DNA of 64,000 bases from IMG/VR virus record IMGVR_UViG_3300010381_000012; one strand, 5' to 3'. Made by a program: the position numbers and the translations under genes. The notes below the pieces were generated by a model. The model was not told the DNA's origin, did not search any database, and saw only the letters and a program-made list of their open reading frames with translations. Positions 1 through 64,000 of this stretch are shown one piece after another (position 1 is the first letter of the stretch; each line of letters starts with the position of its first letter). This DNA comes from a virus.

Positions 1-240
1 GCAATGCAGCGTCATGCCGAGAATGCGGCGGTCGAGTGCGTTGTAGTAGCCGTCGGTATGCCAGTTGATCGGCTTGTGGGTGTAGGGAATGAAGTCGCCG
101 CGTACGCTGCTGCCTTCTTCCCCGGCCGGAGTGATGCTGGACAGCCCGTCCTCGTCGGCGAGGTAGTTGCCTTCCAGGCGGGCGAGGCCGAGCTGTTGTG
201 CCAGTTGGTGTGGCAGCGACTTGTCGGCGGCGGGCAGGTG
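1..240 (-). pseudogene. N-terminally truncated TauD/TfdA-type Fe(II)/2-oxoglutarate dioxygenase fragment (runs off window start)
   Basis: Minus frame 240->1 reads HLPAADKSLPHQLAQQLGLARLEGNYLADEDGLSSITPAGEEGSSVRGDFIPYTHKPINWHTDGYYNALDRRILGMTLHC with an HxD motif (WHTDG). Upstream the frame enters the tmRNA and meets TAA at 340-342. Confidence 0.7.
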
Positions 241-597
241 GGGGCGCCCTGGTTTCGACGGGGATAGTGAAGCCCTGGTTGCAGGTCGAGGTGCCGCGAG
301 GCCTCGTAAAACACGCGGCAACTGGTTAACTGCCAACGATTACGATTACGCTCTGGCTGCTTAATGACAGTCAGCGTCCCCTCAGCTGACGCCTGATACG
401 CTGAACCGGGACGCCAACCCCCATCAGGCTGGCGCAAACCTTCGTCCGTTGAGGGGCGCGCGAGACAACAGACGGACTGGCCGAAGGCGGCCCGGCCGGA
501 AGGCCTGCCCGAGGCGAGATTGTTTTTCGGTCTAAGCCTGTAGACGCTAGGAGCGGAGCATTCTCGGACGGGGGTTCGATTCCCCCCGCCTCCACCA
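241..597 (+). ncRNA. ssrA: tmRNA (SsrA)
   Basis: 5' GGGGCGCCCTGGTTTCGACGGGG; tag ORF 332-364 ANDYDYALAA*; 3' T-arm GGGGGTTCGATTCCCCC then GCCTCCACCA. Confidence 0.97.
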
Positions 598-610
598 AAA
601 CACTTTTCCA

Positions 611-654
611 CCAAGTCCCACAAGGCCCCAAAAGCCTTGTGGGACTTGGCTTTT
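611..654 (+). terminator. Intrinsic terminator after tmRNA
   Basis: Perfect 16-bp inverted repeat CCAAGTCCCACAAGGC / GCCTTGTGGGACTTGG followed by CTTTT. Confidence 0.75.
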
Positions 655-711
655 CAGGGGTTTTGCGTGCCTCTCAGTTCCACCCCGTTCCTTGACAGCC
701 CAAACATATCG

Positions 712-768
712 GGGGCAAAAATGGGGCAAAATTCAGCCTGACGAGCTCCCAGAGGTATATTTTGCCCC
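712..768. promoter_or_regulatory. Probable integrase arm-binding repeats
   Basis: GGGGCAAAA at 712-720 and 723-731, plus inverted copy TTTTGCCCC at 760-768, next to att. Confidence 0.55.
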
Positions 769-1970
769 AACTCACAGACGTTAAGATAAAATCAATCAAG
801 CCTTCCGGGAAGATAGAGCGCTTCCACGACAAGGGTGGCCTATACCTGGAGTTGAGCGTTGCCGGGGGCAAACACTGGCGCTGGAAATACAAGTTCGAAG
901 GCAAGGAAAAGCGTCTGAGTTTTGGGGCTTGGCCACGAGTGTCTCTCAAAGACGCCCGGGATAAACGGGACGCCTGCCGCCGGACGCTAGAGGAAGGCGC
1001 GGACCCAGGACAGGGAATAAAGCAGGGCCGGACCAAAGCCCATGATCCCGAGGCGGCTACGTTCAAGGCTGTGGCGGAAGAGTTCGTCGCGAATCAGAAA
1101 AACGTGTGGGCTGAAAGTCACGCCGAAACAGTTGAGGGAAGACTCCGGAGAGACGTTTACCCGCGCATCGGCGACCGTCCAATCACTGAGATTGAGCCAA
1201 CAGAGATATTAAGCATCCTCCGAAAAATTGAAGAGCGTCGGGCATTTGAGACAGCAAGCCGTGTTCTCGGTTTCTGCTCGCAGATATTTAGATATGGTGT
1301 TGCGATCGGCGCGGTGAAGTCCGATCCATGCAGAGATTTGAAAGGCGCGCTTGTCCCCTACCAGAAGGGGCAACATGCGGCACTGACGGACCCGGATGAA
1401 GTCGGTATGCTCATGGTTGCGATTGATGAATACAAAGGGACTGGCATTGTCCGGGCCGCGCTTTCTTTTTCTGCACTCACTTTTTGCCGGCCAGGCGAAA
1501 TAAGACGCGCCGAATGGATTGAAATTGACCTTGATAAAGAGATGTGGACCATACCGCCAGAGAAAATAAAAACAAGGATAGAGCACAAGGTTCCATTATC
1601 ACGTCAAGCGATATTCATACTCAAAGATATCCATCAATACACAGGGAAGGGCACGTATGTTTTCCCAAGCGTCAGGAGCGGAAGGCCTATTTCTGAAAAC
1701 ACTGTCAATATGGCCATCCGCAATATGGGGTACGCAAAAGACCGAATGACAGCCCATGGGTTTCGAGCAATGGCCTCTACGCTGTTAAACGAAACAGGCC
1801 ATAAGCATGATGTGATCGAAGCGCAGCTTGCGCACAAAGGTGCTGACAAAATACGCGCCGTATATAATCGAGCGCAGTATATGGATGATCGTAGAAAGTT
1901 GATGCAAGCATGGGCAGATTACCTTGACGCGCTAAAGGCTTCTGCGCTTAACGGCTTGTCTGGCAACTGA
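762..1970 (+). CDS. int: P4-like tyrosine integrase with arm-binding domain
   Basis: LTDVKIK..DKGGLYL..W..KY..GKEKRLSFG N-terminus; catalytic R (CRPGE), HGFR, H (LAHK) and Y (VYNRA); TTG start. Confidence 0.95.
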   Translation: MPQLTDVKIKSIKPSGKIERFHDKGGLYLELSVAGGKHWRWKYKFEGKEKRLSFGAWPRVSLKDARDKRDACRRTLEEGADPGQGIKQGRTKAHDPEAATFKAVAEEFVANQKNVWAESHAETVEGRLRRDVYPRIGDRPITEIEPTEILSILRKIEERRAFETASRVLGFCSQIFRYGVAIGAVKSDPCRDLKGALVPYQKGQHAALTDPDEVGMLMVAIDEYKGTGIVRAALSFSALTFCRPGEIRRAEWIEIDLDKEMWTIPPEKIKTRIEHKVPLSRQAIFILKDIHQYTGKGTYVFPSVRSGRPISENTVNMAIRNMGYAKDRMTAHGFRAMASTLLNETGHKHDVIEAQLAHKGADKIRAVYNRAQYMDDRRKLMQAWADYLDALKASALNGLSGN

Positions 1971-2155
1971 TCGTATACGCCCCGTAAGTCGTTAAGCCTC
2001 CAGACTGGAGTCTTACCCATATAGCGAGGTTTTGGTATTACCCCTCGCTGAATGTTACGATAGAACGTCGTCTTTGGCATGTTGTTAAGATATTCCCTTG
2101 CGTCGGACGCCCCGAGGAGCCGCTGCCCATCGCTCATAAGATCGTTATTTATCAT
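1919..2155 (-). CDS. AlpA-family excisionase/regulator
   Basis: KTTFYRNIQRGVIPKPRYMGKTPVWRLNDL winged-HTH pattern; convergent with int. Confidence 0.85.
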   Translation of the reverse strand: MINNDLMSDGQRLLGASDAREYLNNMPKTTFYRNIQRGVIPKPRYMGKTPVWRLNDLRGVYDQLPDKPLSAEAFSASR

Positions 2156-2160
2156 CTCCC

Positions 2161-2499
2161 CTACCCCTCGTTTTTTTCTATCTCGCATTGCCGCATCAGC
2201 CCAACCAGTTCCCGGTGCTCAAAAGGTCGTGCCGTCGGCAGCGCGTAACGGATGATTCCCAAAGCCCGGGCGAAATTTCCCGCACGCCACCAAAGTGTTG
2301 CCGCTGACACAGCCAGGATGCAGCGCGTCGGCTCGTCTGAGGCGACAGGGTCTAGTTGCCGGAAGGCCGCCTCTTCCTGTCTGGCCGCATACTTCCACCA
2401 CTTCTTGGCCTTGTACTTTTGGCCTCTCCTGGCCATCCTATCGCCCTCGGCCGCCTTGCGCATGGCTTGGTGGTGGAGTCCAGCGACGGTCAGCATCAC
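2161..2499 (-). CDS. Hypothetical phage protein
   Basis: ATGA-coupled ORF in early-left operon. Confidence 0.6.
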   Translation of the reverse strand: MMLTVAGLHHQAMRKAAEGDRMARRGQKYKAKKWWKYAARQEEAAFRQLDPVASDEPTRCILAVSAATLWWRAGNFARALGIIRYALPTARPFEHRELVGLMRQCEIEKNEG

Positions 2500-2732
2500 C
2501 TCTCCTCGCGTTCGGCCAGCCGTTCGATGGCGCGGGCCAGCGCCGCCTTGCTGACCTCGGCGTTAGCAATACCAATGTCCCTTGTGGCCTTGATCGTGAC
2601 GTCGTAAAACTTGGCGTCGGCCTCGTATTTTGCGATGTTCGTCCGCATATTGGTGTAATCGCCCCACGCCTTTGAACCGACCCAAAGGATCACCACGGCG
2701 AGAATGACGTACCAGCCAAGGTTGCTATTCAT
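2496..2732 (-). CDS. Small membrane protein
   Basis: N-terminal TM segment WYVILAVVILWVG; coupled ORF. Confidence 0.65.
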   Translation of the reverse strand: MNSNLGWYVILAVVILWVGSKAWGDYTNMRTNIAKYEADAKFYDVTIKATRDIGIANAEVSKAALARAIERLAEREER

Positions 2733-3084
2733 GTTCGTCCACCTTCCTTACAATCTCCCGGCTTTCCGCGACCGAGAGCCGCAGCGGCGCGCCGAGGTCG
2801 TGGGATTGAGCGTGACGGCGGATGGGGGCGAGGGCACGCTCAAGTCTTTTAACCCGGGCCGCATGCTCATCAAGCCATTTCGACAGATAGTCCGACGCTA
2901 CTTCTAGTTTGAAAATCTGTGTGTCTGCCTCAATTTGAAAAGTGCAAAGCGCAGAGCGGAGGCGGGCTATCATCGCGTCCTTGTCCGCAGCCTCCCACAT
3001 CGACCCATGGTCGCAGCAGGGGCAAGGACATGTGTCAAGAGGCGCAGACTCCATGTCGTATTTGCATCCTGTACAATTATTCAT
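2725..3084 (-). CDS. Hypothetical Cys-rich phage protein
   Basis: MNNCTGCKY..CPCPCC N-terminus followed by coiled coil. Confidence 0.6.
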   Translation of the reverse strand: MNNCTGCKYDMESAPLDTCPCPCCDHGSMWEAADKDAMIARLRSALCTFQIEADTQIFKLEVASDYLSKWLDEHAARVKRLERALAPIRRHAQSHDLGAPLRLSVAESREIVRKVDEHE

Positions 3085-3086
3085 TG

Positions 3087-3458
3087 CTATTCCCCCGGCA
3101 ACGGCGTCCATTCGTCACCGATCTTGAGCGGCCGAAAATCATGTTCCACGTCCACCCACCAGCATGGCGTGGCCCAATCACGGCTCAACCGGCCGGTGCT
3201 TTGATGGCCGACAAGATACACGCGCTCATCGCCGGGAAGCGTCCCCGGCGTTTCGTCGTAGGTTGTGCCGCGTGGGGTGCGAGGAAGAGCGTTCCAGGAC
3301 ATAATAGCTTCTTCCTCTGTTTCCTCGCATGGCCCTCGTAGGCCGCATTTTGTGCAACAAACATATTCAGCCATGGCCAAAGCAGATATGCGAACCTTGG
3401 CTTGGCCTCGACACTTTATGTTTGGGCACGGTTTCAGTTCATCCGGCATGGCGGGCAC
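3087..3458 (-). CDS. Lar-like (restriction alleviation) zinc-ribbon protein
   Basis: LKPCP..C....CCTKCG.RGP..ETEEEAIMSWN pattern typical of the Lar family. Confidence 0.65.
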   Translation of the reverse strand: MPAMPDELKPCPNIKCRGQAKVRISALAMAEYVCCTKCGLRGPCEETEEEAIMSWNALPRTPRGTTYDETPGTLPGDERVYLVGHQSTGRLSRDWATPCWWVDVEHDFRPLKIGDEWTPLPGE

Positions 3459-3693
3459 CCTCCTTATCCTTCCCCCTTACTCTAATCTCGCGCTCTATAA
3501 ACGCCGCGAATGTACGAAGCCGGCTGTGACCGCCAGCCTTGAGAAAGTTTGCAAGGTTGCCAATAGAGTCAGCAACAACCATTTGCTCTATCTCATGGGC
3601 CAGGTCATTGCCGTTTCGCGTTGCCTCCTGGAAGTTGAATGACGCGACACGACCGGACGGGAATCCGTAGGGCGTAACCTTCATTTCAGCCAT
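3439..3693 (-). CDS. Hypothetical phage protein
   Basis: ORF with GGAGG-type RBS in operon. Confidence 0.55.
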   Translation of the reverse strand: MAEMKVTPYGFPSGRVASFNFQEATRNGNDLAHEIEQMVVADSIGNLANFLKAGGHSRLRTFAAFIEREIRVRGKDKEGARHAG

Positions 3694-3702
3694 GACGGCC
3701 TC

Positions 3703-4104
3703 CTAGTAATATCCATTCGGATCGTGGAGCTTTGACGGCTTTAAGCGCTCTTCGAGTCCAGCGCATCTTGAGGCCAAGCGGTCGCGGTCCTGGCGCAACG
3801 CCGCGTTCTCGGCCTCCAGAGTGGCAATCTTGTTGGATTGCTCCATTCCCAGGTGGAAATAACGATCCCTCGCATCTTCCAACTCCCCGATGAATGCGGC
3901 TTCTTTCCCGGAAAGGATGGCCAGTATCAACCCTCGAAGCTGATTCGCCCGGCGCTCGCAAAGATCGTCATTTTTCATCTTGTATTCGTTCAAGGCCAAG
4001 TCGCGTTCATGGCGTCCAGCATCTTCGATGCGTTTTCGCTTGAGCCGATCCACCTCCGCCTCCAACTCCAGGATGCGCGCCTGGGCCTGTGCGAGGTCGG
4101 TCAT
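3703..4104 (-). CDS. Coiled-coil hypothetical protein
   Basis: MTDLAQAQARILELEAEVDRL; ATGA overlap with upstream stop. Confidence 0.65.
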   Translation of the reverse strand: MTDLAQAQARILELEAEVDRLKRKRIEDAGRHERDLALNEYKMKNDDLCERRANQLRGLILAILSGKEAAFIGELEDARDRYFHLGMEQSNKIATLEAENAALRQDRDRLASRCAGLEERLKPSKLHDPNGYY

Positions 4105-4785
4105 GGCTTTCCGACCCTCACTCCAACCGCCCACGCCCAGGACGTGTCCCAGTGGTAGCGGGTGCCGTATTTGGCGGTCCAGGTGTCGCGGAGCACGGTC
4201 AACGGCGACATGCCGCGCGTGCCAAGCGATGCGTCAGCTACACCGGATTTCTCGGCGTCCTCGTAGGTGATGCTGTTGCAGCGCACGCACCTCACCCCCA
4301 CGACCTCCAGCGTGATCCTGCTTGCCCAGGCCGGCATGGTGGCGGGGGAGCGCCATATTGCCTTGCCGTGTTCGGGATGAGGTGGCATTTCTCCGTCGGT
4401 CCTGTACGCGACGTAAGACAGACGGTTTGGTTGCGCCGGGATGCCCATTCGACCACGGACGGCACGAGTACGTTCCGGTGGGATCTCCTCGTCGAAAAAC
4501 TCTTGCCACACCTCCCGGCAGCGCAGCCGGTCACCGGGAGCGCCGAGGGGGCATTGCAGACCGTGTGACACCGCTTCATATCCGGTCACGTCCTTGTCCA
4601 TGGGAGCCTCGAAAACCCACGCGTCAGGCCCCCAAATAGAGTGGAACGAAGAAAGGTGAACGCTGGAGAAGTCGATATCCCTAAGACCCATGGGAAACCG
4701 CACCGGCCGCACGACCAGACCCAGCGCGCCCGCCAGCGCGGCGCGGACTTCGTGGGGGGTGGAGGATTAGGGATCGTGTGGTCAT
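4101..4785 (-). pseudogene. ASCH-like phage protein with a 1-nt frameshift in a G6 run (4754-4759)
   Basis: C-part has RLRCREVW and WRSPATMPAWASRITLEVVGVR..ITYEDA. An ATGA-coupled start at 4785 gives MTTRSLILHP, which joins HEVRAALAG only if one base is removed. Confidence 0.65.
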
Positions 4786-4973
4786 GCTGTCCCAGCCTCC
4801 TTGTAGAGGATCTCGTCAGCCATTTCCCTTGACGCTTGGGTGTATATCTCTCGTGCGCCTTTCGGGAGGGCTGCCAGGGGGACAACCACAAATTCGACGT
4901 GCCACTTCGCCAGCTTGTCGGCCACCTGGAGCTGCTCCCGGATAAAGGCCAAATTCGGTTTTTCGTCGGGCAT
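4782..4973 (-). CDS. Hypothetical phage protein
   Basis: AAGGAG RBS, MPDEKPNLAFIREQL. Confidence 0.6.
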   Translation of the reverse strand: MPDEKPNLAFIREQLQVADKLAKWHVEFVVVPLAALPKGAREIYTQASREMADEILYKEAGTA

Positions 4974-5194
4974 GTTCTTCTCCTTTTCGGCTTCAACCGA
5001 GACTGTGAAGCGACCGGGCGCGCTGCACTCCCTGTGGTTGCCCGGCTTCACGGACAGAGGGGGAAGCGGACCGACAACCGGCCAGGAAGCAGGAACCTGG
5101 GCTAGCCGCTGGCCATTGCGGCCCCTGCTACAGGTCGGGCATCGTTCCCCCGGTATGAAATCCCTGGCCGCACCTCACAGCCCCGGTAGAAGCC

Positions 5195-5214
5195 CCGTCG
5201 TGGGACGGGGCGGG
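5195..5214 (-). terminator. Possible terminator hairpin
   Basis: GCCCCGTC-GTGG-GACGGGGC just after the stop of 5218-5853. Confidence 0.4.
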
Positions 5215-5217
5215 TGG

Positions 5218-5853
5218 TTATGCAGCTTTCTCCTCCTTGCCGAACCCAAGGCTTTTGAAAGCCAGCTTCATCCCCAGCCAGTGCAAAATGATTCTCGCCA
5301 TAGGGATATTACCGGCATCCCAAAGCCCTGACTCGCTGTAGGCTTCATCGCCAAGGACTTTTGAAATGGGATCGTCGGCGGACTCGTGGAACTCCATCAC
5401 CTTGGAACGCCATTCCCATTCGCTGTGGGCAACAGCCCGGAGGTCTTCAAAAAGTTCTGTGGCAATGGCGACCATGGATGCGTCATTTTCATGCTCGGCC
5501 ATGACGTCTTCCCACTGCTCTTTGAGCCAATCCATAGCGGCAGACTCAAGCCATTCTTTCCCCCGACGTCCATTTTCGGACGCTTCACATTTCGAGAAGA
5601 AGTAGCCAACATCAAGACCGACCAGGAAGTCAGGCGTTATCTTGTCACCCCAGCAGTAGACAGCCTCCCCGAGGTCTCCGCTGATATACAGGTTGTTTCT
5701 CAAGATAATAATGTCCATGTAGTAAATGGACGTTCCATCTTGTTTCCAAAGGACATGCCAAGGCTTCCCTGGCTCAAATGGACCAGATGCGATGGCCTCA
5801 TGGTTTCTGAATTGCTTGTGTCCATCCTGGACTTCCCGTTCAAGTCGCGTCAT
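5218..5853 (-). CDS. Conserved hypothetical phage protein
   Basis: 211 aa acidic ORF, LYISGDLGEAVYCW. Confidence 0.75.
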   Translation of the reverse strand: MTRLEREVQDGHKQFRNHEAIASGPFEPGKPWHVLWKQDGTSIYYMDIIILRNNLYISGDLGEAVYCWGDKITPDFLVGLDVGYFFSKCEASENGRRGKEWLESAAMDWLKEQWEDVMAEHENDASMVAIATELFEDLRAVAHSEWEWRSKVMEFHESADDPISKVLGDEAYSESGLWDAGNIPMARIILHWLGMKLAFKSLGFGKEEKAA

Positions 5854-5860
5854 ACCTTCC

Positions 5861-6580
5861 TCACCTGATGATGTTTATTCCCGGCAGGCGCACGGAAAGC
5901 CACTCCTGGATGGCGTCCATGGCCTTGTTGCGCCACGCCTCGCCGTCAGCCACGAACAGTCCGGGCGAACCTTCCTTGGACAGGCGGAAGAGGAACTGCC
6001 GCGCCGGCTGCTCGATTTCCTGGAAGGTGCAGAACGGATGCAGGGTCACGCGGGGTTTGGTTTTGCGCTCGGACACGAGGCGCGCCCCGGCTTCGACGGT
6101 GACGGTCTGGCTGGTGCCGTCGTCCTTAATGCCGCCGCCGGCTTCGATCTTGATGGCGGCCACGTCGGCCAGGAGCGCGTCACGGTCGCCGGCCTCGGTG
6201 AACATGGCATTCAGGCCGATGATGAAGTTCTCGCTGGGCATGAACTGTCCGAACTCAAAGAGGGGCAGGATCGGCTCGGCCGTGGCGATGATTTCGCGCT
6301 GCTTGAACGGGCCGAACACCGGGCCGAGAAGCATGACGTGCGTCGGCGTGTCGACGTGGACCAGGGACTTGGTCATGTCATGCTCGTCCACATTGGCCTT
6401 GATGTAGCCCACAAGCCCGGTCAGGGTATGCAGGCCCAGGCTCGGGACCTCGGGATCCTTGATCGGCGTCGGCGTGCCGAAGACGTACTTCCTGCCGTCG
6501 ACTTCCTTGACGCACCGGTCGTTGATCTGGTCCTTGAGGGTGGCGACGAACTGCAGGGCTTCGGCGGAACAGTTATCCAC
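5861..6580 (-). CDS. Conserved phage protein (partner of 6573-6935)
   Basis: 239 aa, LHTLTGLVGYIK and VTLHPFCTFQEIEQP; strong coding bias. Confidence 0.8.
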   Translation of the reverse strand: MDNCSAEALQFVATLKDQINDRCVKEVDGRKYVFGTPTPIKDPEVPSLGLHTLTGLVGYIKANVDEHDMTKSLVHVDTPTHVMLLGPVFGPFKQREIIATAEPILPLFEFGQFMPSENFIIGLNAMFTEAGDRDALLADVAAIKIEAGGGIKDDGTSQTVTVEAGARLVSERKTKPRVTLHPFCTFQEIEQPARQFLFRLSKEGSPGLFVADGEAWRNKAMDAIQEWLSVRLPGINIIR

Positions 6581-6935
6581 GGGCGGCCTCCTTCATGGGG
6601 GTGACTTTGGGGTTGTCGATGGGAAGTTCGCACTGGTCGGGGCGGGTCCCGATCTCAGGGATGAACAAGGCCAACTCACCGTTGTGGTCGGACTCGACCA
6701 TGGACGTGATGGAGACGGGCTTGACCGGGGCCAGGGCCGTCTTGACGGCGTAGGTCATCTCCGGGAAATTCCGCTGCTCGTTCGGCTTGAACGCGACCTC
6801 AATGACCAGCTTGCGGGCTTTCTTGAAGTCCGTGTTCGGGTCCTGGATGTTGGCCGTGACCTCGGACAGGCCCTTGTTGACGATTTCGGCCAGACCATCC
6901 CGGCCAAGGCTTTCAAAATCCAGTTTGATGCTCAT
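6573..6935 (-). CDS. Conserved phage protein (often annotated replication-terminator-like)
   Basis: VTANIQDPNTDFKKARKLVIEVAFKP..VKTALAP pattern. Confidence 0.75.
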   Translation of the reverse strand: MSIKLDFESLGRDGLAEIVNKGLSEVTANIQDPNTDFKKARKLVIEVAFKPNEQRNFPEMTYAVKTALAPVKPVSITSMVESDHNGELALFIPEIGTRPDQCELPIDNPKVTPMKEAARG

Positions 6936-7228
6936 ACGTTTCTCCTTGAAGGTTTTTGGATTCTACGCCGACCGCACTCCCTACAGTGTTCGGCGTGATT
7001 GACTTCGCAATAGACCTTTGCTCCGCCCAAGCTCTCGAATGATCCTTGGTTGGATGTCGGTATCAGTTCAAAATCCGTCCCTTCCGTCGTGTATTTTATC
7101 TGATTGTCCTCGAGGACTGGCCTGATGCGATAATAGAACTCCGGGCTTCCGCACTCGTCAGTGTAGACGCCCGGGGCGCTATAGATTGTGTTGTCGTTTT
7201 CGTCGTATTCTTCAGCCCATTCGAGCAT
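6932..7228 (-). CDS. Hypothetical acidic protein
   Basis: MLEWAEEYDEND; start overlaps upstream stop. Confidence 0.6.
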   Translation of the reverse strand: MLEWAEEYDENDNTIYSAPGVYTDECGSPEFYYRIRPVLEDNQIKYTTEGTDFELIPTSNQGSFESLGGAKVYCEVNHAEHCRECGRRRIQKPSRRNV

Positions 7229-7419
7229 TAGTATCGCCTCCCATTCGGCTTCTGGAATTGCTGCTTGAACCCGCAGGGATGGCCGCAGTGGTAGCCGCCA
7301 CAAAACGGGCAGCGGTATGGCTGTGTCCCGTTCCGGGCCATGGCCTCGGCCTGCTCCATCGTTTCGTGGCGGATTTTTCCGGCGCAGGCCTTGCGGCGAA
7401 GGTGGCGTTTGGAGGCCAT
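7228..7419 (-). CDS. Small zinc-finger protein
   Basis: RRKAC.GKIRH...YRCPFCGGYHCGH. Confidence 0.7.
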   Translation of the reverse strand: MASKRHLRRKACAGKIRHETMEQAEAMARNGTQPYRCPFCGGYHCGHPCGFKQQFQKPNGRRY

Positions 7420-7646
7420 CACGCAACCACCTTCGCCGGAAGGTTGTAGCCGGCGCGGCAGGCATTCACATGCTCCCGCGCACGCTCGACGCACTCGCGG
7501 AAGGTGGGCTCGAAGCCCTGGGTTTCGATCAAGGCGTCAGCGATGGTGGCCAGTCCGTTGATGACTTCCTTGGAATAGCCTTCGGCTATCAAAACCTTCG
7601 CCAGGGCGAGGGCCTGCTCAAAGCGCTCATATTCGTGGAGGTCCAT
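7419..7646 (-). CDS. Hypothetical protein
   Basis: MDLHEYERFEQAL; coupled ORF. Confidence 0.6.
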   Translation of the reverse strand: MDLHEYERFEQALALAKVLIAEGYSKEVINGLATIADALIETQGFEPTFRECVERAREHVNACRAGYNLPAKVVA

Positions 7647-9475
7647 CACTCCCCACCTCCCTCGCCCATCGCCTCGCCCACAAACCGGCTTACGGGGCTT
7701 TCGTAGACGCGCACCCGGCCGTCCTGGCCGATCTTCTCGCTTCGCTCCGGCCGAACGGCCAAGGTCAGGGCGTCCCGGGCCCGGGTTATGGCCACGTAGG
7801 CAAGCCGGCGCTCCTCTTCGATGTCGCCGGCGTCCACGGCGCGCTTGCTCGGCAAGATGCCCTCGTTGCAGCCTGCAAGGATCACGTAGGGCCATTCCAG
7901 GCCCTTGGCGCCGTGGATGGTGGCCAAGGTGACAACGCCGGGTCCGTCAGGATCGGCGGCGGGTATCTCGTCCTGGACGTCGTAGGTGGAGAGCCATTCG
8001 AGGTAGGCGGAGACGGTGCGCTCCTGTGGTGGGCGTCCGGTGCAGTAGTCTTCAAGGAAGGTCAGCACCTCGACGGCTGGAAGGGGTTCCTGGAGGTCGT
8101 CGCAAGGCTCCATGGCCGTGTCGAGGTCAGTTCCTCCAGAATGGATCGCAAAAAACCGCACGGCTTCCCCGCTGGCGTTTTCAACCCATGCTTGGAAGTG
8201 GCTCTTGTCCTCTCGAACCGCCCTCCCCCGGATCGCGGCATACTCGTCATCCGAGATGCCCAAGGCTTCCCGGATCAACAGGAACGCGAAGTTGTCGAAC
8301 GGGTTCACCAACAACTTGAGGAACGCATGGAACCGCCGGAACTCCTCGCTGTTGGTCAGCGCGGCCTGCCGCCCAACGTAGAGGTACGGCACGCCCTGGG
8401 CGTCCAGTTCTTCGGCCACGCGCTGAAGCAGGACGTGCTTACGGGCAAGGATGGCGGTTTCGCGGGGAAGAAACCGTTCCGGTGTTGCGGCTTGGACCAC
8501 GCTGGCAATGACCGCGCTGTCCATCTCCCGGCGGGTATCAACAAGCGCCCCGTCTTCCCGATAAGCGGTCATGGTCTTCGACAACCGGATCACGTTGTGG
8601 TCGATCAGGCGATTTGCCATTTCGACCACCTGCCAGCCCGACCGATAGTTTCTCTCCAGTCGCATGACTTTGAAGCTGTCGGCGTTCTCGATCAGGTATT
8701 CTGGGCAAGCGCCCCGCCAGGAGTACAAGGACTGGTCGATATCCCCGACCGCGAACAGCGTTGCCGACAACCCGGCGGCCATGGACTCCAGGAGGCCCCA
8801 TTGCAGCCGGTCAAGGTCCTGGACTTCGTCCACCAGCGCGTGCCGCCAGCCGAGGTATTGCATGACCTTCGGCAGGAGCAGCATGAAGCCGGTGAGGAGC
8901 CCACCATAGGTCAGGGCGTTGTTTTCGCGGCATCGGGCCATGAAGGCGCGGAAGAGGTCGAACACCCCCTTGTCGAGTGCGGAAGGCTCGATGCCGGTCG
9001 CGTAGTAGGCTCCGAAAGCCGCGTCGATTTCCTTCTTCGGAACCTTCCAGGCCTTGCCCTTGAGCGCCCCCATCTCCGTGGCCACCTGCCGCAAAAGAAA
9101 CGACTCCTCCCATTCGCTGTAGACCGTGATATTGTCCGGCCGCAGGCCGAGCAGCTCCCCGAACCGGCGAAGCTGCACCAGGGCCAGGGCGTGCATGGTG
9201 CCCATGGTCACGCCGTAGGCCTTGTTGCCGATCCGCTTGAGCAGGCGTTCACGCATTTCAGCCGCGGCCTTTCGGGTGAACGTGACGGCCACGATCTCGG
9301 ACGGCGAGGCCTGGCACTCCTCGATCAAGTAGGCGATCCGCTCGGTGAGCACGCGCGTCTTGCCGCTGCCGGCCCCGGCCAGAACCAGGGCCCGGGGCGC
9401 GTCGGTGGTCACGGCGGCAAGCTGGTCCGGGTCGAGCACGGCGCGCGCGGCGCAGCCAGGATTAGGCGTTTCCAT
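7646..9475 (-). CDS. UvrD/PcrA-family SF1 helicase
   Basis: LDPDQ, AGAGSGKT, VDEVQD, VGDIDQSLYSWRGA, NYRS, TIHGAKGLEW, EERRLAYVAITRA. Confidence 0.97.
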   Translation of the reverse strand: METPNPGCAARAVLDPDQLAAVTTDAPRALVLAGAGSGKTRVLTERIAYLIEECQASPSEIVAVTFTRKAAAEMRERLLKRIGNKAYGVTMGTMHALALVQLRRFGELLGLRPDNITVYSEWEESFLLRQVATEMGALKGKAWKVPKKEIDAAFGAYYATGIEPSALDKGVFDLFRAFMARCRENNALTYGGLLTGFMLLLPKVMQYLGWRHALVDEVQDLDRLQWGLLESMAAGLSATLFAVGDIDQSLYSWRGACPEYLIENADSFKVMRLERNYRSGWQVVEMANRLIDHNVIRLSKTMTAYREDGALVDTRREMDSAVIASVVQAATPERFLPRETAILARKHVLLQRVAEELDAQGVPYLYVGRQAALTNSEEFRRFHAFLKLLVNPFDNFAFLLIREALGISDDEYAAIRGRAVREDKSHFQAWVENASGEAVRFFAIHSGGTDLDTAMEPCDDLQEPLPAVEVLTFLEDYCTGRPPQERTVSAYLEWLSTYDVQDEIPAADPDGPGVVTLATIHGAKGLEWPYVILAGCNEGILPSKRAVDAGDIEEERRLAYVAITRARDALTLAVRPERSEKIGQDGRVRVYESPVSRFVGEAMGEGGGE

Positions 9476-10058
9476 GGGTGTCCTCCACGCGGACCACGTC
9501 CCAGCCCTCCGGGACTCCCGCCGGTTCGTGACAACTGTTGCAAATGACCTGCGTCCCCGGATTGGTGGCGGCCATGTGTTCCAGGGCCAGGGTAAGGTGA
9601 GCCTCGTCGAGCTCGGCCGCCTCGAGGATCAGCACTCGGTGCTTGGCGTCACCCAGGAGCGCATGGGCCAGGGCCGCGTCGAACAGCACACGTTGCCCGC
9701 CGGAAAGGCCGGCGTGGGGAATCTCCTCCCCATCCGGCCGCCTCCAGGCCAGGGCCACGGCGCCGTCGTCCTCGATGCGCATGTCCGCCTTCCCCTCGGG
9801 GAGAATCTGCCCCATGGCGGTGGCCAGCTTGGCACAGGTGGCGGCCACGGCCTTGGCCTTCTGGCTTTTGAGGTCCTCCAGGATGGCCTTGGCTTCCCCG
9901 GCGGCTTTGCGGGCTTCGGCGGCCTTGGTCCGCTCGGCCTCGGCCGCCTCGTCCAGCCCCTTGGCTTGGTTGTAGAGGGCGATCTCACCCCGCAGAGACT
10001 TCAAGCGGGCCTCGAGGCCCGCTATTTGTTGTTCAAGAATCGCAGTGTCGGCGCTCAT
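9462..10058 (-). CDS. Rad50/SMC-like ABC ATPase, C-terminal half
   Basis: N-terminal coiled coil; signature LSGGQ; Walker B/D-loop-like VLILEAAELDE; H-loop NSCH. Confidence 0.8.
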   Translation of the reverse strand: MSADTAILEQQIAGLEARLKSLRGEIALYNQAKGLDEAAEAERTKAAEARKAAGEAKAILEDLKSQKAKAVAATCAKLATAMGQILPEGKADMRIEDDGAVALAWRRPDGEEIPHAGLSGGQRVLFDAALAHALLGDAKHRVLILEAAELDEAHLTLALEHMAATNPGTQVICNSCHEPAGVPEGWDVVRVEDTHGNA

Positions 10059-11008
10059 GCGGCCTCCCGTGGCAGGCCCTTGCGGGCCTTGGCCAACTCC
10101 TGTTTGATGACCATGCGCGCGGCGCACACGTCGCAGCCGGTTCGGCCCATGGTGGAAAGGATGCGCTCGAGGATAGCGGCCATGTCGGGAGCGGCCACCT
10201 GCGGCGTGTCCATGTGCGGGGGGGCGGACGGGAACAGTTCGGGGCCTGCCGAGCCGACGACATACCCGGAGGCGTCCAGCGGGCCACCTTGGGCCGGCTG
10301 CTCGGCCTGCCGTGCTTCGGCCTTGGTCTGCTCCTCGGCCCGGGCCGCCGCGATCCGCTCCGCTTCCAGGTCGGCACGAGCCTGGGCCAAGTCGGCCTCG
10401 GCCTGCTCGATCTCGTGTTGCTTGTCGGCCATGGTTCCGGCCGGAAGCTGGAGATTGGAGCGACGGGAAAGTACGGTCGCTACGGCGGTCATGGCCTCGC
10501 GCTCCTGCCGCTCCAGGTCGTTGACGCGTTTCGTCTGCGCCTCGATCTTGGCCGCGATGTCGCGCACGTTGCCCTCGGGCGGGAACAGGCGGAAAAGCTC
10601 GTCGACCTTCTTGGCGTCCGAAAATCCCAGGAAAACGGAGAGGTCCACCAGGGCCACATCGGCCAGGGCCCGGGCGTATTCGTCCGGCTTTACGCGGATG
10701 CCACCGACATGAAGGTCCTGGGACACGGTTCCTTTGGTCGAACGCTGCCAGCGGCGTTCAAGCTTGGTGCCGTTTTCCAGCACCACCCCGGCGCGAAGAT
10801 CCTTGCCGTCCTGGCTCTTGAATGCGTCCAAAATGGCCGCGTTTTGCTTTCCTCCCGCTCCCGGCACGTAGCCGAGCACGGCGAGTTGTAGGGCTTGGCT
10901 CCGGCTGGACTTACCGGAGCCGTTTGGCCCCACCACCAGGGTCAGCCCCTTCAAGGGGGCCTTGAACGTGGCCCCCTTGAAGCTGTGGGCGATGACGGCG
11001 GGGATCAC
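10055..11008 (-). CDS. Rad50/SMC-like ABC ATPase, N-terminal half
   Basis: SFKG; Walker A GPNGSGKS; coiled coil; C-terminal CDVC. Confidence 0.85.
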   Translation of the reverse strand: MIPAVIAHSFKGATFKAPLKGLTLVVGPNGSGKSSRSQALQLAVLGYVPGAGGKQNAAILDAFKSQDGKDLRAGVVLENGTKLERRWQRSTKGTVSQDLHVGGIRVKPDEYARALADVALVDLSVFLGFSDAKKVDELFRLFPPEGNVRDIAAKIEAQTKRVNDLERQEREAMTAVATVLSRRSNLQLPAGTMADKQHEIEQAEADLAQARADLEAERIAAARAEEQTKAEARQAEQPAQGGPLDASGYVVGSAGPELFPSAPPHMDTPQVAAPDMAAILERILSTMGRTGCDVCAARMVIKQELAKARKGLPREAA

Positions 11009-12306
11009 GACGCTTCCCCATCAACCATGCGGGAGATGATGTTGTAGAGCTCCCGGGCCTGGGCAGGCGTCACGGCCGCGTCGGGCTTGATGCTCATGCG
11101 CAGGCGGGCCTTACGGTCTTCGTCTGGGCAGGCCTCGCGGGTGGCCTCGTAGTTGGCGAGGTCCTTTTTATCGGCGTCGGACAGCTCAAAGATGGCTTTG
11201 GCCGTCTCGGGCTTTTCGGCCTGGGGCGCAGCCGGCGGAACGTCATCGGCGGCATGGTCATAGGTGCCGTTGCCGTTCGGGGCCATGTCGATGGGCGCGG
11301 AGGCTTCGGCCGGGGGAAGTTCGGGGGCGCTGTCTTCGTCTTCGGCCCCAATCAGGTCGGGCTCGGCGTCCATGTGGTCGGTGCCTTTGGCATATTCAAT
11401 GGTCATGGGCTTCTCACCCTCGCTCAAGGCAATATGCCCTTGTCCCGACCCGAGAGCCTCCACCTGCCCCAGCATCGAATCGTAGGCGGTGCCGTCCCAC
11501 TTCATGAGGCCCCCGTTCATCGGCCGCCAACAGAGGATGGCCAAGTCCCAGCGGTTCCCAGGGGCCTTTTGGAGCCCAGAAAGGTGCTTGCAGGCATTTC
11601 TGCAGGCGAACGTTTGCGCGAAATCCATGGCCTTTTTTTCGCGGTTGATAATCGTTTTATACCATTCCAAGGCCTCCTTATGGGAGGAGTCCACCCATAG
11701 AGCCATGACCTCATCAAAAGCGTAGCGGCCCCAGTCACCCGGCTCTTTCGGTTTTCCCGCATCGATCGGGCGCAGTTTGAACGCCTGCGGCATCTTGGCG
11801 GCCTTGGCGAGAAGGTCGATCATCCGGTAGCCGGGAACGTCGTAAAACGTCGTCCAGTCCCGAACCATGGGGATACCCTTGTCGGAGAAACGAAACGCGA
11901 TGGCGCGGGCGTAGATGCCCTTGATCCTGCCGTTGGAGTCGTCACGAACCACATGCGGGTTCGTTTGCGGAACACCGTCGACGATGACCGTCTTGGGGAA
12001 AATAACGTTCGCGCCGGCGGCTTCGGACCATTTTTCATAGCCTTGGGCGGAAATGACGTGGGGTCCTCCCGGGACAGGCTGCACAAGGCCGCCATTCTCC
12101 ACGGAAAGCGTCAAGCGTTGTTTGAAGGCCTTGATCTGACCCGAGGAATCCCGAAGCGTGAAAGCTTCGTTTGCGCCAAGGGCGACCACGTCCTTGCTGT
12201 GCATGGCCGCGAGGTACGCGGTCAGGGTCTTCCCTTCCTTGGGCATGCTGGCTACCACGGCCCCAAGGGCGGCCTGGGCCTCGGTTTGCAAATTGGCATA
12301 GGTCAT
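11005..12306 (-). CDS. Large phage protein, possibly a ssDNA-annealing recombinase
   Basis: 433 aa, globular N-part with acidic low-complexity tail; position in recombination cluster. Function is an inference. Confidence 0.6.
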   Translation of the reverse strand: MTYANLQTEAQAALGAVVASMPKEGKTLTAYLAAMHSKDVVALGANEAFTLRDSSGQIKAFKQRLTLSVENGGLVQPVPGGPHVISAQGYEKWSEAAGANVIFPKTVIVDGVPQTNPHVVRDDSNGRIKGIYARAIAFRFSDKGIPMVRDWTTFYDVPGYRMIDLLAKAAKMPQAFKLRPIDAGKPKEPGDWGRYAFDEVMALWVDSSHKEALEWYKTIINREKKAMDFAQTFACRNACKHLSGLQKAPGNRWDLAILCWRPMNGGLMKWDGTAYDSMLGQVEALGSGQGHIALSEGEKPMTIEYAKGTDHMDAEPDLIGAEDEDSAPELPPAEASAPIDMAPNGNGTYDHAADDVPPAAPQAEKPETAKAIFELSDADKKDLANYEATREACPDEDRKARLRMSIKPDAAVTPAQARELYNIISRMVDGEAS

Positions 12307-12346
12307 GGGGTTCCTCCTTGACTTCTTCGGCCGTCCGGCCGACGAA

Positions 12347-12544
12347 TTAGCTTGCTTGTTTTTGCTCCACGCAGGAGATTTTCTTGGCCGCCCCGATGTC
12401 CCCGCATTGGGGCGGATCGTTTTTGTGGCCGCAGTCGCGGCAACGGCATTCGCCCCACAGGCGGTTGCCGCAGTTCTCGCAAAAATGGACGAGCAGGGCC
12501 GGATGCGCGATCGTGAGCATGGTGGCATGGTGGGTGGCGGTCAT
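12347..12544 (-). CDS. Zinc-ribbon microprotein
   Basis: FCENCG...CRCRDCG. Confidence 0.6.
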   Translation of the reverse strand: MTATHHATMLTIAHPALLVHFCENCGNRLWGECRCRDCGHKNDPPQCGDIGAAKKISCVEQKQAS

Positions 12545-12789
12545 GACGCACCCCCGGCGCCAACGGTTTCGCGGGTACATTCTTTCGGGGAAACCGGGGC
12601 CTCCGCCGGTCGCTCATCGTCGGACCTCCAGTGCTGGTCGCAATAAGCGCTGTCGGGCATGTAGATTGCCCCCACCCCTCGCAGGCCGTAATCTCGGCGC
12701 AGGGGCTCCAGCACATCCACGCAAAATCCGCCGTCCCCACGGAGTTCGCAGTTGCCGCAGCAATCACCGGGCTTACGTTGGCGGGCCAT
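12541..12789 (-). CDS. Cys-rich hypothetical protein
   Basis: CCGNCE..FC..YCDQH; GGAGG RBS. Confidence 0.65.
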   Translation of the reverse strand: MARQRKPGDCCGNCELRGDGGFCVDVLEPLRRDYGLRGVGAIYMPDSAYCDQHWRSDDERPAEAPVSPKECTRETVGAGGAS

Positions 12790-12792
12790 GAC

Positions 12793-12957
12793 CTACCTCC
12801 CCGTCGGCCACATGCCGACTTCGCTCTTGAGCGCGTAATACTGTTCCTCGACATGCCCGGGGTTGCGCACCGCGCTCACAAGCATGGCGGCTACAAGCGC
12901 GACACCGACGATGATTCCGGCCATTGTGATGTGCCAATACTGGTGATCTCGCTCCAT
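12793..12957 (-). CDS. Small membrane protein
   Basis: AGGAGG RBS; TM segment ITMAGIIVGVALVAAMLVSAV. Confidence 0.65.
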   Translation of the reverse strand: MERDHQYWHITMAGIIVGVALVAAMLVSAVRNPGHVEEQYYALKSEVGMWPTGR

Positions 12958-13046
12958 AGCCGCCCTCCTTGGAAAATTAAGGGCCGCCCTCCTAGCCAAG
13001 GCGGCCCTGCTGCGGACGATTCCGCGTCACCAGCGCGAGGCTGGGA

Positions 13047-13180
13047 AGGATGGTTGATTGCGCTCATCCGCGCGGGACTTGCAACGACGGTAACAAGGCT
13101 TGGCCTCCCGGTCCCTTCTGCGAGCGGAGACATGCGAAACCGCCTGGCAGCCTTTCGGCCACTGACCAATCAACCACCCT
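13047..13180 (-). ncRNA. Candidate structured RNA (multibranch)
   Basis: 14-bp closing stem 13047-13060/13167-13180 (one G-U); internal GCC-GAAA-GGC and GGGAC/GTCCC helices; no credible ORF. Confidence 0.4.
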
Positions 13181-13713
13181 CACCAACCCCACGCCACGGG
13201 CGGCCAACCCCTTTGCTTTAGTCGGCCGCCCGTGGTCATGAGCTTTCCTTTGCCACTGCACGGATTTTACAGCGCCGCGCGCGCTATAGCCGTAGACGTT
13301 TGGGAGGATCTTTTCCCGACAACGAGTGCCTTACTTCTCGCTACCGGGATGGATGGGACGACAAGCGCAACGTCCTGCGTAGGCCGTAGCCATCAAGTCC
13401 AGCGTCTTCTTTCGTCATCGTCCCATCTCTCGCCCACCACGCGGCCGGCTGTATCCGCGCCTCTCGGCATTGTTTACCGGCCGCACGATGGGCTATTGCA
13501 AGACACCTCTGCCATGCCGCAGTGGGGGCCACGGCCCCGGCCGTAACGTGGCCGGTGACGGTTGAAGTGGATAAAGCCGGCCCCGGGATGTCCTAACGAT
13601 GAACTTCTTCCCTGCCGTGGCTAGGCCTTGAACTACAGGGCATTCATCCACCGAACCCTCCCCATCAAAGTCGGGCGTCCAGGGCATCCCAGGAGATTTG
13701 CTTGAGACTCGAA

Positions 13714-13837
13714 CGTGTGGCTGGCCGGGCTTGATACCGGCTCCGGTCTTGCAGGACCCGTCTAAAAACGGGGAATCCACCGGGGCTGATCGCCTGCTAC
13801 GTTCGGGCCGCGTGTCCTTCCACGCCGCAGCCACACG
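13714..13837 (-). ncRNA. Cloverleaf RNA resembling phage C4-type antisense RNA
   Basis: Perfect 10-bp closing stem CGTGTGGCTG/CAGCCACACG; arms GCGTG-GAAGGA-CACGC and GCCGG-TATCAAGC-CCGGC. Confidence 0.6.
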
Positions 13838-13912
13838 CTCGGTTCCCAAGCGTGGCGGGGGACTCATCATCCCCAGCCAAGTAATCCAGTGGCATTGGTA
13901 CATGGTCGCCGT

Positions 13913-14158
13913 TTACAGTTCGCTTCCATTCATCTGTTCGTGCCATCTGGTGGATTCCGACTTATTCCCGGTGAGCGCGGACTGGATTCTGGATAATGTT
14001 CCCACGGCGTCGGTGTGGTGCATTTCGAGAGTTTGAAGGAAGCGCACGATCTCTTCCGCCTTATCTCCGCCCAAAGCGATGATGGCCGTATAAGCCTTGT
14101 TGTACTGCTTGCTTATTTCGTGCTTGTCATTGGAAGTATGCAGCGTGGTCATAAACAC
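13913..14158 (-). CDS. Hypothetical protein
   Basis: GGAGGT RBS; 81 aa helical ORF. Confidence 0.6.
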   Translation of the reverse strand: MFMTTLHTSNDKHEISKQYNKAYTAIIALGGDKAEEIVRFLQTLEMHHTDAVGTLSRIQSALTGNKSESTRWHEQMNGSEL

Positions 14159-14405
14159 CTCCCCTTTTTTCGGTCAGGTCCCACGCCGTGCGCGAGGCCA
14201 ATCCCGAGGGCGTCCGAAGACGCCCCGGTATAAATTCGTCGTTTCGCATTGCTCGATCGAGGCTCGAACGGGCCTTGTTTGTACGTCGCAGAGCGTGACC
14301 CCACGATGCGACGGTGGTTTGCGGGTAGGACTCTTCGGGGGCCAAAACCCTCGCCTCTTCGCGGTCATCCTGTGACCGCGTTCTTCACCCGCAGGGCCAA
14401 CTAAA

Positions 14406-14566
14406 TTTTCAAAGATCGCATCGAGCCTGGAATGGATGGCTGGCCGCATGGGGTTGCGGTTGCCACACCGCGCCTACCGTTACGGGCTGGCTTGCCCATC
14501 CTCGTCACCACGCCATGCGGCTAGAGGTTCGCAGCCATCCGTTCCAAGCTCGATTGTCAAAGATCG
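14406..14566 (-). promoter_or_regulatory. Two boxA-like antitermination sites
   Basis: Minus strand CGATCTTTGACAA (14554-14566) and GCGATCTTTGAAAA (14406-14419) resemble lambdoid/rrn boxA. Confidence 0.5.
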
Positions 14567-14819
14567 TTAGTGGTTGAGTTGTAAAGAAATCCTTAACAAC
14601 TGAGCCTTTGCCGCCTGTTGCTCCCTTCTTGCCTCGGCTTCCGCTCCTGCATGTGCTTTCCCCCGCCCTGGCAGTCCCTCGTGGGCCTGTGCTCCAGTTT
14701 GGTTGCGGCTTATGCTGTGCGTCTGCTTCGGCTGTCTAAGAGCTGTCCCGCTCCGCCCTGGCCCGGCCATCCGGCGTGTGCTCGGGGAGGCGGGTGGGCC
14801 ATGTGCGTTGCGTTGGGCA

Positions 14820-14903
14820 AAGTCTTAATCAAATCGGGTTAGCAGTCAAGGCAAATTTAATCTTATTTGCAAAAACCAAATATGGCTAAAATTTTTTGAT
14901 TAG
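14820..14903 (-). promoter_or_regulatory. PL-like leftward promoter with repressor operators
   Basis: TTGACT-17-AAGACT; 18-bp pseudo-palindromes TTAATCAAATCGGGTTAG (14825-14842) and CTAAAATTTTTTGATTAG (14886-14903). Confidence 0.6.
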
Positions 14904-14998
14904 CCTGGGGAGGGAGAGGGGGCAAATCGTGGGTAACGGGAGGCCTGCTTTTTGCTTACAAAGCAACTCGCGGGAGGTTAACATCTAAAATACGAGGT

Positions 14999-15379
14999 AT
15001 GCAGATGTCTGAATTCTTGTCTTTATGCGAAATGGCAAACAAGCTCAGCATGGTTGGCGTTGCGATTATCGAAGTGAACGAAGAAAAGTTAGGGCTTACT
15101 ATATCAGATTGCAGCGACAACTATTGTGCCATGATTGGCATAGGAAGAAATGAGCTTATCGGGAGGGACCCACGCGCCTACAAAGAATACGAAGACGGCG
15201 CGCGGATAGATGACTTTTTGACGCACTTACAGATGGGGCAAGTGAACGAGGTTGAATACACGGAAGTGTATTCTTGCGGCCTGAAGGATAAAAAAAAGAC
15301 GGTGGCCATACCATTTCGGTACGGCAACCGCCTTTATTATGTTTCTATGTGTATGTCGCTATTGCTTACTCATATCTGA
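14999..15379 (+). CDS. Stand-alone PAS-like domain protein
   Basis: GVAIIE..ISDCSDNYCAMIGIGRNELIGRDP matches the PAS N-x2-F/Y-x3-G-x4-E-x2-G pattern. Confidence 0.6.
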   Translation: MQMSEFLSLCEMANKLSMVGVAIIEVNEEKLGLTISDCSDNYCAMIGIGRNELIGRDPRAYKEYEDGARIDDFLTHLQMGQVNEVEYTEVYSCGLKDKKKTVAIPFRYGNRLYYVSMCMSLLLTHI

Positions 15380-16153
15380 CCAAGAGTAGACGACCTTCCC
15401 GATAACAACGTTTGACAGCTGGTCCTCAAATTCTTGCGTAACATTTATAGAATAAGGAGGGAAAAACTTATTGTCAGAATGCACAATCAATAGAGACTCC
15501 ATCCCTTGTTGTTGAAGGCTCAATCTTTTGACAGCTATGCCATCATACTTGTCACGAATGAGGAAGATGTTCCCTTTGTTTATTGATGGTATGATGATGT
15601 CGTTCCTGTCTATAACTATAAAATCGCCGGGGTGAAGTGTTGGCTCCATGCTGTTTTGTTTATCAGCGAGGCGAGAACATAGCAGGTTTCTACGTCGTAA
15701 CAGGGCTGGTATGTTTTTCCATAAAATACACCAGCCCTGTATTCCATCCTCAGGTATAAGCCCGGGCCCGGCGGCAACCTCTGCCGATGTTAGTGGGATG
15801 GCCCGATATTCATCCCCCACAGGCGGCGGCGTATTCCCTTCGATATTCAAAAGCTCCGGGCTGGCGAACGTCAAGGACCTGTCGGTGACGTTGACCTCGC
15901 CGGGCCAAACGAGTTTTACACCAATTTTATCAAGTATCTCGCAAACATCCTTATAACCAGTGTTGATACCACGGCCGAGGCGGTTTAGGGTGTTTTGTTT
16001 AACCCCCCATTCCCTGGCCGCTGCGCTCTCGTTCCCATCAAACTGATCGGCAACTAGGCGCTTCACTTTTTCGCGGACATCCTGGGCTAACGACATACCA
16101 CCCCCGCTTTTTCCGTCGGGGGTAGTGGGTTTCTCATTTTTTGTCTTAATCAT
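15359..16153 (-). CDS. cI: CI-type repressor (HTH + S24 peptidase); alternative start 16096
   Basis: HTH ESAAAREWGVKQNTLNRL; AG cleavage site (AAGPG); catalytic SMEP and VKRL. Confidence 0.93.
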   Translation of the reverse strand: MIKTKNEKPTTPDGKSGGGMSLAQDVREKVKRLVADQFDGNESAAAREWGVKQNTLNRLGRGINTGYKDVCEILDKIGVKLVWPGEVNVTDRSLTFASPELLNIEGNTPPPVGDEYRAIPLTSAEVAAGPGLIPEDGIQGWCILWKNIPALLRRRNLLCSRLADKQNSMEPTLHPGDFIVIDRNDIIIPSINKGNIFLIRDKYDGIAVKRLSLQQQGMESLLIVHSDNKFFPPYSINVTQEFEDQLSNVVIGKVVYSWSDMSKQ

Positions 16154-16203
16154 ATCGCAACTACAGCCTTGACAGTCTAATCATATCAGATTAGCCTGAA
16201 GTC
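16146..16203 (+). promoter_or_regulatory. PR promoter and operator
   Basis: TTGACA (16169-74)-17-TAGCCT (16192-97); palindrome CTAATC-ATATCA-GATTAG at 16177-16194; half-site TAATCATATC at 16147-16156. Confidence 0.75.
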
Positions 16204-16464
16204 ATGAACACGGAAAAAGAGCTTCAAAATCTGGTAACTACCCACAATGTCAGCCAAACGTTCATCGCTGAGCGAAGCGGGGTTTCCCAAATCACAGTTT
16301 CCCGCTGTTTCCGTGGTTTGGCTAACAATCCCAGGCTCAATACTCATAAAAGACTAAAAAGAGCCATCCGTCAAATCAAGCGGGAGCTGGTGGAGGGGAC
16401 GCTTCCCCGGGAAGCGTTTCGCTACGCCCGTCCGGTTGAAGCTCCCCAGCACGCGGAGGCCTAG
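16204..16464 (+). CDS. cro: Cro-like HTH regulator
   Basis: VSQTFIAERSGVSQITVSR; divergent from cI. Confidence 0.88.
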   Translation: MNTEKELQNLVTTHNVSQTFIAERSGVSQITVSRCFRGLANNPRLNTHKRLKRAIRQIKRELVEGTLPREAFRYARPVEAPQHAEA

Positions 16465-16466
16465 CC

Positions 16467-16574
16467 ATGCCCGAGACCTCCGCCCTCCTCCTCTCTATCT
16501 CCCTGGCCTCATTCGCTGCCGCCGGCGTCATTCTCGTGGCGTTCCTGCGCAGGCTGCGCCGGGGGCATCGATGA
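16467..16574 (+). CDS. 35-aa membrane micropeptide
   Basis: MPETSALLLSISLASFAAAGVILVAFLRRLRRGHR; GGAGG RBS. Confidence 0.55.
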   Translation: MPETSALLLSISLASFAAAGVILVAFLRRLRRGHR

Positions 16575-16740
16575 CCCGCTCGAAGCAAGCCATATCGGCC
16601 GGCGTTTCGGCCTCCACCAGCTTGTACCCCTTGAGACAGGCCCGCACGTCGTTGGCCGGGGCCATGACGGGGGAGCGAGCCCATTGTGCGCACTCGCTAC
16701 AGGTCGGGAGTTTCACCGCAGTCTCCAATGGGCAGGGCAA
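16528..16740 (-). CDS. Cys-rich hypothetical protein (antisense to early-right operon)
   Basis: TCSECAQW..AC..AC.FE. Confidence 0.4.
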   Translation of the reverse strand: MPCPLETAVKLPTCSECAQWARSPVMAPANDVRACLKGYKLVEAETPADMACFERVIDAPGAACAGTPRE

Positions 16741-16972
16741 GCTGCATCTCGATGAGCCCCGGGAATCGTTCGATGGCCATCCTCTCGGCCTCGCGCACGA
16801 GTTGCGGCCACGGCATGTCAGCCGGACGTTTCATGGTGCGCCAGCGCACGGCATCGGCGGAGCGCACGCGCAGCAAGACGTAGATGATGCCGGGGCAATC
16901 GGGGTCTGTGTAGGGGTGTATGGAGAGATGTTTTTGCTCGGGCATGGGAACACGATACTCGCCCATGCGCAA
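16697..16972 (-). CDS. Hypothetical protein (antisense)
   Basis: Protein-like composition HPYTDPDCPGIIYVLLRV. Confidence 0.45.
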   Translation of the reverse strand: MRMGEYRVPMPEQKHLSIHPYTDPDCPGIIYVLLRVRSADAVRWRTMKRPADMPWPQLVREAERMAIERFPGLIEMQLALPIGDCGETPDL

Positions 16973-17000
16973 CCGGCAACCATAACATTGTAGGCTGTTT

Positions 17001-17516
17001 ATGGAAATTAATACCGCAGGTTACAACGAGTTTTTGAGCTGCATCAAGGACATGGTGCTCGGCGATCCGAAAAGCATTGAGGTTTTCGCGGATGGCCTCG
17101 GCGTCTCCGTGTCCCACCTCTATCAAAAGCTCGACCCGAATTACCCCGACGCCAAGCTCCACGCCCGTGAGGCCTTCATTTTGATGATGAACTGCGAAAA
17201 CCCGCAGCCGCTTTTGATGCTTTGCGGGAAAAAGAGCCTGTCTGTCTCAAATTTGGATGGTGTCGAACCGGATAAAGACACCGTCGAAAAGGAGTTGCTG
17301 GACAACGCCAGCGCCTACGCCCGCTATCAGGGCGTGCTGGCCGATCCGAACTCGACCGAGGACGACGCCATCAAGGCCCGCATGAAACTGGATGACGAGC
17401 TCAACCAAGACCATGTCTTATTCTGCCGGGCTCGTGCCAAGGGCCATGTCTATGCCCCAGGCGGAACTATGCGCACGACGCACATCCCTTCCGCCAAGCG
17501 GGGTGCGCACCAATGA
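17001..17516 (+). CDS. Phage regulatory CII-like protein
   Basis: FADGLGVSVSHLYQKLDPN..KLH pattern; position after cro. Confidence 0.75.
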   Translation: MEINTAGYNEFLSCIKDMVLGDPKSIEVFADGLGVSVSHLYQKLDPNYPDAKLHAREAFILMMNCENPQPLLMLCGKKSLSVSNLDGVEPDKDTVEKELLDNASAYARYQGVLADPNSTEDDAIKARMKLDDELNQDHVLFCRARAKGHVYAPGGTMRTTHIPSAKRGAHQ

Positions 17517-17683
17517 CCATCCCCGACACCTGTCCGCAAGCTACTGCCTATCCAATCCCGGAAGTCTGCCGCGACTACCTGCGCGTCGATCAGCATCAGT
17601 GCATCAACTGTGGTGAGGCCGAGCGCCTGCGCCAGCAGCAGCAACGGCGGCGTGCGGACGCTGTCGCGAAGGGGGTGCGGTAG
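17513..17683 (+). CDS. Cys-containing microprotein
   Basis: MTIPDTCPQ..VCRDY..HQCINCGE; ATGA coupled. Confidence 0.55.
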   Translation: MTIPDTCPQATAYPIPEVCRDYLRVDQHQCINCGEAERLRQQQQRRRADAVAKGVR

Positions 17684-17685
17684 CC

Positions 17686-18657
17686 ATGGACATGACCGTA
17701 ACCCACGGGACTCCTGCCCCATACGGGCCTGACGCCATCACGCGCACACTCGACCGTGCCGGCGGCTCTGCCGAAGCCTCGGCGTCTGCCCGGATGCGTG
17801 GCCGCCCCTTTAACTGCTGCCGTGGCATGGGCCGGATGACCGGAGCACAGTGTCTCGCAAAATTTCGCGCCGATCACCCCACGTGCTCCAGGGACAACGG
17901 CTGCACCGTGGGCAGAATCGAGGACGCAAAACATCTGGAGGATACCATGGCGAGAGGAATTTGCAGAAATCCCGAATGCCCGAACGCTGGTGAACGACTT
18001 CGCCTGGTTGCCCGCGGCTTTTGTTCAAAGTGCTACCCCAAGGTGCTCAAAGGTCTGATTCCCGACCCGGACAAACAAGAGAAGGCGGAACCGGTTGACC
18101 CGTTGGAAATCCGGGAGTGCCCCGAAGAGTGTATCGAAGGTGGCGGCCTGAAGGCTGAAAACTCGCCCCTAAGGCTTGTGCACGAGGCCGAAACGACAGG
18201 AGAAAACAAGGGAACAGGGGTGGCGGCTTGCCAAGACCATTCCGGCGAGTCCACCAAAATGGTCCCCGACCTCCCCGAAGACCTCGACCGGCCGTTCCAT
18301 TTCGGCGGCTTCAACTTCGGCCCGGCCCCGCATCGCCGCATGGTCGGCTCCCATCTCGCGGCCATCACGGCCAAATCCCTGTCTCTGCGCACGGGCGTCA
18401 TCAACGAGCACGACCTGGGGCGCTACGACTACGCCCGCATCGCTGTTTCCACGGACGGCAAGGCCCTGGCCGTCAAGTTCTACCCGGACAAGCGCCCCGG
18501 TGCCCGGAAAATCCAACTCAAGCGTCGGTCGAATGCCCTCATCGCCATGGAGCCGTTGGTGGCCCAGCACCCGGAATGGATTGGGCGCGAGGCCCCGCTG
18601 GAATCCATGGGCGTCGAAGGGTGGTTCCTCATGCGCGTTGGCGGGGAGGCGGCGTAG
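17686..18657 (+). CDS. Hypothetical Cys-rich DNA-binding protein
   Basis: CRNPEC..RGFCSKCY zinc finger; AbrB-like beta-rich C-terminus (inference). Confidence 0.65.
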   Translation: MDMTVTHGTPAPYGPDAITRTLDRAGGSAEASASARMRGRPFNCCRGMGRMTGAQCLAKFRADHPTCSRDNGCTVGRIEDAKHLEDTMARGICRNPECPNAGERLRLVARGFCSKCYPKVLKGLIPDPDKQEKAEPVDPLEIRECPEECIEGGGLKAENSPLRLVHEAETTGENKGTGVAACQDHSGESTKMVPDLPEDLDRPFHFGGFNFGPAPHRRMVGSHLAAITAKSLSLRTGVINEHDLGRYDYARIAVSTDGKALAVKFYPDKRPGARKIQLKRRSNALIAMEPLVAQHPEWIGREAPLESMGVEGWFLMRVGGEAA

Positions 18658-18659
18658 CC

Positions 18660-18899
18660 ATGGCCGACAAACAACTCACCTGCCCGGGCTGCGGTGCAGC
18701 GATAACATGGACAGTCACAGAGCCCGGGAAATTGCACCTCGGGTGCGCCTGCCATTCCATGGTGTTCGACGTCGCCAAAGCTACGGAAGGCGACATTTCC
18801 GCCCTGAAGATGACTGTCGAGCGTGAGCTCCACGAAGCCTACGCGGAAACGATGGCCATGGTGGCAGCGATGGCGCCGGAAGCGGGGGTGCGGCAGTGA
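18660..18899 (+). CDS. Zinc-ribbon protein
   Basis: LTCPGCG..LGCACH. Confidence 0.6.
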   Translation: MADKQLTCPGCGAAITWTVTEPGKLHLGCACHSMVFDVAKATEGDISALKMTVERELHEAYAETMAMVAAMAPEAGVRQ

Positions 18900-19702
18900 C
18901 CAGCGCAGACGTCCGCACAGCCTTGCGCACGCGCTTCACCTCTCCAGAATGGGCGCTTTTCTTTGAGGTTGGAGACGGGACGGGCGCAAACCAACGGCGG
19001 TGGGCCGATGCCGTGGCCATGAATCTTTGGCCATCACGCGGCTTGGCGCTCCACGGATTTGAAATCAAAGTCTCCCGCTCCGACTGGCGGTCCGAACTCA
19101 AGAACCCGGCCAAGGCCGAACCGGTGTCGCAGTATTGCGATTACTGGTGGATTGTGGCCCCAGCCGGGATTGTCCCGAAGGAAGAGCTGCCCGACACGTG
19201 GGGTCTCTTCGAGGTTGTCCAGACGGGAAAGCTCAAACAGGTGGTTTCCGCTCCCCGACGTGAGGCCAAACCAGCGGGCCGACCGTTTATGGCCGCACTC
19301 CTGCGTCGAGCCGGGCAGGTGGACGAAGAGGACATCCGCAAGGCCGTGATGGTGGAGACCTCCAAGATCAGGGAACAGCATAAGAAGGAGGTGGATCGGG
19401 AGGTAAAACGGCAAGTGGAGCGGTACAGCCGCGTGGTTGAACGGGCGAAAGAAATTAAGGATTTGTGCGGCATCGACCTCCTTCATTGGACGCCAACGGA
19501 AGAAATTTCGTCCGCCATAAGATTCGTTTTAACGGCTGGAGCCGCTAATTCCTATGGCGGAATCGACCGCATCAGGAACAGCTTACGCCGTGCTCTGGAA
19601 CAGATGGATCAAGCTGTTGAAGAGGCACAAGGCCAGAGGGAGGCCATAGATTCCCCTGCACCGTGCAGCGGCCACGCCAGTGTGGTTCAGGTAGGAGCGT
19701 GA
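18896..19702 (+). CDS. MmcB-like PD-(D/E)xK endonuclease
   Basis: FEV..RWADAVAMNLWPSRG..GFEIKVSRSDWRSEL..KAE..YCDYWW. Confidence 0.85.
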   Translation: MTSADVRTALRTRFTSPEWALFFEVGDGTGANQRRWADAVAMNLWPSRGLALHGFEIKVSRSDWRSELKNPAKAEPVSQYCDYWWIVAPAGIVPKEELPDTWGLFEVVQTGKLKQVVSAPRREAKPAGRPFMAALLRRAGQVDEEDIRKAVMVETSKIREQHKKEVDREVKRQVERYSRVVERAKEIKDLCGIDLLHWTPTEEISSAIRFVLTAGAANSYGGIDRIRNSLRRALEQMDQAVEEAQGQREAIDSPAPCSGHASVVQVGA

Positions 19703-19704
19703 GC

Positions 19705-20073
19705 ATGTACGACCAATCTGCCCATATCACCGACCTGCAGGCCCGCAACACCGAACTGGTCTCCCAGGTCCGCATCCTCGAACGCGCCCTAAGCGACAGG
19801 GGGCCGGGTATCTCGGCGATCCTCCACGCCTACCACAAGGCCATCGAGAAGCATCAGCGGTTCCCGGCCGCCATTGACTCCCAAGGGGTAATCCTGGCCG
19901 AGGAGTTGCTCGAGGCTATGGCCGATCTCAATGCGGCCGGCCTAGCTGTCATCCGTGCCATCAACGACCACCGGGACGAAAATCCCGACCTGGATCGGGT
20001 GCGGGAAGAATACACCCACGTGGGGGCGGTTGTGCTGCGGACGCTGGGCAAATTGGCAGGAGCCAAGGGGTAG
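19705..20073 (+). CDS. MazG-like all-alpha NTP pyrophosphatase
   Basis: ILAEELLEA..VREEYTHVGAVVLR. Confidence 0.55.
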   Translation: MYDQSAHITDLQARNTELVSQVRILERALSDRGPGISAILHAYHKAIEKHQRFPAAIDSQGVILAEELLEAMADLNAAGLAVIRAINDHRDENPDLDRVREEYTHVGAVVLRTLGKLAGAKG

Positions 20074-20077
20074 GAAA

Positions 20078-21064
20078 ATGGCCAATAAGGCCCCGGCATT
20101 TCAGTTTTACGCCAAGGACTGGCTGGACATGCGCGTCATGCGCATGAGCTACGAAGCCCAGGGCGTCTATGCACGCCTCTTGGCGCATATGTGGGCCGAC
20201 TCCCCGAACCAATGCTCTATCGAAAACAACCCCAAGATGCTCTCCCGTTTGCTCGGGTTGAGCGCAAAAAAATTTCAAAAAATCATCGCAGAAATTCAAT
20301 GGCCGAATGATCCTATCTTCCTCGAGGAGGACGGTTTTTTCATCTCGAAGCGTCTCCGTAAGGAGAAAGAAAAACAAGTAAAGATAAGCACTAAGAGGGC
20401 AGAAGCAGCCGAAAACCGGTGGGGTAAAACGGATGCAAATGCATCTGCAAATGCAAAGCAAGCGCAATGCAAACAGGATGCTCTTCAGTCTTCATCTTCA
20501 TCTTCGGATGAAGAGAAGAATAACAGGGTGTCCCCCCTACCCCCCAGAGGGGGGCAAGGCCCTGTCGTTTTGCCTCCGTCCCCCGAGGATGACCCGGACG
20601 CCCAGCCGGGTGCCGAGATTTCCAGCCTCAACGATTGCGTCGTTGAGTTTCAGGACCTCGCAGCAGCTTACCAGCAGGCCGGGGGGTTCGTGGACGTTGC
20701 GCCAGCCTACAAGCTCTACGAAGCCATGCGCCACAATTTCCCGCTGGCCAGGATCGTGGCCGATCTGGAGCAGCGCAAACTTTGCGACCAATGGCAGCGC
20801 GGGAAAATTCCGAAGCTTTCAAACTATCTCCGGGATCGGGTTTGGCTCAATGCGATTCAGACCCGGGCCAGTCCGTCTCGCGACCCGACCACGCCGAGGA
20901 ATTACCGGGAATGTCAGGATGCCGAACGCCGCCAGGAGGCAGAGCGCTTGAGAGCAGGGAGGATGCAGCATGGTCAGACTGGAATGGGCACTGATCCGCA
21001 CAGCACTGGGAGAATGCAACATGCGGCTCTCCCCGCATCTGCGGCTCCTACCGGCCGAACTTGA
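20078..21064 (+). CDS. Replication initiator (YdaU/DUF1376 type)
   Basis: PAFQFYAKDWL..MSYEAQGVYARLLAHMW. Confidence 0.88.
   Translation: MANKAPAFQFYAKDWLDMRVMRMSYEAQGVYARLLAHMWADSPNQCSIENNPKMLSRLLGLSAKKFQKIIAEIQWPNDPIFLEEDGFFISKRLRKEKEKQVKISTKRAEAAENRWGKTDANASANAKQAQCKQDALQSSSSSSDEEKNNRVSPLPPRGGQGPVVLPPSPEDDPDAQPGAEISSLNDCVVEFQDLAAAYQQAGGFVDVAPAYKLYEAMRHNFPLARIVADLEQRKLCDQWQRGKIPKLSNYLRDRVWLNAIQTRASPSRDPTTPRNYRECQDAERRQEAERLRAGRMQHGQTGMGTDPHSTGRMQHAALPASAAPTGRT
20432..20506. repeat. Probable origin iterons inside initiator gene
   Basis: TGCAAATGCA twice plus GCAATGCAAA, then TCTTC(A) four times. Confidence 0.55.
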
Positions 21065-21329
21065 CGGGTGTGCGGATATTTTGGCTAAGGACCTCGCCCC
21101 ATGGACGAACCGACGTTTTCTGGCGGCCGTTGATGAGCACCGCCGGCGCTCGAATTTTGTCCCGACCACCCGTGATTTGATCGTGGCCGATCAGGTCGCC
21201 CCGACTGAGCCTGAGCGTAGCCCGCTGCCACCTGGGGAGGAGGATCTGGAAGCGCAGTTTGCGATAAACCGCGCCGGCGTCCGCCGCATCCTTGACGAGG
21301 TTTGCCGCGGTAAACGGGTGGTGGCATGA
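20970..21329 (+). CDS. Helicase-loader/P-like replication protein
   Basis: Follows initiator; FLAAVDEHRRRSNFVPT pattern. Confidence 0.55.
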   Translation: MVRLEWALIRTALGECNMRLSPHLRLLPAELDGCADILAKDLAPWTNRRFLAAVDEHRRRSNFVPTTRDLIVADQVAPTEPERSPLPPGEEDLEAQFAINRAGVRRILDEVCRGKRVVA

Positions 21330-21517
21330 CCCGCCCTTGCGACGACCACCCTGGCATCCGCTGCGCCACTGGTGGTGTGTGCCGCGGTAAACTGTACTGG
21401 GAGGGGAAGGCCGATAGGCCGAAACCGCTCTCTCAGGTTCCCGAATGCAAATGGCCCGGCCGAGCGTGGGAATGCGTTAGGCTGGATAATCTCGATCAAA
21501 CCATCAACCCGGCCTGA
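21326..21517 (+). CDS. Cys-rich microprotein
   Basis: PC..C...C...EC..EC; ATGA coupled. Confidence 0.55.
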   Translation: MTRPCDDHPGIRCATGGVCRGKLYWEGKADRPKPLSQVPECKWPGRAWECVRLDNLDQTINPA

Positions 21518-21538
21518 CGTGGCCGGCAGGAGGACAAA

Positions 21539-21958
21539 ATGGATCGGTACGAAGCGATAAAAGAGGCTCTGGAGATCGTTAAGGCCCAGGCGAGCGTGCG
21601 CACCATGAACGAGGATGAAATCGTCTCCATGGTCGGAAATTTGGCCCATGGGATTCAGGTGGCGGCCGGAACGATGCCGGTGCCCGAAGCCGAACAGCCG
21701 GCCCTGGCCGTCGATCCCAAGAAGGCCATCCGCGAGGCCAGCATCACCTGCCTCGAATGCGGAAAGTCGTTCAAGATCCTGACCAAGAAGCATCTGGCCG
21801 CGCATGGCATCACGCCGGAGGAATACCGCGAGAAGTACGGCATGAAGAAGGGTACCCCCCTGGCCTGCAAGTCCCTGCAGCGGGAGCGCCGCAAGAAGAT
21901 GCGGGAGATGAAGTTGTGGGAGCGGCGTCAGAAGCCGGAAACCGAGGCGAAGCAGTAG
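21539..21958 (+). CDS. mucR: Ros/MucR-family regulator
   Basis: DPKKAIREASITCLECGKSFKILTKKHLAAHGITPEEYREKYG. Confidence 0.93.
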   Translation: MDRYEAIKEALEIVKAQASVRTMNEDEIVSMVGNLAHGIQVAAGTMPVPEAEQPALAVDPKKAIREASITCLECGKSFKILTKKHLAAHGITPEEYREKYGMKKGTPLACKSLQRERRKKMREMKLWERRQKPETEAKQ

Positions 21959-21959
21959 C

Positions 21960-22478
21960 ATGCCCGGGGCGCGCGTTGACATTTCCGAAATTCATGCGGC
22001 CGGCGGCCTCAAGCCGTGGCTTGAGCGAGAATTGCGAACTGCTGGCGTGCGCCCTCTCTCACTTGTTTCCAAAAAGGAAACAGATCCGAATCGGCCAAAA
22101 CCGGCCAAGCGGTCGGAGCATGACGAGCAGGCCCTTGTCGTCGCCCGGGCTGAAGCGCTTGCCCCGAGCGTGCCGGCGTTGAAGTTGCTTCATGCCATAC
22201 CCAACGGCGGGCACCGGAACAAGGCGACAGCCGGGAAGCTCAAGGCCGAAGGAGTCAAGTCCGGAGTGCCGGATTTGTGTTTGCCTGTGCCTATGGGCGA
22301 TTGGCACGGCCTCTACGTTGAGATGAAGGCCCACAAAGGCCGGGTGAGCGACGAACAACGACAGTGGCTCATGGCCCTGCGCGCACACGGCTACCGCGCG
22401 GAGGTCTGCGTTGGGGCGGACGCGGCGTGGCGGATGATTTGTGAGTATCTGGGAATCGGGGACGAGCACCGGGGGTAG
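21960..22478 (+). CDS. VRR-NUC nuclease / Holliday junction resolvase
   Basis: EHDEQ..HAIPNGG..GVPDL..YVEMK..SDEQRQW. Confidence 0.9.
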   Translation: MPGARVDISEIHAAGGLKPWLERELRTAGVRPLSLVSKKETDPNRPKPAKRSEHDEQALVVARAEALAPSVPALKLLHAIPNGGHRNKATAGKLKAEGVKSGVPDLCLPVPMGDWHGLYVEMKAHKGRVSDEQRQWLMALRAHGYRAEVCVGADAAWRMICEYLGIGDEHRG

Positions 22479-22500
22479 GCCTGACGGCCTGGGAGAGAGG

Positions 22501-22752
22501 ATGCAACAGGACGTGTTGGCACAAATCATGGCTGAGGCGATTGGGCCGGAACAAGCGCAGAAAGCCGCCCAGGCGCTTGTTGATTCCATCGGTGGATCAC
22601 GGATCGATATCCCCAAGGGTGACATGGAGAAACGCAACGTGAGGAACAGGCAGATCAAGTCATTGTACCGGCAAGGGGTTGGATTCTCGTTTCTGGCGGA
22701 CCGCTTCGCCATGAGCGAAAAAAGCATTCGGAGGATTGTGAAGGCAAGCTGA
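22501..22752 (+). CDS. Mor/C-family late transcription activator
   Basis: IGGSRIDIPK..RNRQI..LADRFAMSEKSIRRIV. Confidence 0.88.
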   Translation: MQQDVLAQIMAEAIGPEQAQKAAQALVDSIGGSRIDIPKGDMEKRNVRNRQIKSLYRQGVGFSFLADRFAMSEKSIRRIVKAS

Positions 22753-22760
22753 CGCATTTT

Positions 22761-22805
22761 TTTCCCACCCCGGGGGCGGCGCGTGTCCAAACGGCCGCCC
22801 ATGCT
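22761..22805 (+). promoter_or_regulatory. Putative activator-dependent late promoter 1
   Basis: TTTCCCAC-N4-GGGGCGGCGCGTGTCCA-N10-CATGCT; motif shared with 37841 and 52786. Confidence 0.65.
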
Positions 22806-22872
22806 GGCCCCAACAAACGGCCCGCCCCACTCCATCCGGCTGTGCGCGGCGGGCCACCCTTGGGGGCCGCCT

Positions 22873-23721
22873 ATGTCATACCGATTCGGGAGCCAATCCC
22901 AGGCCAATCTAGCCCAATGCCACCCGGCACTCCAAGCTGTGGCCAGGCAGGCGCTTCAGGTTTCCGCCGTCGATTTCTCCATCACCGCCGGCGCCGGCCT
23001 TTGCTTGGTCGTAGCCCCCTATCCCGTCAGCGCTTCGCCTGCGAAATTTGAGAGAATCGCCACCGCATTCAAGCAGGCCGCCCAGAATCAGAGCGTCAAC
23101 CTGCGGTGGAGCGGTGATTTCAAATGCTTCGCCGACTCCGGCCATATCGAGATCGACGAGCCGACCGGCGGGCAGTGGCCGGCATCCTCCCCGGCTGCTG
23201 CCCCGGAGTCGGTGCAATCAGGTTCCGTCGCTCAGGGCGGCCCAGCCTACGAAAAACTCATTGCCTGGCTCAAGGCCGAAGAGGGCCTTGTCCTTAAGGG
23301 GCACTGGGACCGTATCGGGAAGGTTTGGGACATCGGCTACGGCTACAACCTCACCGCCCACGGCGTGCCCGACCACGAAGCCCGCGGCCTCGTCTGGACT
23401 CCCGAACAGGCCGACAAGGCCCTGCGCACCGAGGTAGCCGCGGCCATGGTCGAGCTCGAATCCCATTGGCCTCGCTGGGACGATGAGTTCGACCAGGTGC
23501 GACAAACCGTTTTTGTCTCCGGGGTCTACCAGCTCGGCGTCGGCGGTGCTTCGACATTTCACAACACCATCGCCTGCATCCGGTCCCACGATTTCCCCGG
23601 GGCTGTCCGCAATCTCCATGCCTCAAAATGGGCGCGCCAGACGCCGGCCCGTGTCGGGCGCATTGAGCAGATGCTTTTGACCGGGGAGTGGCCGAAATCC
23701 GCCAACGGGGTGACGCTATGA
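22873..23721 (+). CDS. Endolysin: degenerate M15-peptidase-like domain + GH24-type lysozyme
   Basis: N-part YRFG..HPAL..VDFSI..WSGDF..DSGHIEI; C-part EEG..D..WDIGYG..SKWARQTPARV. Confidence 0.85.
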   Translation: MSYRFGSQSQANLAQCHPALQAVARQALQVSAVDFSITAGAGLCLVVAPYPVSASPAKFERIATAFKQAAQNQSVNLRWSGDFKCFADSGHIEIDEPTGGQWPASSPAAAPESVQSGSVAQGGPAYEKLIAWLKAEEGLVLKGHWDRIGKVWDIGYGYNLTAHGVPDHEARGLVWTPEQADKALRTEVAAAMVELESHWPRWDDEFDQVRQTVFVSGVYQLGVGGASTFHNTIACIRSHDFPGAVRNLHASKWARQTPARVGRIEQMLLTGEWPKSANGVTL

Positions 23722-23885
23722 CCATCCAGGAAGCCAAGGAAAAGGGCCTCTGCCGCGATTGCATCTACCGCGTGGTCGGTCCCGGAGAAATGCAGTGCAG
23801 CAGCCCGCACCCGGAGGACAGGCCCTGTCCCGGGAAACGGTCGCGCGAGGAGTTGATGCGCGAGGCAGGGGGCGAGCGACAATGA
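23718..23885 (+). CDS. Cys-rich microprotein
   Basis: LCRDCIY..MQC..PC. Confidence 0.55.
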   Translation: MTIQEAKEKGLCRDCIYRVVGPGEMQCSSPHPEDRPCPGKRSREELMREAGGERQ

Positions 23886-24142
23886 ACCCCTTCAACTCCA
23901 GGAAGCTGATTCAGGGCCTCGCCGCTATCGCCGTCCTTGCCGCTAGCGCAAAGCTCGGCCTGAGCGAGCACACCATCTGGATCCTCGGCGGTGTCGCCCT
24001 GGCGTGCAGCGGCTCCCAAGCCCTTCAGGACCTGTGCAAGGCCGCCACTGAGCTTTTGCGCGTCTGGTCGGACCTCAAGCCCTTCATCTTGAGCCAGGAG
24101 CAACCATGCGATTCCTCTGCGCCCTCCTCGCCGTCGTCGTAG
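23882..24142 (+). CDS. Holin-like protein
   Basis: SRKL..two hydrophobic helices; in lysis cassette. Confidence 0.65.
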   Translation: MNPFNSRKLIQGLAAIAVLAASAKLGLSEHTIWILGGVALACSGSQALQDLCKAATELLRVWSDLKPFILSQEQPCDSSAPSSPSS

Positions 24143-24270
24143 CCTTGGCCACGGCCGGATGCGCTCGGTTGCTAGGCTTCGACGTGCGCCTCGGGCCGCC
24201 GGCCCCGTTCTGGACAGATACACTGGCCGGCCCGGACCGCGTCCAGTCCGAGCCGCTGATTCGGAGGTAA
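24106..24270 (+). CDS. Small lipoprotein (o-spanin-like candidate)
   Basis: MRFLCALLAVVVALATAG-C lipobox, Pro-rich 54 aa; AGGAG RBS. Confidence 0.65.
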   Translation: MRFLCALLAVVVALATAGCARLLGFDVRLGPPAPFWTDTLAGPDRVQSEPLIRR

Positions 24271-25196
24271 TGGGCATGCGCATCGTTTCCTACGACGGCG
24301 GCGGGATAAAAGGCTACCTGCCGGCCATTGTCACGGCCGCCATGGAGTCGAGCACGGGGAAGCCAATGGGCATCATGGCCGACATGCTGGCCGGCACCTC
24401 CACCGGGGCGATTCTCGCGCTTGGCCTGGCTGCCGGTATCCCCGCCGGGGAGATGGCCAACTTCTACCGCGCCAAGGGCCCGGCCATCTTCCGGCGCTCC
24501 TGGGGTAAGCGGCTGCGGTCGTGCTTTGGCGTGGCGGATGAGCAGTACAGCAACGACGCGCTCCATGCTGGCCTGCGCGACATTTTCGGGGACAAGAAGC
24601 TCTCCGGCCTCGCCACCCCCTGCATGGCCGTGGCCTATGAGATCGAGACACGGCAGGTGCTCTTTTTCACGTCCTGGGACGCACAGCGTGATCCACACCG
24701 GGACTTCACGTTGGTTGACGTGGCCATGGCTTCGGCTGCGGCGCCCACGTACTTTGAACCATGGGCCGCGATGAGCGTCGCCGGCGACCGCCTTGCCTGC
24801 ATCGACGGCGGCGTGGCGGCCAATGACCCGGCGCAATGCGCCCTAGTCGAAGTGCTCAAGTATGGGTACGGGCTCGAGGGAATCTCCCTTGTATCACTCG
24901 GCACAGGCCAGGAAGATCGGGCCTACCTGCTCAAGCATGCCCGCAACTGGGGGCTCGCTGCCTGGGCCCGGCCGCTGCTCGATATCCTTTTCGCCGCGGC
25001 TTCCGACGTCACCGATCACCATTGCCGCCACATGCTTCCAGGCCGGTACGTGCGGCTCCAGCAGGATATGAGCGAGCCCGTGGGGATGGACCAGACGGAT
25101 GACCGAGCCTGGGCCGTCATGCGCATGTGCGCCAGGAAGATCGTGGAGCGGGATGAGTTCACGGCGGCCCGGAGGCTACTCAAAGGGGAGGCGTAG
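24270..25196 (+). CDS. Patatin-like phospholipase
   Basis: DGGGIKG oxyanion loop; GTSTG nucleophile; SAAAPTYF; DGG. Confidence 0.95.
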   Translation: MGMRIVSYDGGGIKGYLPAIVTAAMESSTGKPMGIMADMLAGTSTGAILALGLAAGIPAGEMANFYRAKGPAIFRRSWGKRLRSCFGVADEQYSNDALHAGLRDIFGDKKLSGLATPCMAVAYEIETRQVLFFTSWDAQRDPHRDFTLVDVAMASAAAPTYFEPWAAMSVAGDRLACIDGGVAANDPAQCALVEVLKYGYGLEGISLVSLGTGQEDRAYLLKHARNWGLAAWARPLLDILFAAASDVTDHHCRHMLPGRYVRLQQDMSEPVGMDQTDDRAWAVMRMCARKIVERDEFTAARRLLKGEA

Positions 25197-25198
25197 GC

Positions 25199-25453
25199 GT
25201 GGGTGAGGACGAGGTTAGGCGCATTGCCGAGGCTGTGGCGGCGGCTCTCACAAAAGAAGGGGCCGGGAAGTGCGGGGTGCCAACATGCTGCGCAAAATGT
25301 CCCATCTCCCCGGAAGAGCACGCCGAGCAGCATCGCGCCATGAAGGGAGCCTTGAAAATTCGATCCATCATCGTGGTCAAGATACTGGAATATGGAGCTA
25401 TTGTTATTGCAGTTTGGGCGCTGACCAGGATGGGATTCAAGGTCCCGCAGTAG
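25199..25453 (+). CDS. C-terminally anchored membrane protein
   Basis: C-terminal TM ILEYGAIVIAVWALT; end of lysis cassette. Confidence 0.65.
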   Translation: MGEDEVRRIAEAVAAALTKEGAGKCGVPTCCAKCPISPEEHAEQHRAMKGALKIRSIIVVKILEYGAIVIAVWALTRMGFKVPQ

Positions 25454-25780
25454 CCCAGGCAGGCCAAAACCTCGCGGCGGCTCCACCCGGCCGCCGATAT
25501 GCCCGGCAGGCCAAGTAAGTCCGGGCGAACGGATAAACGGGAACCTCTTTTTGGAAGGCGTGTGTCGAGTGGGTGAGCCTGCCCCGGGGGAAACTGTCGT
25601 TAAGCCCCGTCAACAACGATCGGCAGGCACCATGGTAGGCCCGATTATTTCGCGAGGAAGAGGCACAGGATATGGCCGGTTTCAGGGATTTCTAGGGGTG
25701 AATTGCGCCTTGAGCGTGAGCAAAATTTCGGCAGAGGCAACGAAATTCTCCGAAACAACCTCTTGGAGGAGGTGAAAGTC

Positions 25781-25909
25781 ATGGCGACCGCAATGCAGTC
25801 GGCAATCAACAAGGCGACCGGCGTTTCGCGCAACACCACGCGGGCCATCCGCAAGAACCAGCTTCGGACCGCCGCCCGGCGTAAGTCCCGGGGAGGCCAG
25901 GGAGGTTAA
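25781..25909 (+). CDS. Basic micropeptide A (42 aa, ends RGGQGG)
   Basis: Strong RBS GGAGGAGGTGA; MATAMQSAINKATGVSRNTTRAIRKNQLRTAARRKSRGGQGG. Confidence 0.75.
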   Translation: MATAMQSAINKATGVSRNTTRAIRKNQLRTAARRKSRGGQGG

Positions 25910-25915
25910 CCCACC

Positions 25916-26008
25916 ATGGGCAAGGTTATCGCTTCCATCTTGAACCGCCGTCGTGGCCAACTCAAAAAGGCGGCTACGCGTAAAACGCGCGGCGGCCAGG
26001 GAGGCTAA
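25916..26008 (+). CDS. Basic micropeptide B (30 aa, ends RGGQGG); absent from ORF track
   Basis: GGAGGT RBS; MGKVIASILNRRRGQLKKAATRKTRGGQGG; paralog of A. Confidence 0.75.
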   Translation: MGKVIASILNRRRGQLKKAATRKTRGGQGG

Positions 26009-26014
26009 CCGTCA

Positions 26015-26677
26015 ATGGCCGGACTCTACCTGTCCATACAGGCTGCGTCGGCCATCACCGACCGGGTCCTTGTCGGCGTCTCATGCGGCAAGGATTCGGT
26101 CGTTACTCTTGACCTGTGTGCTCGGAATTTCAAGCACGTTGAGGCCTTCTTCATGTACTACGTGAAGGGCCTTGAGTTTCAGGAAGCGGCTCTTCGGCAC
26201 TACGAAAAGCGCTACGGCATCAACATCCATCGTATCCCCCACTTCATGCTTTCGGAATGGCTCCGGTATGGAACATTCCGGCTTATGGACTTTGAAACGC
26301 CTATCGTTTCCGTTCGGGAGACTTACGATTACCTACGCGAGAAGACGGGAATATACTGGATAGCGTGCGGAGAGCGTATAGCCGATTCCGTCGTGCGCCG
26401 GGCGATGATTAAGCACTCAAGCAGTATCGATGAGGACAGGGGACGTTTCTACCCCGTGGCGGAATGGAAAAAGGCTGACGTCATGGCCTACATCAAGCAA
26501 CGCCGTCTGTTCCTTGGCCCTGAATCGGCAAAGCTTGGGTTTTCCTTTCGGTCGCTTATGCCCGTCGACCTCATGAAAATCAGAGAGCATTTCCCAGATG
26601 ATTTTAACCGCATCAAAGTCTGGTTCCCGCTCGTAGAGGCCAGCATCAAGCAATATGAGTACGCCCAAAATCAGTAA
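26015..26677 (+). CDS. PAPS-reductase-like PP-loop protein
   Basis: VLVGVSCGKDS PP-loop; GERIADSVVRR; FYPVAEW. Confidence 0.9.
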   Translation: MAGLYLSIQAASAITDRVLVGVSCGKDSVVTLDLCARNFKHVEAFFMYYVKGLEFQEAALRHYEKRYGINIHRIPHFMLSEWLRYGTFRLMDFETPIVSVRETYDYLREKTGIYWIACGERIADSVVRRAMIKHSSSIDEDRGRFYPVAEWKKADVMAYIKQRRLFLGPESAKLGFSFRSLMPVDLMKIREHFPDDFNRIKVWFPLVEASIKQYEYAQNQ

Positions 26678-27350
26678 ATTTCAGCGCTGCGACATCGAAA
26701 CGATCCAGCGCGACCAGATCCACGGCGCGCCGTACAACCCCCGCGTCATCAACGACGGCGCGAAGAAACGCTTGAAGAAGATGCTGCGGCAGCATGGGCT
26801 TGTGACCACGCTCGTCTGGAACAAGCGCACGGGAAACCTTGTCTCCGGCCACCAGCGGCTTGAAGCTCTCGACGCCCTAGAGGGGAGCCAAGACTACGCC
26901 CTACACGTGGCCGTCGTCGACGTGGATGCCAAGGAAGAGAAGAAACTCAACGTCCAGATGAACAATCCGTCCATGCAGGGCGAATGGGATTTGGACAAGC
27001 TGGCCGACATGGCCCTTGAAGACGACATCGGTTTTTCGGAGATGGGGTTTTCCGACGCTGATGCCGAGGTGCTTTTCGGCGGCGATTCCCGGCTTGCCGA
27101 CCTCTTCCATGACCCCGAAGAAGTGGCCGAGACGAAAGACACGCTGCGCGACATCAAGAAAGACCGTGCCGAAGCGACAGGGCGCTTAAAAGAGGCGCAA
27201 GGGGCCGGCTTTATCGTGACGGCTGTGGCTCAGGACGTGAACGAGAAAGAGGAGCTTTGCCGGGCGTTGGGCCTGCCGTCCTACGAGGAGTTTGTGCCGG
27301 CGGCTCTTATCCTGCGCAAGCTTGCGGCTGTTGGCGGCGCTGCGAAATGA
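26655..27350 (+). CDS. ParB/Srx N-terminal-domain protein
   Basis: YNPR..LVWNKRTGNLVSGHQRL. Confidence 0.9.
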   Translation: MSTPKISKFQRCDIETIQRDQIHGAPYNPRVINDGAKKRLKKMLRQHGLVTTLVWNKRTGNLVSGHQRLEALDALEGSQDYALHVAVVDVDAKEEKKLNVQMNNPSMQGEWDLDKLADMALEDDIGFSEMGFSDADAEVLFGGDSRLADLFHDPEEVAETKDTLRDIKKDRAEATGRLKEAQGAGFIVTAVAQDVNEKEELCRALGLPSYEEFVPAALILRKLAAVGGAAK

Positions 27351-27741
27351 ACTCCATGTGCGTGAAATCCTCGCTCGCTCCGGGCAACGGTCGCAAAAAC
27401 GGCGGCTCCAGGTTGAAGATGCGCTGCCGCCCCTTGACCGCGAACGGCTCGATTTCCCGCGCGTTGGCCAACACCCAGGCGAACCCGGCCGGGTTGGGCA
27501 TCTCATCGAGGCATGCCGCCGCCATGTCGCCAGCGACAAAGGGGCGCACGGCCACCAGTTCGACGACCGCCAGCGCATACCCACCCGGGGCCACGGCCCC
27601 CTCCTCCAGCAGGCAGTCCTTGGCGCTCGCGCAAATGAGCAGGTCGCCCCGGTGGCTGGTTTCCCACGAGCGGGCCTCGATGGTTTTTTCGCCCAAGGCG
27701 ACCAAAGAAGCCCAGGGCTGATAAATACTTATAGCTTTCAT
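27307..27741 (-). CDS. ASCH-domain protein
   Basis: AISIYQPWASLVALGEKTIEARSW. Confidence 0.92.
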   Translation of the reverse strand: MKAISIYQPWASLVALGEKTIEARSWETSHRGDLLICASAKDCLLEEGAVAPGGYALAVVELVAVRPFVAGDMAAACLDEMPNPAGFAWVLANAREIEPFAVKGRQRIFNLEPPFLRPLPGASEDFTHMEFISQRRQQPQACAG

Positions 27742-27747
27742 AAAAAG

Positions 27748-27776
27748 ACTATATCAAAATAAAGAAAGACTGTCAA
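27748..27776 (-). promoter_or_regulatory. Near-consensus sigma70 promoter for ASCH gene
   Basis: TTGACA (27776-71)-17-TATAGT (27753-48); predicted +1 coincides with the ATG. Confidence 0.7.
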
Positions 27777-28402
27777 TGCCAAGAAACCCAGATAAGAAGC
27801 GCTGCACAGCCACTTCCAAGCGGTCGGGTGAGCAGTGCAAAAACTGGGCTGTCCCTGGTAAAAACGTATGCCGGTTCCATGGCGGCAAAAGCAATGGCGC
27901 TCCTAAAAACAACAAAAACGCTCTCAAAACTGGAGCTTATGAGAGCATCCTTGTCGATACCATGGATGATGATGAAAAAAAGTATTTTGCATCCATACAG
28001 CCTGACCCACTCAAAGAGTGCGAAGAAAAGATAAGGCTCTTAAAAATTCGTGAACTGCGGATGATGCGACGGATTAAAGATTTGCGTGCCAAGGCGTCGC
28101 ATGGTGACAAGATGGCCATGGAGACGGTTGCTGCAAGTCAAACAAAGACGGAGACGACCAGCCAGGGCGGTGAAAAGACAACGGTCAAGTCGGCAACGGC
28201 GCAAACACGGTCGCCCGAGACGGCCATACTTGAGGTGGAAGAGGCGTTAACTCGGGTCCAAAATGAGCTAGGGCGTTGGGTGGATCGGTTGGCCAAGCTG
28301 CGGGCCGAGGGCGTTGGGGAAGACGAGAACGTGCCTGATCGGGTTGAAATCACAATTGTTGACGGGAGAAAGCCTTGTCCAGAACCGCAAAGCCAACCCT
28401 AA
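27776..28402 (+). CDS. terS: Terminase small subunit (HGGxSTG-type)
   Basis: RCTATSKRSGEQC..CRFHGGKS; precedes terL. Confidence 0.85.
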   Translation: MPRNPDKKRCTATSKRSGEQCKNWAVPGKNVCRFHGGKSNGAPKNNKNALKTGAYESILVDTMDDDEKKYFASIQPDPLKECEEKIRLLKIRELRMMRRIKDLRAKASHGDKMAMETVAASQTKTETTSQGGEKTTVKSATAQTRSPETAILEVEEALTRVQNELGRWVDRLAKLRAEGVGEDENVPDRVEITIVDGRKPCPEPQSQP

Positions 28403-29685
28403 ACTCTCCACAGTGGGATTTCTTGTCGCTGCCGCACAAATTCCGCGCCTTTGTGGGCGGGTTCGGGAGCGGGAAAACATATACGGGCTGTTCTGGTATG
28501 GCACGGCATTTCTGGGATTTCCCGGGTGTCCCATGCGGATACTTTGCGCCGACCTACCCCCAGATACGGGACATTTTTTACCCGACAGTCGAAGAATGTT
28601 TTGAGACATGGGGCCTGCGTACAGTCGTCAGAACTGGTACACACGAGGTAGATGTTTTTAAGGGCAGACGCAGTATAGGGAAAATCATTTGCCGCTCCAT
28701 GGACAATCCAGGGTCGATCATTGGTTTTAAGATAGGCCGCGCTCTTGTTGACGAATTGGACGTGTTGCCAACGGAAAAAGCCAAGCACGCTTGGAGAAAG
28801 ATCCTTGCCCGTCTGCGCTTCACCTCGCCAGGGTTAAAGAACGGCGTCGACGTGACAACAACCCCTGAAGGTTTCAGGTTTGTTCATGAGCAATTCGTCA
28901 AGGCCCCAAGAGGGAATGCGGCGCTACAGGCCCTTTATGGGCTTGTTCATGCTTCCACATATGACAATGAAGTCAACCTGCCGGAAGATTACATCCACTC
29001 CCTGCTTCAATCTTATCCTCCGCAGTTGATCGACGCCTACATAAACGGGAAATTTGTCAATCTCCAGACCGGCACGGTCTACATTGCTTATGACCGCGTG
29101 AAAAATGGCTGCACCGATATGCTCCAAGACGGTGAAGCCCTCTTCATCGGCATGGATTTCAATGTCGGGAAAATGGCCGCCGTCGTCCATGTGAAGCGCG
29201 ATGGTCTGCCCAGGGCCGTGGATGAGATTGTGGGGGGCTATGACACGCCCGACATGATCCGCCGGCTCAAGGAGCGCTTTTGGCGCTTCGACGGGCACAC
29301 CTATCAGCAGACGCGCCAGATTCGGGTTTACCCCGATGCCTCGGGCGATTCCCGGAAGTCGGTGAATGCCTCAGCCACCGACCTCGCCTTGCTCCGACAG
29401 GCCGGCTTCATTGTGTGCGCCCCTGCCGCGAATCCGCCTGTCAAGGACCGCGTGAACTCCATGAACGCGATGTTTCTCAACGCGAAGGGTGAGCGCCGCT
29501 ACCTCGTGAATGCCAACACCTGCCCGGCCTATGCCGACGCCCTGGAGCAACAGGCTTGGGCGACGAATGGAGAGCCGGACAAGACGACGGGACATGACCA
29601 CCCGGTCGATGCCGCCGGCTACTTCATCCACAAGGACTATCCGTTGGTTAAGCCCACCTTCTCCACCACCGAACTCCTCCTGTGA
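28375..29685 (+). CDS. terL: Terminase large subunit
   Basis: GGFGSGKT; VDE; GMDFN; YPDASG; HDHPVDA. Confidence 0.95.
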   Translation: MSRTAKPTLNSPQWDFLSLPHKFRAFVGGFGSGKTYTGCSGMARHFWDFPGVPCGYFAPTYPQIRDIFYPTVEECFETWGLRTVVRTGTHEVDVFKGRRSIGKIICRSMDNPGSIIGFKIGRALVDELDVLPTEKAKHAWRKILARLRFTSPGLKNGVDVTTTPEGFRFVHEQFVKAPRGNAALQALYGLVHASTYDNEVNLPEDYIHSLLQSYPPQLIDAYINGKFVNLQTGTVYIAYDRVKNGCTDMLQDGEALFIGMDFNVGKMAAVVHVKRDGLPRAVDEIVGGYDTPDMIRRLKERFWRFDGHTYQQTRQIRVYPDASGDSRKSVNASATDLALLRQAGFIVCAPAANPPVKDRVNSMNAMFLNAKGERRYLVNANTCPAYADALEQQAWATNGEPDKTTGHDHPVDAAGYFIHKDYPLVKPTFSTTELLL

Positions 29686-29693
29686 GGTTTGCC

Positions 29694-31196
29694 ATGTCCG
29701 ATACCAAGAAAGCCAACGTCAACACCCCTTCTTTCGCCTACAACGCCATGGAGCAGGCCCGGGAACTCCCCCGCACCCTCATGGGCGGCACGAGGGCCAT
29801 GCGCGAGGCCGGGCAGAAGTACCTTCCCCAGGAGCCGGCCGAAAGCGTCGAGGCCTATGACATCCGGCGGGAACGGTCGACCCTCTTCAACGCCTACAAG
29901 CAGGCGGTCCTCGATTATGTGGGCAAGGTGTTCTCGAAGCCCATTCACCCCAAGGAGGACGTCCCTGACGAGATCAGGGGATGGCTCGAGAACGTGGATC
30001 TGGCCGGGAACGACCTGAATGCTTTCGCCAAGGAGGTGTTCAAGGACGCTTCCTACGGCGTCTCCTACATCCTCGTCGATTTCCCGCGAATCCCTGCCGG
30101 CAGGAACTTGGAGGAAGAGCGCAAGGCCGGGGCCCGGCCCTATTGCGTCCACGTCCCCTGTCAAAACCTTATTGGCTGGAAGTCGGCGCGGATCGGCGGG
30201 GTGGAGACGTTGACTCAGGTCCGCATCCGGGAAACGAACGTGGAGGATGATGGGGAATGGGGGGAAAAGACCGTCAACCGGGTACGGGTACTGGATTTGA
30301 AGGATGGAGTTTGCACGTTCACGGTCTGGGAGGAGCAGCACAGCGCCACGGAAGGAAACACGTGGAAGATTAACCCAGACCTTTCCGGCGCCATGTCCAT
30401 CGGCTTCATCCCTATCGTGGCCGTCTATACCGAACGCACGGGCTTCATGTCCGGCGAACCGCCGCTTTCCGATCTGGCCGATCTAAACGCGCAGCACTGG
30501 CGGTCATCGAGCGACCAGGAAAACATCCTGCATGTAGCCCGGGTGCCGATCCTCTTCGGGAGCGGATTTCCAGAAGATGGTGGATCGCAAATGAATGTTG
30601 GAGCCGGTAGCTTCACCAAGACGCCGAGCGATACCGCCAAGCTCCAATATGTCGAGCACTCCGGGGCGGCCATCGAATCGGGCCGCGTCAGCATCCAGGA
30701 CATCGAGGACCGTATGGCCAAGGTGGCCATGGATCCTATGGTGCGCCGGCCGGGGACGGTGACGGCTACCGAAACCAGCGTCGGCACGGCCAAGGCGAGT
30801 TGCCCGCTCCAGGCTTGGGCCTGGGGGCTCCAGGATTCGCTTGAACTTACGCTGCAATACATGGGGGCATGGGTGGGAATCGCACCCGATGATTGCGGGG
30901 GCTTGGACGTGAATAGCGACTTTGGCCTGTCCATCACCGACATGACCCTGGCCGAGATGACCCAGGCGTATCAGGCCGGCCTGCTCTCGCGTCAAACTAT
31001 CTGGGCCGAGCTGCAGCGCAGGGGCCGGCTGTCGGACGACTTCGATGCCGAGGAAGAAATGGACCGCCTCATGACCGAGGCTCGCGACGGGACGATTCAG
31101 TCCGCGGCTACTCGGTTTCTGAATCCGGGTCTGGCTCCGGGAACCCCTCCAACTCCCGCTTCGGGCCCTCAACCCGGCCAAGGGGAACCTGCGTGA
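29694..31196 (+). CDS. Portal protein (DUF4055 type)
   Basis: YLPQEPAES..R..RSTLFNAY; PPLSDLADLNAQHW. Confidence 0.9.
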   Translation: MSDTKKANVNTPSFAYNAMEQARELPRTLMGGTRAMREAGQKYLPQEPAESVEAYDIRRERSTLFNAYKQAVLDYVGKVFSKPIHPKEDVPDEIRGWLENVDLAGNDLNAFAKEVFKDASYGVSYILVDFPRIPAGRNLEEERKAGARPYCVHVPCQNLIGWKSARIGGVETLTQVRIRETNVEDDGEWGEKTVNRVRVLDLKDGVCTFTVWEEQHSATEGNTWKINPDLSGAMSIGFIPIVAVYTERTGFMSGEPPLSDLADLNAQHWRSSSDQENILHVARVPILFGSGFPEDGGSQMNVGAGSFTKTPSDTAKLQYVEHSGAAIESGRVSIQDIEDRMAKVAMDPMVRRPGTVTATETSVGTAKASCPLQAWAWGLQDSLELTLQYMGAWVGIAPDDCGGLDVNSDFGLSITDMTLAEMTQAYQAGLLSRQTIWAELQRRGRLSDDFDAEEEMDRLMTEARDGTIQSAATRFLNPGLAPGTPPTPASGPQPGQGEPA

Positions 31197-31361
31197 GCTC
31201 GCGGAGCGTCAACGCTTTCCCGAGTGCGATCAACCGTTGCCGGTGCGGAAGTGATAAGTCGACGCGCATGATGCCGTTGCGGTCGTCCTCGATCTTTTGG
31301 GCGAATAGCTTCCGGCGCCGTTCTCGCTCTTCTTCGCGTGTGGGCATGGGGGCGGCATAGC

Positions 31362-32486
31362 ATGGGAGAACAGACCGGACAACAGCTTTACGACCTGTAT
31401 GAATGGGCCAGGGCCACGGCCTGGCGGTACAATCTGGACCTCTTTGAAGCGGAAGCCCTTCAAGCGATCTTGGCCACCCTCGACAAAGGGCGGCGCGAGA
31501 TCATGCGCGAGTTTCAGGCCCGCTATGCCAACGCGAACCTTTCCGACTGGCAGGAGTCCCGGCTTGAATCCCTGCTCTACGAGATGGAGGATTTAACCGC
31601 GGGCGTCCGGTCGGAGCTCACGCAGCAGTACACCACCATGTCCGTCACGGTTGCGGCGCCCTCGATCACCGAGACGGTGGGGGCACTGTCCGTGGCCGGG
31701 CTGGCCAAGGGCGTGAACAACGTGGCGCTGTCCTCGGCTCAGCTTCGGGCCTTCTTTCAGGAAACGCCCTTGGGCGGCCGGCTGATCCAGGGATGGGTTG
31801 ACCGGAGCTTTTCCTACAGCGTCCAGGGCCAGATTCGGCAGGCCATCAACGTGGGTGTTTTGCGGGGCGAAGGCTATCTCGGGCTGGTGCGGCGTGTCGA
31901 AGACGGGTTCGGCATGGCGCGACAGGACGCGGTGACGCTGACGCGGACGTTTGTGAGCGCGGCCAACAATCAGGCCCGGGATATGGTCTACAAGGCCAAT
32001 TCCGACGTGGTCCGGGGCTGGAGGTGGATGACGGCCGGCGACAATCGCGTTTGCCCCATTTGCCTGGCTCTTCATGGGCGCGAGTTTAAGCTGGGGGAAG
32101 GTCCGGAAACTCCGATCCATCCCCGGTGCCGATGTGTAAAATTGCCCCGTACAATCACTTTCCGCGAGCTCGGCATCCCCATCGACGAAATGAAGCGCGA
32201 GGCGGACCGCTGGGTCATTCGCGGCCGCAAAGACTACGACGGCGAAATCCTGGTCCGGGGCGTGCATGAGGGGGGTAAGGACAAGACCTTGCGCGTGGGC
32301 CGCTACGCCACGGCTGACGACTGGTTTGGCGACCTCTCCGGCGCGGAGAAGCGGTCTACCAGCCTGGGCCCGGGGCGAGTGAAGCTACTTGAAGACGGCC
32401 GGATCAAGATGCAGGATCTTGTGGGGCTGGATTATCAGCCCAGAACCTTGAAGCAACTGGAGGCGCTTGCCAATGTCCGCTCATGA
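31362..32486 (+). CDS. MuF/SPP1 gp7-like minor head protein
   Basis: WRWMTAGDNRVCPICLALHG..PIHPRCRC. Confidence 0.92.
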   Translation: MGEQTGQQLYDLYEWARATAWRYNLDLFEAEALQAILATLDKGRREIMREFQARYANANLSDWQESRLESLLYEMEDLTAGVRSELTQQYTTMSVTVAAPSITETVGALSVAGLAKGVNNVALSSAQLRAFFQETPLGGRLIQGWVDRSFSYSVQGQIRQAINVGVLRGEGYLGLVRRVEDGFGMARQDAVTLTRTFVSAANNQARDMVYKANSDVVRGWRWMTAGDNRVCPICLALHGREFKLGEGPETPIHPRCRCVKLPRTITFRELGIPIDEMKREADRWVIRGRKDYDGEILVRGVHEGGKDKTLRVGRYATADDWFGDLSGAEKRSTSLGPGRVKLLEDGRIKMQDLVGLDYQPRTLKQLEALANVRS

Positions 32487-32727
32487 CGACCTCACCCGCA
32501 AACGTCTCGCCATAGCCGCCTTTCACAATGCAACGGCGGATCATCTGGAGCGTCAGGCCGTGGGCCTCTTCCGCCAATCCGGCGCGTCTCGGGCGGCAGC
32601 GAACCACGCGGCGGTGATGCCGGCGGAAGAGGTGGAGAAGGTGTTCCCGCTGGTCATGACCGCCATTGAAGAAGAGAAGCAGAAAAGGGCATTGGCGGGG
32701 ATGGAGGTGGAGAAAAGAGCAAATTAA
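32473..32727 (+). CDS. Hypothetical protein
   Basis: GGAGG RBS; overlaps MuF stop. Confidence 0.6.
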   Translation: MSAHDDLTRKRLAIAAFHNATADHLERQAVGLFRQSGASRAAANHAAVMPAEEVEKVFPLVMTAIEEEKQKRALAGMEVEKRAN

Positions 32728-32742
32728 TACAGACACTCTATC

Positions 32743-33150
32743 TTAGAGCACCCTCGGGAGTCTTTTCTCTGCGGGAATCTTTGTATGCTCGACGGCCATC
32801 TCACAAGACACGCATACATAAAAATATTCATCTTTCGTCATTTGGCATGTCTTTCCATATTTGTCATGACATCGCGCACAAAACGGTCCAACATTCTCCC
32901 CTCTCTCGTTTTTAGACCAATAAACTCCACCTTCAAAAAAAAGAGAATTTTTTTCCTCAATCTTTTTCTTAAGTTCGAAATTTTCTTGCCGAAGATTGGC
33001 ATTTTGATTCCGAAAATCGAGGAGTATTTCCTTAAGCTCCATAATCTTTTCTTGAGCCTGAATGGTCATGCCCTTTTGGACAAGGTCGCTAAGGGTGGAC
33101 AGCGCGATCTTTATATCGGAACCGCTAATCATTTCTCCATCCTCCAACAA
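32743..33150 (-). CDS. AT-rich coiled-coil + Zn-finger moron protein
   Basis: GPFCARCHD..YVCVSC; AT-rich codons. Confidence 0.75.
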   Translation of the reverse strand: MLEDGEMISGSDIKIALSTLSDLVQKGMTIQAQEKIMELKEILLDFRNQNANLRQENFELKKKIEEKNSLFFEGGVYWSKNERGENVGPFCARCHDKYGKTCQMTKDEYFYVCVSCEMAVEHTKIPAEKRLPRVL

Positions 33151-33446
33151 GGGCTTTGGCGTACTGCCGATCGTGCTCTAGTCCAGCCTTCACCATCTCG
33201 GCATATTCTAGTAGTTGTTCTTCGTAGGTTTTATATGCCCTACGCCCAAATCGAAGCCTCTTCGCCTATCCACCGCGCGTTGAGCTTCGACGCCGCATCA
33301 TTCCCGTTCTGCGGCAGATTGGCGAAAGAGTCGCCGGCAACGACTTTCGAGCCGAAAACAAGGGATATGTCGTGGGTCATTTTTCAATTTCCTTGAGTTG
33401 TGATTTTATAAACTCTGCAAACTCTGGACTATTTTCAATTATGGTA

Positions 33447-33701
33447 TTATTCAGCAGCCCTTCCAGGTGCGGATTTTTCATCTAAGACTTGCTTGATATT
33501 ATCTTCCGAAAACACAATTTGTTTCCCGTTTTTGTCAACCACTCCCTTCCACGCGACGATGGCCCCCGATCTTGCGGGAGGGGTGAGTTTTCTAACCTTG
33601 CAGGTCGTCCCCCCAATTTCTACATCGACATATAAGTCTTTTGGCTCTTTCATCTTTACCACCATAGCATCCGTGGGGGGGTGTTGAAGGTTATTTACCA
33701 C
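33447..33701 (-). CDS. Hypothetical protein
   Basis: AT-rich coupled ORF. Confidence 0.5.
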   Translation of the reverse strand: MVNNLQHPPTDAMVVKMKEPKDLYVDVEIGGTTCKVRKLTPPARSGAIVAWKGVVDKNGKQIVFSEDNIKQVLDEKSAPGRAAE

Positions 33702-33873
33702 CGTATCGGTTCTGTGTCATCCACTTTTCAACTATAGCCACCGCTTTGTTGTGGATATCAACAGGGAGTTGGCGGTACAGCGCATCGCAAGCCCAATTAA
33801 AATAGCTGTCTGAGACTTCCCCGATAGAAACAAGCTGATCCACTGAAGAGACTGTTTTATTTTCGTGCTTCAT
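33691..33873 (-). CDS. Hypothetical protein
   Basis: ATGA coupled. Confidence 0.5.
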   Translation of the reverse strand: MKHENKTVSSVDQLVSIGEVSDSYFNWACDALYRQLPVDIHNKAVAIVEKWMTQNRYGGK

Positions 33874-34331
33874 TTCCCCATCCTCCTCCCCTCACAAATC
33901 CCTCGCCCTGGCGCAGGCTCCATCCCCGCTGGCATGTACCGCCGATATTGGTCCCTCGGGAGCTCCTTCGGACAAATCACGTTGTCGGTCGATATCCCGG
34001 CCGCTGTCGCTTCGGGTAGGGTCCCGGGGAGAACCGGCGACGTGACGACGATCCGGCCCATGTAGCCGCCCTGGGGGCCGTAGACGGCAGCGGATTGAGC
34101 GAAGGCCAGCCCGGCCAGGAGCGCCACCAGAAGCAGCCCGGCCAAGGCTGGCAGCAGGCACCCGAACGTCGTCCGGTTGTAAGGCCGGTTGTAGGCCGCC
34201 TTCTTCGGGTTCGTCAGCCATCCCCAGCCACGCGGGGCCTTGAGGCCTAGGGAATGACGAATGAACCGGGCCGGCGACGTGCGGGCCGCGATGCGCTTGC
34301 GGAGGGAAGGGACGCGGAAGCCGATTTTCAT
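33870..34331 (-). CDS. Conserved basic phage protein with TM segment
   Basis: MKIGFRVPSLRKRIAARTS..GWLTNPKKAAYN. Confidence 0.75.
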   Translation of the reverse strand: MKIGFRVPSLRKRIAARTSPARFIRHSLGLKAPRGWGWLTNPKKAAYNRPYNRTTFGCLLPALAGLLLVALLAGLAFAQSAAVYGPQGGYMGRIVVTSPVLPGTLPEATAAGISTDNVICPKELPRDQYRRYMPAGMEPAPGRGICEGRRMGK

Positions 34332-34708
34332 GATATCACCAACGGGCGCAGTGGATGATAGAGATTATCTAAGTCCTCGGACCTGTTTAGGCTTTCAAAC
34401 CAATCGGCAATACCTTTCTCGCCAAACTCCTGTGTTATCTTTGCCATTTTCGTTTGAAGTCGCCTCTCCATTTCGGACATAGAGGCTGCGTCTGGTGTTT
34501 CTCCTTCCCAAGACACAAGAAACGGCTTCCCCTGTTCCCATGGCACCCAGTCATCGGCCACGGAAAGCGTTCCGAGAATAGTCCCGACTAGCCCGCCCTT
34601 GAGGATTGCCCGTCTGGTCTGTCCCACCGCAGCCCTCTTGTATATCCTGAACGCCTTCAAAGTCTGTCCGGGCCGTCTTTTTATTCTGGGGGAATGGTCT
34701 TGTTTCAT
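34328..34708 (-). CDS. Hypothetical protein
   Basis: 126 aa coupled ORF. Confidence 0.55.
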   Translation of the reverse strand: MKQDHSPRIKRRPGQTLKAFRIYKRAAVGQTRRAILKGGLVGTILGTLSVADDWVPWEQGKPFLVSWEGETPDAASMSEMERRLQTKMAKITQEFGEKGIADWFESLNRSEDLDNLYHPLRPLVIS

Positions 34709-34712
34709 ATTA

Positions 34713-34931
34713 TCACCTTGGAAGGGCGTTCCATCTCAACGCCAGTAACGCCAGCTTGTCCTCGTAGTCGGCATCCTCAGGAGAGGTTACACCGCCGATG
34801 AGTCCATATCCACAGGTCGAACACGAAATGGAAATCTCTTCCTCGTAAGCGAATCCGGGCTCGGAGATTTCGCGCGACCCTTGGAAGACGCTGTCGCTTT
34901 TACACCACGGGCATGGTTTGGGTTGGTCCAC
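34713..34931 (-). CDS. Second Lar-like zinc-ribbon protein
   Basis: PKPCPWC..ISCSTCG..WNALPR. Confidence 0.7.
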   Translation of the reverse strand: MDQPKPCPWCKSDSVFQGSREISEPGFAYEEEISISCSTCGYGLIGGVTSPEDADYEDKLALLALRWNALPR

Positions 34932-34954
34932 TTTTCCCGCCCTCCGATTTAGCT

Positions 34955-35386
34955 CTATTTTACTTCACCCGTCTCGTCTTTTCCAGGGCCAAGACATCCA
35001 GTCCCGAGAAAATGCGCGCCGGGGAATACGCCCTTTGCCCTCGGCCTCCCCGCCTTGACCGGTCGCCATCGCTCCACCTCGCCCAAGGGCACGAAGTGCG
35101 TTTTGCCGACCTTGACCGCACGGATGTAGTCCCGGGCTATCTGCTGCTGTACCGCCTGCCGGGTCAGGTCGAGAATCACGGCCACCCGGGCCACGGGGAG
35201 CATGCCGCCCTGGGGACCCTCCGGCCAGCCGGCTAGGTAGTCGCGGCAGGTCCGGGCGTCGGCCAGGGTGGCGCACTCGTTGGCCTGCCATTCGGCCACA
35301 GTATAGGCGGCCGGACGGCCGTCGGGGCCGGGGGCGTCCGGCGCGATGTCGGAGCCCCCGAGAATCTTGGTGATGAGGTCGTGCAT
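34955..35386 (-). CDS. Excisionase-like HTH protein
   Basis: LPVARVAVILDLTRQAVQQQIARDYIRAVKVG. Confidence 0.75.
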   Translation of the reverse strand: MHDLITKILGGSDIAPDAPGPDGRPAAYTVAEWQANECATLADARTCRDYLAGWPEGPQGGMLPVARVAVILDLTRQAVQQQIARDYIRAVKVGKTHFVPLGEVERWRPVKAGRPRAKGVFPGAHFLGTGCLGPGKDETGEVK

Positions 35387-35390
35387 TCGG

Positions 35391-37145
35391 CTATGCGTCC
35401 TTGTGTATGATGAGCATGGCCACGTTTACGCCAGTTCCGGCGGCCTTGAAAGAGCCTTCAGGGAGAACCCGCCACTCCTCGGCCATGGGGCGCAATGTGT
35501 TGTTTTGGCGTGGCCCGTTGGCGCACAGCGCAACCAAAGTCCCGCCCGCCTTGAGCATGCCGAACGCATGCTTGATGTGCTTGATGTCCGCGCCGTTCTC
35601 AAAGGGCGGGTTCATCACGATCCGGTCGAACGTTCCCAGGTCGCCGTTGCAGGCCAAAAAGTCGGCCTGCTTCACGGTCGCGTGCGGGTAGTCTGTGCGC
35701 AGCTTGTCAGCCAGGCCGTAGTTAATTTCAACCGCCGTCACGCGACCGCAAGGAATGGCGCGAAGCAAATTCCCCGCCCCAGCGCTCGGCTCAAGGATGG
35801 TGTGGCCTTCCTCGATGTCGGCGGCCTGGATCATCTCGGCGGCGATGTCGTGCGGCGTCGGGAACAGTTGCGGCACGGCTATGACTTCCACGGGCCCGGC
35901 CTTCACGGCCTGCTTCATGGCGGAAAAAGCCTTGTCGTCCTCGGTCGGTTCTTCGCGCGGCACACTGGCGACAATGGGGCGCGGGGTGGGCTTGGCTCTT
36001 TCAATGGGGGCCGGCCGGTCGTGGGTCTTGCTGTCGGTCAGAAACACGCAAACAAGGCTGTGACGCCGCAACGCCGTGCGCACGCGGTGCGAATTGCCAA
36101 CAACGCGCGTGCCCTTATAGTCGTTGCAAATATCGGCATATTCGGCCTTGGTCATTTCCACTTGCGGATAGTGGATCATCTCGCCCTTGTGGTAAATATT
36201 TTCGATGTCCAGCCCTTCCGGGGCACGGTAGTTGCACAAGGGGAGCGGCGCGGGCTTCTTGGGCTTCTCCAGCAACTTGGATTCGCCTTGCTCTTCCAGC
36301 ATGGCCCGCTCGTAGGCAATGCGGTTTTCGTAGTGGGCTATCCAGCGGTCATAATTGGCGATTGAGCGAGGGTAGACGCGCCGGGCTACGTCCTGAAATT
36401 CCTCAACGGACGCCGGATTATCTTGGTCCGGGTTGAGGGCGTACCACGCCGAAGTGCCGGAGGGGTTTTCATTGGTGCAGTTGATGCGGAGCCCGTAGCG
36501 GTCAGAGATGACAAGCGCCTGCTCTCGGGTAAGCCCTTCCGTGGTCCACAATTCAAGGCCTTTTTCGGCTTCGGCCTTGCTGCGTTCAACTTTGCGCTTT
36601 TCTGCCTCAAGGCCCTTGATGCGTCGGGCGCGCACGGCCGGCAGGTCCTTGTATTTGGCGGCGGCAAGCGCGCCGGCGGCCCTGGCCTGCCAGTATTGGG
36701 AGGTCTCCCACAAGTTGACGGCCTTACGCATGCCACTGTCGATACGTTCGGCGTCCTTGCGGGCATGGCGTTCGCTGTGATGACCGACAAGGATGGGCTG
36801 GCCAAGCGGGATGCCATCGGCCAGGGCGGAAACGGCATTTCGGGCGGCGTGGGCTTCCCGGGCGCGCTTGCCGCTGTAGCCATCGAAACGGTCGGCCCGC
36901 TGCTCGGCTCGGTCAACAAGGCTCGTGTCCTCGTCGCCAATCTCGCCGGCCAGCTCCAGGGCCAAATCCTCGCGGGCGGGCGTCCACATGGGAGCCACGA
37001 AAAGCTCTTGCTTCGCAGCCCACTTGTAACCGGCGGCTTTCACGCGGGCGTAGGTCTCGGAATCCAAGCGGCGCACGGGGTACAGGCGAAGCTTGTTGTC
37101 TTCTGGGGAATATGTGGCGGTCATGTCGTTCATGGTGTCAGCCTC
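35391..37145 (-). CDS. DUF3560-domain protein fused to N6-adenine-type methyltransferase
   Basis: IPLGQPILVGHHSERHAR (DUF3560); QLFPTP, ILEPSAGAG, VMNPPF. Confidence 0.88.
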   Translation of the reverse strand, partial: EADTMNDMTATYSPEDNKLRLYPVRRLDSETYARVKAAGYKWAAKQELFVAPMWTPAREDLALELAGEIGDEDTSLVDRAEQRADRFDGYSGKRAREAHAARNAVSALADGIPLGQPILVGHHSERHARKDAERIDSGMRKAVNLWETSQYWQARAAGALAAAKYKDLPAVRARRIKGLEAEKRKVERSKAEAEKGLELWTTEGLTREQALVISDRYGLRINCTNENPSGTSAWYALNPDQDNPASVEEFQDVARRVYPRSIANYDRWIAHYENRIAYERAMLEEQGESKLLEKPKKPAPLPLCNYRAPEGLDIENIYHKGEMIHYPQVEMTKAEYADICNDYKGTRVVGNSHRVRTALRRHSLVCVFLTDSKTHDRPAPIERAKPTPRPIVASVPREEPTEDDKAFSAMKQAVKAGPVEVIAVPQLFPTPHDIAAEMIQAADIEEGHTILEPSAGAGNLLRAIPCGRVTAVEINYGLADKLRTDYPHATVKQADFLACNGDLGTFDRIVMNPPFENGADIKHIKHAFGMLKAGGTLVALCANGPRQNNTLRPMAEEWRVLPEGSFKAAGTGVNVAMLIIHKDA

Positions 37146-37338
37146 TTGCCCTTTCCAAGCATTCGCGATGTCCAAAAATGCACCCTATGTAGAAAGTAAA
37201 AGGCACCCCGTCTTCGTCGACGCTGCTCCCGTATTTTGTTTGGATGTAGACGCTATCACAACGATTTCCGCATATTTCGCAATTTCCATAGCGTTCACTA
37301 CCGAATCCGGTAGGTTTTAACGTATAGGTTAAGCTCAT
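37138..37338 (-). CDS. Small Cys-containing protein
   Basis: YGNCEICG..FGHRECL. Confidence 0.6.
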   Translation of the reverse strand: MSLTYTLKPTGFGSERYGNCEICGNRCDSVYIQTKYGSSVDEDGVPFTFYIGCIFGHRECLERARG

Positions 37339-37401
37339 GAACTTGACTCCATCGATTTGCGGGCCTACCCTCTTCTTTGCTCGAGATCGGGGTAAGCCCT
37401 G

Positions 37402-37444
37402 GTTTCACTTCCAGCCCCTACCGGTTGCCGCCGGTGGGGGCTTT
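37402..37444 (-). repeat. Solitary CRISPR-repeat-like hairpin (weaker copy)
   Basis: AGCCCCCACCGG-CGGCAA-CCGGTAGGGGCT followed by GGAAGTGAAAC. Confidence 0.4.
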
Positions 37445-37606
37445 CTCGTTGGCCTCTCGTTCGGCCGCTTCCTTGCTCCACTTGAGTTGGTGCCGGGCCG
37501 CCCGGTAGCCGGCGGCGGCCAGTTCATGGTTGCCGCGCATCACGTCCATTCTCGCAAAGGCCTTATTGAGTTCGTAGGCTGTCCGGTGCTGTTTACTGGT
37601 GGCCAT
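37418..37606 (-). CDS. Small helical protein, first gene of accessory operon 1
   Basis: GGGGAG RBS; MATSKQHRTAYELNKAF. Confidence 0.65.
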   Translation of the reverse strand: MATSKQHRTAYELNKAFARMDVMRGNHELAAAGYRAARHQLKWSKEAAEREANEKAPTGGNR

Positions 37607-37661
37607 CTCTTCTCCCCTTGTCTTGTTTTCCCGGCGGGCCGTTCCCGCCCTCGTTGTAAAT

Positions 37662-37689
37662 ACAATATCAACGTAAAAATTTTTGTCAA
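37662..37689 (-). promoter_or_regulatory. Leftward sigma70-like promoter of accessory operon 1
   Basis: TTGACA-16-TATTGT with AT-rich upstream tract. Confidence 0.55.
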
Positions 37690-37840
37690 TAACTTTTTAT
37701 TAAATTCCCCCAAAAATCTCTGCTCCGAGCTCTACCCCGCCCTGTCTCCATTCCCTCCCCAAAAATATTTGCATCCGTCCGGTATTCGATGCGCACGGCC
37801 GCTCGTAGCGTGGGCAAGAAATCGCCAAGCCCCTGCAAAT

Positions 37841-37885
37841 TTTCTCATGCAGGGGGCGGCGCATGTCCATGGCGGCCCATAGCGT
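37841..37885 (+). promoter_or_regulatory. Putative late promoter 2
   Basis: TTTCTCAT-N4-GGGGCGGCGCATGTCCA-N10-TAGCGT. Confidence 0.65.
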
Positions 37886-37949
37886 GGGTTGCATCTGCAA
37901 GCAGCCGCTCGGCGTGATGCTCTGCGGCTTGATCCGGGAGGGATCGAAA

Positions 37950-38678
37950 ATGGCGTTGAAACTCGTGCTGGATACCCTGGACGGCCTCGAAGAAGGCCAG
38001 AAGGCGCTTTACGTCGAGAAAGACGGGAAGTTTCACCTCGACGTGGATGGCCTGGAAGACACTTCCGGCCTCAAATCGGCGTTGCAGAAGGAACGTGAAC
38101 GCGCCCGCGACTTCGAGAAGAAGCTTTCCGGGCTCAAGGACTTGGACCCCGAGGAATACGCTCGGCTGAAGAAGGAGGCCGAGGAACGGGCCGCCAAGCA
38201 GATGGAAGAAAAAGGCGAGTTCGACAAGCTCCGCGAGAAGTGGCGCGCCGACCAGGAAAAGAAGGAAGCCGAATTCAAGGCCAAGTTGTCCGAAAAGGAC
38301 GCCCTGCTCCGCAAGCTCCATCTTGACCGCGAGGTTCGCGAGGCCGCGCTCAAGGCCGGCGTCATCCCCGAGGACGTCGAGGACGTCATGCACCTCACCT
38401 CGCCTCGCTTCCGCATGGAAGAAGATGGCGGGATTACCGTCCTGGGAAAGGACGGCCAGCCCTCCCCCGACGACCTGAGCGCCTTCTTTGCCAAAACCTA
38501 CAAGGAAGAGCGCCCCAAATTTTACGCCGGAGCCGGCGCTTCCGGCGGCGGCGCTCCGCAGCCCAGAGGCAACCAGCAGGGTGCCCCGCAAACCATCCTC
38601 GCCAGCGACATGAAGGCCTTTGGGGCCAACCTGGAGGACATCGCTGCGGGAAAAATCTCCGTCCAGCCTCAGTCCTAA
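37950..38678 (+). CDS. Capsid scaffold protein
   Basis: LYVEKDGKFHLDV..GLKSALQKER coiled coil; GASGGGA tail. Confidence 0.88.
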   Translation: MALKLVLDTLDGLEEGQKALYVEKDGKFHLDVDGLEDTSGLKSALQKERERARDFEKKLSGLKDLDPEEYARLKKEAEERAAKQMEEKGEFDKLREKWRADQEKKEAEFKAKLSEKDALLRKLHLDREVREAALKAGVIPEDVEDVMHLTSPRFRMEEDGGITVLGKDGQPSPDDLSAFFAKTYKEERPKFYAGAGASGGGAPQPRGNQQGAPQTILASDMKAFGANLEDIAAGKISVQPQS

Positions 38679-38710
38679 GCGCCGCAGGTGGACGGGAAAG
38701 GATCTGACAA

Positions 38711-39865
38711 ATGCCCAACGTCAATACGCTCACCAAGGTCGTCCCGCAGATTCTTGCCCAGGGCCTTCTGACCCTGCGCCAGACCTGCGTCATGCCGCGT
38801 TTGGTCAACGGAAGCTACGGTATCGATGCCGCCAAGCAGGGCGCAACCATTGATATCCCCGTCCCGTCCGCCATTTCCACCAACGCCGTCACCCCGAGCT
38901 ACGTAGCCCCGGATGACGCCGGCGTGACCCTGGACACGGTTCCCCTGGCCATGGACCAGTGGCGTGAGGCCCCCTTCTTTCTGTCCGACAAGGACATGAT
39001 GGAAGCCATGGGCGGCGTGATCCCCATGCAGGCCGCCGAAGCCGTCAAGGGGCTGGCCAACTTCGTGGACGCCTATCTGCTCGGCCTCTACACGGGCATT
39101 TACGGCCTCGTCGGCACACCCGGCACCACGCCGTTTGCCACCGATGTGACCGCTGCCACCGCCGCCCGCAAGGTGCTCAACAACCAGCTTGCCCCCATGG
39201 GCGACCGCCGTTTCGTCTTCGACGCCGACTGCGAGGCCAATGCGCTTGGCCTGCGCGCCTTCCAGGACGTTTCCTGGACCGGCGACGCCCAGGGCATCAA
39301 CGAAGGCAACATCGTCCGCAAGCTCGGGTTCAACTGGTTCCTGGACCAGAACGTGCCGACACATACCGCCGGCTCCATCACCACCGGCCTTATCGCCAAG
39401 GCGTCCACCGCCCAGGCCGTCGGGGCGAAGTCCATCACCTGCACCACCGCCGCCTCCACCGGCGCGTGCGCCCTCAAGGCTGGCGACATCATCACCTTCG
39501 CCGGCCAGGATCAAACCTACGTCGTTACCGAAGATGCTACCCAGGCCGCTGCTGCCACGGACGTCACCGTGAAGATCGAACCCGGGCTCCAGAAGGCCCT
39601 GGCCGGCTCCGAGGCTGCGACCGTCAAGGCGTCCCACGTGGTCAACATGGCCTTCCACCGCGACGCCATCGCCTTCGCCAACCGGCCGCTGATGGATTCC
39701 GCCGATGGCCTCGGAAATATCATCCAGAGCGCCCAGGACCCGGTTTCCGGCCTGTCCCTGCGCCTGGAGATTTCCCGGCAGCATAAGCGGACCCGTTGGT
39801 CCTACGACATCCTGTTCGGCGCGGCCCTGGTGCGCCCGGAACTGGCCTGCCGCGTCGCCGGCTAG
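38711..39865 (+). CDS. Major capsid protein (P22 coat-like)
   Basis: GATIDIPVP; MAFHRDAIAFANRPL; YDILFG..VRPELACRVAG. Confidence 0.93.
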   Translation: MPNVNTLTKVVPQILAQGLLTLRQTCVMPRLVNGSYGIDAAKQGATIDIPVPSAISTNAVTPSYVAPDDAGVTLDTVPLAMDQWREAPFFLSDKDMMEAMGGVIPMQAAEAVKGLANFVDAYLLGLYTGIYGLVGTPGTTPFATDVTAATAARKVLNNQLAPMGDRRFVFDADCEANALGLRAFQDVSWTGDAQGINEGNIVRKLGFNWFLDQNVPTHTAGSITTGLIAKASTAQAVGAKSITCTTAASTGACALKAGDIITFAGQDQTYVVTEDATQAAAATDVTVKIEPGLQKALAGSEAATVKASHVVNMAFHRDAIAFANRPLMDSADGLGNIIQSAQDPVSGLSLRLEISRQHKRTRWSYDILFGAALVRPELACRVAG

Positions 39866-39921
39866 GCCCGACCATAGAGCGGCGGGCGATCTAAGGGGTG
39901 CCCGCCGCAAAGGAGAACGCC

Positions 39922-40182
39922 ATGCGCGGAATCAAGACCATCCGCATTGAGCACGAGGGTTTCCCTGACGGGATGCTCATCAATGAAGACGATTTCGACC
40001 CGAAAGAACACACCAAATTCGGCGAGGCCGCCGAAGCGGAGCCCAAGGCTCTCGCCGACATGACCACCGCCCAGATGCGCGCCTACGCCAAGGAGAAGGG
40101 CATTACCCTCGGGGCCGACGCCACCACCAAGGACGCCGTTCTGGCCGTGATCCAGGCCGCCGAAGCGGAGCCCAAGGCGTAG
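39922..40182 (+). CDS. Small head protein with HeH/LEM-like domain
   Basis: MTTAQMRAYAKEKGITL..TKDAVL. Confidence 0.7.
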   Translation: MRGIKTIRIEHEGFPDGMLINEDDFDPKEHTKFGEAAEAEPKALADMTTAQMRAYAKEKGITLGADATTKDAVLAVIQAAEAEPKA

Positions 40183-40185
40183 CCC

Positions 40186-40716
40186 ATGGCGCTCGTCGTC
40201 GAAACAGGGGCCGGCGTCCAGGGCGCCAACACATTCGCGGATGTGGCCTATGCCGACGCCTATTTCGCCGCGTCCGGGGAAGCGACATGGGCCGGTGAGA
40301 ATGCGGCCAAAGAGGCCGTTCTTGTCCGGGCGGGGCGCTACCTGAATGGCCTTCGCTGGATCGGCGACAAGGTTGACCGCGTCCGACAGGCCATGTGCTG
40401 GCCACGGTATGACGTGCCCCTGCCTGGCGATTCCGGCGCGAACTACCTGCGTTCCTACTACGTCAATTGCTGGCCCTCCAACGAGATCCCCGAGGCCGTC
40501 AAACAGGCCCAATGCGAAGCCGCCCTGCGCTACCTCGCCGGCACGGACATGCTGCCGGACCTGGAGCGCGGCGGCCAGGTGGTCATGGAGCGCGTGGACG
40601 TCATCACCACGCAATACGCCAACGGCGCGCCGGCCGGAACGCGGTTCTTGGCGGTTGAGGCCCTGCTGCGGCCGTTTTTGAAGTCGAGCGCCAGCGTCAC
40701 GCTGGTGCGGGGGTAG
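40186..40716 (+). CDS. Head-tail adaptor (DnaT-like)
   Basis: MALVVETG.GV.GANTFADVA..QAMCWPR..IPEAVKQAQCE. Confidence 0.88.
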   Translation: MALVVETGAGVQGANTFADVAYADAYFAASGEATWAGENAAKEAVLVRAGRYLNGLRWIGDKVDRVRQAMCWPRYDVPLPGDSGANYLRSYYVNCWPSNEIPEAVKQAQCEAALRYLAGTDMLPDLERGGQVVMERVDVITTQYANGAPAGTRFLAVEALLRPFLKSSASVTLVRG

Positions 40717-40718
40717 CC

Positions 40719-41000
40719 ATGGGCATTGAGCGCTACGTCAGGGTCGAGTCGGAAAGCACCACCAGGCAAATGCGCGTGGTCGATCCAGCCACCGGTGCCG
40801 CCATCCCCGGCGTGTGCAACATGACCATCCACATCCGTGACCACGAGGGGAAGCTGCTCCCCGTCCCGAAGGCCGTCATCGAGCTTTACTGCCGCGTGGA
40901 CGTTGTGGCCGCCCTTGAGGTCCTGCCGAAGGAATGGCCGGGCAAGGACGCCGTGGATGGAATGCCGGAAGAAATCACGAACGTGAGAGCGCCGGAATGA
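40719..41000 (+). CDS. Hypothetical protein
   Basis: Coupled ORF. Confidence 0.6.
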   Translation: MGIERYVRVESESTTRQMRVVDPATGAAIPGVCNMTIHIRDHEGKLLPVPKAVIELYCRVDVVAALEVLPKEWPGKDAVDGMPEEITNVRAPE

Positions 41001-41368
41001 CCACCTACAAACCAGTCGCCCTCAAGTCCTACCACGGGTTCGAGAACAAATTTCGTAGCGGGAACAGGGTGTGGCTTGTCTCCGTTTTGATCGACCGGGC
41101 CAAGGCGCTTGAGCCTTTCGACCTCCCGCTTGTGGCTCTTTTCGTCGGCCAGCACGTTTGGGACCCGATCGAGTCGGCCGTTGACCTTGCCGCGCACATG
41201 AAGCGTGTCATGGCCGCCGACATGGATTGCCCCATCATCCTCGACGCCGAGGGCTTCGTCATGGACGGCTGGCACCGCATCACCCGGGCCTTGGTCGAGG
41301 GGTGCGCCACTATTCGGGCCGTGCGGTTCAACGAGACGCCGCCGTGTGACTATGTGGAAGGAGAATAG
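40997..41368 (+). CDS. Minimal ParB/Srx-like protein
   Basis: PIIL..G.VMDGWHRITRA. Confidence 0.75.
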   Translation: MTTYKPVALKSYHGFENKFRSGNRVWLVSVLIDRAKALEPFDLPLVALFVGQHVWDPIESAVDLAAHMKRVMAADMDCPIILDAEGFVMDGWHRITRALVEGCATIRAVRFNETPPCDYVEGE

Positions 41369-41370
41369 GC

Positions 41371-41862
41371 ATGGGATACGATTCGACAGCCGCAACACAA
41401 GCCCACATCATGCGCGTGGGGGAACTCATTTCCTTTGTTGTTTCGGAGCTTCTCAAGAGGTCGTCCGCCCACGACAAGAGCAAGCTCGAAGAGCCCGAGA
41501 AGGGCATCTTCGACGTCTTTACCCCTAAACTCAGGGACGTGACCTATGGGAGCGAGGGATACAAGGCCTTTATGGCGGAGATGAGGGTTGCCATTGAGCA
41601 TCATCATCTCAGCAACAGGCACCATCCCGAGTTTTTCAATGGCCCCGAGTGGGGTGGCAATCGCGGTATTGAAGCGATGAACCTCGTGGATCTGGTCGAG
41701 ATGATCTGCGACTGGGTAGCCGCTTCGGAAAGGCATGCAGACGGCGACCCCATCAGGTCTGTCGAGGTCAACAAGGAGCGATTCGGCTATTCCGCCGACT
41801 TGGCTTCGATCCTGGCGAACACCGTCCGGGCCATCAAAGCCGGGGATAGCTCGAAGGTCTAA
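41371..41862 (+). CDS. HD-type hydrolase (DUF5662-like)
   Basis: HDKSKLE; HHH..NRHHPE; DLVEMICDW. Confidence 0.8.
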   Translation: MGYDSTAATQAHIMRVGELISFVVSELLKRSSAHDKSKLEEPEKGIFDVFTPKLRDVTYGSEGYKAFMAEMRVAIEHHHLSNRHHPEFFNGPEWGGNRGIEAMNLVDLVEMICDWVAASERHADGDPIRSVEVNKERFGYSADLASILANTVRAIKAGDSSKV

Positions 41863-41867
41863 GCCCC

Positions 41868-42236
41868 ATGAACTACGCTGCTATCGCCGTCCGGTCTGCC
41901 GCCCAAATCAAGGCCAAGGGCCAGCCCATCACCATCACCCGCGCGCAAGAGGGCCCCGGCGAGTTCGACCCGACGACCGGGGCTTACAAGCCGACCACCC
42001 CGCTCACTTTCACCGGCTACGCCATCGCTACCAGTTACCGCCAGGACTTGGTTGACGGAACGCTCATCCAGCAGGGCGACAAGCTTTTCACCGTGGCCGC
42101 GTCCGCTTTGGGATGTACGCCCATGACCTCGGACACGCTGACGGACGCCGGCGGCGACGTCTGGTCCGTCCAAAACGTGGACATCGTGTCCCCGGGCGGC
42201 GTGGCGCTGCTCTACAAGGTCCAGGGGAGGAAATAG
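41868..42236 (+). CDS. Head-closure protein
   Basis: GEFDPTTG..VDGTLIQQGD..P..ALLYKVQGRK. Confidence 0.82.
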   Translation: MNYAAIAVRSAAQIKAKGQPITITRAQEGPGEFDPTTGAYKPTTPLTFTGYAIATSYRQDLVDGTLIQQGDKLFTVAASALGCTPMTSDTLTDAGGDVWSVQNVDIVSPGGVALLYKVQGRK

Positions 42237-42238
42237 CC

Positions 42239-42364
42239 ATGCTTCATGATTTTATCAATCTGACTTGGTTAGCTTTCGCCATAAAGCATCCCGTCCTCAG
42301 CGTTATTTCCCTTGGCCTCTTCCTTGCCGTAAGCGCCATCGTTTTTTGGTGGGAGAGCAAATAG
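42239..42364 (+). CDS. Membrane micropeptide
   Basis: 41 aa hydrophobic; GGAGG RBS. Confidence 0.55.
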   Translation: MLHDFINLTWLAFAIKHPVLSVISLGLFLAVSAIVFWWESK

Positions 42365-42793
42365 ATGCAGGCCAACCTTCAATCCAGCGCCGACGCCTTC
42401 GGGCGGGCCCTGCAAGAGATGGTGGATTCCGTGGAGACGGATTTCCGGGCTGTCGTTCGCGCAGCCATTCTTAAGCTCATGGTGACCCTCACAGAAGAAA
42501 ACCCCAAGGACACTGTCCGATGCGCTGCGTCATGGATGGTCGGACCGGATTGGACGGACTGGAAAGAGCCACCTGGAGACTACAAGGGCATGGACCTTGC
42601 CGCCAAGGTACAGCAGATAGTCGCCGCGCTCCCTGATTCCGACGTCTACGTGCTCTACAACAACATCGAATATCTCATGGCGCTTGAGGATGGGCATTCC
42701 GAGCACGCCCCGTCCGGCTTCATCGCCAACGCCATGCTGGCCTTCGCCGAACACGTTCAAGGGGAGGCTCAAAGCCGGGGGTACTCGGCATGA
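42365..42793 (+). CDS. HK97 gp10-like neck protein
   Basis: PKDT..SW; YNNIEY..LEDGHS..APSG. Confidence 0.85.
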   Translation: MQANLQSSADAFGRALQEMVDSVETDFRAVVRAAILKLMVTLTEENPKDTVRCAASWMVGPDWTDWKEPPGDYKGMDLAAKVQQIVAALPDSDVYVLYNNIEYLMALEDGHSEHAPSGFIANAMLAFAEHVQGEAQSRGYSA

Positions 42794-43206
42794 CCGATGA
42801 CGCCATTCTCAGGGTCCTCCAGGCCTACTTCTACGCCAATTGGACAGCCACACCTGCTGCCTACGACAATCTTCCCTTCACGCCACCTGCTGACGGGAAA
42901 TGGGTCAGATTCACCGTTGTTCTGGGCCCATCTTTTTCCGACGAGGTGGGGCCTGATGCTTCAAGCCATAGCAACGGCGTGGTCAAGGTCCAGGTATTCA
43001 CCCCGGAAGGATGCGGCGTGCAGGTCGGGGCAGCCTTAAGTTCCCAGGTCAAAGCTCTTTTTAAGGGCAAAGACGTGGACGAGGTATTTTTTGCGCCAGG
43101 GGACAAGCCAGGTCAAGAAGGCCCGTCCACCAGGGATAACGGCGTCACGAACGGAAACCAGCAACACACCGTCACATGCCCTTTCTGGGTGCAGGACGGG
43201 GAGTAA
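42790..43206 (+). CDS. Tail terminator protein
   Basis: YDNLPF.PP..WVRF; GVVKVQVFTP.G.G. Confidence 0.82.
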   Translation: MTDDAILRVLQAYFYANWTATPAAYDNLPFTPPADGKWVRFTVVLGPSFSDEVGPDASSHSNGVVKVQVFTPEGCGVQVGAALSSQVKALFKGKDVDEVFFAPGDKPGQEGPSTRDNGVTNGNQQHTVTCPFWVQDGE

Positions 43207-43216
43207 GGAGAGCGTC

Positions 43217-43393
43217 ATGAACGCCCAGGAAATCCGCGACAAGGCCAACGCCCTTGGCGACGTCGTCAAGGGGCTTGTCGAGCGGTTCGAGGACGAGACG
43301 GACACGACGGTGACCGACTTGGCCATGGTCCGCGTCGAGTACCCCTTGCGTGATGAACTCGTGTGCATCCAGGTCGGCGTGAAGGTGCTGTGA
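43217..43393 (+). CDS. Hypothetical protein
   Basis: AGGAG RBS. Confidence 0.55.
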   Translation: MNAQEIRDKANALGDVVKGLVERFEDETDTTVTDLAMVRVEYPLRDELVCIQVGVKVL

Positions 43394-43587
43394 TGGACTA
43401 CTTTTCCGACTTTTCGATCACCCCGCCACCGGGCTCCGTGCTGGTCAAGCACACCTGCCCCGCTTGCGACCGGATGATCGAGGAGTCCGAACCCAAGTTT
43501 GCCCGTGTCGTTTGCCCCCGCTGCGGCGAACGCATCGTTTTCAGGGGGGGCGTGGCCGTCGAGCACCGGCCGAAACGCCGGCAGTAA
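43393..43587 (+). CDS. Com-like CxxC/CxxC zinc-finger protein
   Basis: TCPACD..VVCPRCG. Confidence 0.6.
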   Translation: MDYFSDFSITPPPGSVLVKHTCPACDRMIEESEPKFARVVCPRCGERIVFRGGVAVEHRPKRRQ

Positions 43588-43675
43588 CCGCGCCCCGTCC
43601 CGTTGAGCCCCGGAGCCTCTTGAAGGCCGGAGGGCCTGGAACAACCAGGAACTTCGACTTTTCGAGGAGGCTACC

Positions 43676-44839
43676 ATGGCCATCGAAGAAACCATCGCCA
43701 GAGGCAGAGAGTTCGGCTTCTTCTGCGTGGCGGAACCCACCAGGGGCGGCTTGACCTTCCCGGCCTCGACCGATGCTGTCCTGGCCGCTGGCTTCCCGGA
43801 CATGAACCAGAACCCGAGCTACACGGACTCGGAGGAAATCCAGACCGGTACCCGTGGCCTGGTCGAACAGTTTCAGGACATGACGCCTGCCGGCACAACG
43901 CCGTTCAAGATGTACGCCCGCCCGAGCGGTACGCCCGGGACTGTCCCTATGGGTGACGCGGTCCTGCGCTCCATGTTCGGGAAGCAAACGGTCAACGCGG
44001 GTATCTCTGTCGTCTACTCGCCGGCCATCGACAAGCCCAGCTTCTCCACATGGTATCGACGCGGTCCGGCCCTCTTTTTCGCGCGCGGCTGCGTCGTGGA
44101 CCAAGGCAAGGTGAGCGCCGTCAACAAGGGTGGCGTCGCCCTCGACATGAACGTGCAGTTCATGGAGATGGGCTGGTGCGGCCTGGACGACCTGGCTGCC
44201 GATGCGGCTTTCGACGCCGCCGCCATCACCGTGAGCCACCCGAAGCGGTACAAGGCCGGCGGCCGGATCTACAACAAGACCCAGAACGACAGCGCGACCA
44301 ACGGCTACGAGATCACCGCCGTCAATTACGATACCGGCGTGCTGAGCATCTCGCCCAACATCGTCGCCGCCGGCGGCTGGGCCACGGGTGACGTCATCCG
44401 GGGCTATCTGCCCACGCCGACCAAAATCGGCAAGCCCATCGAGTGCCGCAAGACCTCGATCACGATCGGCGGCGCCACCACGCGGCTCATGTCGCTCGAT
44501 ACCACCTTTGCGGACAAGATCCAGATGGTGGACGACGAGATCACCGAAAGCGGCTTCCCCGAGGACTACGGCGAGGACGCCCGTAAGGTGTCCGGAACGA
44601 TCAAGGGGCACTTGCGCCCGGCCGCCGTGGACAAGTTCAAGGACGGCTTCGACGGCTTGGAACAGGCCATCGTCGTCAACTTCGGGAACGTCGCCGGCTA
44701 CATCCTCCAGCAGGATATGGCGCGCTGCCGCATCCAGGTCCCGAAGCTCACCAACAACGGCCCGTTTGTTGACTGGTCCACCGACTATGCCGGCCTCGAG
44801 GTCAACGGCGAAGACTCCATGATCTGGACCTTCAAGTAG
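43676..44839 (+). CDS. Major tail tube protein
   Basis: 387 aa; strong coding bias; RKVSGTI; located between terminator and chaperone genes. Confidence 0.85.
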   Translation: MAIEETIARGREFGFFCVAEPTRGGLTFPASTDAVLAAGFPDMNQNPSYTDSEEIQTGTRGLVEQFQDMTPAGTTPFKMYARPSGTPGTVPMGDAVLRSMFGKQTVNAGISVVYSPAIDKPSFSTWYRRGPALFFARGCVVDQGKVSAVNKGGVALDMNVQFMEMGWCGLDDLAADAAFDAAAITVSHPKRYKAGGRIYNKTQNDSATNGYEITAVNYDTGVLSISPNIVAAGGWATGDVIRGYLPTPTKIGKPIECRKTSITIGGATTRLMSLDTTFADKIQMVDDEITESGFPEDYGEDARKVSGTIKGHLRPAAVDKFKDGFDGLEQAIVVNFGNVAGYILQQDMARCRIQVPKLTNNGPFVDWSTDYAGLEVNGEDSMIWTFK

Positions 44840-44935
44840 GACTTCACCTTTTCGCGGGTCGGATAGGGCGCGCGCCTGACAAGCGGAATCCCCGGCCGCT
44901 TCCGGCCCGCAATAACGGGGGAAGGGGAAAACATC

Positions 44936-45729
44936 ATGGCTGACTGCTTTTTGCTCGAACCGGAAGAACGGACCATTCGCGTGGTCGAATACATGAAGGC
45001 CACCTGGACCGGAACGCCGCTCGAAACCAGCGAGGATCAGGCCCTCGAACGGAAGTTCCTGAAGTACAACGCGGCCACCGGCAACATGGTCATCGAGGAC
45101 CACGTTGGCCTGCTCAAGGAGCGCGCCCGCCGGACCATCACCAACTTCACCGGGCTTCCCGGAAAGGACGGCAAGGACATCCCGTTTTCGCCGGCGAACC
45201 TCGACCGCCTCTGCGAGATGCACGCCGGTCTCATCAACAAGGTTATGGCCGAGCTCCGCAAGCCCGACGCCCTCCTGGTCGAGGCCACCGAAAAAAACTC
45301 CTAGCCTGGGGACGCTGGAAAATATGGGGGCTGGATGGCGATCCATGCGAGGCGTGCCGCGACGTCTACGAGATGGACGACCTCCCGCCCCCCTGCGGCA
45401 CCCCGGAGTGCTCGAAGCCGGCCCCGCTTTTTCCCACCAACGCCATCCCATGGAAAATCTGGCAGACCGCACACCAGTTCGACCGGAAGACGCGGACCGA
45501 GTTCATGGTTTCACTGGCCGGGGCTCAATCCCTGGCCGTGCCGCTGCCCATCACGAGCGAGATTGTCGACCGGCTGCGCAGGGCCTACCGGGAGCCCGTG
45601 GAGACGTTGGAACGGGTGCTCAAGCTCGAAACTGAGGTGTACCCGCTGATTCTGGAGCGGTGGAAGCGAAACAAGGACAAGCCAGACGGGGGCGGGAGCG
45701 GGAATCCGTGGGGAGAGGAAGAAGGGTAA
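44936..45729 (+). CDS. Tail assembly chaperone G (44936-45304) and -1 frameshifted GT product
   Basis: Slippery A-AAA-AAC at 45292-45298; -1 frame open to 45729 (LAWGRWK..CEACRDVYE..PPPC). Confidence 0.85.
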
Positions 45730-45755
45730 GGGGCCGGCGAGAGTCGGCCCCTTTT
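45729..45755 (+). terminator. Intrinsic terminator ending head/tail transcript
   Basis: AGGGGCCGGC-GAGA-GTCGGCCCCT-TTT. Confidence 0.75.
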
Positions 45756-45762
45756 GCGTTTG

Positions 45763-46398
45763 TTAGAGTTTCGCGGCCAGCACCTTTCCTCTCTCTAAAA
45801 CCGTCTCATCCTCGACCGCCGCCAACCCAGCCCAGCCCAGAAATTGCGCCATGGTCACGCGCTCACCTTCCGGCAGCCGTGCATTGATGCGTGACAGACC
45901 TGCCGCCAGCATCCGCTTGACCTCAGGGGCTACGTGGATGCGCAAACGTCCCTCGCGATCGTCTTGACGGCGTTGCTTGTACCGATCCTGGGGCTGCCGG
46001 CGATCACCCTCGGCGACAGGCGGCGGAACATCCCGGAGGCGCGCCTGCTTCGCAATTTTCACGGGTTTTAACCCTTCCTTGCATGCCTTGACCTTGACCG
46101 CGCCGACGCTGCGCTTGAGCGAGGCAGCAATCTCCTCAACGGATTTCCCGCCCTCAATCATCTCCCGCATGCGCGGAAAATCCTGCGTCCACGACTTGCC
46201 AGCCGTCTTACTGTAGAGCGCGCCAGCATGGCGGTAGTGCTCGGCGTACCATTTTGCAGCCGCCACCGTAGACGTGTACCAATATCCGGCACGCTCTTCT
46301 CCGTCACATAGATTGTTTTTTATTGCCTGCACAAGAGTCGTTCGGTCAACGCCCATCCGCTTTGCTTCCTGTGCGGCCGAAATATCGTATTTTTGCAT
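45763..46398 (-). CDS. Double-HTH DNA-binding protein (Aca-like candidate)
   Basis: SAAQEAKRMGVDRTTLVQAIK and KSVEEIAASLKRSVGAVKVK; RBS GGGGTAGGGG. Confidence 0.7.
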   Translation of the reverse strand: MQKYDISAAQEAKRMGVDRTTLVQAIKNNLCDGEERAGYWYTSTVAAAKWYAEHYRHAGALYSKTAGKSWTQDFPRMREMIEGGKSVEEIAASLKRSVGAVKVKACKEGLKPVKIAKQARLRDVPPPVAEGDRRQPQDRYKQRRQDDREGRLRIHVAPEVKRMLAAGLSRINARLPEGERVTMAQFLGWAGLAAVEDETVLERGKVLAAKL

Positions 46399-46432
46399 CC
46401 CTACCCCAGCGCAGTAATTGCACCATAGTGGT

Positions 46433-46473
46433 GTTTCAATCCACGCTCCGCCATCTTCAGATGACGGGGCGAA
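46433..46473 (-). CRISPR. Solitary type I-C-like CRISPR repeat unit with extended stem (no array)
   Basis: TTCGCCCCGTCATCTGAAGATGGCGGAGCGTGGATTGAAAC versus recalled Desulfovibrio I-C repeat GTCGCCCCCCACGCGGGGGCGTGGATTGAAAC; last 14 nt identical. Confidence 0.7.
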
Positions 46474-46481
46474 GCATGACG

Positions 46482-46724
46482 TTATACCCTCACCCTGCAA
46501 ACAACGTCTCCGTTGGGGTAAACATCAAAAGCGCAAGGTGAATATTCGGAGTTTCTGTTCAAAAACCAATCCAATTCGGAAAGTCCGTCGTCGCCCGGTT
46601 CTTCTGAAAACGTCCTTCCGATGTTTATTTTTGCATACCACCCATCCATATTCCCATTGCCTTGCCATTCGAGCTGATACTTTACGTCGTCAAGCCATAT
46701 TGATTTTGGTAAACGGTGTATCAT
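46482..46724 (-). CDS. Small acidic protein (Acr candidate)
   Basis: 80 aa, D/E/W rich; GGGAG RBS. Confidence 0.65.
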   Translation of the reverse strand: MIHRLPKSIWLDDVKYQLEWQGNGNMDGWYAKINIGRTFSEEPGDDGLSELDWFLNRNSEYSPCAFDVYPNGDVVCRVRV

Positions 46725-46744
46725 TTCATTTCTCCCTTATTCCA

Positions 46745-47377
46745 CTAATCCCAATAGGCGCTCTCGGGCAGCCAGTTATCCAGTACGGCGCGGGCCTCGT
46801 CCTCGCTACCGCCCTCAGCCAATATCGCCACGGCCTTGGAGCCAGCGGAGGCCTTGTGGTGGTTGCTGGCGCAAGAGTAGCTTTCGGCCTTGAGGTAGAG
46901 AGCGGCGCGGGGGAACTGTGCGGCGAGGTCAGACGACGAGACGGCTGGTTTGGTAGGAGGGTTGACGCCGTCGTTGCCCTCGTCTTTCATCATGCGCTCA
47001 AATTCTTCCCGGTAGCGGGCCTCGTCCGCACGGGTGGCACGCAGTTTGGCAAGGCCAGGAACGGCCAGTTCGAGGGCGTCCTCGCGATGATTACGAGCCG
47101 CGATATAGTTGTCGCGGTATTCGGCCAAGGCCTCGTCAAAGGCAGGCTTGGCCCCGATGGCCATAACATACCCACCCCAAAAATAATCGACAGGGTCTTT
47201 TCCGGCCTTGCGGACCATGTCCACCGCGAACTTGGGGAGCGGGTAGTCCGATTTGAAATTCAGAGGGAAATCGAAATCCTGGGTCCTGCCGGCCTTAGAA
47301 ATTCGGGCCTTGCCAGCATCCGTATCAACCTCAATGGTTAGTCCAGCCAAGTCCCGGAAAATTTCGCGCATTGCCAT
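46745..47377 (-). CDS. Hypothetical protein, first gene of accessory operon 2
   Basis: AAGGAG RBS; 210 aa; strong coding bias. Confidence 0.8.
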   Translation of the reverse strand: MAMREIFRDLAGLTIEVDTDAGKARISKAGRTQDFDFPLNFKSDYPLPKFAVDMVRKAGKDPVDYFWGGYVMAIGAKPAFDEALAEYRDNYIAARNHREDALELAVPGLAKLRATRADEARYREEFERMMKDEGNDGVNPPTKPAVSSSDLAAQFPRAALYLKAESYSCASNHHKASAGSKAVAILAEGGSEDEARAVLDNWLPESAYWD

Positions 47378-47453
47378 TTTGGAGTCTCCTTTCGGGGCGT
47401 ATTCTCGCCCCGGTCAGGGTTTGCGGGCCGGGCCGCTTCCCGCCAGCAAGAAA

Positions 47454-47482
47454 AAACTAGCGCGTGTAGAAACTTTTTGCAA
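47454..47482 (-). promoter_or_regulatory. Leftward promoter of accessory operon 2
   Basis: TTGCAA-17-TAGTTT with T-rich upstream tract. Confidence 0.5.
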
Positions 47483-47581
47483 GAAAAATTTCAGTCCGCG
47501 CAAAAAAGTTTCGGTGCTCGCATTATGGCCTAAAAAAGGCCGCCCTCCCGAGCGGCCCATATCCTCTTATTCTCCCCTGCC

Positions 47582-47716
47582 CTACGCCGGCACCACCTCC
47601 GGGGCCGGGGCGGCGTCATCGCGCTTGCCGATCCGTTCCCGGGCGATTGCGCGGGCGATCTCAATTATTGCCATAGCCAGGGCCTTTGCCTCGTCGGTGT
47701 TGCGGGGGTTGCTCAT
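47582..47716 (-). CDS. Small hypothetical protein
   Basis: MSNPRNTDEAKALAMAIIEIARAIARERIG; GGAGG RBS; terminator-like hairpin follows near 47537-47556. Confidence 0.55.
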   Translation of the reverse strand: MSNPRNTDEAKALAMAIIEIARAIARERIGKRDDAAPAPEVVPA

Positions 47717-47720
47717 GGTC

Positions 47721-48695
47721 TTACCCCCTCCTCAGCAGCGAGTGAATGGCGACCAGACCGTCCATGGCCTCGAAAATGCACCGGTAGGCCGTGCGCATAT
47801 GCTCGTCAGCGATTTCAAACATAGCACGGTGCGGGCCCATGGCGTGGTCAAGGAACGTGGCCACGCCGGAACGGCGGTTTTCCCGGAAGGGGCGGAAAGC
47901 CTCGGCCTTAATGGTGTCCAGATCCTTACCGAGCCGTTCAAAGGCATCGGCGGCCCGAAAGGAAAGTCGGCGCCACATCTCGGAGCCTTCGGGCAGGCTC
48001 GGGTAGAACTTGATATAGTCCTGAATCGTGTTGGCCTTGGGCGCTTCGGGGAGCGACTTGGGCTGCTCACCGGCCGGAAGCGCCGTCCGCACCTCCATGG
48101 CCAGGATGTAGCTCACCACGTCCTGGTACGCGGCCTCGGGCAGGTCCTCATACTTGGCGACCTTGAACTTGTTCTTGAGGCGCGACCACGCCTCCTTAAA
48201 CGCCTTGGGACGCAGTTCCGAGGGGTAATGCGACACCTTGGCCGCGATCAGGTTTTGGATCGAAAGGCGGGAGGACGTGGAGATGGTGGTGGGAATGGCC
48301 GCCGGGGCCTGCTGGCGGGCAAGCTCGGCTTCCATGGCGTTGAAGGCTTCGATGTAGCGCAGCTTCCAGGCCATGGCCTCCTTGCCGGTGAAGCTCATCA
48401 CGATCAGGGCGAAGCCATCGCGGGTCATGAGGTAGGCGCGCTCCTGGCGGGTGCCACCCCGAGGATGGGGAAGTGCTACGGACACCTCCTCAAAATTGAG
48501 GGCACAGAAATTGCTTGGCAGATGATGGCACGTCTGTGTGATTGCCCTCATCACATTGTCGTGCCGCTTCTTGAAGTGTTCAGCGACGGCGACGGATGAA
48601 GCCCGGGGATGGCCGTTGACGAGAGACAGGATGGGCATTGCGCCCGGAAGACCATTGCCCGTCGAAACGGGTTCGGATAAAATAGCCTGAGCCAT
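47721..48695 (-). CDS. Rha-family antirepressor with ORF6C-like domain
   Basis: SSVAVAEHFKKRHDNVMRAI; YLMTRDGFALIVMSFTGKEAMAWKLRYIEAFNAME; FKVAKYEDLP. Confidence 0.92.
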   Translation of the reverse strand: MAQAILSEPVSTGNGLPGAMPILSLVNGHPRASSVAVAEHFKKRHDNVMRAITQTCHHLPSNFCALNFEEVSVALPHPRGGTRQERAYLMTRDGFALIVMSFTGKEAMAWKLRYIEAFNAMEAELARQQAPAAIPTTISTSSRLSIQNLIAAKVSHYPSELRPKAFKEAWSRLKNKFKVAKYEDLPEAAYQDVVSYILAMEVRTALPAGEQPKSLPEAPKANTIQDYIKFYPSLPEGSEMWRRLSFRAADAFERLGKDLDTIKAEAFRPFRENRRSGVATFLDHAMGPHRAMFEIADEHMRTAYRCIFEAMDGLVAIHSLLRRG

Positions 48696-48770
48696 GGTGC
48701 ACCTCCACGTAAGGTGTGCTGGGGTTAGGCCCTAGTCGAGCGTTGGCGCGCTCGGTTGGGGCCGTTTTCG

Positions 48771-48920
48771 TTACTGGGTTTCCTTGGAACGCTCCAATTT
48801 CTCCTTGACAGCTTCGATCATCCAGTCTTTTAGGGCCTTCCCCTCCTTAACGGCCGCAATCTTCGCCTGTCGGTGAAGCTCGGTCGGAAAGTTTTTCATG
48901 TTGAAAACCATCGTTTCCAT
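48771..48920 (-). CDS. Arc/RHH-type repressor (49 aa); absent from ORF track
   Basis: METMVFNMKNFPTELHRQAKIAAVKEGKALKDWMIEAVKEKL; palindrome GCTAAT-CAGC-ATTAGC upstream (48941-48956). Confidence 0.8.
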   Translation of the reverse strand: METMVFNMKNFPTELHRQAKIAAVKEGKALKDWMIEAVKEKLERSKETQ

Positions 48921-49090
48921 GTTTCCCCCTTGGGAATACTGCTAATCAGCATTAGCGGCATTGTCAACCCGGCCCGCGCGAAATTTTCATCATGTCAAGA
49001 AAAAAACCACTCGTCAGGGCTTGCTCTCTCATGCCGGCAGTTGGTATCGGTTTTTCGAAAATATCAAGAAATGACAAGGGGTCACAAGAA

Positions 49091-50398
49091 ATGACCAAGC
49101 ACACTCTCTTTATTCTATGTCAGATTTGTCTCTCATTTATTGGATGGAGCCAATGCGATGCTTTTGCCGCTCCCCCCGCGCCTGAATGGGTTTTACTTAT
49201 GAGCGGCAACCAGGGTGATCTTCTTTGCAATAAGGCTGGCATACAGGACGATGGAAGCTCTTTCAAAAGGATATTATGCAAGACAAATATCGACGATTCC
49301 AACAGGGCCATGCTTAAATATATTGATAGCGCCATAGATTTTTCTAGCGCATACGTTTCATATTCTGAAGTCGAATTCAACTGCCAAGAGCTAAAATATC
49401 ATCTTATTCAAGATTCAGTTTTTGGCCGTCCCAACAGATTATTATACAAGAGCACAAAACAATACCCTGTCGGCCAAGAATATGAAGGGTCGACGATGTA
49501 TAATGTGCTAAAAAGGATGTGCGAACTTTCAGGCCAACCACTTGGCGTTGCGCATACGGAGAGTCAGACATCAGGGGACGATCCGCTTGCCAAAGCCTTG
49601 GCCGACGCCAAAAAGAAGGCAAACCGAGTATCGCCAAGCAAGATAGAGTCAACAAAAATGCAAACTAAAAGGGAAGTTTTCAAGAAAAAGTGCTGCACAA
49701 ATTACGACGACATACACAATATCTTTATCGATTTTTCACGTTTTGAGCACTTACCAAAGAAAGATGAGTTTGAAACAACAGTTCAATATAACAAAAAAAT
49801 CGAAGACCTAAGAAATGAGGCCAAGAAGATAGAAGACAGATGCTATCTGTTTTTGCTGGATACCAAGGGGGGATGGTCGCGATACAACGCCGATGACGGT
49901 ACTATGGCTTTTGGCATCAACTACCCTGGGGCAATCTTATTAAAAACAGATGTAAGCGGCTCTGATTATATTGGAGAAAGTCCGTTGGGATTAACTAAAA
50001 ACATAAAGAAAATAATTGAAACAAAATACTCTGTTTCTTTTACAAATATAGAAAGCACATCATATACAAAAACAGACAAATATAATGGGTATATACCAAT
50101 AGGTAGCGTTTCTATCGAGACAGAGAAAGCTAAAGAGCTAAAAAATAGATACGCGGTAGCGATTCTAGCGAAGCCAGAGAAAACATATAGTGACGATGGG
50201 AAACAAATATACTTCAAACATGACTATTACAAAATATCTCCAACCATACAATCACCATATGACACTCAGTTCTTAAGCGAACAATTTAGCTCTAAACTTC
50301 TAGCGGCAATCGTGATAGACACTTCAAGCGGAAAAGTCCTTAAGTACAAATCGTTCGATGGCGACACAGGATGCATCAGCAATTATGAGATCAAATAA
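49091..50398 (+). CDS. AT-rich exported moron protein
   Basis: Signal-peptide-like MTKHTLFILCQICLSFIGWSQCDAFA; AT-rich codons. Confidence 0.8.
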   Translation: MTKHTLFILCQICLSFIGWSQCDAFAAPPAPEWVLLMSGNQGDLLCNKAGIQDDGSSFKRILCKTNIDDSNRAMLKYIDSAIDFSSAYVSYSEVEFNCQELKYHLIQDSVFGRPNRLLYKSTKQYPVGQEYEGSTMYNVLKRMCELSGQPLGVAHTESQTSGDDPLAKALADAKKKANRVSPSKIESTKMQTKREVFKKKCCTNYDDIHNIFIDFSRFEHLPKKDEFETTVQYNKKIEDLRNEAKKIEDRCYLFLLDTKGGWSRYNADDGTMAFGINYPGAILLKTDVSGSDYIGESPLGLTKNIKKIIETKYSVSFTNIESTSYTKTDKYNGYIPIGSVSIETEKAKELKNRYAVAILAKPEKTYSDDGKQIYFKHDYYKISPTIQSPYDTQFLSEQFSSKLLAAIVIDTSSGKVLKYKSFDGDTGCISNYEIK

Positions 50399-50512
50399 CG
50401 CCAATTAGCGTTGGCGCGCCTGCCCGCAAAAATTTTCCTCCGTGTCAAGAAAAAAGAAGGCCCTCGGATTTTTCGGGGGCCTAGGGCGGGTTGAACAGGG
50501 GGAAAGTCAATG

Positions 50513-50794
50513 CTATTTTGTAAGTAGCTTCACCAGGGCGGCAATGATGGCGGATTGGGCCACCAGCATGCCCGCCACCCACTTGATGAGGTCAGCCTTG
50601 GTTTCGGCCAGCTTGGTGTCAACGTCTGCCTTGAGCAAGGCGATGTCTTTTTGAACAAGCGCGATGTCGTGCTTGGTCGCCAAGTCTTTCCTGATGGCCT
50701 CGTCCTGGTTCTCGAACAGCTTGGCGATGACTTCGGCCGCTTCGGGGCCAACAGCCTTTTCCAGTTTTTTGGAATCGTCGAAAAGGAGCGTCAT
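50513..50794 (-). CDS. DUF1640/CCDC90-like coiled-coil membrane protein
   Basis: LATKHDI..KADLIKWVAGML. Confidence 0.85.
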   Translation of the reverse strand: MTLLFDDSKKLEKAVGPEAAEVIAKLFENQDEAIRKDLATKHDIALVQKDIALLKADVDTKLAETKADLIKWVAGMLVAQSAIIAALVKLLTK

Positions 50795-50825
50795 AGGGTT
50801 CCCATGGGGCTAGAGAGCGAGGAAG

Positions 50826-51233
50826 TCAAGGAATCCCCTGCGCGGCGTCTATTTTTTCGGCCCGCTGCTTGGCCAGATTGGCGCGCGCCCTTGGGAGGCG
50901 TTTGACTATATCTCTATAATGTGGGCTTTTGTCTTCATCAAGGCAATCAACACCTGGAGTCTTCCCTTTCAGTTTCATGTTTTCGTAATACATTCCCATA
51001 ATTCTTATATATAGTTCGCATATTTTTACCTCTAGCTCATAATTTTTAACCTTCTTTGCCAAGATAGCTACACGCCTAAAATTACCAGGAACTGGGAACT
51101 GTCCTTTTTTCTGGAAAAGCTCCATCTGCCTGCGACAGCACAACATCATTTCGTCTATGTTATGTTTATCTATTGATGTAAAAAATGATATGTGAACTCC
51201 ATTTATATAATTAAATATATCTTCTTCAGTCAT
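50826..51233 (-). CDS. AT-rich hypothetical moron protein
   Basis: 135 aa; follows 51236-51733. Confidence 0.65.
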   Translation of the reverse strand: MTEEDIFNYINGVHISFFTSIDKHNIDEMMLCCRRQMELFQKKGQFPVPGNFRRVAILAKKVKNYELEVKICELYIRIMGMYYENMKLKGKTPGVDCLDEDKSPHYRDIVKRLPRARANLAKQRAEKIDAAQGIP

Positions 51234-51235
51234 AG

Positions 51236-51733
51236 CTACTCCACCACAATCGACCGCACCACATACGGTCCCGGGTCCCTCTCCCTACCCATGACCAGTA
51301 CAAGGCGCTTCCCCTCAAATGTGACAGATTTTGTCACTTGTAGGCTGCCAGGAAGTTTTGGGTCTTTCTCGATATTTAGATTCACCATCGGGACAGTGAT
51401 GACCTTTAACGTATTATTAAAAAGCTGCCCAACGTAGATATTCCCAGTCGAGAACTGTAAGGAGTCAACAGAGCGTTCAGATATGCGTTGCCCTGCCTGG
51501 GAAGGCGAGGATGAATGATTCAATAAAGATGCAGAAGTGTTTATATCTTTCCCACAACTTTTTGTTATAATGCCAAAGGCTACCATCAAGAGAAATATTC
51601 CCAAGATAGCCAACCATCCTGTATTGCGGCTGGCTTTCTGTCCCAATTTGGCAATCGGCCGCCCACACCCCGGACACGCCTTCGCCTTGTCCGACACCTC
51701 CCGCCCGCACTCAGGACACTTGACAAGCGCCAT
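51236..51733 (-). CDS. Zinc-ribbon + TM protein
   Basis: MALVKCPECGREVSDKAKACPGCG; single TM. Confidence 0.85.
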   Translation of the reverse strand: MALVKCPECGREVSDKAKACPGCGRPIAKLGQKASRNTGWLAILGIFLLMVAFGIITKSCGKDINTSASLLNHSSSPSQAGQRISERSVDSLQFSTGNIYVGQLFNNTLKVITVPMVNLNIEKDPKLPGSLQVTKSVTFEGKRLVLVMGRERDPGPYVVRSIVVE

Positions 51734-51796
51734 ACAGCCCTCCCCTTTCGTGCCCCCGATACCAGCGGACAGGGCGCAAGGGCAAGCGGCAGGCTA

Positions 51797-51822
51797 CAAA
51801 AAAGCCCCGCGCGGGCGGGGCT
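51797..51822 (-). terminator. Terminator of TA operon
   Basis: AGCCCCGC-loop-GCGGGGCT with A-tract on plus strand. Confidence 0.7.
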
Positions 51823-51845
51823 GATGGGGCCAGGGGTGGGGTGTG

Positions 51846-52100
51846 CTACCGGTAAACTTCCTTTCTGTCGGCGACCTTTAAAACTTCGACAATAAGCTGC
51901 CTATCCTGGACGTCATACACAATCCGGTAGTTTCCGACGCGGATGCGAAGACCTTTTTTGTCCGTCAGTTTTTCAGAGCCATGGGGCCTGGGGTTATCGG
52001 CTAAGGAATCGATCGCCGCAGCAATCACAGGCTGTACGGAATGAGGGAGTTTGCGAAACTCTCGTTCCGCTCCAGGCTTAAATATTATTGTGTAGGGCAC
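51846..52100 (-). CDS. relE: RelE/ParE-family toxin
   Basis: LADNPRPHGSEKL..RIRVGNYRIVY..KVADRKEVYR. Confidence 0.93.
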   Translation of the reverse strand: MPYTIIFKPGAEREFRKLPHSVQPVIAAAIDSLADNPRPHGSEKLTDKKGLRIRVGNYRIVYDVQDRQLIVEVLKVADRKEVYR

Positions 52101-52522
52101 AAGCCAAGTTCAGCCTTGAGCTGTTCCCATGGGATGCTTGGGGCGTTGTCTTGCTCAGCCGCGATCATGTCACGGATATCTTCTGCATCTTCAGCAACCA
52201 AGCCCCACACGTCCGAAGCTTTAAGGAATTTTTCTCGGACAAGAGGGGTCAGAAGCCCAAAGCCATGGGCAAGAAGACGAAAATCTTTTTCAAGGCTCCG
52301 TGCGGTGTCGATCCTTTCAGACAAACACGGAGGAGACGATTCCGCGAGCGCAGGGCAACTGTGCAAGCACTCTCGCGCAGATTTCCCGACAGATATGGCT
52401 CGGCTTGCTACCGCAAACGCTTGGATTGCTATGCGCAGCCTTGGCCGGGGGACAAGGTCGGCGACCCATCTGGCGAGAGACTTGGCGTCACACTGGATCT
52501 CATCATGGGTAAGGGCTGTCAT
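52085..52522 (-). CDS. Putative antitoxin with long N-terminal extension
   Basis: C-terminal EDAEDIRD..IPWEQLKAELGL; overlaps toxin start. Confidence 0.7.
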   Translation of the reverse strand: MTALTHDEIQCDAKSLARWVADLVPRPRLRIAIQAFAVASRAISVGKSARECLHSCPALAESSPPCLSERIDTARSLEKDFRLLAHGFGLLTPLVREKFLKASDVWGLVAEDAEDIRDMIAAEQDNAPSIPWEQLKAELGLCPTQ

Positions 52523-52785
52523 ACGTTCATCCCTCACTCGTTATGCCGTTGGTAGCCATGGGACTATCCCTAACATCGGGAGGGCTCCTCTCGTCAACTC
52601 AAATAAGGCCCTTTTAAGAAAAATCAATCCGCAGGCCATTCCGCGTACTCCCCTACAGCCTGCCCTTATCCTCCAAATTCTCTTAGTTATTTAAATGCCT
52701 CGCGGCGGGCTAGGTCCCTCTCTCGCATCCCCATGATGGTCCATGCGCGGGCGTCTCTTCATCCTGGCTGAGCTTGGCCCGAAAA

Positions 52786-52830
52786 ATTCCCATCGCAGGG
52801 GCGGCGGATGTCCAGAGGGCCGGGCAGCAT
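52786..52830 (+). promoter_or_regulatory. Putative late promoter 3
   Basis: ATTCCCAT-N4-GGGGCGGCGGATGTCCA-N10-CAGCAT. Confidence 0.65.
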
Positions 52831-52855
52831 GGGGCAAACCGGGGAGGGAAAGTCA

Positions 52856-53128
52856 ATGGACATCACGCAGACGGTGCCGGAAGGCGTGGTCGGGATTGTC
52901 AGGTTGGACATGGTCAGGGTGGCCAAGTCCAAATACTCAAGCGAGATTGTTGGGATACAGCATGATTTCGCCTCTGGCCTCGAACGCCTCGACAAATCCA
53001 TTGATGTGCTCCATGCGCAAGGCCTCATGACCGAAGAAGTTGTATGCACGGTAAGATTAAGAGCGCTCAACGTTGACAGAGCCATTGTTGAACAGCTTAT
53101 CGACCAACTCGCGTCCGAAGAGATATAA
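52856..53128 (+). CDS. Hypothetical protein preceding tape measure
   Basis: GGAGGG RBS. Confidence 0.6.
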   Translation: MDITQTVPEGVVGIVRLDMVRVAKSKYSSEIVGIQHDFASGLERLDKSIDVLHAQGLMTEEVVCTVRLRALNVDRAIVEQLIDQLASEEI

Positions 53129-53149
53129 CGATCCTTGTAGGCTTCTACT

Positions 53150-56100
53150 ATGCCTAGCGCCGGTTACCAAGTCACAATAGACACCTCCTCCGCCAGAACT
53201 AACATTTCTGCGCTACGCAAGGAGATGGAGGACCTGCGCGCGTCAAACAAGTTGTCTGCAACGGAATTTGACGCCCTCAAAAAGAGAATTGTCGAACTTG
53301 AAGCATCAATTGGCGACACGAAGGGGATTGAGACCCACCGGAAGGCCGTGGAGGCCGACGCCAAGGCCATGGGGCTTACCGAGAAGGAAGCCAAGGCCCT
53401 CGGAGAGCGGGTTGTCCAAAATGCTGCGCAGCACAGGGAGGCTAGCAACAGCGTCTCTTTTTTAAATCAGTCTTTTGGTGCCCTCGTCACGCAGGTCACA
53501 GCCCTGGCCGGGGCCTATGTTTCCCTGCGCAGCGCTGCGTCGTTCCTCTCGGATTCCACGACTCTGGCCGCCCGCTATGACACGCTCGGCATCGTCATGC
53601 GCACAGTCGGCGCAAACGCCGGTTACGCCGCCTCGGAGCTCAACACCTACCAGACTTCCTTAGAGCGCACGGGCATTTCCATGCTGGCCTCCCGCCAGTC
53701 CATTTCGCAGATGATCCAGGCGCAAATGGACTTGGCGAGCTCGTCAAAACTGGCCAGAACTGCCCAGGATGCCGCCGTCATCGGCAATGTGAATTCCTCG
53801 GAAGCCTTCGGCCGCATGACCACGGCCATCCAGACGGCGCAGCCGGAAATGCTTCGGACCATGGGCATCATCGTCAATTTCGACGAGGCCTACCGAAAAT
53901 ACGCCCGGACCATCTCCACGACCACGGACGCCCTGACCGAAAACCAGAAGATGCAGGCCCGTGTTGCCTCGACCATGGAAGCAACCAGGGCTATTGCCGG
54001 GTCCTACGAAGCCGCCATGGGCACCCCAGGGAAGCAGGCGCTTTCTCTGGAGCGCTACTGGGAGGACTTCAAGGTCAATCTCGGCGAATCATTCCAGCCT
54101 GCCTACAAGTCCCTCATTGAAGGGACAACGGATGCGCTCAAGGACTTCACGGAAGTTGTGAAGGACCCGTCTTTCCAGACCAGCATGAAGGAATGGGCGG
54201 ATAGTCTCGGGGCTGTGGCGAGGGCCATGGCCGAGGTTGGCAAATGGGCCGGCATCCGCTCCCAGGTGGGCACGCTCACTGAAGGAAAGAAACTCCTTGA
54301 TGATGGCCGGGTGGATTCTTCTTGGTGGAAAGACTTCACAAGCGGGGACCTGTTCGATTTCTCTGGCGAAAATAGCTGGAGCAACTACAAAAACGCCTCC
54401 AAGCGCCAGCGAATGGTCGATGAGGCCAAAAAAGGCCTTGAGGCCCAGAGCCGGGACTGGCTCGCTCTCCATTGGGGCTACGTCCCTGGCGAGACCTCTG
54501 CCCCGGGCGATTCTCCCTACACCTCCGATATCCCGAAATCTGGCGAAATCGGCAAGCTCTATCAAGCCCAGCAGACACGCGAGGCCTACGACCTCAAAGA
54601 CACCATCTCCAGGTATCTCGAGAAAAACAAGGGATACCAGTCAACGTCCGCTCTCCTCGATGAGGCCACCAAGACATGGACCGGTGAGCGCGCCAACGCC
54701 TCCCGGGCGCAATCCCTGGCCCAGGCCATGGGCGATTCGCAAATGTACGCCGACGCCCAGCAGATGCAGGCCGAGGCGGATCAAAAGCTTATCGAAACGC
54801 GGCGGCAACTCCTCAAGGTCAACGAGGATGTGCGGAGGTCGGTGCAGGGGATGGCCTCTTCCGCCCTATCCGCGCAAGCCGATCTTTTCGGCGATTCCCG
54901 CACGTCCTCGGCCATCAAAGACCTCCAGACATACAATGACGAGCTTGCGCAGTTCCGCGCGCGCATGGCCACCTACAAGGGCGACGATAAGGAATCTGTC
55001 ACCCGGGCCGGGGAATACTGGATAAACTACAACAAAGGGCTCCGCGACGCGAAGCGCACGCTTGAGGACTTCCGCAACACCCTCTCCACGGTCGGCGACC
55101 TCATGTCCGACCTTGGCCGCCTCACAGGTTCCCCCGAGGCCTCCTACCAGGGGGCCATGTTCCGGTTGAAGTCGCAGTATCAGGACGACATCAAGCAGGC
55201 TGCATCCCTCGGCATCGGCAAGGACCTCGTCGATCAGGCCTACACGCTCAAGGCCCGGGAAGCGTGGCAGGAGTCCTACAAGGGCCTTTCCGACATTGAC
55301 GGATCGGCCTTCGACCAACGCCGTGCCATGCTCTCGCGCGAGGTTGAGGACTTCCGCAAGGCTGGCGCGGATGAGGTGGCGCTTCGCATCTACGCGGCCC
55401 AGAAATCCGAGGATATTGCCCGAAACGAGATCGAGTCCCGGCAGGCCTACGCCGGTAGCTTTACCGATTTTTTGCGGGGGCAGGTCAACATCGAGCTCGG
55501 CCTGTACCAGGGCCAGCAGAGCCAGCAGCTTTCCGCGTGGCAGGATTACTACAACGACCTCAAGACGCTCGGCCAGGGCTGGATGGACACCACCAAGTCC
55601 GGGCTGGTGGACCTCATCGACGGCGCCGTAACCGGTAAGGGCGAGGACGCCTGGAAGAACATGCTGGCCAACATGCGCCGGCAGACGCTCCAGTTTTTCG
55701 TCGACATCGCCATGGATTGGGCCAAGGCCAATGTTTTCAAGCCGGCCATCGGCGGCGCACTGGGAATCGGCAGCGGCGAGACGGCCACCAAAACGGTCGA
55801 GGGCGCGGCCCGGGGGCTTGCCTCGCAAGCCGTCAGCGCCCCGGCCAGCGAATCCGTTTTGGCCTGGCTCGGCCAGGGCGTGCCGACGTACACGCCGGCG
55901 CAGGTCACAACCCCTATGCAGGAGGCGGCCAAGGCCCTGGGCTCCATCGCCGGAAAGTACGAGAGCGGCGGAAACTACGGCCTTGTCTCCAAGGGCGACA
56001 AATGGGGCGACCCGGGCGGCGTCAGCTACGGGAAATACCAGCTTTCGTCCGTGCGCGGTTCCCTGGGCGAGTTCCTGAAGGCCTCAGGCTACACGGACCA

Positions 56101-59100
56101 CCCGGCCGTCAACTCCGACGCCTTCAAGTCCTGGTGGAAGGATCAGGCGCAGAGCACGGCTTTCCAGCAGGCGCAGGAGTCGTTCGCCTCCGAGAAGTTC
56201 TACAAGCCCGTGGCCAAGCACTTGGAGTCCATGGGCTACGGCGCCGGGAATGACCCGGGCGTTCAGGAAATGCTCATGGCCATGGCCAACGCCCACGGCG
56301 TCGGCGGGGCCGACAAGATCCTGGACCGGTCCCTGAAGGGCTTCGATCTGGGAACCATCTCCCGGGATGACTTGATCCGGGCCGTCTACGCTGAGCGCAT
56401 GAAGGGCCCTGGGGATTCGCTGGAGTATTGGCGGTCCTCGCCGGCCAACGTGCAATCCAGTGTCAAGCGCCGCCTGGGCAACGAGATGCAGGACGTTCTT
56501 GGCGCGTCCTCCCAGCCCTACGGCCCCGCCGGAGAGACGGCCACCCGGGCCGTGGCCTCGGCCGCGTCCTCTTACGGTCTTCTTGGGGCCAATTTCGGGC
56601 AGCTTGGGGCGCAGTCGATTCTCTCCAAGATCGACACCCGTGGTGGCATCTATTCGGCCCTGACCGGCGACAGCGCCTCCTACGCCTGGAATACCTCGAA
56701 CATCACCCAGGCCGGGGGAACCGCAAGCTCCTCCTTCTGGGCCGCACCCACCGGCGGGAACGTGTGGGACGTCTCCACCTACACGAGCGCCCTTTCCGGC
56801 CTGTCTTCCACTGACGCCACCACGGCGGCCAAACTGGTGGCCATGGGCTTGTCGCCGGATCAAGCCGTCACGATGGTCACGGGCGCGTCCGGAGGATCTT
56901 CAACCGCCCAGGCCGTCAACAGCCAGACCGCCCAGCAGGGGACGAACTTCAACGCCTCGGACCTGCTGAAAAATTCCGGGAGCGGATCGTGGGTCGATTC
57001 GCTCGACCAGTGGGGCTTTGACAACCTCGGCATCGGCACCGACATGAGTGCCAAGGACGTTTCGGCCTTCGCCGGGAAGAACGTCACCGGATGGGAAGGC
57101 TCAACTTCGACCGGCTTGGGCACCATCGCCTCCGGGGCCCTGACCGGCGCCATGGCCGGGTACGGGATTTCCTCCCTGGTCTACCCGAATGGCACCGGAA
57201 CGGTGGGCGGGACTTTAGGAGGCCTGGCTGGCGGTGCGATCGGGTCCACCCTGCTTGGCAGCGCCCTGGGAGGCCCCATCGGCGGTATTGTCGGTGGCCT
57301 GCTCGGGTCCGTCCTGGGCGGATCGGAAACCAAGAAGACAGAAAAGACCGGTAGCGGCGTCACAGTCAATATTACGGGTGGCAAGATCACTCAGTCCGGC
57401 TACGACACCTACCGGACGACCACGTCTGGCATGTTCGGGTCGTCTAGCACCAGCCATTCCAAGTCGGCCAGTATAGGCGACCCGGAGCTTGAGTCCGCCT
57501 TCCGGTCGGCGCTCGATTCCTACACGGCCCAAAACTGGCGCTCCTCGGTCAACATGGGGATTTCGGCCTCTGCGCTCAAGTCCTTCAGCTTCCCCTTTGA
57601 TTTCGACATCGACTCGGAAAACGCCTCGTTCGCAGCCCGGTCCGTGGCCAACTATCAGGCCTACCAACTTCTGGACAACGCGGGGCTGCGCGGCGAGTTC
57701 GACGAGGTCGCCAAGTCGGGCGAGGTCTACGTCGACGAACTCAAGCGCATCGCCGACGCCTACAACACCGGGTCCATCGCGGCCTCTGCCGCCGGCACCA
57801 GCTTGGAGAAGCTGGCCGGAACCATGTCCACCGTCTTCCAGGGGGATTGGTTTTCGCAGGTGTCGGACCTTCTTGGCGGCACGGACCAAGCCAGCAGCGC
57901 CTTTTCGACCTACATCCGATACGGGCTCTCGAAATCTGATGCCATCGGCTACGGCCTTTCGGCCTACGCCGGTGGGGCCGGGAGCTCCATCGCCCAACTC
58001 GGCGACGACAGCGTCAACATGGGGAATTTTTGGGATAAATACACCGAAGCCATGAACGCCGGCAACATGAGCGCGGATCAGTTCGCACTCTGGTCAAATG
58101 CCGCCAGCTACATGGCCAATTACTCGGACACCCAGTATCAGGCGCTCGACCTCATGCAGACGATCAACAACGTCCGCATCGCCCAACTTAAACAGGAAAT
58201 GTCCGAAGTCCAGAATGTCAAGGTCATGGTGGATGGCCTCAACACATCTGTTTCGTCGGCCTACTCCACATACAAAAATCTGTATGACACCCTGACGTCG
58301 TCCATCCAGTCTATCACCTGGAGTTCGTCTCTCTCCCCGAATACGCCGACAACAACTTTCAAGCAGCAGCAGGCGTATTATAATCTCCTCAAAAGCAAGG
58401 TTTCCAATGAGGATTCCAGCAGCCTGACCTACTCGTCTGACGTCTCGAAGTTGTCTAGCTTCAGTCAGACATATTTGCAGTCTGCAAAATCCTACTACGG
58501 GTCGTCGTCGCAATACTACAAAATTTACAACGATGTCACCGGAGAACTTTCCAAGCTTCAGGCGACGACCAAAACGGAGATGGAATACCTCGCCGAGCAG
58601 TTGCAGGCCCAATATACGGTCATCAACCAAAATCAGGCCGAAATCGACCAGCTCACGATGACCAACACCAACCTGCAAATTCTCGGGGCAGGGCTTGACG
58701 CGCTCGGCACGGACATTTCGAGCGGCCTTTCTGCGATCCTGGCGGCCATGAACTCGTCTTACGAGTCGACCTGGGTGTCCGACATCGCTTCGGCCATGTC
58801 GGCCTACGCGGAATCCTACACGGCCACGGTTGCCTCCCTGGCCACCACATCCACGGTCGACACGTCGTCGCTTGCCAGTACGGACTGGTCGGGCCTCTCC
58901 ACGCTGACCGGGTACGCCACGGGTGGCGACCCGGCCGCCGGCGAGTGGGCCTATGTGGGCGAGAGCGGGCCGGAACTGGTGCGGTTCGGGAAGGACGCCC
59001 GGGTCTACAACGCCGACGAGACGAAGGGCATTCTGGCGGCCAAGGGAGGGGACGGGAAGGCCGCAGCGAACGCCGTGAACCAGAACACACAGGTCACGGC

Positions 59101-59200
59101 CTCCGGATTTAATGCCCTTCTCCAGGCCTTCCAGGGCATGACCAAGGAATTTCAACGCATGCGCGTCGTGGCCGAGCGGCAAGCGGCGGGGAGGAATTGA
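53150..59200 (+). CDS. Tape measure protein with internal muramidase-like domain
   Basis: 2016 aa Ala/Ser-rich helical; KYESGG..GDPGGVSYGKYQL; glycine zipper; GYATGG..GESGPELV tail. Confidence 0.93.
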   Translation: MPSAGYQVTIDTSSARTNISALRKEMEDLRASNKLSATEFDALKKRIVELEASIGDTKGIETHRKAVEADAKAMGLTEKEAKALGERVVQNAAQHREASNSVSFLNQSFGALVTQVTALAGAYVSLRSAASFLSDSTTLAARYDTLGIVMRTVGANAGYAASELNTYQTSLERTGISMLASRQSISQMIQAQMDLASSSKLARTAQDAAVIGNVNSSEAFGRMTTAIQTAQPEMLRTMGIIVNFDEAYRKYARTISTTTDALTENQKMQARVASTMEATRAIAGSYEAAMGTPGKQALSLERYWEDFKVNLGESFQPAYKSLIEGTTDALKDFTEVVKDPSFQTSMKEWADSLGAVARAMAEVGKWAGIRSQVGTLTEGKKLLDDGRVDSSWWKDFTSGDLFDFSGENSWSNYKNASKRQRMVDEAKKGLEAQSRDWLALHWGYVPGETSAPGDSPYTSDIPKSGEIGKLYQAQQTREAYDLKDTISRYLEKNKGYQSTSALLDEATKTWTGERANASRAQSLAQAMGDSQMYADAQQMQAEADQKLIETRRQLLKVNEDVRRSVQGMASSALSAQADLFGDSRTSSAIKDLQTYNDELAQFRARMATYKGDDKESVTRAGEYWINYNKGLRDAKRTLEDFRNTLSTVGDLMSDLGRLTGSPEASYQGAMFRLKSQYQDDIKQAASLGIGKDLVDQAYTLKAREAWQESYKGLSDIDGSAFDQRRAMLSREVEDFRKAGADEVALRIYAAQKSEDIARNEIESRQAYAGSFTDFLRGQVNIELGLYQGQQSQQLSAWQDYYNDLKTLGQGWMDTTKSGLVDLIDGAVTGKGEDAWKNMLANMRRQTLQFFVDIAMDWAKANVFKPAIGGALGIGSGETATKTVEGAARGLASQAVSAPASESVLAWLGQGVPTYTPAQVTTPMQEAAKALGSIAGKYESGGNYGLVSKGDKWGDPGGVSYGKYQLSSVRGSLGEFLKASGYTDHPAVNSDAFKSWWKDQAQSTAFQQAQESFASEKFYKPVAKHLESMGYGAGNDPGVQEMLMAMANAHGVGGADKILDRSLKGFDLGTISRDDLIRAVYAERMKGPGDSLEYWRSSPANVQSSVKRRLGNEMQDVLGASSQPYGPAGETATRAVASAASSYGLLGANFGQLGAQSILSKIDTRGGIYSALTGDSASYAWNTSNITQAGGTASSSFWAAPTGGNVWDVSTYTSALSGLSSTDATTAAKLVAMGLSPDQAVTMVTGASGGSSTAQAVNSQTAQQGTNFNASDLLKNSGSGSWVDSLDQWGFDNLGIGTDMSAKDVSAFAGKNVTGWEGSTSTGLGTIASGALTGAMAGYGISSLVYPNGTGTVGGTLGGLAGGAIGSTLLGSALGGPIGGIVGGLLGSVLGGSETKKTEKTGSGVTVNITGGKITQSGYDTYRTTTSGMFGSSSTSHSKSASIGDPELESAFRSALDSYTAQNWRSSVNMGISASALKSFSFPFDFDIDSENASFAARSVANYQAYQLLDNAGLRGEFDEVAKSGEVYVDELKRIADAYNTGSIAASAAGTSLEKLAGTMSTVFQGDWFSQVSDLLGGTDQASSAFSTYIRYGLSKSDAIGYGLSAYAGGAGSSIAQLGDDSVNMGNFWDKYTEAMNAGNMSADQFALWSNAASYMANYSDTQYQALDLMQTINNVRIAQLKQEMSEVQNVKVMVDGLNTSVSSAYSTYKNLYDTLTSSIQSITWSSSLSPNTPTTTFKQQQAYYNLLKSKVSNEDSSSLTYSSDVSKLSSFSQTYLQSAKSYYGSSSQYYKIYNDVTGELSKLQATTKTEMEYLAEQLQAQYTVINQNQAEIDQLTMTNTNLQILGAGLDALGTDISSGLSAILAAMNSSYESTWVSDIASAMSAYAESYTATVASLATTSTVDTSSLASTDWSGLSTLTGYATGGDPAAGEWAYVGESGPELVRFGKDARVYNADETKGILAAKGGDGKAAANAVNQNTQVTASGFNALLQAFQGMTKEFQRMRVVAERQAAGRN

Positions 59201-59201
59201 C

Positions 59202-61496
59202 GTGGGCGTCCCGGTCTACCTCCTTGAGGTTTCCTACCTCGACCCCGCCACCATGCAGGCCGGCATGCTGCGTTGCGCCACAGGCGGGTATTGTACCCGT
59301 CCCGACGACGACCCGGCGAACACATTTTACGCGCCGCGCATCAAGGTCCCCAACAACTGGCAGGCAGCCGTTTTCAAGGATGGACTGACCGGCGGCGGCG
59401 CGGACGGCGGCAATGGAGTGGCGCAACTCATCGCCCTGGAATCGGAGGGCGAGGCGGGGGACTATCTCGACCAGTACATGCGCATGGCCTTTGACGGGCA
59501 ACCTCTCCGACTCCTCTACGGGGACAATGAGGCTCCCTATTCCGATTTCGCCGTCATTCTGACCGGAACGCAGTCCCAGCCGGAATTCACCTGGGGTTAT
59601 ATGTCCGTGAAGGTTCGGGACTATAGCAAATTTTTCGATAAGGCGCTCAGCCAGTACACGTTCCTTGGCAACAACGTGGCCGGCGTCGGCATTGAGGGCA
59701 CGCCTGACGACCTCATGGGTAAGACGAAGCCGCTTTGCTTCGGTCGCTGCCCGAACATAAGCCCGCCCTGTGTCAGCGCCTATTACATGCTGTTTATGGT
59801 CCATGCCGGCGTTGATGGGCGAGGCGGCCAAATCAAGGCCGTGGACGCCGTCCATGTGGATGCTGTGGCTTGGGCACTGGATACCTCGCACGGCGGCGAC
59901 GGCGCGGGTGGCGCAGGGGATTTCGCCACGCCGGCCACACTTGCCGCCTCGACCATTACCGATGGGGCCTATTTCCAGACCTGTTTGGCCTACGGGCTTG
60001 TCAAGATCGCGGGGGCCGTCTCCTCGGGTATCACCTGCGACGTGCGCGGCTGCGCCCTGGGCGGCATCTACGTGGACACCGTGCCTGGCATCATTCGGCG
60101 AATCGTCGAGCACTACATCCGGCGCAAACGGGTCAACCTCATCCAGTGGAGCGAGGATTTCAGCCAGGCCGTGTGGACGGCTTCGGGGTTGACCAAGGGC
60201 GCCGTCATCGCCTCAGGCCAGTTTGCCGGCATGACGCCCCTGGTCGAGGACGCCTCGACCGGAACACACACGCTGTCCCAGTCGTTGACGCTCGGCACGG
60301 GCATGTACTGCTTTTCGATCCCGGTCACGCCGGCCGGGCGCACCCTAGCCCGGCTCAAGCTCGTCAACCCGAGCAACACGGCCAACAACTGCTTGGCCGA
60401 TTTCGACCTGACCACGGGCGAAGTCTTGCTTCTCCAGGCCAATGGCGCGGCCGTGGGGCCCCAATACGAGGCAACCGGGTTCATCACGGATGGCGGCACC
60501 GTTGTCGACTCGAGCGGCGCGCTCCGCATCTGGGTGGCCGGCCAGCCGGACGAATCCTTTTCGCAGATCCAGGCCACGCTCTCCCTGCTCTCCGGGACTG
60601 CCGGCAGTTACACCGACTCCTATGCCGGATCAGGGGCTATCGGGGCCTACGTGGGTGCGCCGAGCCTTGGTGCGCAGATTGAGGCTTATTCATCGCCGGC
60701 CATCTATACCGGCCCGACAACGGCCAGCCCGGCGGCCGGTTACGATCCACCGGTGGGCCCGGAGGTGCATGCCGACAGCTTTACCGCGCTTGCCTCCCTG
60801 GGGACAGCCAACGGCGAGGTCGGCTACGCTGTGGCCGCTGGCGACACCACGACCGCTTCCGACGTGCTTTCGGCCATCGCATCCAGCCTGGGGTGCTGGT
60901 GGGCTTTTGACCGCAACGGGCTCATGCGCATCGGGCAGCTTTCCAGGCCGAGTGCCGCGGCTGATCCGGTCGCGCAATTCACCCTTGACGTCGACGGAGC
61001 CGTCTCCACCATCATCGAGGGTTCTTTCGACCGGTCAGCCCCCTTCGACAGCAATGATGGGACGATGGCCTATCGCATCATCATGCAATGCGTCCACAAT
61101 TGGACGACACAGCAAAAAAGCGCCTGCGCGACTGTTCTTTGGGAAAACGATCCGACCCGCGTGGCGTGGGTTGGCAAGGAGTGGCGGGAAATCCGGGCAG
61201 AGAATCTTTCGACGCTGGCCGCGCATCCCTTGGCCTGTGAACTCTCTTTCACATCATATTTGACCAAATTTTCAGACGCCCTTGCCGAATGCAAGCGCCT
61301 TTTGGCGTTCTATGGACAATACCTCGACAGATTCACCTTCAGAACCACCATTGATTCCATAAAAAAAGTCAACATTGGCGACATTGTTTCCATACGAATG
61401 CCTCGTTTCCAACTCGACGACGGGAAAAACTTCGTCGTGACCAGCATTACAGAGGTCCACGAAATGGCCGAAGCGACAGTTGAGGTTATAGGCTGA
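59202..61496 (+). CDS. Tail tip/hub protein with inserted beta-sandwich domain
   Basis: GKTKPLCFGRCPNISP; VNLIQWSEDFS insertion; after TMP. Confidence 0.75.
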   Translation: MGVPVYLLEVSYLDPATMQAGMLRCATGGYCTRPDDDPANTFYAPRIKVPNNWQAAVFKDGLTGGGADGGNGVAQLIALESEGEAGDYLDQYMRMAFDGQPLRLLYGDNEAPYSDFAVILTGTQSQPEFTWGYMSVKVRDYSKFFDKALSQYTFLGNNVAGVGIEGTPDDLMGKTKPLCFGRCPNISPPCVSAYYMLFMVHAGVDGRGGQIKAVDAVHVDAVAWALDTSHGGDGAGGAGDFATPATLAASTITDGAYFQTCLAYGLVKIAGAVSSGITCDVRGCALGGIYVDTVPGIIRRIVEHYIRRKRVNLIQWSEDFSQAVWTASGLTKGAVIASGQFAGMTPLVEDASTGTHTLSQSLTLGTGMYCFSIPVTPAGRTLARLKLVNPSNTANNCLADFDLTTGEVLLLQANGAAVGPQYEATGFITDGGTVVDSSGALRIWVAGQPDESFSQIQATLSLLSGTAGSYTDSYAGSGAIGAYVGAPSLGAQIEAYSSPAIYTGPTTASPAAGYDPPVGPEVHADSFTALASLGTANGEVGYAVAAGDTTTASDVLSAIASSLGCWWAFDRNGLMRIGQLSRPSAAADPVAQFTLDVDGAVSTIIEGSFDRSAPFDSNDGTMAYRIIMQCVHNWTTQQKSACATVLWENDPTRVAWVGKEWREIRAENLSTLAAHPLACELSFTSYLTKFSDALAECKRLLAFYGQYLDRFTFRTTIDSIKKVNIGDIVSIRMPRFQLDDGKNFVVTSITEVHEMAEATVEVIG

Positions 61497-62407
61497 TGGC
61501 CAACTGCCTGATTTGCTACCCGGATTACACTGCATCGGCTGTCGTCACGGGAGAAGGATGGTCTACGGCATTGCCCGTGACGAATTTGCAGACGCGGTTC
61601 CTGCGACAGTTTGCCAGGACCGCATCGGCAGACCTTTTCACGCCGGCCGTCGCCTTGCCTGATGGGGATCAGGCAAGCGCCGTTATTCATATTGATTTCA
61701 CCAAGCGCCGATATCTCACGGCCTACGCCCTGGTCGGTCACAACCTTACCCGTAAAGCTCAGGCCCGTATCATCCTCTGGTCTGACGAGACACGCACCAC
61801 GATCATGCACGACTATGGGTGGCAACCTGTTTGGCCCCGTTGGTACGATACTGTGCAACTGCGGTGGGCTGACTCGAACTTTCTTTACGGTCAAGTCACG
61901 GACGAACAAATAGGGAAAATAAGCAAGATTTATCTCTATCTGCTCAATTCCGACAGCTTTTCTGCAAGCGCAACAAGCGTTCAATATTCGAGCATCTACA
62001 TAAAAGATGCAAACAACACAGACAAGCGTTTGGATATTGGGCGTTTATACATGGCCGAAGACTGGAGCCCCAGACACAATATGATTTATGGGGCCTCCCT
62101 GGCCTGGGTTGATCCATCCGTGGTGGATAAAGCCCTTGACGGCACGAAATGGTTTGACAAGCGCACCAAGAACCGCATTGCCGTGTTCCAACTTAAATAC
62201 ATGAAGCCAGTTGAGGGGGTTAACAAGGCCCTTCTACTGACGCAGATGGCTGGCATCACGGAAGACGTCCTTTATGTATTCGACCCAAACAATGCACAGC
62301 TCATGCAGCAACGGTCATTTGTAGGGTGCCTTTCTGAATTGAGTCCGCTTGAATGGTGGATGTTTGGCCTTACTTCAATGGCCTTCAAAATTGAGGAGTC
62401 TGTCTAA
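61496..62407 (+). CDS. Tail tip (distal-tail-like) protein
   Basis: RLDIGRLYM..W.P..NM.YG pattern. Confidence 0.75.
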   Translation: MANCLICYPDYTASAVVTGEGWSTALPVTNLQTRFLRQFARTASADLFTPAVALPDGDQASAVIHIDFTKRRYLTAYALVGHNLTRKAQARIILWSDETRTTIMHDYGWQPVWPRWYDTVQLRWADSNFLYGQVTDEQIGKISKIYLYLLNSDSFSASATSVQYSSIYIKDANNTDKRLDIGRLYMAEDWSPRHNMIYGASLAWVDPSVVDKALDGTKWFDKRTKNRIAVFQLKYMKPVEGVNKALLLTQMAGITEDVLYVFDPNNAQLMQQRSFVGCLSELSPLEWWMFGLTSMAFKIEESV

Positions 62408-62940
62408 TGGCAGTTTTACTCGCTCTCACCGCAAAAGACCGCCTTAGCCTCGGGTACAACGGGACTGGTTCTGGTTATTGCGGATACAACGGAGAAAAAT
62501 ACGACCCCATCACCAACCCCGGCGGCATGGACGGCAACGGCGTCACGGTCAACTGGGTCAATATGGCCGCCGACATGGTTGCTCTTGGGCTTTCGACTGC
62601 CCAACAAGCGCAGATGGTTTCCGGCTACCTGGCAGGGGTGAACGGGTGGACGCAGGAGATCGGGACTATATCGAGACTTTCGGGCACGCAGTTCACGGTT
62701 TCCGGTGGGGTGGACAAAGCGTCCCTCTATAAGACCAACCGCGCCATATCCATCATTCAAACCGCTTCCGGCACCGGCTACGTCTCGTCAAGTTCCTACG
62801 ATCCTGAAACCGGCCTCACAACCGTCACTGTGAGTGGTGTCACCCTTGATACCGGATTGGCAGAAATCTGGTTCGGCCAGGACCCATCAAATGCGCCGCT
62901 AACAATTTCAAGTCCTATTGCAAACCAAGTCTTCGGCTAG
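62407..62940 (+). CDS. Tail fibre/adaptor protein
   Basis: Coupled ORF, Gly/Ser/Thr-rich. Confidence 0.65.
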   Translation: MAVLLALTAKDRLSLGYNGTGSGYCGYNGEKYDPITNPGGMDGNGVTVNWVNMAADMVALGLSTAQQAQMVSGYLAGVNGWTQEIGTISRLSGTQFTVSGGVDKASLYKTNRAISIIQTASGTGYVSSSSYDPETGLTTVTVSGVTLDTGLAEIWFGQDPSNAPLTISSPIANQVFG

Positions 62941-62949
62941 GAGGCATAT

Positions 62950-63321
62950 ATGGCCAACAATACTAATTTCGCCAAACTTCCTCTCTCCGGCGGACCCTCT
63001 AATGGCCGACGTATCAAAGTGGCTGCCACGGCCGACCCTGGCACGTTAATCCATATCGGCCCTGCCGATCCGGCCGTGACGGATGAGGTCTGGCTCGATG
63101 CCTACAACTCAAGCAATGCCGCCGTTGACCTCACCATCGAATGGGGAGGGTCAACGTCACCCGACGACCTTATTACAAAAACGATCCTGCCAAAGTCCGG
63201 GCTGGATTTGATCATTCCGGGGAATGTGTTGGTTGGGGCGGAAACCCCGCTCGTCGTGCGAGCCTACGCGGGCACGGCCGACGTCATCACCATCGGCGGC
63301 TACGTCAACAGGATACAGTAA
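62950..63321 (+). CDS. Virion structural protein
   Basis: GTLIH..DEVWL..VRAYAGTADVITIGGYVNRI. Confidence 0.7.
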   Translation: MANNTNFAKLPLSGGPSNGRRIKVAATADPGTLIHIGPADPAVTDEVWLDAYNSSNAAVDLTIEWGGSTSPDDLITKTILPKSGLDLIIPGNVLVGAETPLVVRAYAGTADVITIGGYVNRIQ

Positions 63322-63322
63322 C

Positions 63323-64000
63323 ATGCAGCGTATACGATCCAGGCAAGCGCCGTATGCCAACCTACAGCGTCCGTGGCAACTTCGCATGAGTTTTGGAGAA
63401 GCAGGCGGTAATCTACAAGGGTTATTTTCGCTCTACCGCAGCCAGGGCGATGTTATGATTTCGTCGGCCACAAATATCCCCACGACGCTTGATGGCCCTA
63501 TCCAAATGGTCCGCTACGGATCGCTAACGGTTAACTCAGTGCTATCCGCATCTAATCGATGTAGAGGTTTGATTGTGCTGTGCGAGTCCCTTGCAATCGG
63601 GGCATCGTGCGGCATCCACACGGACGGTCTGGGGGCTGTCGGATCATCCACATGGATAACGCAGGATATCACAATCCCATCGTTTGCTGTTATTTCTGGA
63701 AAGGTAACACCAGCTCAAAAATTTTTGGCGTGGATACGCGATACGGGCTTTGCAATTTTTGATCCTACGCTTTTCGCCCTATCCCCGCCATCCATGGGAG
63801 ATATCCAGACAGATTATGCCGATTGGCCCGGGCGCGGCACGGCCATCATGACAGCCACGGGACGCGGATCACGTGGCTCGCGATATAGCGCGCTCAGCGG
63901 TCAATCTAATGGCAACCCCGGAGGCGCCGGGACTAATGCCCCAGCCGGGGGCGGATGCGGCGGCATGTATTTGTCATCCAATGGTTTTGCCGCTTCAGGA
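63323..64000 (+). CDS. Gly-rich tail fibre-like protein (partial, runs off window)
   Basis: Open frame MQRIRSRQ...GNPGGAGTNAPAGGGCGG to window end. Confidence 0.65.
   Translation, partial: MQRIRSRQAPYANLQRPWQLRMSFGEAGGNLQGLFSLYRSQGDVMISSATNIPTTLDGPIQMVRYGSLTVNSVLSASNRCRGLIVLCESLAIGASCGIHTDGLGAVGSSTWITQDITIPSFAVISGKVTPAQKFLAWIRDTGFAIFDPTLFALSPPSMGDIQTDYADWPGRGTAIMTATGRGSRGSRYSALSGQSNGNPGGAGTNAPAGGGCGGMYLSSNGFAASG

Follow-up and report, generated by a model that had tools for sequence, protein, structure and literature searches.

A naturally split SMC/Rad50-like ATPase encoded with a UvrD-type helicase in a conserved four-gene provirus module

Two adjacent genes in a provirus of a sulfate-reducing bacterium (IMGVR_UViG_3300010381_000012) encode the two halves of one ABC ATPase of the SMC/Rad50/RecF class. 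The split is a real two-gene arrangement, conserved in every close relative examined, and not a frameshift. Together with the genes for a 433-aa protein and a UvrD-type helicase, the genes for the N-half and the C-half form a set of four translationally coupled genes on one strand (Table 1). The best explanation of the locus as a whole, to which we assign a probability of roughly 0.55, is that a two-chain SMC-like ATPase acts in a nuclease-free module for recombination and replication restart. The stretch of DNA analysed, referred to below as the window, is 64,000 nucleotides long, and completeness of the provirus was estimated by CheckV at 100%. The gene coordinates and the flanking 433-aa and UvrD genes given in the original prediction were all verified against the sequence. 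A Shine-Dalgarno sequence, AAGGAGG, lies 7 nt before the ATG of the 433-aa gene. Literature search found no paper on a two-chain SMC/Rad50-like ATPase module, and the four-gene module is absent from annotated phages in INPHARED.

Table 1. Positions of the module genes, their junctions and motifs, and two further provirus genes in the window
Feature	Position	Strand	Basis or remark
Tyrosine integrase	762..1970	+	left end of provirus
UvrD/PcrA/Rep-type SF1A helicase, 609 aa	7646..9475	-	UvrD-helicase and UvrD_C domains
C-half/UvrD overlap, 14 nt	9462-9475	-	
ATPase C-half, 198 aa	9462..10058	-	putative coil, LSGGQ, Walker B-like, H-loop
H-loop His177 (C-half)	9528..9530	-	His in 34/42 C-halves
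Walker B-like and D-loop VLILEAAELD, C-half residues 142-151	9606..9635	-	HMM alignment to SMC3/SMC1
ABC signature LSGGQ, C-half residues 118-122	9693..9707	-	GLSGG in 42/42 C-halves
N-half/C-half stop/start overlap ATGA	10055..10058	-	GGGAGG 5 nt upstream of ATG
ATPase N-half, 317 aa	10055..11008	-	GTG start; Walker A, putative coil, GCDVC
CDVC (hook-like CxxC), N-half residues 292-295	10124..10135	-	sequence
Walker A GPNGSGKS, N-half residues 27-34	10907..10930	-	alignments
433-aa gene/N-half overlap GTGA	11005-11008	-	
433-aa protein (phrog_32428)	11005..12306	-	ORF and ATG start
CI-like repressor (S24 peptidase)	15359..16153	-	marks head of leftward early region

The split is kept far more consistently than chance would allow: in each of the 51 loci with both halves (10/10 genome loci and 41/41 metagenome loci) they are two genes, the C-half always following the N-half. 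At least five junction types occur, with different overlaps and frame offsets. Among the 41 metagenome loci, the gap between the halves is -4 nt in 12, -8 nt in 9, -1 to +2 nt in 6 and -14 to -20 nt in 4, and in 10 the halves stand 107-430 nt apart with a small ORF inserted. The same junction types are found in the 10 genome loci, one of which (L008) has a 258-nt spacer. In many split loci GGAGG precedes the C-half start. Homologs of the N-half (n = 53, identity down to 35%) measure 304-346 aa. Family clusters number 594 at E<=1e-10 and 215 at E<1e-30. The best 150, which are those listed, hold N-half-only proteins; their representatives are 241-405 aa long, and most of them match almost the full N-half profile.

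The ATGA overlap puts the two frames one base apart, as would be the case if a single-chain SbcC-like gene had decayed into a frameshifted pseudogene or if a programmed frameshift gave a fused protein. Such an artefact is at odds with the constancy of the split under varying overlaps and offsets, with the ORF-bearing inserts and the L008 spacer, with the Shine-Dalgarno sequences retained upstream of many C-half starts and with the N-half-only nature of all 150 representatives. Strong sequence conservation of both halves argues against it as well, and no slippery heptamer was seen by eye at the N/C junction. This explanation has next to no probability left and is effectively refuted. The original prediction, which had read the overlap as coupled genes rather than a frameshift, is thus borne out; it had named universal fusion of homologs as the finding that would speak against it, and fused forms turned out to be distant relatives only.

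The N-half matches AAA_23 above the Pfam cut-off (E 9e-9), and its AlphaFold2 (AF2) model has a pLDDT of 85.8. In this model, head lobe I with Walker A is followed by long helices at 148-236, a candidate coil that is broken around LPAGT (148-185 and 193-236), then by a disordered linker (240-275) and a helix-GCDVC-helix element (276-310). Residues G27, G30, G32 and K33 of Walker A are invariant in a 27-row alignment; in a 53-row alignment the same is true for G27, G32 and K33, and nearly so for G30. Walker A and the candidate coil thus share one gene with CDVC, as originally proposed, but the chain does not end there, since 22 residues follow GCDVC (residues 291-295). Among 151 cluster representatives, GCxxCAA is found in 133, CxxxC in about 8 and no Cys in about 7. 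Because of this variation, and because the CxxC is carried on a disordered tether of about 40 residues, a Rad50-type zinc hook is not obligatory in the family.

The C-half consists of a putative coil (about residues 5-88, with invariant Gly34), the start of which aligns to SMC coil in profile alignment, and of head lobe II. When its profile was compared with PDB sequences, the C-terminal part of the SMC3 head was matched at E 4.8e-8 and Rad50 at E 0.35. LSGGQ and the H-loop are present in this gene as predicted; Walker B is non-canonical. Within VLILE (142-146), E146 replaces the Walker B Asp, and the position of the catalytic Glu is occupied by Ala. Both E146 and E149, the latter within the D-loop AELD (148-151), occur in 42/42 C-halves; at position 147 all 42 have A, G or F, never D/E. 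In the 53-row alignment in which Walker A was compared, Ser130 of an LSDxKK segment is invariant, and no invariant Q-loop Gln was found. With the catalytic Glu missing from 42/42 C-halves and no conserved Gln recognisable as that of a Q-loop, the ATPase may, to judge from its motifs, hydrolyse ATP slowly or switch state on binding it instead of working as a motor.

Lobe I with Walker A in the N-half and the lobe II motifs in the C-half together account for the head fold of the superfamily. Foldseek matched the N-half to heads of the SMC/Rad50 class (7e-7 to 1e-6), and VIA-align gave Z 10-13 against SMC, RecF, SbcC/Rad50 and RecN heads. The designation "Rad50/SMC-like" therefore stands as regards the class, but "Rad50" is too specific, since SMC, RecF, Rad50 and RecN matches are tied. 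Separately expressed N and C halves of laboratory-split Rad50 and SMC heads reconstitute an ATPase head. In the structure searches, N chains of this kind, from Pyrococcus furiosus Rad50 (1ii8_A, 1f2u_C) and Bacillus subtilis SMC (5h66_A), ranked with the best matches to the N-half. These constructs (PDB 1F2U, 1II8, 5H66) are engineered and devoid of most of the coil and the hook, whereas the split described here is natural, conserved and keeps the whole predicted arm.

The pair resembles Rad50/SbcC proteins (E. coli SbcCD, P. furiosus Mre11-Rad50, phage T4 gp46/gp47) in its ABC head, which a putative antiparallel coil would divide, in the order of motifs (Walker A N-terminal; the signature, Walker B, D-loop and H-loop C-terminal), in a CxxC between the predicted coil strands, in the fold (Z about 10-11) and in a likely role in phage recombination. 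It differs in having two chains, a short predicted arm of about 80 residues per strand and a CxxC that is tethered and not universal, in lacking the catalytic Glu, and in its partners, which are a UvrD helicase and the 433-aa protein. A strict Rad50/SbcC assignment was rejected: the protein is two genes in 51/51 loci, a Walker B of the hhhhD type with catalytic Glu is found in none of the 42 C-halves, and the provirus has no Mre11/SbcD, a host-encoded partner being possible. Neither the complete provirus nor any of 4 related viral records gave a Metallophos match, while the same search gave matches in 14/14 control genomes, in agreement with the absence of a visible Mre11 noted originally. The ATPase is thus not a strict Rad50. 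RecF (Z 11-12.5) and RecN (Z 10.4) have equally similar heads; they have no Mre11 or other nuclease as partner and act together with helicases and with mediator or annealing proteins. RecF sequences have an ELD-type D-loop similar to that of the C-half. The window ATPase differs, however, from RecF and RecN, which are made as one chain lacking a CxxC tip and in which the Walker B Asp is still followed by an acidic residue; profile searches found no sequence-level membership of the window ATPase in either family.

Fused single-chain relatives belong to the phrog_32642 family (716-743 aa). Those of two loci, L014 (739 aa) and L015 (716 aa), match phrog_32642 at E 1e-135 and 1e-225 and phrog_77 "SbcC-like" at 7e-19. 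The N-half matches phrog_32642 at E 4.6e-17 (profile positions 4-152), and hhalign of its profile with the L015 protein gave a probability of 99.5% (E 1e-22); for the C-half, the match to this protein is weak and covers residues 598-707 (E 9e-4). The CxxC of the N-half aligns with mid-coil Cys motifs of the fused relatives, and the cut therefore lies just after the hook equivalent, which agrees with the proposed split at the hook. In the fused proteins, too, the residue after Walker B is not Glu (D-N), but they have longer coils and Cx7C in place of CxxC. Gene order and three families (phrog_32642, phrog_32428 and the UvrD-like phrog_1967) are common to both kinds of loci; no function is recorded for any of the three.

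Association with the two flanking genes, part of the original prediction, is conserved down to about 30% identity: the 433-aa gene is always directly upstream of the ATPase, and UvrD follows it in split and fused loci alike. The helicase matches UvrD-helicase (E 6e-53), UvrD_C (E 4e-38) and phrog_1967 (E 9e-92) and has no extra nuclease domain. The PcrA, Rep and UvrD models match it equally well, each far short of its equivalog cut-off. By sequence, it is a member of the UvrD/PcrA/Rep SF1A group and an orthologue of none of them.

The 433-aa protein matches phrog_32428 (E 1e-18); no Pfam or NCBIfam match was found for it, nor any Pfam match in 10 members. In its AF2 model (whole-model pLDDT 58.6), residues 1 to about 260 form a structured N-domain, which a disordered acidic linker (about 260-373) connects to a small three-helix C-domain. 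VIA-align matches to Rad52 (Z 5.0-5.2, 81-124 residues aligned, rmsd 3.1-5.9), Mgm101 (Z 4.9), Sak (4.6) and Redbeta (4.6) are weak, and uS5/dsRBD folds score above all of these (Z 6-7). The nearest Pfam-bearing Atlas clusters by language model are RecT and Rad52 (0.81-0.82), which is a lead only. The protein had been called an annealase; weak fold similarity and language-model leads point that way, but family and Pfam matches do not back the term, and from these models it is a weak candidate for a single-strand annealing protein. SMC-like and AAA ATPases are reported to adjoin recT in phages of Firmicutes (PMC8093625).

The module forms part of the early-left operon, with the CI-like repressor lying to one side of it and the integrase to the other. 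As this is where lambda carries red, a role of the module in recombination is likely by analogy. Lambda Red and RecET share this position and contain an annealing protein, for which there is here a candidate only; where they have exonuclease and Gam, this module has a helicase and an SMC-like ATPase. No exonuclease or Gam homologue was detected, and no nuclease or SSB was found. Fused versions adjoin DnaD-like and DnaC-like replication genes. Just downstream of the module the window carries phrog_997, annotated "replication terminator", and elsewhere other accessory or anti-defence candidates.

Could the module serve replication instead of recombination? The ATPase would then cap DNA ends, giving Gam-like protection from host RecBCD/AddAB, or take part in fork or origin remodelling, with UvrD as accessory replicative helicase. 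The replication genes after the fused versions, phrog_997, the missing exonuclease partner and the loss of catalytic residues, which suits binding or capping, are all compatible with this. No obvious initiator or primase is found beside the module in these loci, however, and the weak resemblance of the 433-aa protein to Rad52/Redbeta suggests annealing instead. We regard a purely replicative role as unlikely; it overlaps with the preferred recombination and restart reading, since the two processes are linked in phages.

It is unlikely that the module is a system for defence against phages, or for anti-defence, carried by the prophage, which would combine an ABC ATPase sensor with a UvrD-like helicase as Gabija GajA/GajB or MADS mad3 suggest and take no part in the phage's own DNA metabolism. 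PADLOC searches yielded a weak mad3 match spanning both halves in order (E 4.8e-8 and 3e-4) and GajB matches of the helicase (E 1.5e-76), and the accessory or anti-defence candidates in the window fit such a function. The GajB match is generic to any UvrD, however, with PcrA, Rep and UvrD scoring equally, and no Toprim, HNH or other effector is present. Gabija itself was rejected: GajA matches residues 9-41 only, i.e. the P-loop region (E 0.007), and the 317 + 198 aa hold no Toprim or extra domain. Gabija likewise pairs an ABC ATPase with a UvrD-family helicase, but the head here is of SMC/Rad50 type, not OLD type, and the context is a phage early operon, not a defence island. The fixed place between repressor and integrase, the replication genes beside fused versions and the constant linkage to a protein of SSAP-like architecture also argue against defence.

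The fixed four-gene module of the early-left operon is thus most likely a nuclease-free recombination and replication-restart module. Its split ATPase would have arisen from a single-chain phage SbcC-like ATPase of the phrog_32642 type, cut just after the hook. Translational coupling would supply equal amounts of an N chain, with Walker A, outgoing arm helix, flexible linker and helix-CxxC-helix tip, and of a C chain, with returning arm helix, signature, Walker B, D-loop and H-loop. The arm helices would pair along some 80 residues each to form an antiparallel coil, and the chains would rebuild a composite head as laboratory-split Rad50/SMC heads do. Two such pairs would probably dimerise at their CxxC tips, through a shared metal ion or in another way, to form an (N.C)2 clamp or tether. 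This ATPase would bind or bridge DNA ends or gaps, at which the UvrD-type helicase would unwind DNA, and the 433-aa protein would coat and anneal the single strands.

A bolder version, which we hold only tentatively and with the odds against it, regards the four genes as a self-contained nuclease-free machine for end processing and annealing, a helicase-driven alternative to Red/RecET. Tethered CxxC motifs would form a tip-to-tip clamp that holds two DNA ends or a gap, unwinding by UvrD would replace exonuclease resection, the 433-aa protein would represent a new annealase family, and the split itself would be functional. If this is true, the split could let the arm open at its tip to entrap DNA, or let the tethered hook exchange partners.

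The module is made up of four minus-strand open reading frames of 433, 317, 198 and 609 aa arranged head to tail, and re-reading of ORFs, junctions, motifs and family scans showed that the original description of these genes and their motifs was accurate. The 433-aa gene overlaps the gene for the N-terminal half of the ATPase (N-half) by GTGA; this in turn is joined to the gene for the C-terminal half (C-half) by ATGA at 10058-10055, with GGGAGG just upstream, and the C-half gene overlaps uvrD by 14 nt. A longer, 507-aa reading of the first gene was dropped, as the extension is not conserved. Besides AAA_23, which is the Rad50/SbcC-type N domain, the N-half matches SMC_N, AAA_29 and other Pfam families, all below cut-off, while the C-half gives a weak match to the C-terminal part of SMC_N. 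No added nuclease domain was found in the helicase by Pfam scan.

Genes of the split-ATPase module in the window
Feature	Position	Strand	Characteristics
433-aa protein	11005-12306	minus	ATG at 12306, AAGGAGG 7 nt upstream
ATPase N-half, 317 aa	10055-11008	minus	Walker A GPNGSGKS; Pfam AAA_23 E 9e-9
ATPase C-half, 198 aa	9462-10058	minus	LSGGQ, VLILEAAELD, His at 177
UvrD/PcrA/Rep-type helicase, 609 aa	7646-9475	minus	E 6e-53 and 4e-38

Directly after uvrD lies a gene for a small Zn-ribbon protein (CPFCGGYHCGH; phrog_14788) at 7231-7494 on the minus strand (core about 7231-7419). Over 65 aa it shares 98% identity with the copy in Solidesulfovibrio alcoholivorans DSM 5433 (locus L001), its neighbours only 56-82%. 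Further downstream, 5861-6935 of the minus strand encodes phrog_997 (annotated as 'replication terminator', 120 aa) and phrog_1029 (239 aa, function unknown) proteins, both devoid of Pfam matches.

Two separate chains are the rule in this family. Homologs of the N-half (n=53) are 304-346 aa long and cover 95-100% of the query with identity down to 35%; none of the 53 is fused to a C-half. The synteny search proposed along with the original prediction found the order 433-aa protein, N-half, C-half, UvrD preserved in all ten genome loci from Desulfovibrionaceae and related bacteria, including Solidesulfovibrio alcoholivorans, Bilophila, Mailhella and MAGs. Clades among these genomes differ in how the halves adjoin, with ATGA, a ATGGATAA overlap of 8 nt or a spacer of 258 nt. 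With the C-half as seed, a metagenome scan retrieved 58 loci, 41 of which carry both halves, split in every case. The gaps between them are -4 nt (12 loci), -8 (9), -1 to +2 (6) and -14 to -20 (4), and in the remaining ten loci 107-430 nt with another small ORF separate the halves. When the N-half profile was searched against 1.84 billion cluster representatives, 594 clusters were obtained at E<=1e-10, 215 of them reaching E<=1e-30. Among the 594, the top-ranked 150 are all 241-405 aa long and most match nearly the whole profile. No longer proteins containing the C-half were found, which is weak evidence by the search tool's own statement. Since the split is conserved and its junctions are diverse in both genome and metagenome loci, frameshift, pseudogene and programmed recoding are ruled out, in agreement with the initial view of coupled genes.

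One candidate fusion of the halves, P0054 (551 aa, Logan assembly), was rejected. Here the tail of the N-half (last ~150 residues) is attached to the 433-aa protein, either through a deletion that removed the complete head lobe of the ATPase or as an artefact of assembly. Genes seem to be inserted preferentially at the junction of the halves. Small unrelated ORFs sit exactly between the halves in metagenome loci L046, L047, L049, L054, L055, L057, L058, L061, L062 and L065, and that of L054 resembles by eye an RpoA-CTD-like helix-hairpin-helix protein. In a Deltaproteobacteria MAG prophage (L008), the 433-aa gene and the N-half are ~2.1 kb apart with small ORFs in between, and a TROVE-domain (Ro60-like) protein is encoded directly upstream of the module (L008:1673-3049). 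Bilophila/Mailhella-type loci (L004, L005, L009, L010) contain an extra conserved ~100-aa gene between C-half and uvrD (about 9471-9806), and a conserved ~485-aa gene without Pfam match follows uvrD in loci of this type; both genes are missing from the window.

To locate the cut, predicted structure and single-chain relatives were considered. The N-half model (53-sequence alignment, pLDDT 85.8) consists of a head lobe and helices 148-185 and 193-236 parted by conserved LPAGT, followed by a disordered Pro/Ala-rich stretch (240-275), helix 276-290, GCDVC and helix 296-310. Of 151 cluster representatives, 133 contain GCxxCAA, whose median distance from the C terminus is 23 residues; about eight clusters have CxxxC instead, and about seven lack the cysteines yet keep the helical module. 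The C-half opens immediately with coil, in which Gly34 is conserved in all nine aligned C-halves and in 39 when 42 are compared. In more distant viral loci the same place is occupied by single-chain proteins of 739 aa (L014) and 716 aa (L015), matching phrog_32642 (E 1e-135 and 1e-225) and also phrog_77 'SbcC-like' (7e-19). UvrD follows the fused ATPase in both loci and a phrog_32428 protein precedes it in L015 (E 1.5e-130). The N-half profile aligns to residues 4-248 of the L015 ATPase (probability 99.5%) and the C-half to residues 598-707 (E 9e-4). When split and fused forms are aligned together, CxxC of the former coincides with the mid-coil Cys motif of the latter (SCPIC in L016, Cx7C in L014 and L015), and the C-half starts ~20 residues past this motif. 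Though soft in the coil, the alignment provides moderate evidence that the cut lies just after the hook equivalent, which favours the predicted split at the hook. The simplest history would start from a phage SbcC-like ATPase made as one chain, which became divided directly behind its hook. A further viral relative, L017, encodes an SbcC-like protein of the canonical type, which has DE and CDRC. A scan of viral contigs returned nothing with a single-protein query and five loci with an alignment query. UvrD of L015 (9114-11894, 926 aa) carries what by eye is an intein-like insertion in the helicase core, with Cys at its start and HNC at its end; its tblastn match falls into two pieces.

We wondered to which ATPase family the two chains belong. 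Against PDB sequences, the C-half profile retrieves heads of SMC3, SMC1 and bacterial SMC (best E 4.8e-8), and Rad50 only at E 0.35. The N-half profile finds nothing beyond P-loop-level matches. SMC, RecF, SbcC/Rad50 and RecN heads are nearly tied as matches of the N-half model (Foldseek 7e-7 to 1e-5, VIA-align Z 10-13). Top structural matches include the N chains of P. furiosus Rad50 and of B. subtilis SMC, both of which had been expressed as separate polypeptides; such halves can therefore reassemble. HMM alignments place Glu146 of the C-half at the Walker B Asp position. Directly after it, where the catalytic Glu normally stands, each of the 42 C-halves has Ala, Gly or Phe; fused L014 and L015 relatives have D-N at this place. 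In the AELD D-loop, Glu149 is kept by all 42. No invariant Q-loop Gln was seen in the N-half alignment. The Metallophos domain of Mre11/SbcD was found neither in the complete provirus, as was originally noted for Mre11, nor in four related viral records. Thus, of the proposed Rad50/SMC-like identity, membership in the SMC/Rad50 superfamily stands on profiles and model, but the ATPase is not classifiable as Rad50 proper, because it has two chains, no Metallophos partner and replaced Walker B Asp and catalytic Glu. Binding of ATP and engagement of the heads look intact; fast hydrolysis is doubtful.

The 433-aa protein has no Pfam or NCBIfam match and a sole PHROG, unannotated phrog_32428. Its family comprises more than 355 homologs (N-domain identity 55-80%) from Desulfobacterota, Omnitrophota MAGs and viral metagenomes; those with a source name are all labelled hypothetical or uncharacterised, Pfam scan of ten members revealed no real family, and the profile retrieved only noise from PDB sequences. 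The model is mediocre (pLDDT 58.6 overall, roughly 70-85 over most of residues 100-240); in it, an acidic, disordered linker of ~110 residues connects a structured N-domain with a three-helix C-domain that is modelled confidently. This plan is like that of known SSAPs, which combine a DNA-binding N-domain, flexible linker and small partner-binding C-domain. Foldseek gave nothing significant. In VIA-align, uS5/dsRBD-like domains rank first (Z 6-7, about 60-85 residues), followed by human and yeast Rad52, Mgm101, Sak and Redbeta (Z 4.6-5.2) with mostly longer alignments (81-124 residues). The nearest Pfam-bearing Atlas clusters are RecT and Rad52, with scores rated by the tool as leads only. An annealase is thus a tentative assignment, with a chance slightly short of even.

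Within the provirus, the module belongs to the leftward early region and is placed between a CI-like S24 repressor (15359-16153) and the left-end integrase (762-1970), the place occupied by red in lambda. In sister loci the same operon ends with integrase, and DnaD-like and DnaC-like replication genes adjoin the fused versions. No YqaJ, PDDEXK_1, SSB or Metallophos genes were found in the provirus. Synteny and families suggest that the module probably serves recombination and replication restart; single strands would be exposed by a helicase instead of an exonuclease, and the two-chain ATPase would bind or bridge DNA ends or gaps. PADLOC matches to defence proteins could speak for a prophage-borne defence system, but they are generic and the module lacks an effector, which makes such a function unlikely. 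None of the INPHARED phages has a match to the N-half, to the 433-aa protein or to the fused ATPase of L015, and DNA-level matches are limited to short UvrD stretches; the comparison therefore includes no annotated isolate phage.

No report of a natural two-gene Rad50, SbcC or SMC was found in the literature searched. SMC-like or AAA ATPases are described next to recT in Firmicutes phages (PMC8093625, review-type). The phage SbcC-like ATPase is thus a known kind, while the conserved two-chain form and the Mre11-less UvrD/phrog_32428 module appear undescribed. SMC and Rad50 are regarded as single chains folding back on themselves, with an arm tip thought to gate DNA entry and dimerisation, and to our knowledge researchers have split them only artificially, for crystallisation of heads. 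A natural, stable split at the arm tip bears on the need for chain continuity through the hook. The module is widespread in phages. It lacks an exonuclease, joins an SMC-like ATPase and UvrD to a candidate annealase whose family has no name, and may represent a recombination route distinct from Red/RecET. If it works, it would be a possible recombineering tool for Desulfovibrio and related anaerobes.

Follow-up and report, generated by a model that had tools for sequence, protein, structure and literature searches.

Sequence comparisons indicate that small, basic, glycine-tailed peptides form a widespread family, encoded directly upstream of a PP-loop enzyme in dozens of related phages. In the virus stretch analysed here (IMG/VR record IMGVR_UViG_3300010381_000012, 64,000 nt, hereafter the window), the peptides, the enzyme, a ParB-CTPase-fold protein and an ASCH protein make up a four-part module heading the packaging operon, of which the peptides are the first cistrons. 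Our preferred reading, which we hold tentatively and as falling a little short of probable, is that the peptides are the dedicated partner of the PP-loop enzyme, their Gly tail being AMPylated and then ligated to an amine. We came across no account of Gly-tailed peptides paired with a PP-loop enzyme of this kind in our literature searches. The features of the locus are:

25765-25775, + strand: Shine-Dalgarno sequence GGAGGAGGTGA, 5 nt ahead of the peptide 1 ATG (read from the sequence)
25781-25909, + strand: Gly-tailed basic peptide 1, 42 aa (family profile matches and both conserved motifs in the alignment)
25916-26008, + strand: Gly-tailed basic peptide 2, 30 aa (shortened paralogue of peptide 1)
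25879-25919 and 25978-26018, + strand: tandem duplication, 41-nt direct repeat (arms 78% identical, spacing 99 nt)
26015-26677, + strand: PP-loop ATP pyrophosphatase, PAPS-reductase-like family, 220 aa (PF01507, E 1.5e-10; phrog_424)
26655-27350, + strand: predicted ParB-CTPase/Srx-fold protein, 231 aa (phrog_9353, 5e-58; phrog_620, 5e-24; phrog_498; model)
27307-27741, - strand: ASCH-domain protein, 144 aa (PF04266, E 2e-9; phrog_3193)
27748-27776, - strand: sigma-70-like promoter candidate, TTGACA / 17-nt spacer / TATAGT with TG, facing the ASCH gene (consensus match only)
27776-28402, + strand: terminase small subunit
28375-29685, + strand: terminase large subunit
29682-31196, + strand: portal

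Judging from their sequences, both peptide ORFs are real, translated and tandemly duplicated genes, conserved at the protein level. The first-pass annotation had described paralogous peptides of 42 and 30 aa that share QLxxAAxRK[ST]RGGQGG-COOH, each with its own ribosome-binding site, and we recovered both, with GGAGGAGGTGA serving peptide 1 and GGAGG serving peptide 2. Peptide 1 (computed pI about 12, net charge about +9.5) carries an N-terminal INKATGVSRNTTRA and a C-terminal RRKSRGGQGG motif; peptide 2 retains only the C-terminal QLxxAAxRKTRGGQGG module. Comparing the final 16 codons of the two copies gave 11.5 synonymous changes in 13.8 sites and 5.5 non-synonymous changes in 34.2 sites (pS about 0.83, pN about 0.16). 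Each arm of the 41-nt repeat takes in a peptide tail with its stop codon, then the spacer and the start codon of the following gene, and the repeat with its 99-nt spacing indicates that the pair arose by tandem duplication. Because the duplication is 99 nt long, peptide 1, peptide 2 and the enzyme all lie in one frame within the window. Given this shared frame, we considered a read-through peptide-enzyme fusion and rejected it as a general arrangement, as the relative frames across 46 loci were distributed as 25, 12 and 9. Locus L012 also contains two peptide copies in tandem. No family was returned for the window peptides by Pfam, PHROGs or NCBIfam searches, and cultured phages yielded no tblastn match to peptide 1. 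Its look-alikes in the ESM Atlas were unnamed small clusters only, with scores of at most 0.81, below the trust level.

Surveying the ORFs upstream of homologous enzyme/ParB pairs for conserved C-termini, as the first-pass annotation had suggested, we found a small basic ORF ending in Gly-Gly directly upstream in 53 of the 64 distinct close enzyme homologues, and an upstream ORF with Gly within its last three residues in a further nine; two loci (L020 and L082) lack a Gly tail. About 2.7% of the 25-90 aa ORFs in the related loci end in GG, and nearly all of these are family members themselves, which places the Gly-tail pattern far beyond chance. Some members end in GGH, GGE, KGN or NAG, so that a strict terminal-Gly chemistry would require trimming or a tolerated extra residue. 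A peptide-only profile, searched against 1.84 billion representatives, retrieved 25 standalone proteins, all of 40-60 aa, and 24 of the 25 align through to the very C-terminus. Of four such matches whose neighbourhoods we inspected, one has a contig that stops shortly past the peptide gene. In the other three, a PF01507 gene comes next, then a gene in the ParB position and thereafter ASCH and/or terminase genes.

Across the family the peptides are 27-66 aa long, Arg/Gly/Ser-rich and of low complexity, with no hydrophobic core pattern; their pI is about 12, they lack acidic residues and they are predicted to be disordered. Two features characterize them: the motif xINRxTGVNR at the N-terminus and, at the C-terminus, a flexible tail, RRKSxGGxGG. 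Conservation in the alignment is highest at the four tail glycines (G41 invariant, G42 at least 90% conserved) and at one N-terminal Gly, rather than in the basic body. There is no invariant Lys, since RRKS also occurs as RRVS, RRIS, RRAS or RRRS, and the second residue is variable (MA, MG, MS, MP, MD, ME, MN, MR; mostly MA or MG).

In the window, GGAGG in the last codons of the preceding gene is the Shine-Dalgarno sequence of both peptide 2 and the PP-loop enzyme, so one might argue that what is repeated is a DNA element for regulation or ribosome binding, its open frames being accidental. The first-pass annotation had raised this overlap as a caveat, which stands for the window and does not extend to the homologues: GGAGG closes only 4 of 42 unique peptide genes, and the terminal Gly codons (GGC, GGT, GGG, GGA) are mostly GGC or GGT. 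The Gly-Gly end is therefore no by-product of the next gene's ribosome-binding site, and the homologous loci neither lack the peptides nor conserve GGAGG alone. Strong Shine-Dalgarno sites also precede homologous peptide genes (AAAGGAGGTGA...). Furthermore, the peptide genes are under purifying selection, informative close pairs showing non-synonymous rates about 0.06-0.6 times the synonymous ones (pN/pS 0.02/0.355, 0.013/0.221 and 0.159/0.574), and amino-acid motifs are kept between relatives that are only 25-60% identical. For the 330 nt of leader and peptide region, neither Rfam nor RNA folding revealed an RNA family or a stable structure (z = +1.3). Nor are GGA/TCC triplets depleted around the module: between 20 and 29.5 kb they number 26-44 per kb, the window mean being 38.8. 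The codon counts, the synonymous excess and the peptide-profile matches beside PF01507 already refute the non-gene reading, to which we attach next to no credence.

The tail accompanies the enzyme even where the protein body differs, as a comparison with larger proteins shows. Lactobacillus phage JNU_P7 encodes three basic proteins of 92-140 aa, about 21-27% identical, flanking the enzyme and ParB genes; all three end in GSKGG or GSRGG, the bodies being unrelated and the tail common. Pfam, PHROGs and NCBIfam recognized no family in the larger Gly-tailed proteins that JNU_P7 and L. reuteri prophage LR1 encode. More distant Gly/Ser tails are found in Bacteroides phage BS-TP2 gp53 (...GSNG), in two peptides of Pasteurella phage Pm86 (...RSSGS) and in Morgana gp173 (...SGDS). 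Riemerella phage RAP44 is a further candidate among the cultured carriers. Whether the phage's host is Desulfovibrio-like, Lactobacillus, Bacteroides or Pasteurella, the peptide-enzyme synteny is strict; it is the other neighbours that vary.

Downstream of the peptides, the first-pass annotation had placed a PAPS-reductase-like enzyme with an SCGKDS motif and a ParB-like protein; both are present, as PF01507 and phrog_9353/phrog_620, and their pairing is conserved. Sequence and model assign the enzyme to the PP-loop ATP pyrophosphatase superfamily. Its PP-loop is intact (S23-x-G25-K26-D27-S28), with K26 and S28 invariant and S23, G25 and D33 at least 90% conserved among 54 enzyme sequences, and D27 invariant in a 9-sequence alignment. 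The model shows a Rossmann-like PP-loop fold (pLDDT 94.6). The FAD synthase PAPS domain, MesJ/TilS, CysD, GMP synthase, LarE, TtuA and APS reductase all match it at Z 13-15, a tie that leaves structure comparison unable to separate PP-loop subfamilies. In Foldseek the top match is TilS, and the TtuA-TtuB complex 5gha, NcsA and LarE are also among the structural matches.

The likeness to PAPS reductase holds for the PP-loop and fails for the reductase identity. In PAPS/APS reductases (CysH), the catalytic Cys is part of an ECG[LI]H-type motif near the C-terminus. In the enzyme alignment the sole near-invariant Cys is C35 and none lies in the C-terminal half, and the scores against the NCBIfam CysH equivalogs are far under the cut-offs (PRK02090, 26.6 bits vs 154; TIGR02055, 20.6 vs 235), which rules out a PAPS/APS reductase. 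With one near-invariant Cys, the enzyme has neither a three-Cys Fe-S site nor a DndC-type Cys dyad; we likewise rejected a TtuA/NcsA-type Fe-S tRNA thiolase, as the three conserved Cys for [4Fe-4S] are not present. Members of the enzyme family are basic, with a median pI of 9.2, so no electrostatic attraction is expected for a +9 peptide. One predicted-complex run of enzyme, peptide and ATP scored 0.00, a value that speaks neither for nor against binding, the peptide's own fold having a pLDDT below 50.

The gene for the ParB-fold protein overlaps the enzyme gene by 23 nt. Sequence and model together place this protein in the ParB-CTPase/Srx fold: G65-H66-Q67-R68 of its N-terminal domain is invariant in 39 sequences, the GxxRxxA nucleotide-binding motif is present, and Foldseek matched the model to ParB-CDP (6sdk, E 7e-7) and also to Noc, KorB, PadC and sulfiredoxin. 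Not every protein of the ParB fold acts on DNA, sulfiredoxin being one example. Canonical partition ParB combines an HTH domain that binds parS, a dimerisation domain at the C-terminus and a ParA partner. Pfam gave no ParB or HTH match for the window protein, and no ParA gene adjoins it in the window. Acidic residues predominate in its C-terminal half (net charge about -13), which is helical and modelled with low confidence; this half is an equally plausible binding partner of the basic peptides.

The ASCH gene lies antisense, converging on the ParB gene and overlapping its 3' end, before the terminase small subunit, and was absent from the first-pass annotation. Almost every related locus has it, with side and strand varying, and it is part of the conserved module. 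Its octapeptide GxKxxExR is intact (GEKTIEAR), with K, E and R kept in 59 of 59 unique homologues, and its PDB sequence matches are the TRIP4 ASCH domain and TTHA0113. ASCH proteins are known as N4-acylcytidine amidohydrolases with an essential Lys and Glu (bioRxiv 10.64898/2026.02.27.708502), and GKER is a general ASCH signature, not specific to amidohydrolases.

Since conserved Gly-Gly peptides lie directly upstream of the enzyme in dozens of phages, we infer that the enzyme acts on their tails. The first-pass annotation had proposed a system of peptide activation or ligation that modifies phage DNA or virion proteins at packaging, a reading that our results support in part. In the PP-loop family, a first substrate is AMPylated and then attacked by a second (PMC13376578). 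As the conserved tail is C-terminal and thus offers a carboxylate, it would likely be the "first substrate": the Gly-Gly tail would enter the PP-loop active site, its terminal carboxylate would be AMPylated, and the resulting acyl-adenylate would be captured by an amine. We favour as acceptor the exocyclic amine of a phage DNA base; a protein lysine, or ammonia (giving C-terminal amidation), would be the alternatives. The ParB-fold protein may supply DNA loading or targeting, and the ASCH protein may read or hydrolyse the resulting N-acyl base. Hints at a DNA or RNA acceptor come by analogy from the basic enzyme family, ParB-methyltransferase fusions, ASCH amidohydrolases and the chemistry of TmcAL. 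The most specific form of this model would be an E1-independent tagging system, in which protamine-like peptides are ligated onto the phage's own DNA bases just before packaging, with the ParB-fold protein as loader and the ASCH protein as eraser or proof-reader; we regard this form as rather unlikely.

Other roles for the peptides have to be weighed against this model. They might be autonomous nucleic-acid binders, either protamine-like condensers or arginine-rich-motif RNA binders that regulate the late operon, merely co-transcribed with an enzyme that acts on DNA or a small molecule alone. Their pI, lack of acidic residues, predicted disorder and position as first cistrons of the packaging operon fit this idea, and the acidic half of the ParB-fold protein could chaperone them. 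However, binders of this kind would not account for an enzyme synteny that stays strict across phages of differing hosts while other neighbours vary, nor for conservation that peaks at the tail glycines and one N-terminal Gly instead of the basic body. The unrelated bodies of JNU_P7 have just the tail in common, and the profile matches adjoin PF01507 wherever the contig extends (3/3). We therefore consider autonomous binding unlikely.

We think it quite improbable that the peptides are sulfur carriers working through a thiocarboxylate, like TtuB, Urm1 or ThiS, for an enzyme that thiolates DNA or RNA in the manner of TtuA, NcsA or DndC. The GG end and the structural matches to TtuA-TtuB, NcsA and LarE point that way, as does the relationship of the family to DndC and BrxP, DndB being the ParB-fold partner of DndC (PMC10853773, PMC12839542). 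On the other side, no gene for an E1-like enzyme, a cysteine desulfurase or a rhodanese occurs in the module, the single near-invariant C35 provides neither of the Cys arrangements considered above, and a beta-grasp fold would demand longer and more complex sequences than these peptides have. A similarly low probability applies to the reverse order of substrates, in which the enzyme would AMPylate a nucleobase carbonyl or carboxylate, as TilS, QueC and Cap9 do, and the N-terminus or a Lys of the peptide would attack. TilS is indeed the top Foldseek match, Cap9 and QatC use a protein N-terminal Gly in this way (PMC13376578), and Met removal from the many peptides starting MA or MG would expose a small N-terminal residue. 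Nevertheless, the N-terminus is not conserved, no Lys is invariant, and the clustered near-invariant residues are the four C-terminal glycines, with one lone N-terminal Gly besides.

"PAPS reductase" and "ParB-like nuclease" genes are a recurrent, unexplained pair heading phage packaging operons, often tallied as a sulfur "auxiliary metabolic gene". A dedicated Gly-tailed peptide turns the question away from sulfur metabolism and towards a reaction that activates or conjugates peptides, and exposes both a systematic mis-annotation of the enzyme as PAPS reductase and a set of overlooked small genes. If the acceptor were DNA, this would represent a new class of DNA hypermodification, bearing on the evasion of restriction and defence; if it were a protein, a minimal ubiquitin-like tagging without E1, E2 or E3. 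Either acceptor would extend the recent theme of PP-loop enzymes acting on protein tails.

Among known systems, the first-pass annotation had pointed to ubiquitin/ThiS-like carriers, a weak analogy. The C-terminal Gly-Gly of ubiquitin-like and ThiS-MoaD proteins is present in the peptides; their beta-grasp fold (about 70-100 aa) is not, the peptides being disordered and of 30-60 aa, and no E1-like (ThiF/MoeB) gene is found among the module genes of the window or of 80 related loci. In tRNA thiolation by TtuA-TtuB and Ncs6/NcsA-Urm1, a PP-loop enzyme likewise accepts the C-terminal Gly-Gly of a small carrier, and the complex 5gha is a fold match of our enzyme. TtuB and Urm1 are, however, beta-grasp carriers activated by an E1-like enzyme, and their PP-loop enzymes hold a [4Fe-4S] cluster on three Cys, whereas the window module has no E1-like gene and no Cys triad. 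In microcin C-like peptide adenylates, the precursor ends in Asn and the enzyme MccB is E1-like; we rejected this parallel, as Gly is the last residue of the tails here and the module lacks an E1-like gene. Dnd/Ssp phosphorothioation depends on the DndC Cys dyad and on the partners DndA, DndD and DndE (PMC10853773). We found no such dyad in the enzyme, and no desulfurase, SMC-like or DndE gene beside the module.

IbrA/IbrB represent the same PAPS-reductase-like and ParB-like pairing. The same pair of proteins is seen in E. coli K-12 YbdN/YbdM and in phage "PAPS reductase" and "ParB-like nuclease" genes (PMC9068703). YbdN has an extra DUF3440 domain (PMC9068703), whereas the window enzyme consists of PF01507 only, and no Gly-tailed peptide has been described for YbdN/YbdM-type pairs. 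Phage fusions of a ParB domain to a DNA methyltransferase, located by the terminase (phrog_498), also couple a ParB-CTPase fold to a nucleic-acid modifier at the head of the packaging operon (PMC12704722); the modifier there is a SAM methyltransferase, whereas here it would be a separate PP-loop enzyme with a peptide as proposed co-substrate. TmcAL uses a carboxylate (acetate) and ATP to form ac4C, an N4-acylcytidine (PMC13602947). Together with the ASCH ac4C amidohydrolases, it offers a chemical precedent for the transfer of an ATP-activated carboxylate to cytosine N4 and for N4-acyl hydrolysis (PMC13602947; bioRxiv 10.64898/2026.02.27.708502). TmcAL is, however, not a PP-loop enzyme and places acetate onto tRNA, whereas here a peptidyl-glycyl donor and a DNA acceptor would be involved.

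By analogy, Cap9 and QatC are a closer precedent than the ubiquitin/ThiS carriers. In Cap9-CdnD (type IV CBASS "deazaguanylation") and QatC-QatB (QatABCD), the gene of a PP-loop ATP pyrophosphatase sits beside that of its partner, as it does here, and the PP-loop enzyme takes the partner's flexible, glycine-bearing tail into its active site, where the tail becomes covalently conjugated (PMC13376578). A comparable tail insertion may occur in the phage enzyme, with differences in detail. Cap9 and QatC are QueC-like with a zinc motif, whereas the window enzyme falls in a PAPS-reductase-like clade; their partners present an N-terminal Gly2 tail as amine nucleophile, whereas the phage peptides have a variable residue 2 and a conserved C-terminal Gly-Gly. 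Finally, Cap9 and QatC belong to bacterial defence, whereas the partners here are tiny basic peptides, encoded by phages together with ParB and ASCH proteins.

We found two consecutive small genes encoding basic peptides directly upstream of a PP-loop gene in the window. As the first-pass annotation had reported, the window DNA has a Shine-Dalgarno sequence ahead of each, and their products have the C-terminus QLxxAAxRK[ST]RGGQGG in common.

25781-25909, plus strand: peptide 1 ORF, 42 aa, MATAMQSAINKATGVSRNTTRAIRKNQLRTAARRKSRGGQGG
25916-26008, plus strand: peptide 2 ORF, 30 aa, MGKVIASILNRRRGQLKKAATRKTRGGQGG, consecutive to the peptide 1 ORF
26015-26677, plus strand: PF01507 'PAPS_reduct' protein with the PP-loop SCGKDS, the next gene after the peptides
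26655-27350, plus strand: ParB-like protein (phrog_9353 at 5e-58), overlapping the PP-loop gene
27307-27741, minus strand: ASCH-domain gene, convergent to the ParB-like gene and absent from the first-pass annotation's description
After the ASCH gene: terminase small subunit, terminase large subunit and portal genes

A 41-nt direct repeat, with copies 99 nt apart, runs across the peptide genes, which are therefore products of a tandem duplication. Across the 16 codons they share, the two genes differ at 11.5 of 13.8 synonymous sites and at only 5.5 of 34.2 non-synonymous sites. Because of the 99-nt duplication, both peptides and the PP-loop gene share a single reading frame (25781-26677), separated only by TAA and two sense codons; a read-through fusion of peptides and enzyme as a general feature was ruled out, since frames are mixed among related loci. 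The peptide genes have a 330-nt leader, immediately preceded by a pair (24159-25453) consisting of an 84-aa Cys-rich membrane-anchored ORF and a patatin-like phospholipase (PF01734, E 1.3e-27). No depletion of GGA/TCC was seen around the module.

Enzyme homologues were gathered from viral contigs and genomes and the DNA upstream of each was read; upstream DNA was available for 64 distinct close homologues, at 44-70% identity. In 53 of the 64, the enzyme gene is preceded by a small basic ORF that has its own strong ribosome-binding site and ends in Gly-Gly, usually GGxGG, with a median of 14 nt from its stop to the enzyme gene. The upstream ORF ends in GGH, GGE, KGN, NAG or similar in nine homologues, and no such ORF was found in the upstream DNA of the other two. 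The first-pass annotation had cautioned that the Gly-Gly codons, as GGAGG, double as the next ribosome-binding site. This holds for the window's lineage, one of only four among 42 unique Gly-Gly genes with GGAGG near the stop; GGC and GGT predominate at the last two codon positions, so the caveat is lineage-specific. The outcome that the first-pass annotation had named as refuting, homologous loci without the peptides or with only GGAGG conserved, was thus not observed. Close peptide-gene pairs gave pN/pS values of 0.02/0.355, 0.013/0.221 and 0.159/0.574, which argue that purifying selection acts on the translated product. The alternative that these ORFs are not genes at all could draw on the GGAGG overlap of the window's lineage, and is hard to reconcile with such selection; the peptides are almost certainly real genes.

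A profile made from 32 peptides and searched against 1.84 billion representative proteins returned 25 matches (E up to 1e-3), every one of 40-60 aa, with the consensus MAxxIQRRINxxTGVNRxxxR...RN.[FY]RRKSxGGxGG; the match reaches the very C-terminus in 24 of them. Among the four whose genomic context was looked up, three have PF01507 directly next, then the ParB-position gene, then ASCH and/or terminase genes, and the fourth contig stops just past the peptide gene. Of 80 loci, nearly every one carries this module (peptide, PP-loop enzyme, ParB fold, ASCH), and the ASCH gene can be on either side and either strand.

We also observed the module in cultured phages. Lactobacillus phage JNU_P7 lacks a micropeptide upstream of the enzyme; its enzyme and ParB genes are flanked by three basic proteins of 92-140 aa that share only ~21-27% identity and all terminate in GSKGG or GSRGG, and an orthologue in LR1 ends in GKSSG. 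The JNU_P7 ParB gene is annotated in two pieces (3968-4279 and 4337-4666) and may be split or frameshifted in this record. In Bacteroides phage BS-TP2, the annotated gp53 (53 aa), just upstream of the enzyme, terminates in GSNG. Pasteurella phage Pm86 has tandem unannotated small basic ORFs ending in ...ARSSGS and ...SRSSGS, which appear to represent this arrangement with Ser/Gly tails; ORF52, annotated as hypothetical, is the gene after the PP-loop gene, and ORF53 lies upstream of the large terminase. The neighbours are small, basic and Gly/Ser-rich in actinophages, where the PAPS-reductase-like gene is followed by a conserved non-ParB protein with the motif (E/F)HWVA(I/A)CF and a small basic Gly/Ser-rich ORF lies nearby; the two may form an alternative partner set.

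JNU_P7, 3169-3540, 3543-3965 and 4757-5056: Gly-tailed 'hypothetical proteins', as annotated
Pm86, 4628-4765 and 4778-4876: tandem ORFs between ORF52 and ORF53
Gordonia phage Morgana, 3139-3840, and Cutibacterium phage CA1NRNZ, 3171-3533: actinophage arrangement with the non-ParB conserved protein

From these tails, the constant feature across phages is a basic protein beside the enzyme with a small-residue C-terminal tail, usually Gly-Gly.

The PP-loop is conserved among 54 enzyme sequences, and the family is basic (median pI 9.2). The confident AlphaFold model (pLDDT 94.6) is about equally like every PP-loop ATP pyrophosphatase (Z 13-15), including the human FAD synthase 'PAPS' domain, MesJ/TilS, CysD, GMP synthase, LarE, TtuA and APS/PAPS reductases. 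The enzyme falls far short of the curated CysH models. Since the single near-invariant Cys in the alignments is C35, on helix 1, the enzyme lacks the C-terminal catalytic Cys of PAPS reductase, the three-Cys Fe-S site and the DndC dyad.

In the ParB-like protein the GHQR motif is invariant, and the N-terminal domain matches CDP- or CTP-bound ParB, Noc, KorB, PadC and sulfiredoxin. Its C-terminal half, modelled with low confidence, is acidic (net charge ~-13; residues 111-231 with D+E 27 vs K+R 14, pI 4.35), with G131-F132 of an MGF motif invariant and D136 and F141 nearly so; the +9 peptides could dock on this half, or it might mimic DNA. All 59 unique homologues of the ASCH protein retain Lys, Glu and Arg in the octapeptide GxKxxExR, whose Lys and Glu are essential in N4-acetylcytidine-deacetylating ASCH proteins (bioRxiv 10.64898/2026.02.27.708502). 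The ASCH gene has a near-consensus sigma-70 promoter (27748-27776, minus strand; TTGACA, 17-nt spacer, TATAGT, with TG) within the ASCH-terS intergenic region, and its 3' end overlaps that of the ParB-like gene by 44 nt (27307-27350). It may therefore follow another expression schedule than the late operon, e.g. in a lysogen.

The enzyme/ParB pair itself is already known but unexplained, as in E. coli ybdNM (PMC9068703) and many phage annotations. A full-text literature search found no description of Gly-tailed peptides as part of it; the window contributes a tandem-duplicated instance together with codon-level, reciprocal and cross-phylum tests.

Peptides and enzyme are very probably linked in function. 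Catalysis by PP-loop enzymes starts with AMPylation of a first substrate, and a second substrate then attacks it (PMC13376578). Near-invariance in the peptides is confined to the four GGxGG tail glycines and a single N-terminal Gly, so it is simplest to suppose that the terminal carboxylate would be the first substrate, AMPylated by the enzyme and then captured by an amine. We hold this activation of the tail only tentatively, at slightly under an even chance. An autonomous DNA/RNA-binding peptide would suit the basic composition, and leaves aside the glycine tail and the neighbouring enzyme. As for the acceptor, the ParB partner, the basic enzyme and the ASCH partner point weakly to a nucleic-acid base; ParB recurs in phages fused to DNA methyltransferases (phrog_498; PMC12704722), and TmcAL, which makes ac4C from acetate and ATP, is a chemical precedent (PMC13602947). 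DNA in particular is proposed as the acceptor with low confidence, and a protein lysine or ammonia may serve instead.

The proposed reaction would be a case of a PP-loop enzyme acting on a protein tail, a kind already known. In Cap9 and QatC, PP-loop enzymes described recently, the partner's N-terminal glycine tail enters the active site as nucleophile (PMC13376578); the peptide could act as a nucleophile too, although its conserved tail is C-terminal. It could alternatively be a sulfur carrier, for an enzyme that lacks the three-Cys site. The carboxylate-activation reading shares with TtuA, which receives the C-terminal Gly-Gly of TtuB, the end of the protein that is presented, and 5gha, the structure of TtuA with TtuB, is one of the enzyme's fold matches.

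Follow-up and report, generated by a model that had tools for sequence, protein, structure and literature searches.

A probable type I-C anti-CRISPR operon with a cas3-matching crRNA mimic in a Solidesulfovibrio prophage

Whether a short leftward run of genes closed by a putative DNA-binding regulator constitutes an anti-CRISPR operon, and which of its components would then act on the host defence, is the question raised by positions 47482-45763 of the window, namely the 64,000 nucleotides analysed from the IMG/VR virus record IMGVR_UViG_3300010381_000012. Five parts had been noted there in the first-pass annotation (a promoter, two genes here called A and B, a solitary repeat and a helix-turn-helix (HTH) gene), and all five lie on the minus strand between these positions, in the order operator-bearing promoter, A, B, cas-less type I-C repeat mimic and gene for a 211-aa DNA-binding protein.

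Boundaries, host and control region

The 5' boundary of the unit is given by an intrinsic terminator (47537..47558, minus strand), with a GC-rich stem of 9 bp and a T run behind it, that closes the upstream Rha and 44-aa genes, and the 3' boundary by a GC-rich hairpin (45728..45753) located between the HTH gene and the convergent tail-chaperone gene. No internal terminator was detected in the unit by the terminator scan. The record is that of a provirus, with an integrase and a tmRNA junction, in which gene searches for cas5d, csd2 and cas3 were negative and no CRISPR array was found.

The tmRNA gene of the window is 99% like that of genome G214, the best value among 25 Solidesulfovibrio species. 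This nearest species carries a cas3-cas5c-cas8c locus, scoring above the NCBIfam cut-offs, and an array with spacers of 33-36 nt; none of the 25 spacers read from this array matches the phage. Since G214 lacks this prophage and shows no match to positions 1-239 of the window, it may represent a sister species of the host.

The candidate sigma-70 promoter (47454..47482, minus strand) is formed by TTGCAA (47482-47477), a 17-nt spacer and TAGTTT (47459-47454). It is weak by consensus and was missed by the consensus promoter scan because its -10 box matches at only three of six positions; scanning of viral contigs with a promoter 17-mer returned mostly chance matches. The promoter is followed by a conserved 5' UTR (47378..47453, minus strand), in which a hairpin (47412-47393) stands directly before the Shine-Dalgarno (SD) sequence of gene A, and both together, ~150 nt, are also present in three sister prophages (L002, L003 and L004). 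Three operator-like GAAAYTTTTT half-sites within 47469..47512, two of them direct (47512-47503 and 47492-47483) and one inverted (47478-47469), overlap the -35 box. This arrangement is kept in the three sister prophages, and two more distant phages show an equivalent palindrome around -35: in L043 it is perfect, spans 11 bp and surrounds TTGCAA, and L028 has a related version.

The 5' UTR is nearly identical in the window, in the three sister prophages and in L043 despite a different first gene. Behind the shared promoter, operator and 5' UTR the cargo is A, E or F in first place, followed by B or D. In addition, the order A-G-B-mimic-HTH gene, which includes the series B-repeat-regulator, was found again in a divergent phage contig. 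The acr-aca-like layout that had been proposed is thus real and conserved, with operator, promoter and DNA-binding gene being kept and the cargo varying; as in acr-aca operons, the HTH gene lies 3' of small co-oriented genes and inverted repeats overlap the promoter.

The repeat mimic and its guide

The solitary type I-C repeat mimic (46433..46475, minus strand) shows an extended hairpin followed by a 3' handle, GTGGATTGAAAC. The 12-nt type I-C handle is exact, and the last 14 nt of the mimic differ from the G214 array repeat at a single base. Its predicted fold has -22.7 kcal/mol (z -3.8), and comparison with Rfam CRISPR-DR9 yields 20.5 bits (E 0.23), which falls short of the gathering score. 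Its stem exceeds that of the host repeats in length, and the mimic is present in a single copy, neither a second repeat nor a hairpin being found 3' of the guide described below. The element combines two features of Racrs, as it resembles, in sequence and hairpin, the repeat of a system in the host lineage, whose nearest species has a type I-C locus, and stands on a virus devoid of cas genes and array. For another hairpin of the window, at 37.3 kb, no counterpart was found in the type I-C locus of G214.

The handle is followed by a guide-like segment of 34 nt (46399..46432, minus strand), that is, of spacer length, which runs up to the ATG of the HTH gene and includes the SD of that gene. Of its first 17 nt (46432-46416), 16 agree with the coding strand of cas3 in the closest host species, behind a TTC PAM, the sole mismatch being at position 6. 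In type I Cascades, position 6 of the guide is unpaired and flipped out. Within the cas3 ORF the target is situated at a depth of 1.25 kb, where the helicase motif TTMVQF is encoded. When 401 genomes of the family were searched with the first 17 nt, positions 6 and 12 being left free, matches appeared in four (G214, G312, G069 and G363), all of them on the same cas3 codons (VVF followed by TTMVQF) and all preceded by TTC. In the shuffle test, none of 3000 shuffles reached the run of 18 with PAM (best shuffle, 12), and the next-best site for the guide within 20 kb gave a run of 9. The guide corresponds to the coding-strand sequence of cas3; in type I-E, the effect of an intragenic Cascade roadblock depends on the strand (PMC4288209).

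Guides of the sister prophages differ from that of the window and copy the CreR-like self-regulator of the type I-C locus of their own host. In Solidesulfovibrio alcoholivorans, an apparent type I-C CreR-like element lies between cas3 and cas5 and is copied by the prophage guide, which agrees with the cas3-cas5 intergenic target of that genome at 16 of 18 positions, mismatches being confined to positions 12 and 18. For L002, the target in its own host is a promoter under CreR or CreA control, and the guide resembles that host RNA; no target for spacer 1 of the L002 mini-array was found in G001, G002 or G214. Each guide class, that of the window and that of the sister prophages, matches only the corresponding type of locus. 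For the related guide of L028, the metagenome scan revealed no cas3 target, all seven matches falling outside cas3, and no CreR-like host element carrying the guide of the window was found in the cas locus.

Considering the cas3 guide together with the sister guides that copy a CreR-like regulator, the element appears to be of the Cracr type, with a target inside cas3 here instead of a promoter. For the locus as a whole, the anti-CRISPR interpretation of the first-pass annotation is supported, chiefly by evidence beyond that annotation, namely the cas3-matching guide with its correct PAM and the sister guides that copy a cas regulator of their own host. Its label of Racr was apt for a solitary type I-C repeat mimic without cas genes and proves too narrow otherwise, the guide-bearing Cracr type fitting better.

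Proteins encoded beside the mimic

Gene A (46745..47377, minus strand) codes for a protein of 210 aa and pI 5.1, with a variable N-terminal beta domain and a conserved C-terminal helical domain. None of its 44 homologues bears a name. Foldseek and VIA-align searches with its structure model (pLDDT 91) gave no convincing structural match, with only a weak PH-like similarity at residues 1-100 (Z 6 or less); a PH-like reading of this region was dropped, the arrangement being too common to interpret. Exact type I-C handles behind hairpins occur at up to 4 kb in 6 of 51 viral loci of the A family, versus ~0.1 expected, and the other 45 loci have no type I-C mimic. A distant low-GC phage also has genes A and D next to arrays of type I-C mimics.

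Gene B (46482..46724, minus strand) codes for an acidic protein of 80 aa (pI 4.6) and ends 6 nt before the repeat mimic. Its GC content is 0.44 versus ~0.60 in the neighbouring genes, and it displays a strong SD and a coding-type substitution pattern. The word-indexed protein search retrieved no homologue of B; the full HMMER search retrieved two true ones, P0054 and P0056 (66% and 52% identity), along with spurious repeat proteins, and the ESM Atlas provided nothing usable. In L028, B directly precedes the repeat mimic too, and the gap is 6-7 nt in two divergent phages.

No informative match was obtained for the proteins A, B, D, E and F in Pfam, PHROGs or NCBIfam, nor for the A and B profiles among PDB sequences. 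Homology of the operon proteins to Acr or Aca proteins was not detected in Pfam, PHROGs, NCBIfam, PDB sequences or folds, these being general libraries. The earlier proposal that A and B are anti-CRISPRs stays one of guilt by association: A is a candidate anti-CRISPR or anti-defence protein, and B a candidate anti-CRISPR protein.

The HTH gene (45763..46398, minus strand) codes for a basic DNA-binding protein (211 aa, pI 9.8) that comprises a MerR/excisionase-like winged HTH, a second three-helix HTH and a C-terminal helical domain. Alignment with eight homologues identified ATG 46398 as the real start, and TTG 46500 was rejected. In every locus fetched the gene adjoins a type I-C repeat mimic, with five distinct arrangements among them and with stems that differ in sequence and keep their pairing. 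Beyond the window, the mimic occupies the HTH leader in sense orientation, ~130 nt from the ATG, in L028; antisense behind a terminator in L002-L004; and 3' of the gene in L008 and L043. The protein is a candidate Aca-like regulator. Proteins identical to it and to A are both encoded on a host contig of 294,757 bp.

Proposed mechanism, alternatives and known systems

With A, B, a cas3-guided crRNA mimic and a regulator placed behind one promoter, the operon most likely serves to disable the type I-C defence of the host, and we consider it probable that the locus represents an anti-CRISPR operon against type I-C, carried by a prophage that occupies the tmRNA gene of a Solidesulfovibrio. The RNA part of this reading is well supported, the protein parts being candidates. 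As a mechanism, host Cas5c would process the operon transcript by a cut at the hairpin base, and Cas5c, Cas7 and Cas8c would assemble on the phage RNA, leaving fewer subunits for real crRNAs in a Racr-like manner. The phage-guided complex would then bind the cas3 gene, without cutting it because only the PAM-proximal half pairs, and may lower the expression of cas3 and of the downstream cas genes in a Cracr-like manner. A and B might act as protein inhibitors of the same type I-C system, and the HTH protein would most likely repress the operon promoter through the inverted repeats, like Aca proteins. Against this reading weigh the weak promoter consensus, the location of published Cracr targets in promoters, the strand dependence known from type I-E, the lack of a repeat or hairpin 3' of the guide, the L028 guide with no cas3 target, the missing similarity of A and B to known Acrs, the many A-family loci devoid of a type I-C mimic, the G214 spacers that do not match the phage, and the status of G214 as a possible sister species. 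In its most elaborate form, which we hold to be quite unlikely, a leader-embedded crRNA mimic would, on Cascade loading, silence cas3 and the cas operon from inside the gene and at once hide the ribosome-binding site of the regulator, de-repressing the operon only with active type I-C, with A and B being two new families of type I-C inhibitors that tolerate or assist the hijacked Cascade.

A good deal of the above could also be accommodated if the RNA alone were the anti-CRISPR, A and B being moron genes directed, for example, at other defences or at host takeover in a variable cargo slot, and the HTH protein a general phage regulator. We regard this as a real possibility, somewhat short of an even chance: the searches above connect neither A nor B with an Acr family, the 45 mimic-free loci of the A family have ORFans, endolysins, integrases and a TnpB-like transposase gene (OrfB_IS605/Cas12f1-like domains) as neighbours, and unrelated genes fill the cargo slot in sister phages. 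However, the end of B so close to the mimic in two divergent phages recalls acrIC5-racrIC1, A and D recur beside the mimic arrays of the low-GC phage, and acr loci are typically recognised by just such a conserved operator with varying cargo behind it. Compatible with the preferred reading, and unlikely in our estimation, is a Cas-sensing leader, in which Cas5c and Cascade on the 5' end of the HTH mRNA would cover SD and start, so that less repressor is made and the operon is on only with active type I-C. The gap between handle and ATG, exactly 34 nt, equals a natural spacer length of the host species, the repeat lies in sense in the HTH leader in both the window and L028, and the HTH gene stands beside such elements in every locus. 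Nonetheless, the distance to the ATG in L028, the antisense position behind a terminator in L002-L004 and the 3' position in L008 and L043 indicate that the leader arrangement is not conserved.

For a pure decoy, or classical Racr, the repeat would only soak up Cas5c and Cas7, the 34 nt would be nothing but the HTH leader, and the cas3 match would be functionless; Racrs need no guide (PMC10651486), the segment does hold the SD of the HTH gene, and no 3' repeat follows it. This we judge very unlikely, given the correct PAM, a match that starts at guide position 1 and fails only at the flipped position, the shuffles, none of which attains it, the convergence of all four genomic matches on the same cas3 codons, and the same logic in sister prophages with a different guide. 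An inert relic, left by recombination with a host CRISPR array, would be in keeping with the single copy, the stem exceeding that of host repeats and the Rfam score below threshold; it is highly improbable in view of the five arrangements of mimics beside the HTH family, the pairing kept by differing stems and the guides that track host cas loci.

If the RNA works as read here, RNA anti-CRISPRs would not be limited to copying host promoter regulators, and a conserved, hard-to-mutate coding motif of cas3 could serve the phage as a Cascade landing site. The case also suggests a search rule, namely to match the sequence that follows solitary repeats to the cas loci of the host genus while skipping every sixth base, and it brings to light new protein families with recurrent positions next to type I-C repeat mimics, three or four in all (A, B, D and the 211-aa regulator). 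To our knowledge, no anti-CRISPRs have been characterised in the phylum of these sulfate reducers. Type I-C systems are used for large-deletion genome engineering, and new off-switches would thus be of practical value.

Among the closest known systems are Cracrs, viral crRNA-like regulatory anti-CRISPR RNAs (Liu et al., bioRxiv 10.1101/2024.10.29.618823). As in these, a cas-less phage mimic precedes a guide that is complementary to the host CRISPR-Cas locus in part, on the PAM-proximal side, candidate Acr genes are co-encoded, and guides of the sister prophages copy the host CreR-like guide. Published Cracr targets are cas promoters and not coding regions (bioRxiv 10.1101/2024.10.29.618823); on the contrary, the guide of the window matches the middle of the cas3 coding sequence instead of a cas or creT promoter, its target is not a promoter regulated by a host CreR or CreA, and no host CreR that it would resemble was found. 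It also differs in having one repeat only, with none on the 3' side, in its full spacer length and double role as leader of the regulator gene, and in a host phylum outside the three listed for Cracrs (bioRxiv 10.1101/2024.10.29.618823).

The acrIC5-racrIC1 bicistron (Camara-Wilpert et al., Nature 2023, PMC10651486) similarly places a solitary type I-C repeat of a prophage just after the gene of a small acidic protein, in one transcript (predicted here), with a gene-repeat gap of 11 nt versus 6 nt in the window. No similarity of B to a solved or named Acr could be detected, and whereas Racrs are guide-less decoys (PMC10651486), a guide-like match to cas3 follows the handle in the window. Inverted repeats over the promoter, small variable genes and a conserved 3' DNA-binding gene are shared with Aca1-type acr-aca operons; in contrast to these, the regulator is a three-domain protein of 211 aa, has no match among Aca or other curated families, and forms a separate transcription unit behind a terminator in sister phages. 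Finally, a degenerate repeat joined to a short guide complementary to the cas locus itself is also found in CreR, the Cas-regulating crRNA-like RNAs of hosts (bioRxiv 10.1101/2023.03.10.532045), but CreRs are host-encoded and autoregulatory, whereas the elements described here are encoded by phages.

Anatomy and surroundings of the operon

The first-pass annotation had described a leftward unit made of a promoter, a 210-aa protein, an 80-aa acidic protein, a solitary repeat and an HTH gene, and all these parts were found, with no terminator detected upon scanning the unit interior. On the minus strand, its promoter (TTGCAA, 17 nt, TAGTTT; 47482-47454) is overlapped by three GAAAYTTTTT half-sites and followed by a 76-nt 5' UTR with a hairpin, by gene A (47377-46745, 210 aa) and, starting 20 nt past it with a good SD, by gene B (46724-46482, 80 aa, pI 4.6, GC 0.44). 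Only 6 nt past gene B begins a repeat-like element (46475-46433), with an extended hairpin and, behind it at the end of the element, the exact type I-C handle, GTGGATTGAAAC. From the end of this handle, a 34-nt segment leads to the ATG (46398) of the gene for the regulator, a basic protein of 211 aa (46398-45763), and no second repeat is found 3' of the guide. Another hairpin followed by GGAAGTGAAAC, noted in the same annotation, is indeed present at 37339-37444 (minus); the sequence downstream of it yielded no Cascade-style match in the type I-C locus of G214, the nearest host species genome (best run of 8).

Relative to its IMG/VR provirus record, the window is the minus strand. Its tmRNA gene (240-597, tag peptide ANDYDYALAA) adjoins an integrase gene (762-1970), and because it abuts this prophage integrase, the 3' end of the tmRNA gene is the integration site, ssrA being the attachment site. 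Positions 1-239 had no match among the species representatives of the genus. The unit belongs to a leftward accessory block splitting the rightward tail module, flanked by the rightward genes for the tail-assembly chaperone (to 45729) and the tape measure (from 53150, 2016 aa). Within this block, the unit is preceded by an RHH gene, a Rha-family gene and a 44-aa gene, a group closed by a terminator at 47558-47537. The block also holds a 468-aa gene of low GC (48992-50398, plus strand; GC 0.42), without match in the family search, 79% conserved in the sister virus L004 and displaying, as read by eye, a hydrophobic stretch near its N-terminus.

Phage guides and their matches in host cas loci

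The first 17 nt of the window guide, allowing any base at positions 6 and 12, were searched in 401 Desulfovibrionaceae genomes. Four matched, all of them at the same cas3 codons (…PVVF/TTMVQF/LESLF…), on the coding strand and directly after TTC. One is G214, a member of the same genus as S. alcoholivorans, whose tmRNA gene is the closest to that of the window (99%, best of 25 species). Its type I-C locus runs cas3, cas5c, cas8c, the remaining operon ORFs and then an array in which at least 26 repeats alternate with spacers of 33-36 nt. Over the first 17 positions, guide and G214 cas3 agree at 16 and differ at position 6. None of 3000 shuffles attained this run of 18 with PAM (best shuffle, 12), and the second-best guide site in the 20-kb G214 region is a run of 9. 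A solitary, nearly perfect array repeat lies between the cas7 and cas4 ORFs of the G214 cas operon (L025:8034, minus), and the 34 nt downstream of it match nowhere else in the 20-kb region.

S. alcoholivorans also has a type I-C locus, its cas8c and array repeat being found. The cas3-cas5 interval of strain DSM 5433 (L016:5379-5510) appears to hold a type I-C CreR-like element of the host itself: GGATTGAAAC closes a degenerate repeat, and the guide after it agrees at 16 of 18 positions (mismatches at 6 and 18) with a TTT-preceded site lying 79 nt upstream. The resident prophage, L002, carries a two-repeat mini-array with a 32-nt spacer (L002:5860-5950, minus). The second L002 guide is identical to the same TTT-preceded site at 16 of 18 positions, with mismatches at 12 and 18, positions that type I Cascades leave unpaired. 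Its run of 20 at the host cas promoter region was reached in 0 of 3000 shuffles, and the 32-nt first spacer of the mini-array had no target in G001, G002 or G214. The window and L002 guides differ in sequence, and guides of each type match only the corresponding locus type.

Variable cargo, repeat mimics and encoded proteins

Homologues of the 211-aa regulator occur in Solidesulfovibrio genomes and viral contigs. As in the window, its gene lies between chaperone and tape measure in L002, in L003 (a Solidesulfovibrio sp. DCME prophage) and in L004 (a metagenomic virus), and about 150 nt covering promoter, operator and 5' UTR are common to these loci and the window. The first genes after the promoter are A and B in the window, A and D (97 aa) in L004, E (80 aa) and D in L002, and F (145 aa) and D in L003. 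In the more distant contig L028/L042, homologues of A and B (80% and 48% identity, respectively) are separated by an extra gene, G, and B is followed by a near-canonical type I-C repeat, the HTH gene and a second repeat mimic; the promoter of this contig sits within a related palindrome. In L043, TTGCAA is the centre of a perfect 11-bp palindrome.

A type I-C repeat mimic adjoins the HTH gene in every locus examined, in varying arrangements. It lies in sense within the HTH gene leader in the window and L028; antisense behind a terminator, with another terminator of its own and a -10-like box TATTAT just upstream (read by eye), in L002-L004; and 3' of the HTH gene, at its end and ahead of a terminator, in L008, L043 and L042. 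The L008 mimic overlaps the last codons, and at L028:4076-4140 and L043:6290-6400 a second short mimic abuts the 3' end of the gene and is followed by a terminator.

The confident model of A (pLDDT 91) displays a beta domain, long helices and a helical bundle, and its structural search returned no convincing relative. Conservation is confined to the C-terminal half (44 database proteins, 51 viral loci). Exact type I-C handles behind hairpins occur within 4 kb of A in 6 of the 51 viral loci, about 0.1 being expected, and these six come from at least three phage lineages. One is the low-GC phage L085, with A and D homologues and a four-unit mimic array (L085:6950-7230, minus), where a near-consensus promoter precedes four type I-C mimics with spacers of roughly 16-30 nt, in what looks like a Cracr-type array. 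Other neighbours of A are ORFans, endolysins, an integrase, a TnpB-like gene and a double-HTH gene. B, with two or three relatives, is a real gene, since two further homologues exist and its substitutions relative to L028 are distributed 32/24/47 by codon position. It stands immediately 5' of a repeat mimic in both phages with readable DNA context, in parallel with acrIC5-racrIC1. The regulator begins with a MerR/excisionase-like winged HTH (best folds BldC, lambda gpNu1, RacA and RdfS; the Foldseek probability is high, the E-values weak), followed by a second three-helix HTH and a helical C-terminus. Family and structure searches matched none of the three proteins to a known Acr or Aca family, and we therefore infer their roles from context. 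The earlier reading of the unit as an anti-CRISPR operon is partly supported: for its RNA part, by the guide match to cas3 behind TTC; A and B stay candidates by context.

Proposed mechanism and comparison with known systems

Starting from the observed anatomy, guide-target matches and type I-C system of G214, a mechanism can be proposed in which Cas5c would cut the operon transcript 11 nt short of the repeat end and Cascade subunits would assemble on the phage RNA, competing with genuine crRNAs. The phage-guided complex would then bind cas3 and lower its transcription; as the cas3 and cas5c genes of G214 overlap, the genes further along the operon would probably be transcribed less as well. 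Since pairing of the window guide with its cas3 target ends after about 17-21 nt, the guide should permit binding without Cas3 cleavage, like the guides of CreR, CreA and Cracr. Published Cracr targets are promoters (bioRxiv 10.1101/2024.10.29.618823), and intragenic Cascade roadblocks depended on the strand in the type I-E system of E. coli (PMC4288209); the window guide has the sequence of the cas3 coding strand.

By analogy, the locus appears to work like an acr-aca operon, the acr-racr bicistron (PMC10651486) and Cracr (bioRxiv 10.1101/2024.10.29.618823) combined. It differs in that its target lies within cas3, its layout comprises a single repeat, its guide doubles as leader of the regulator gene, and its protein families and host phylum are new.
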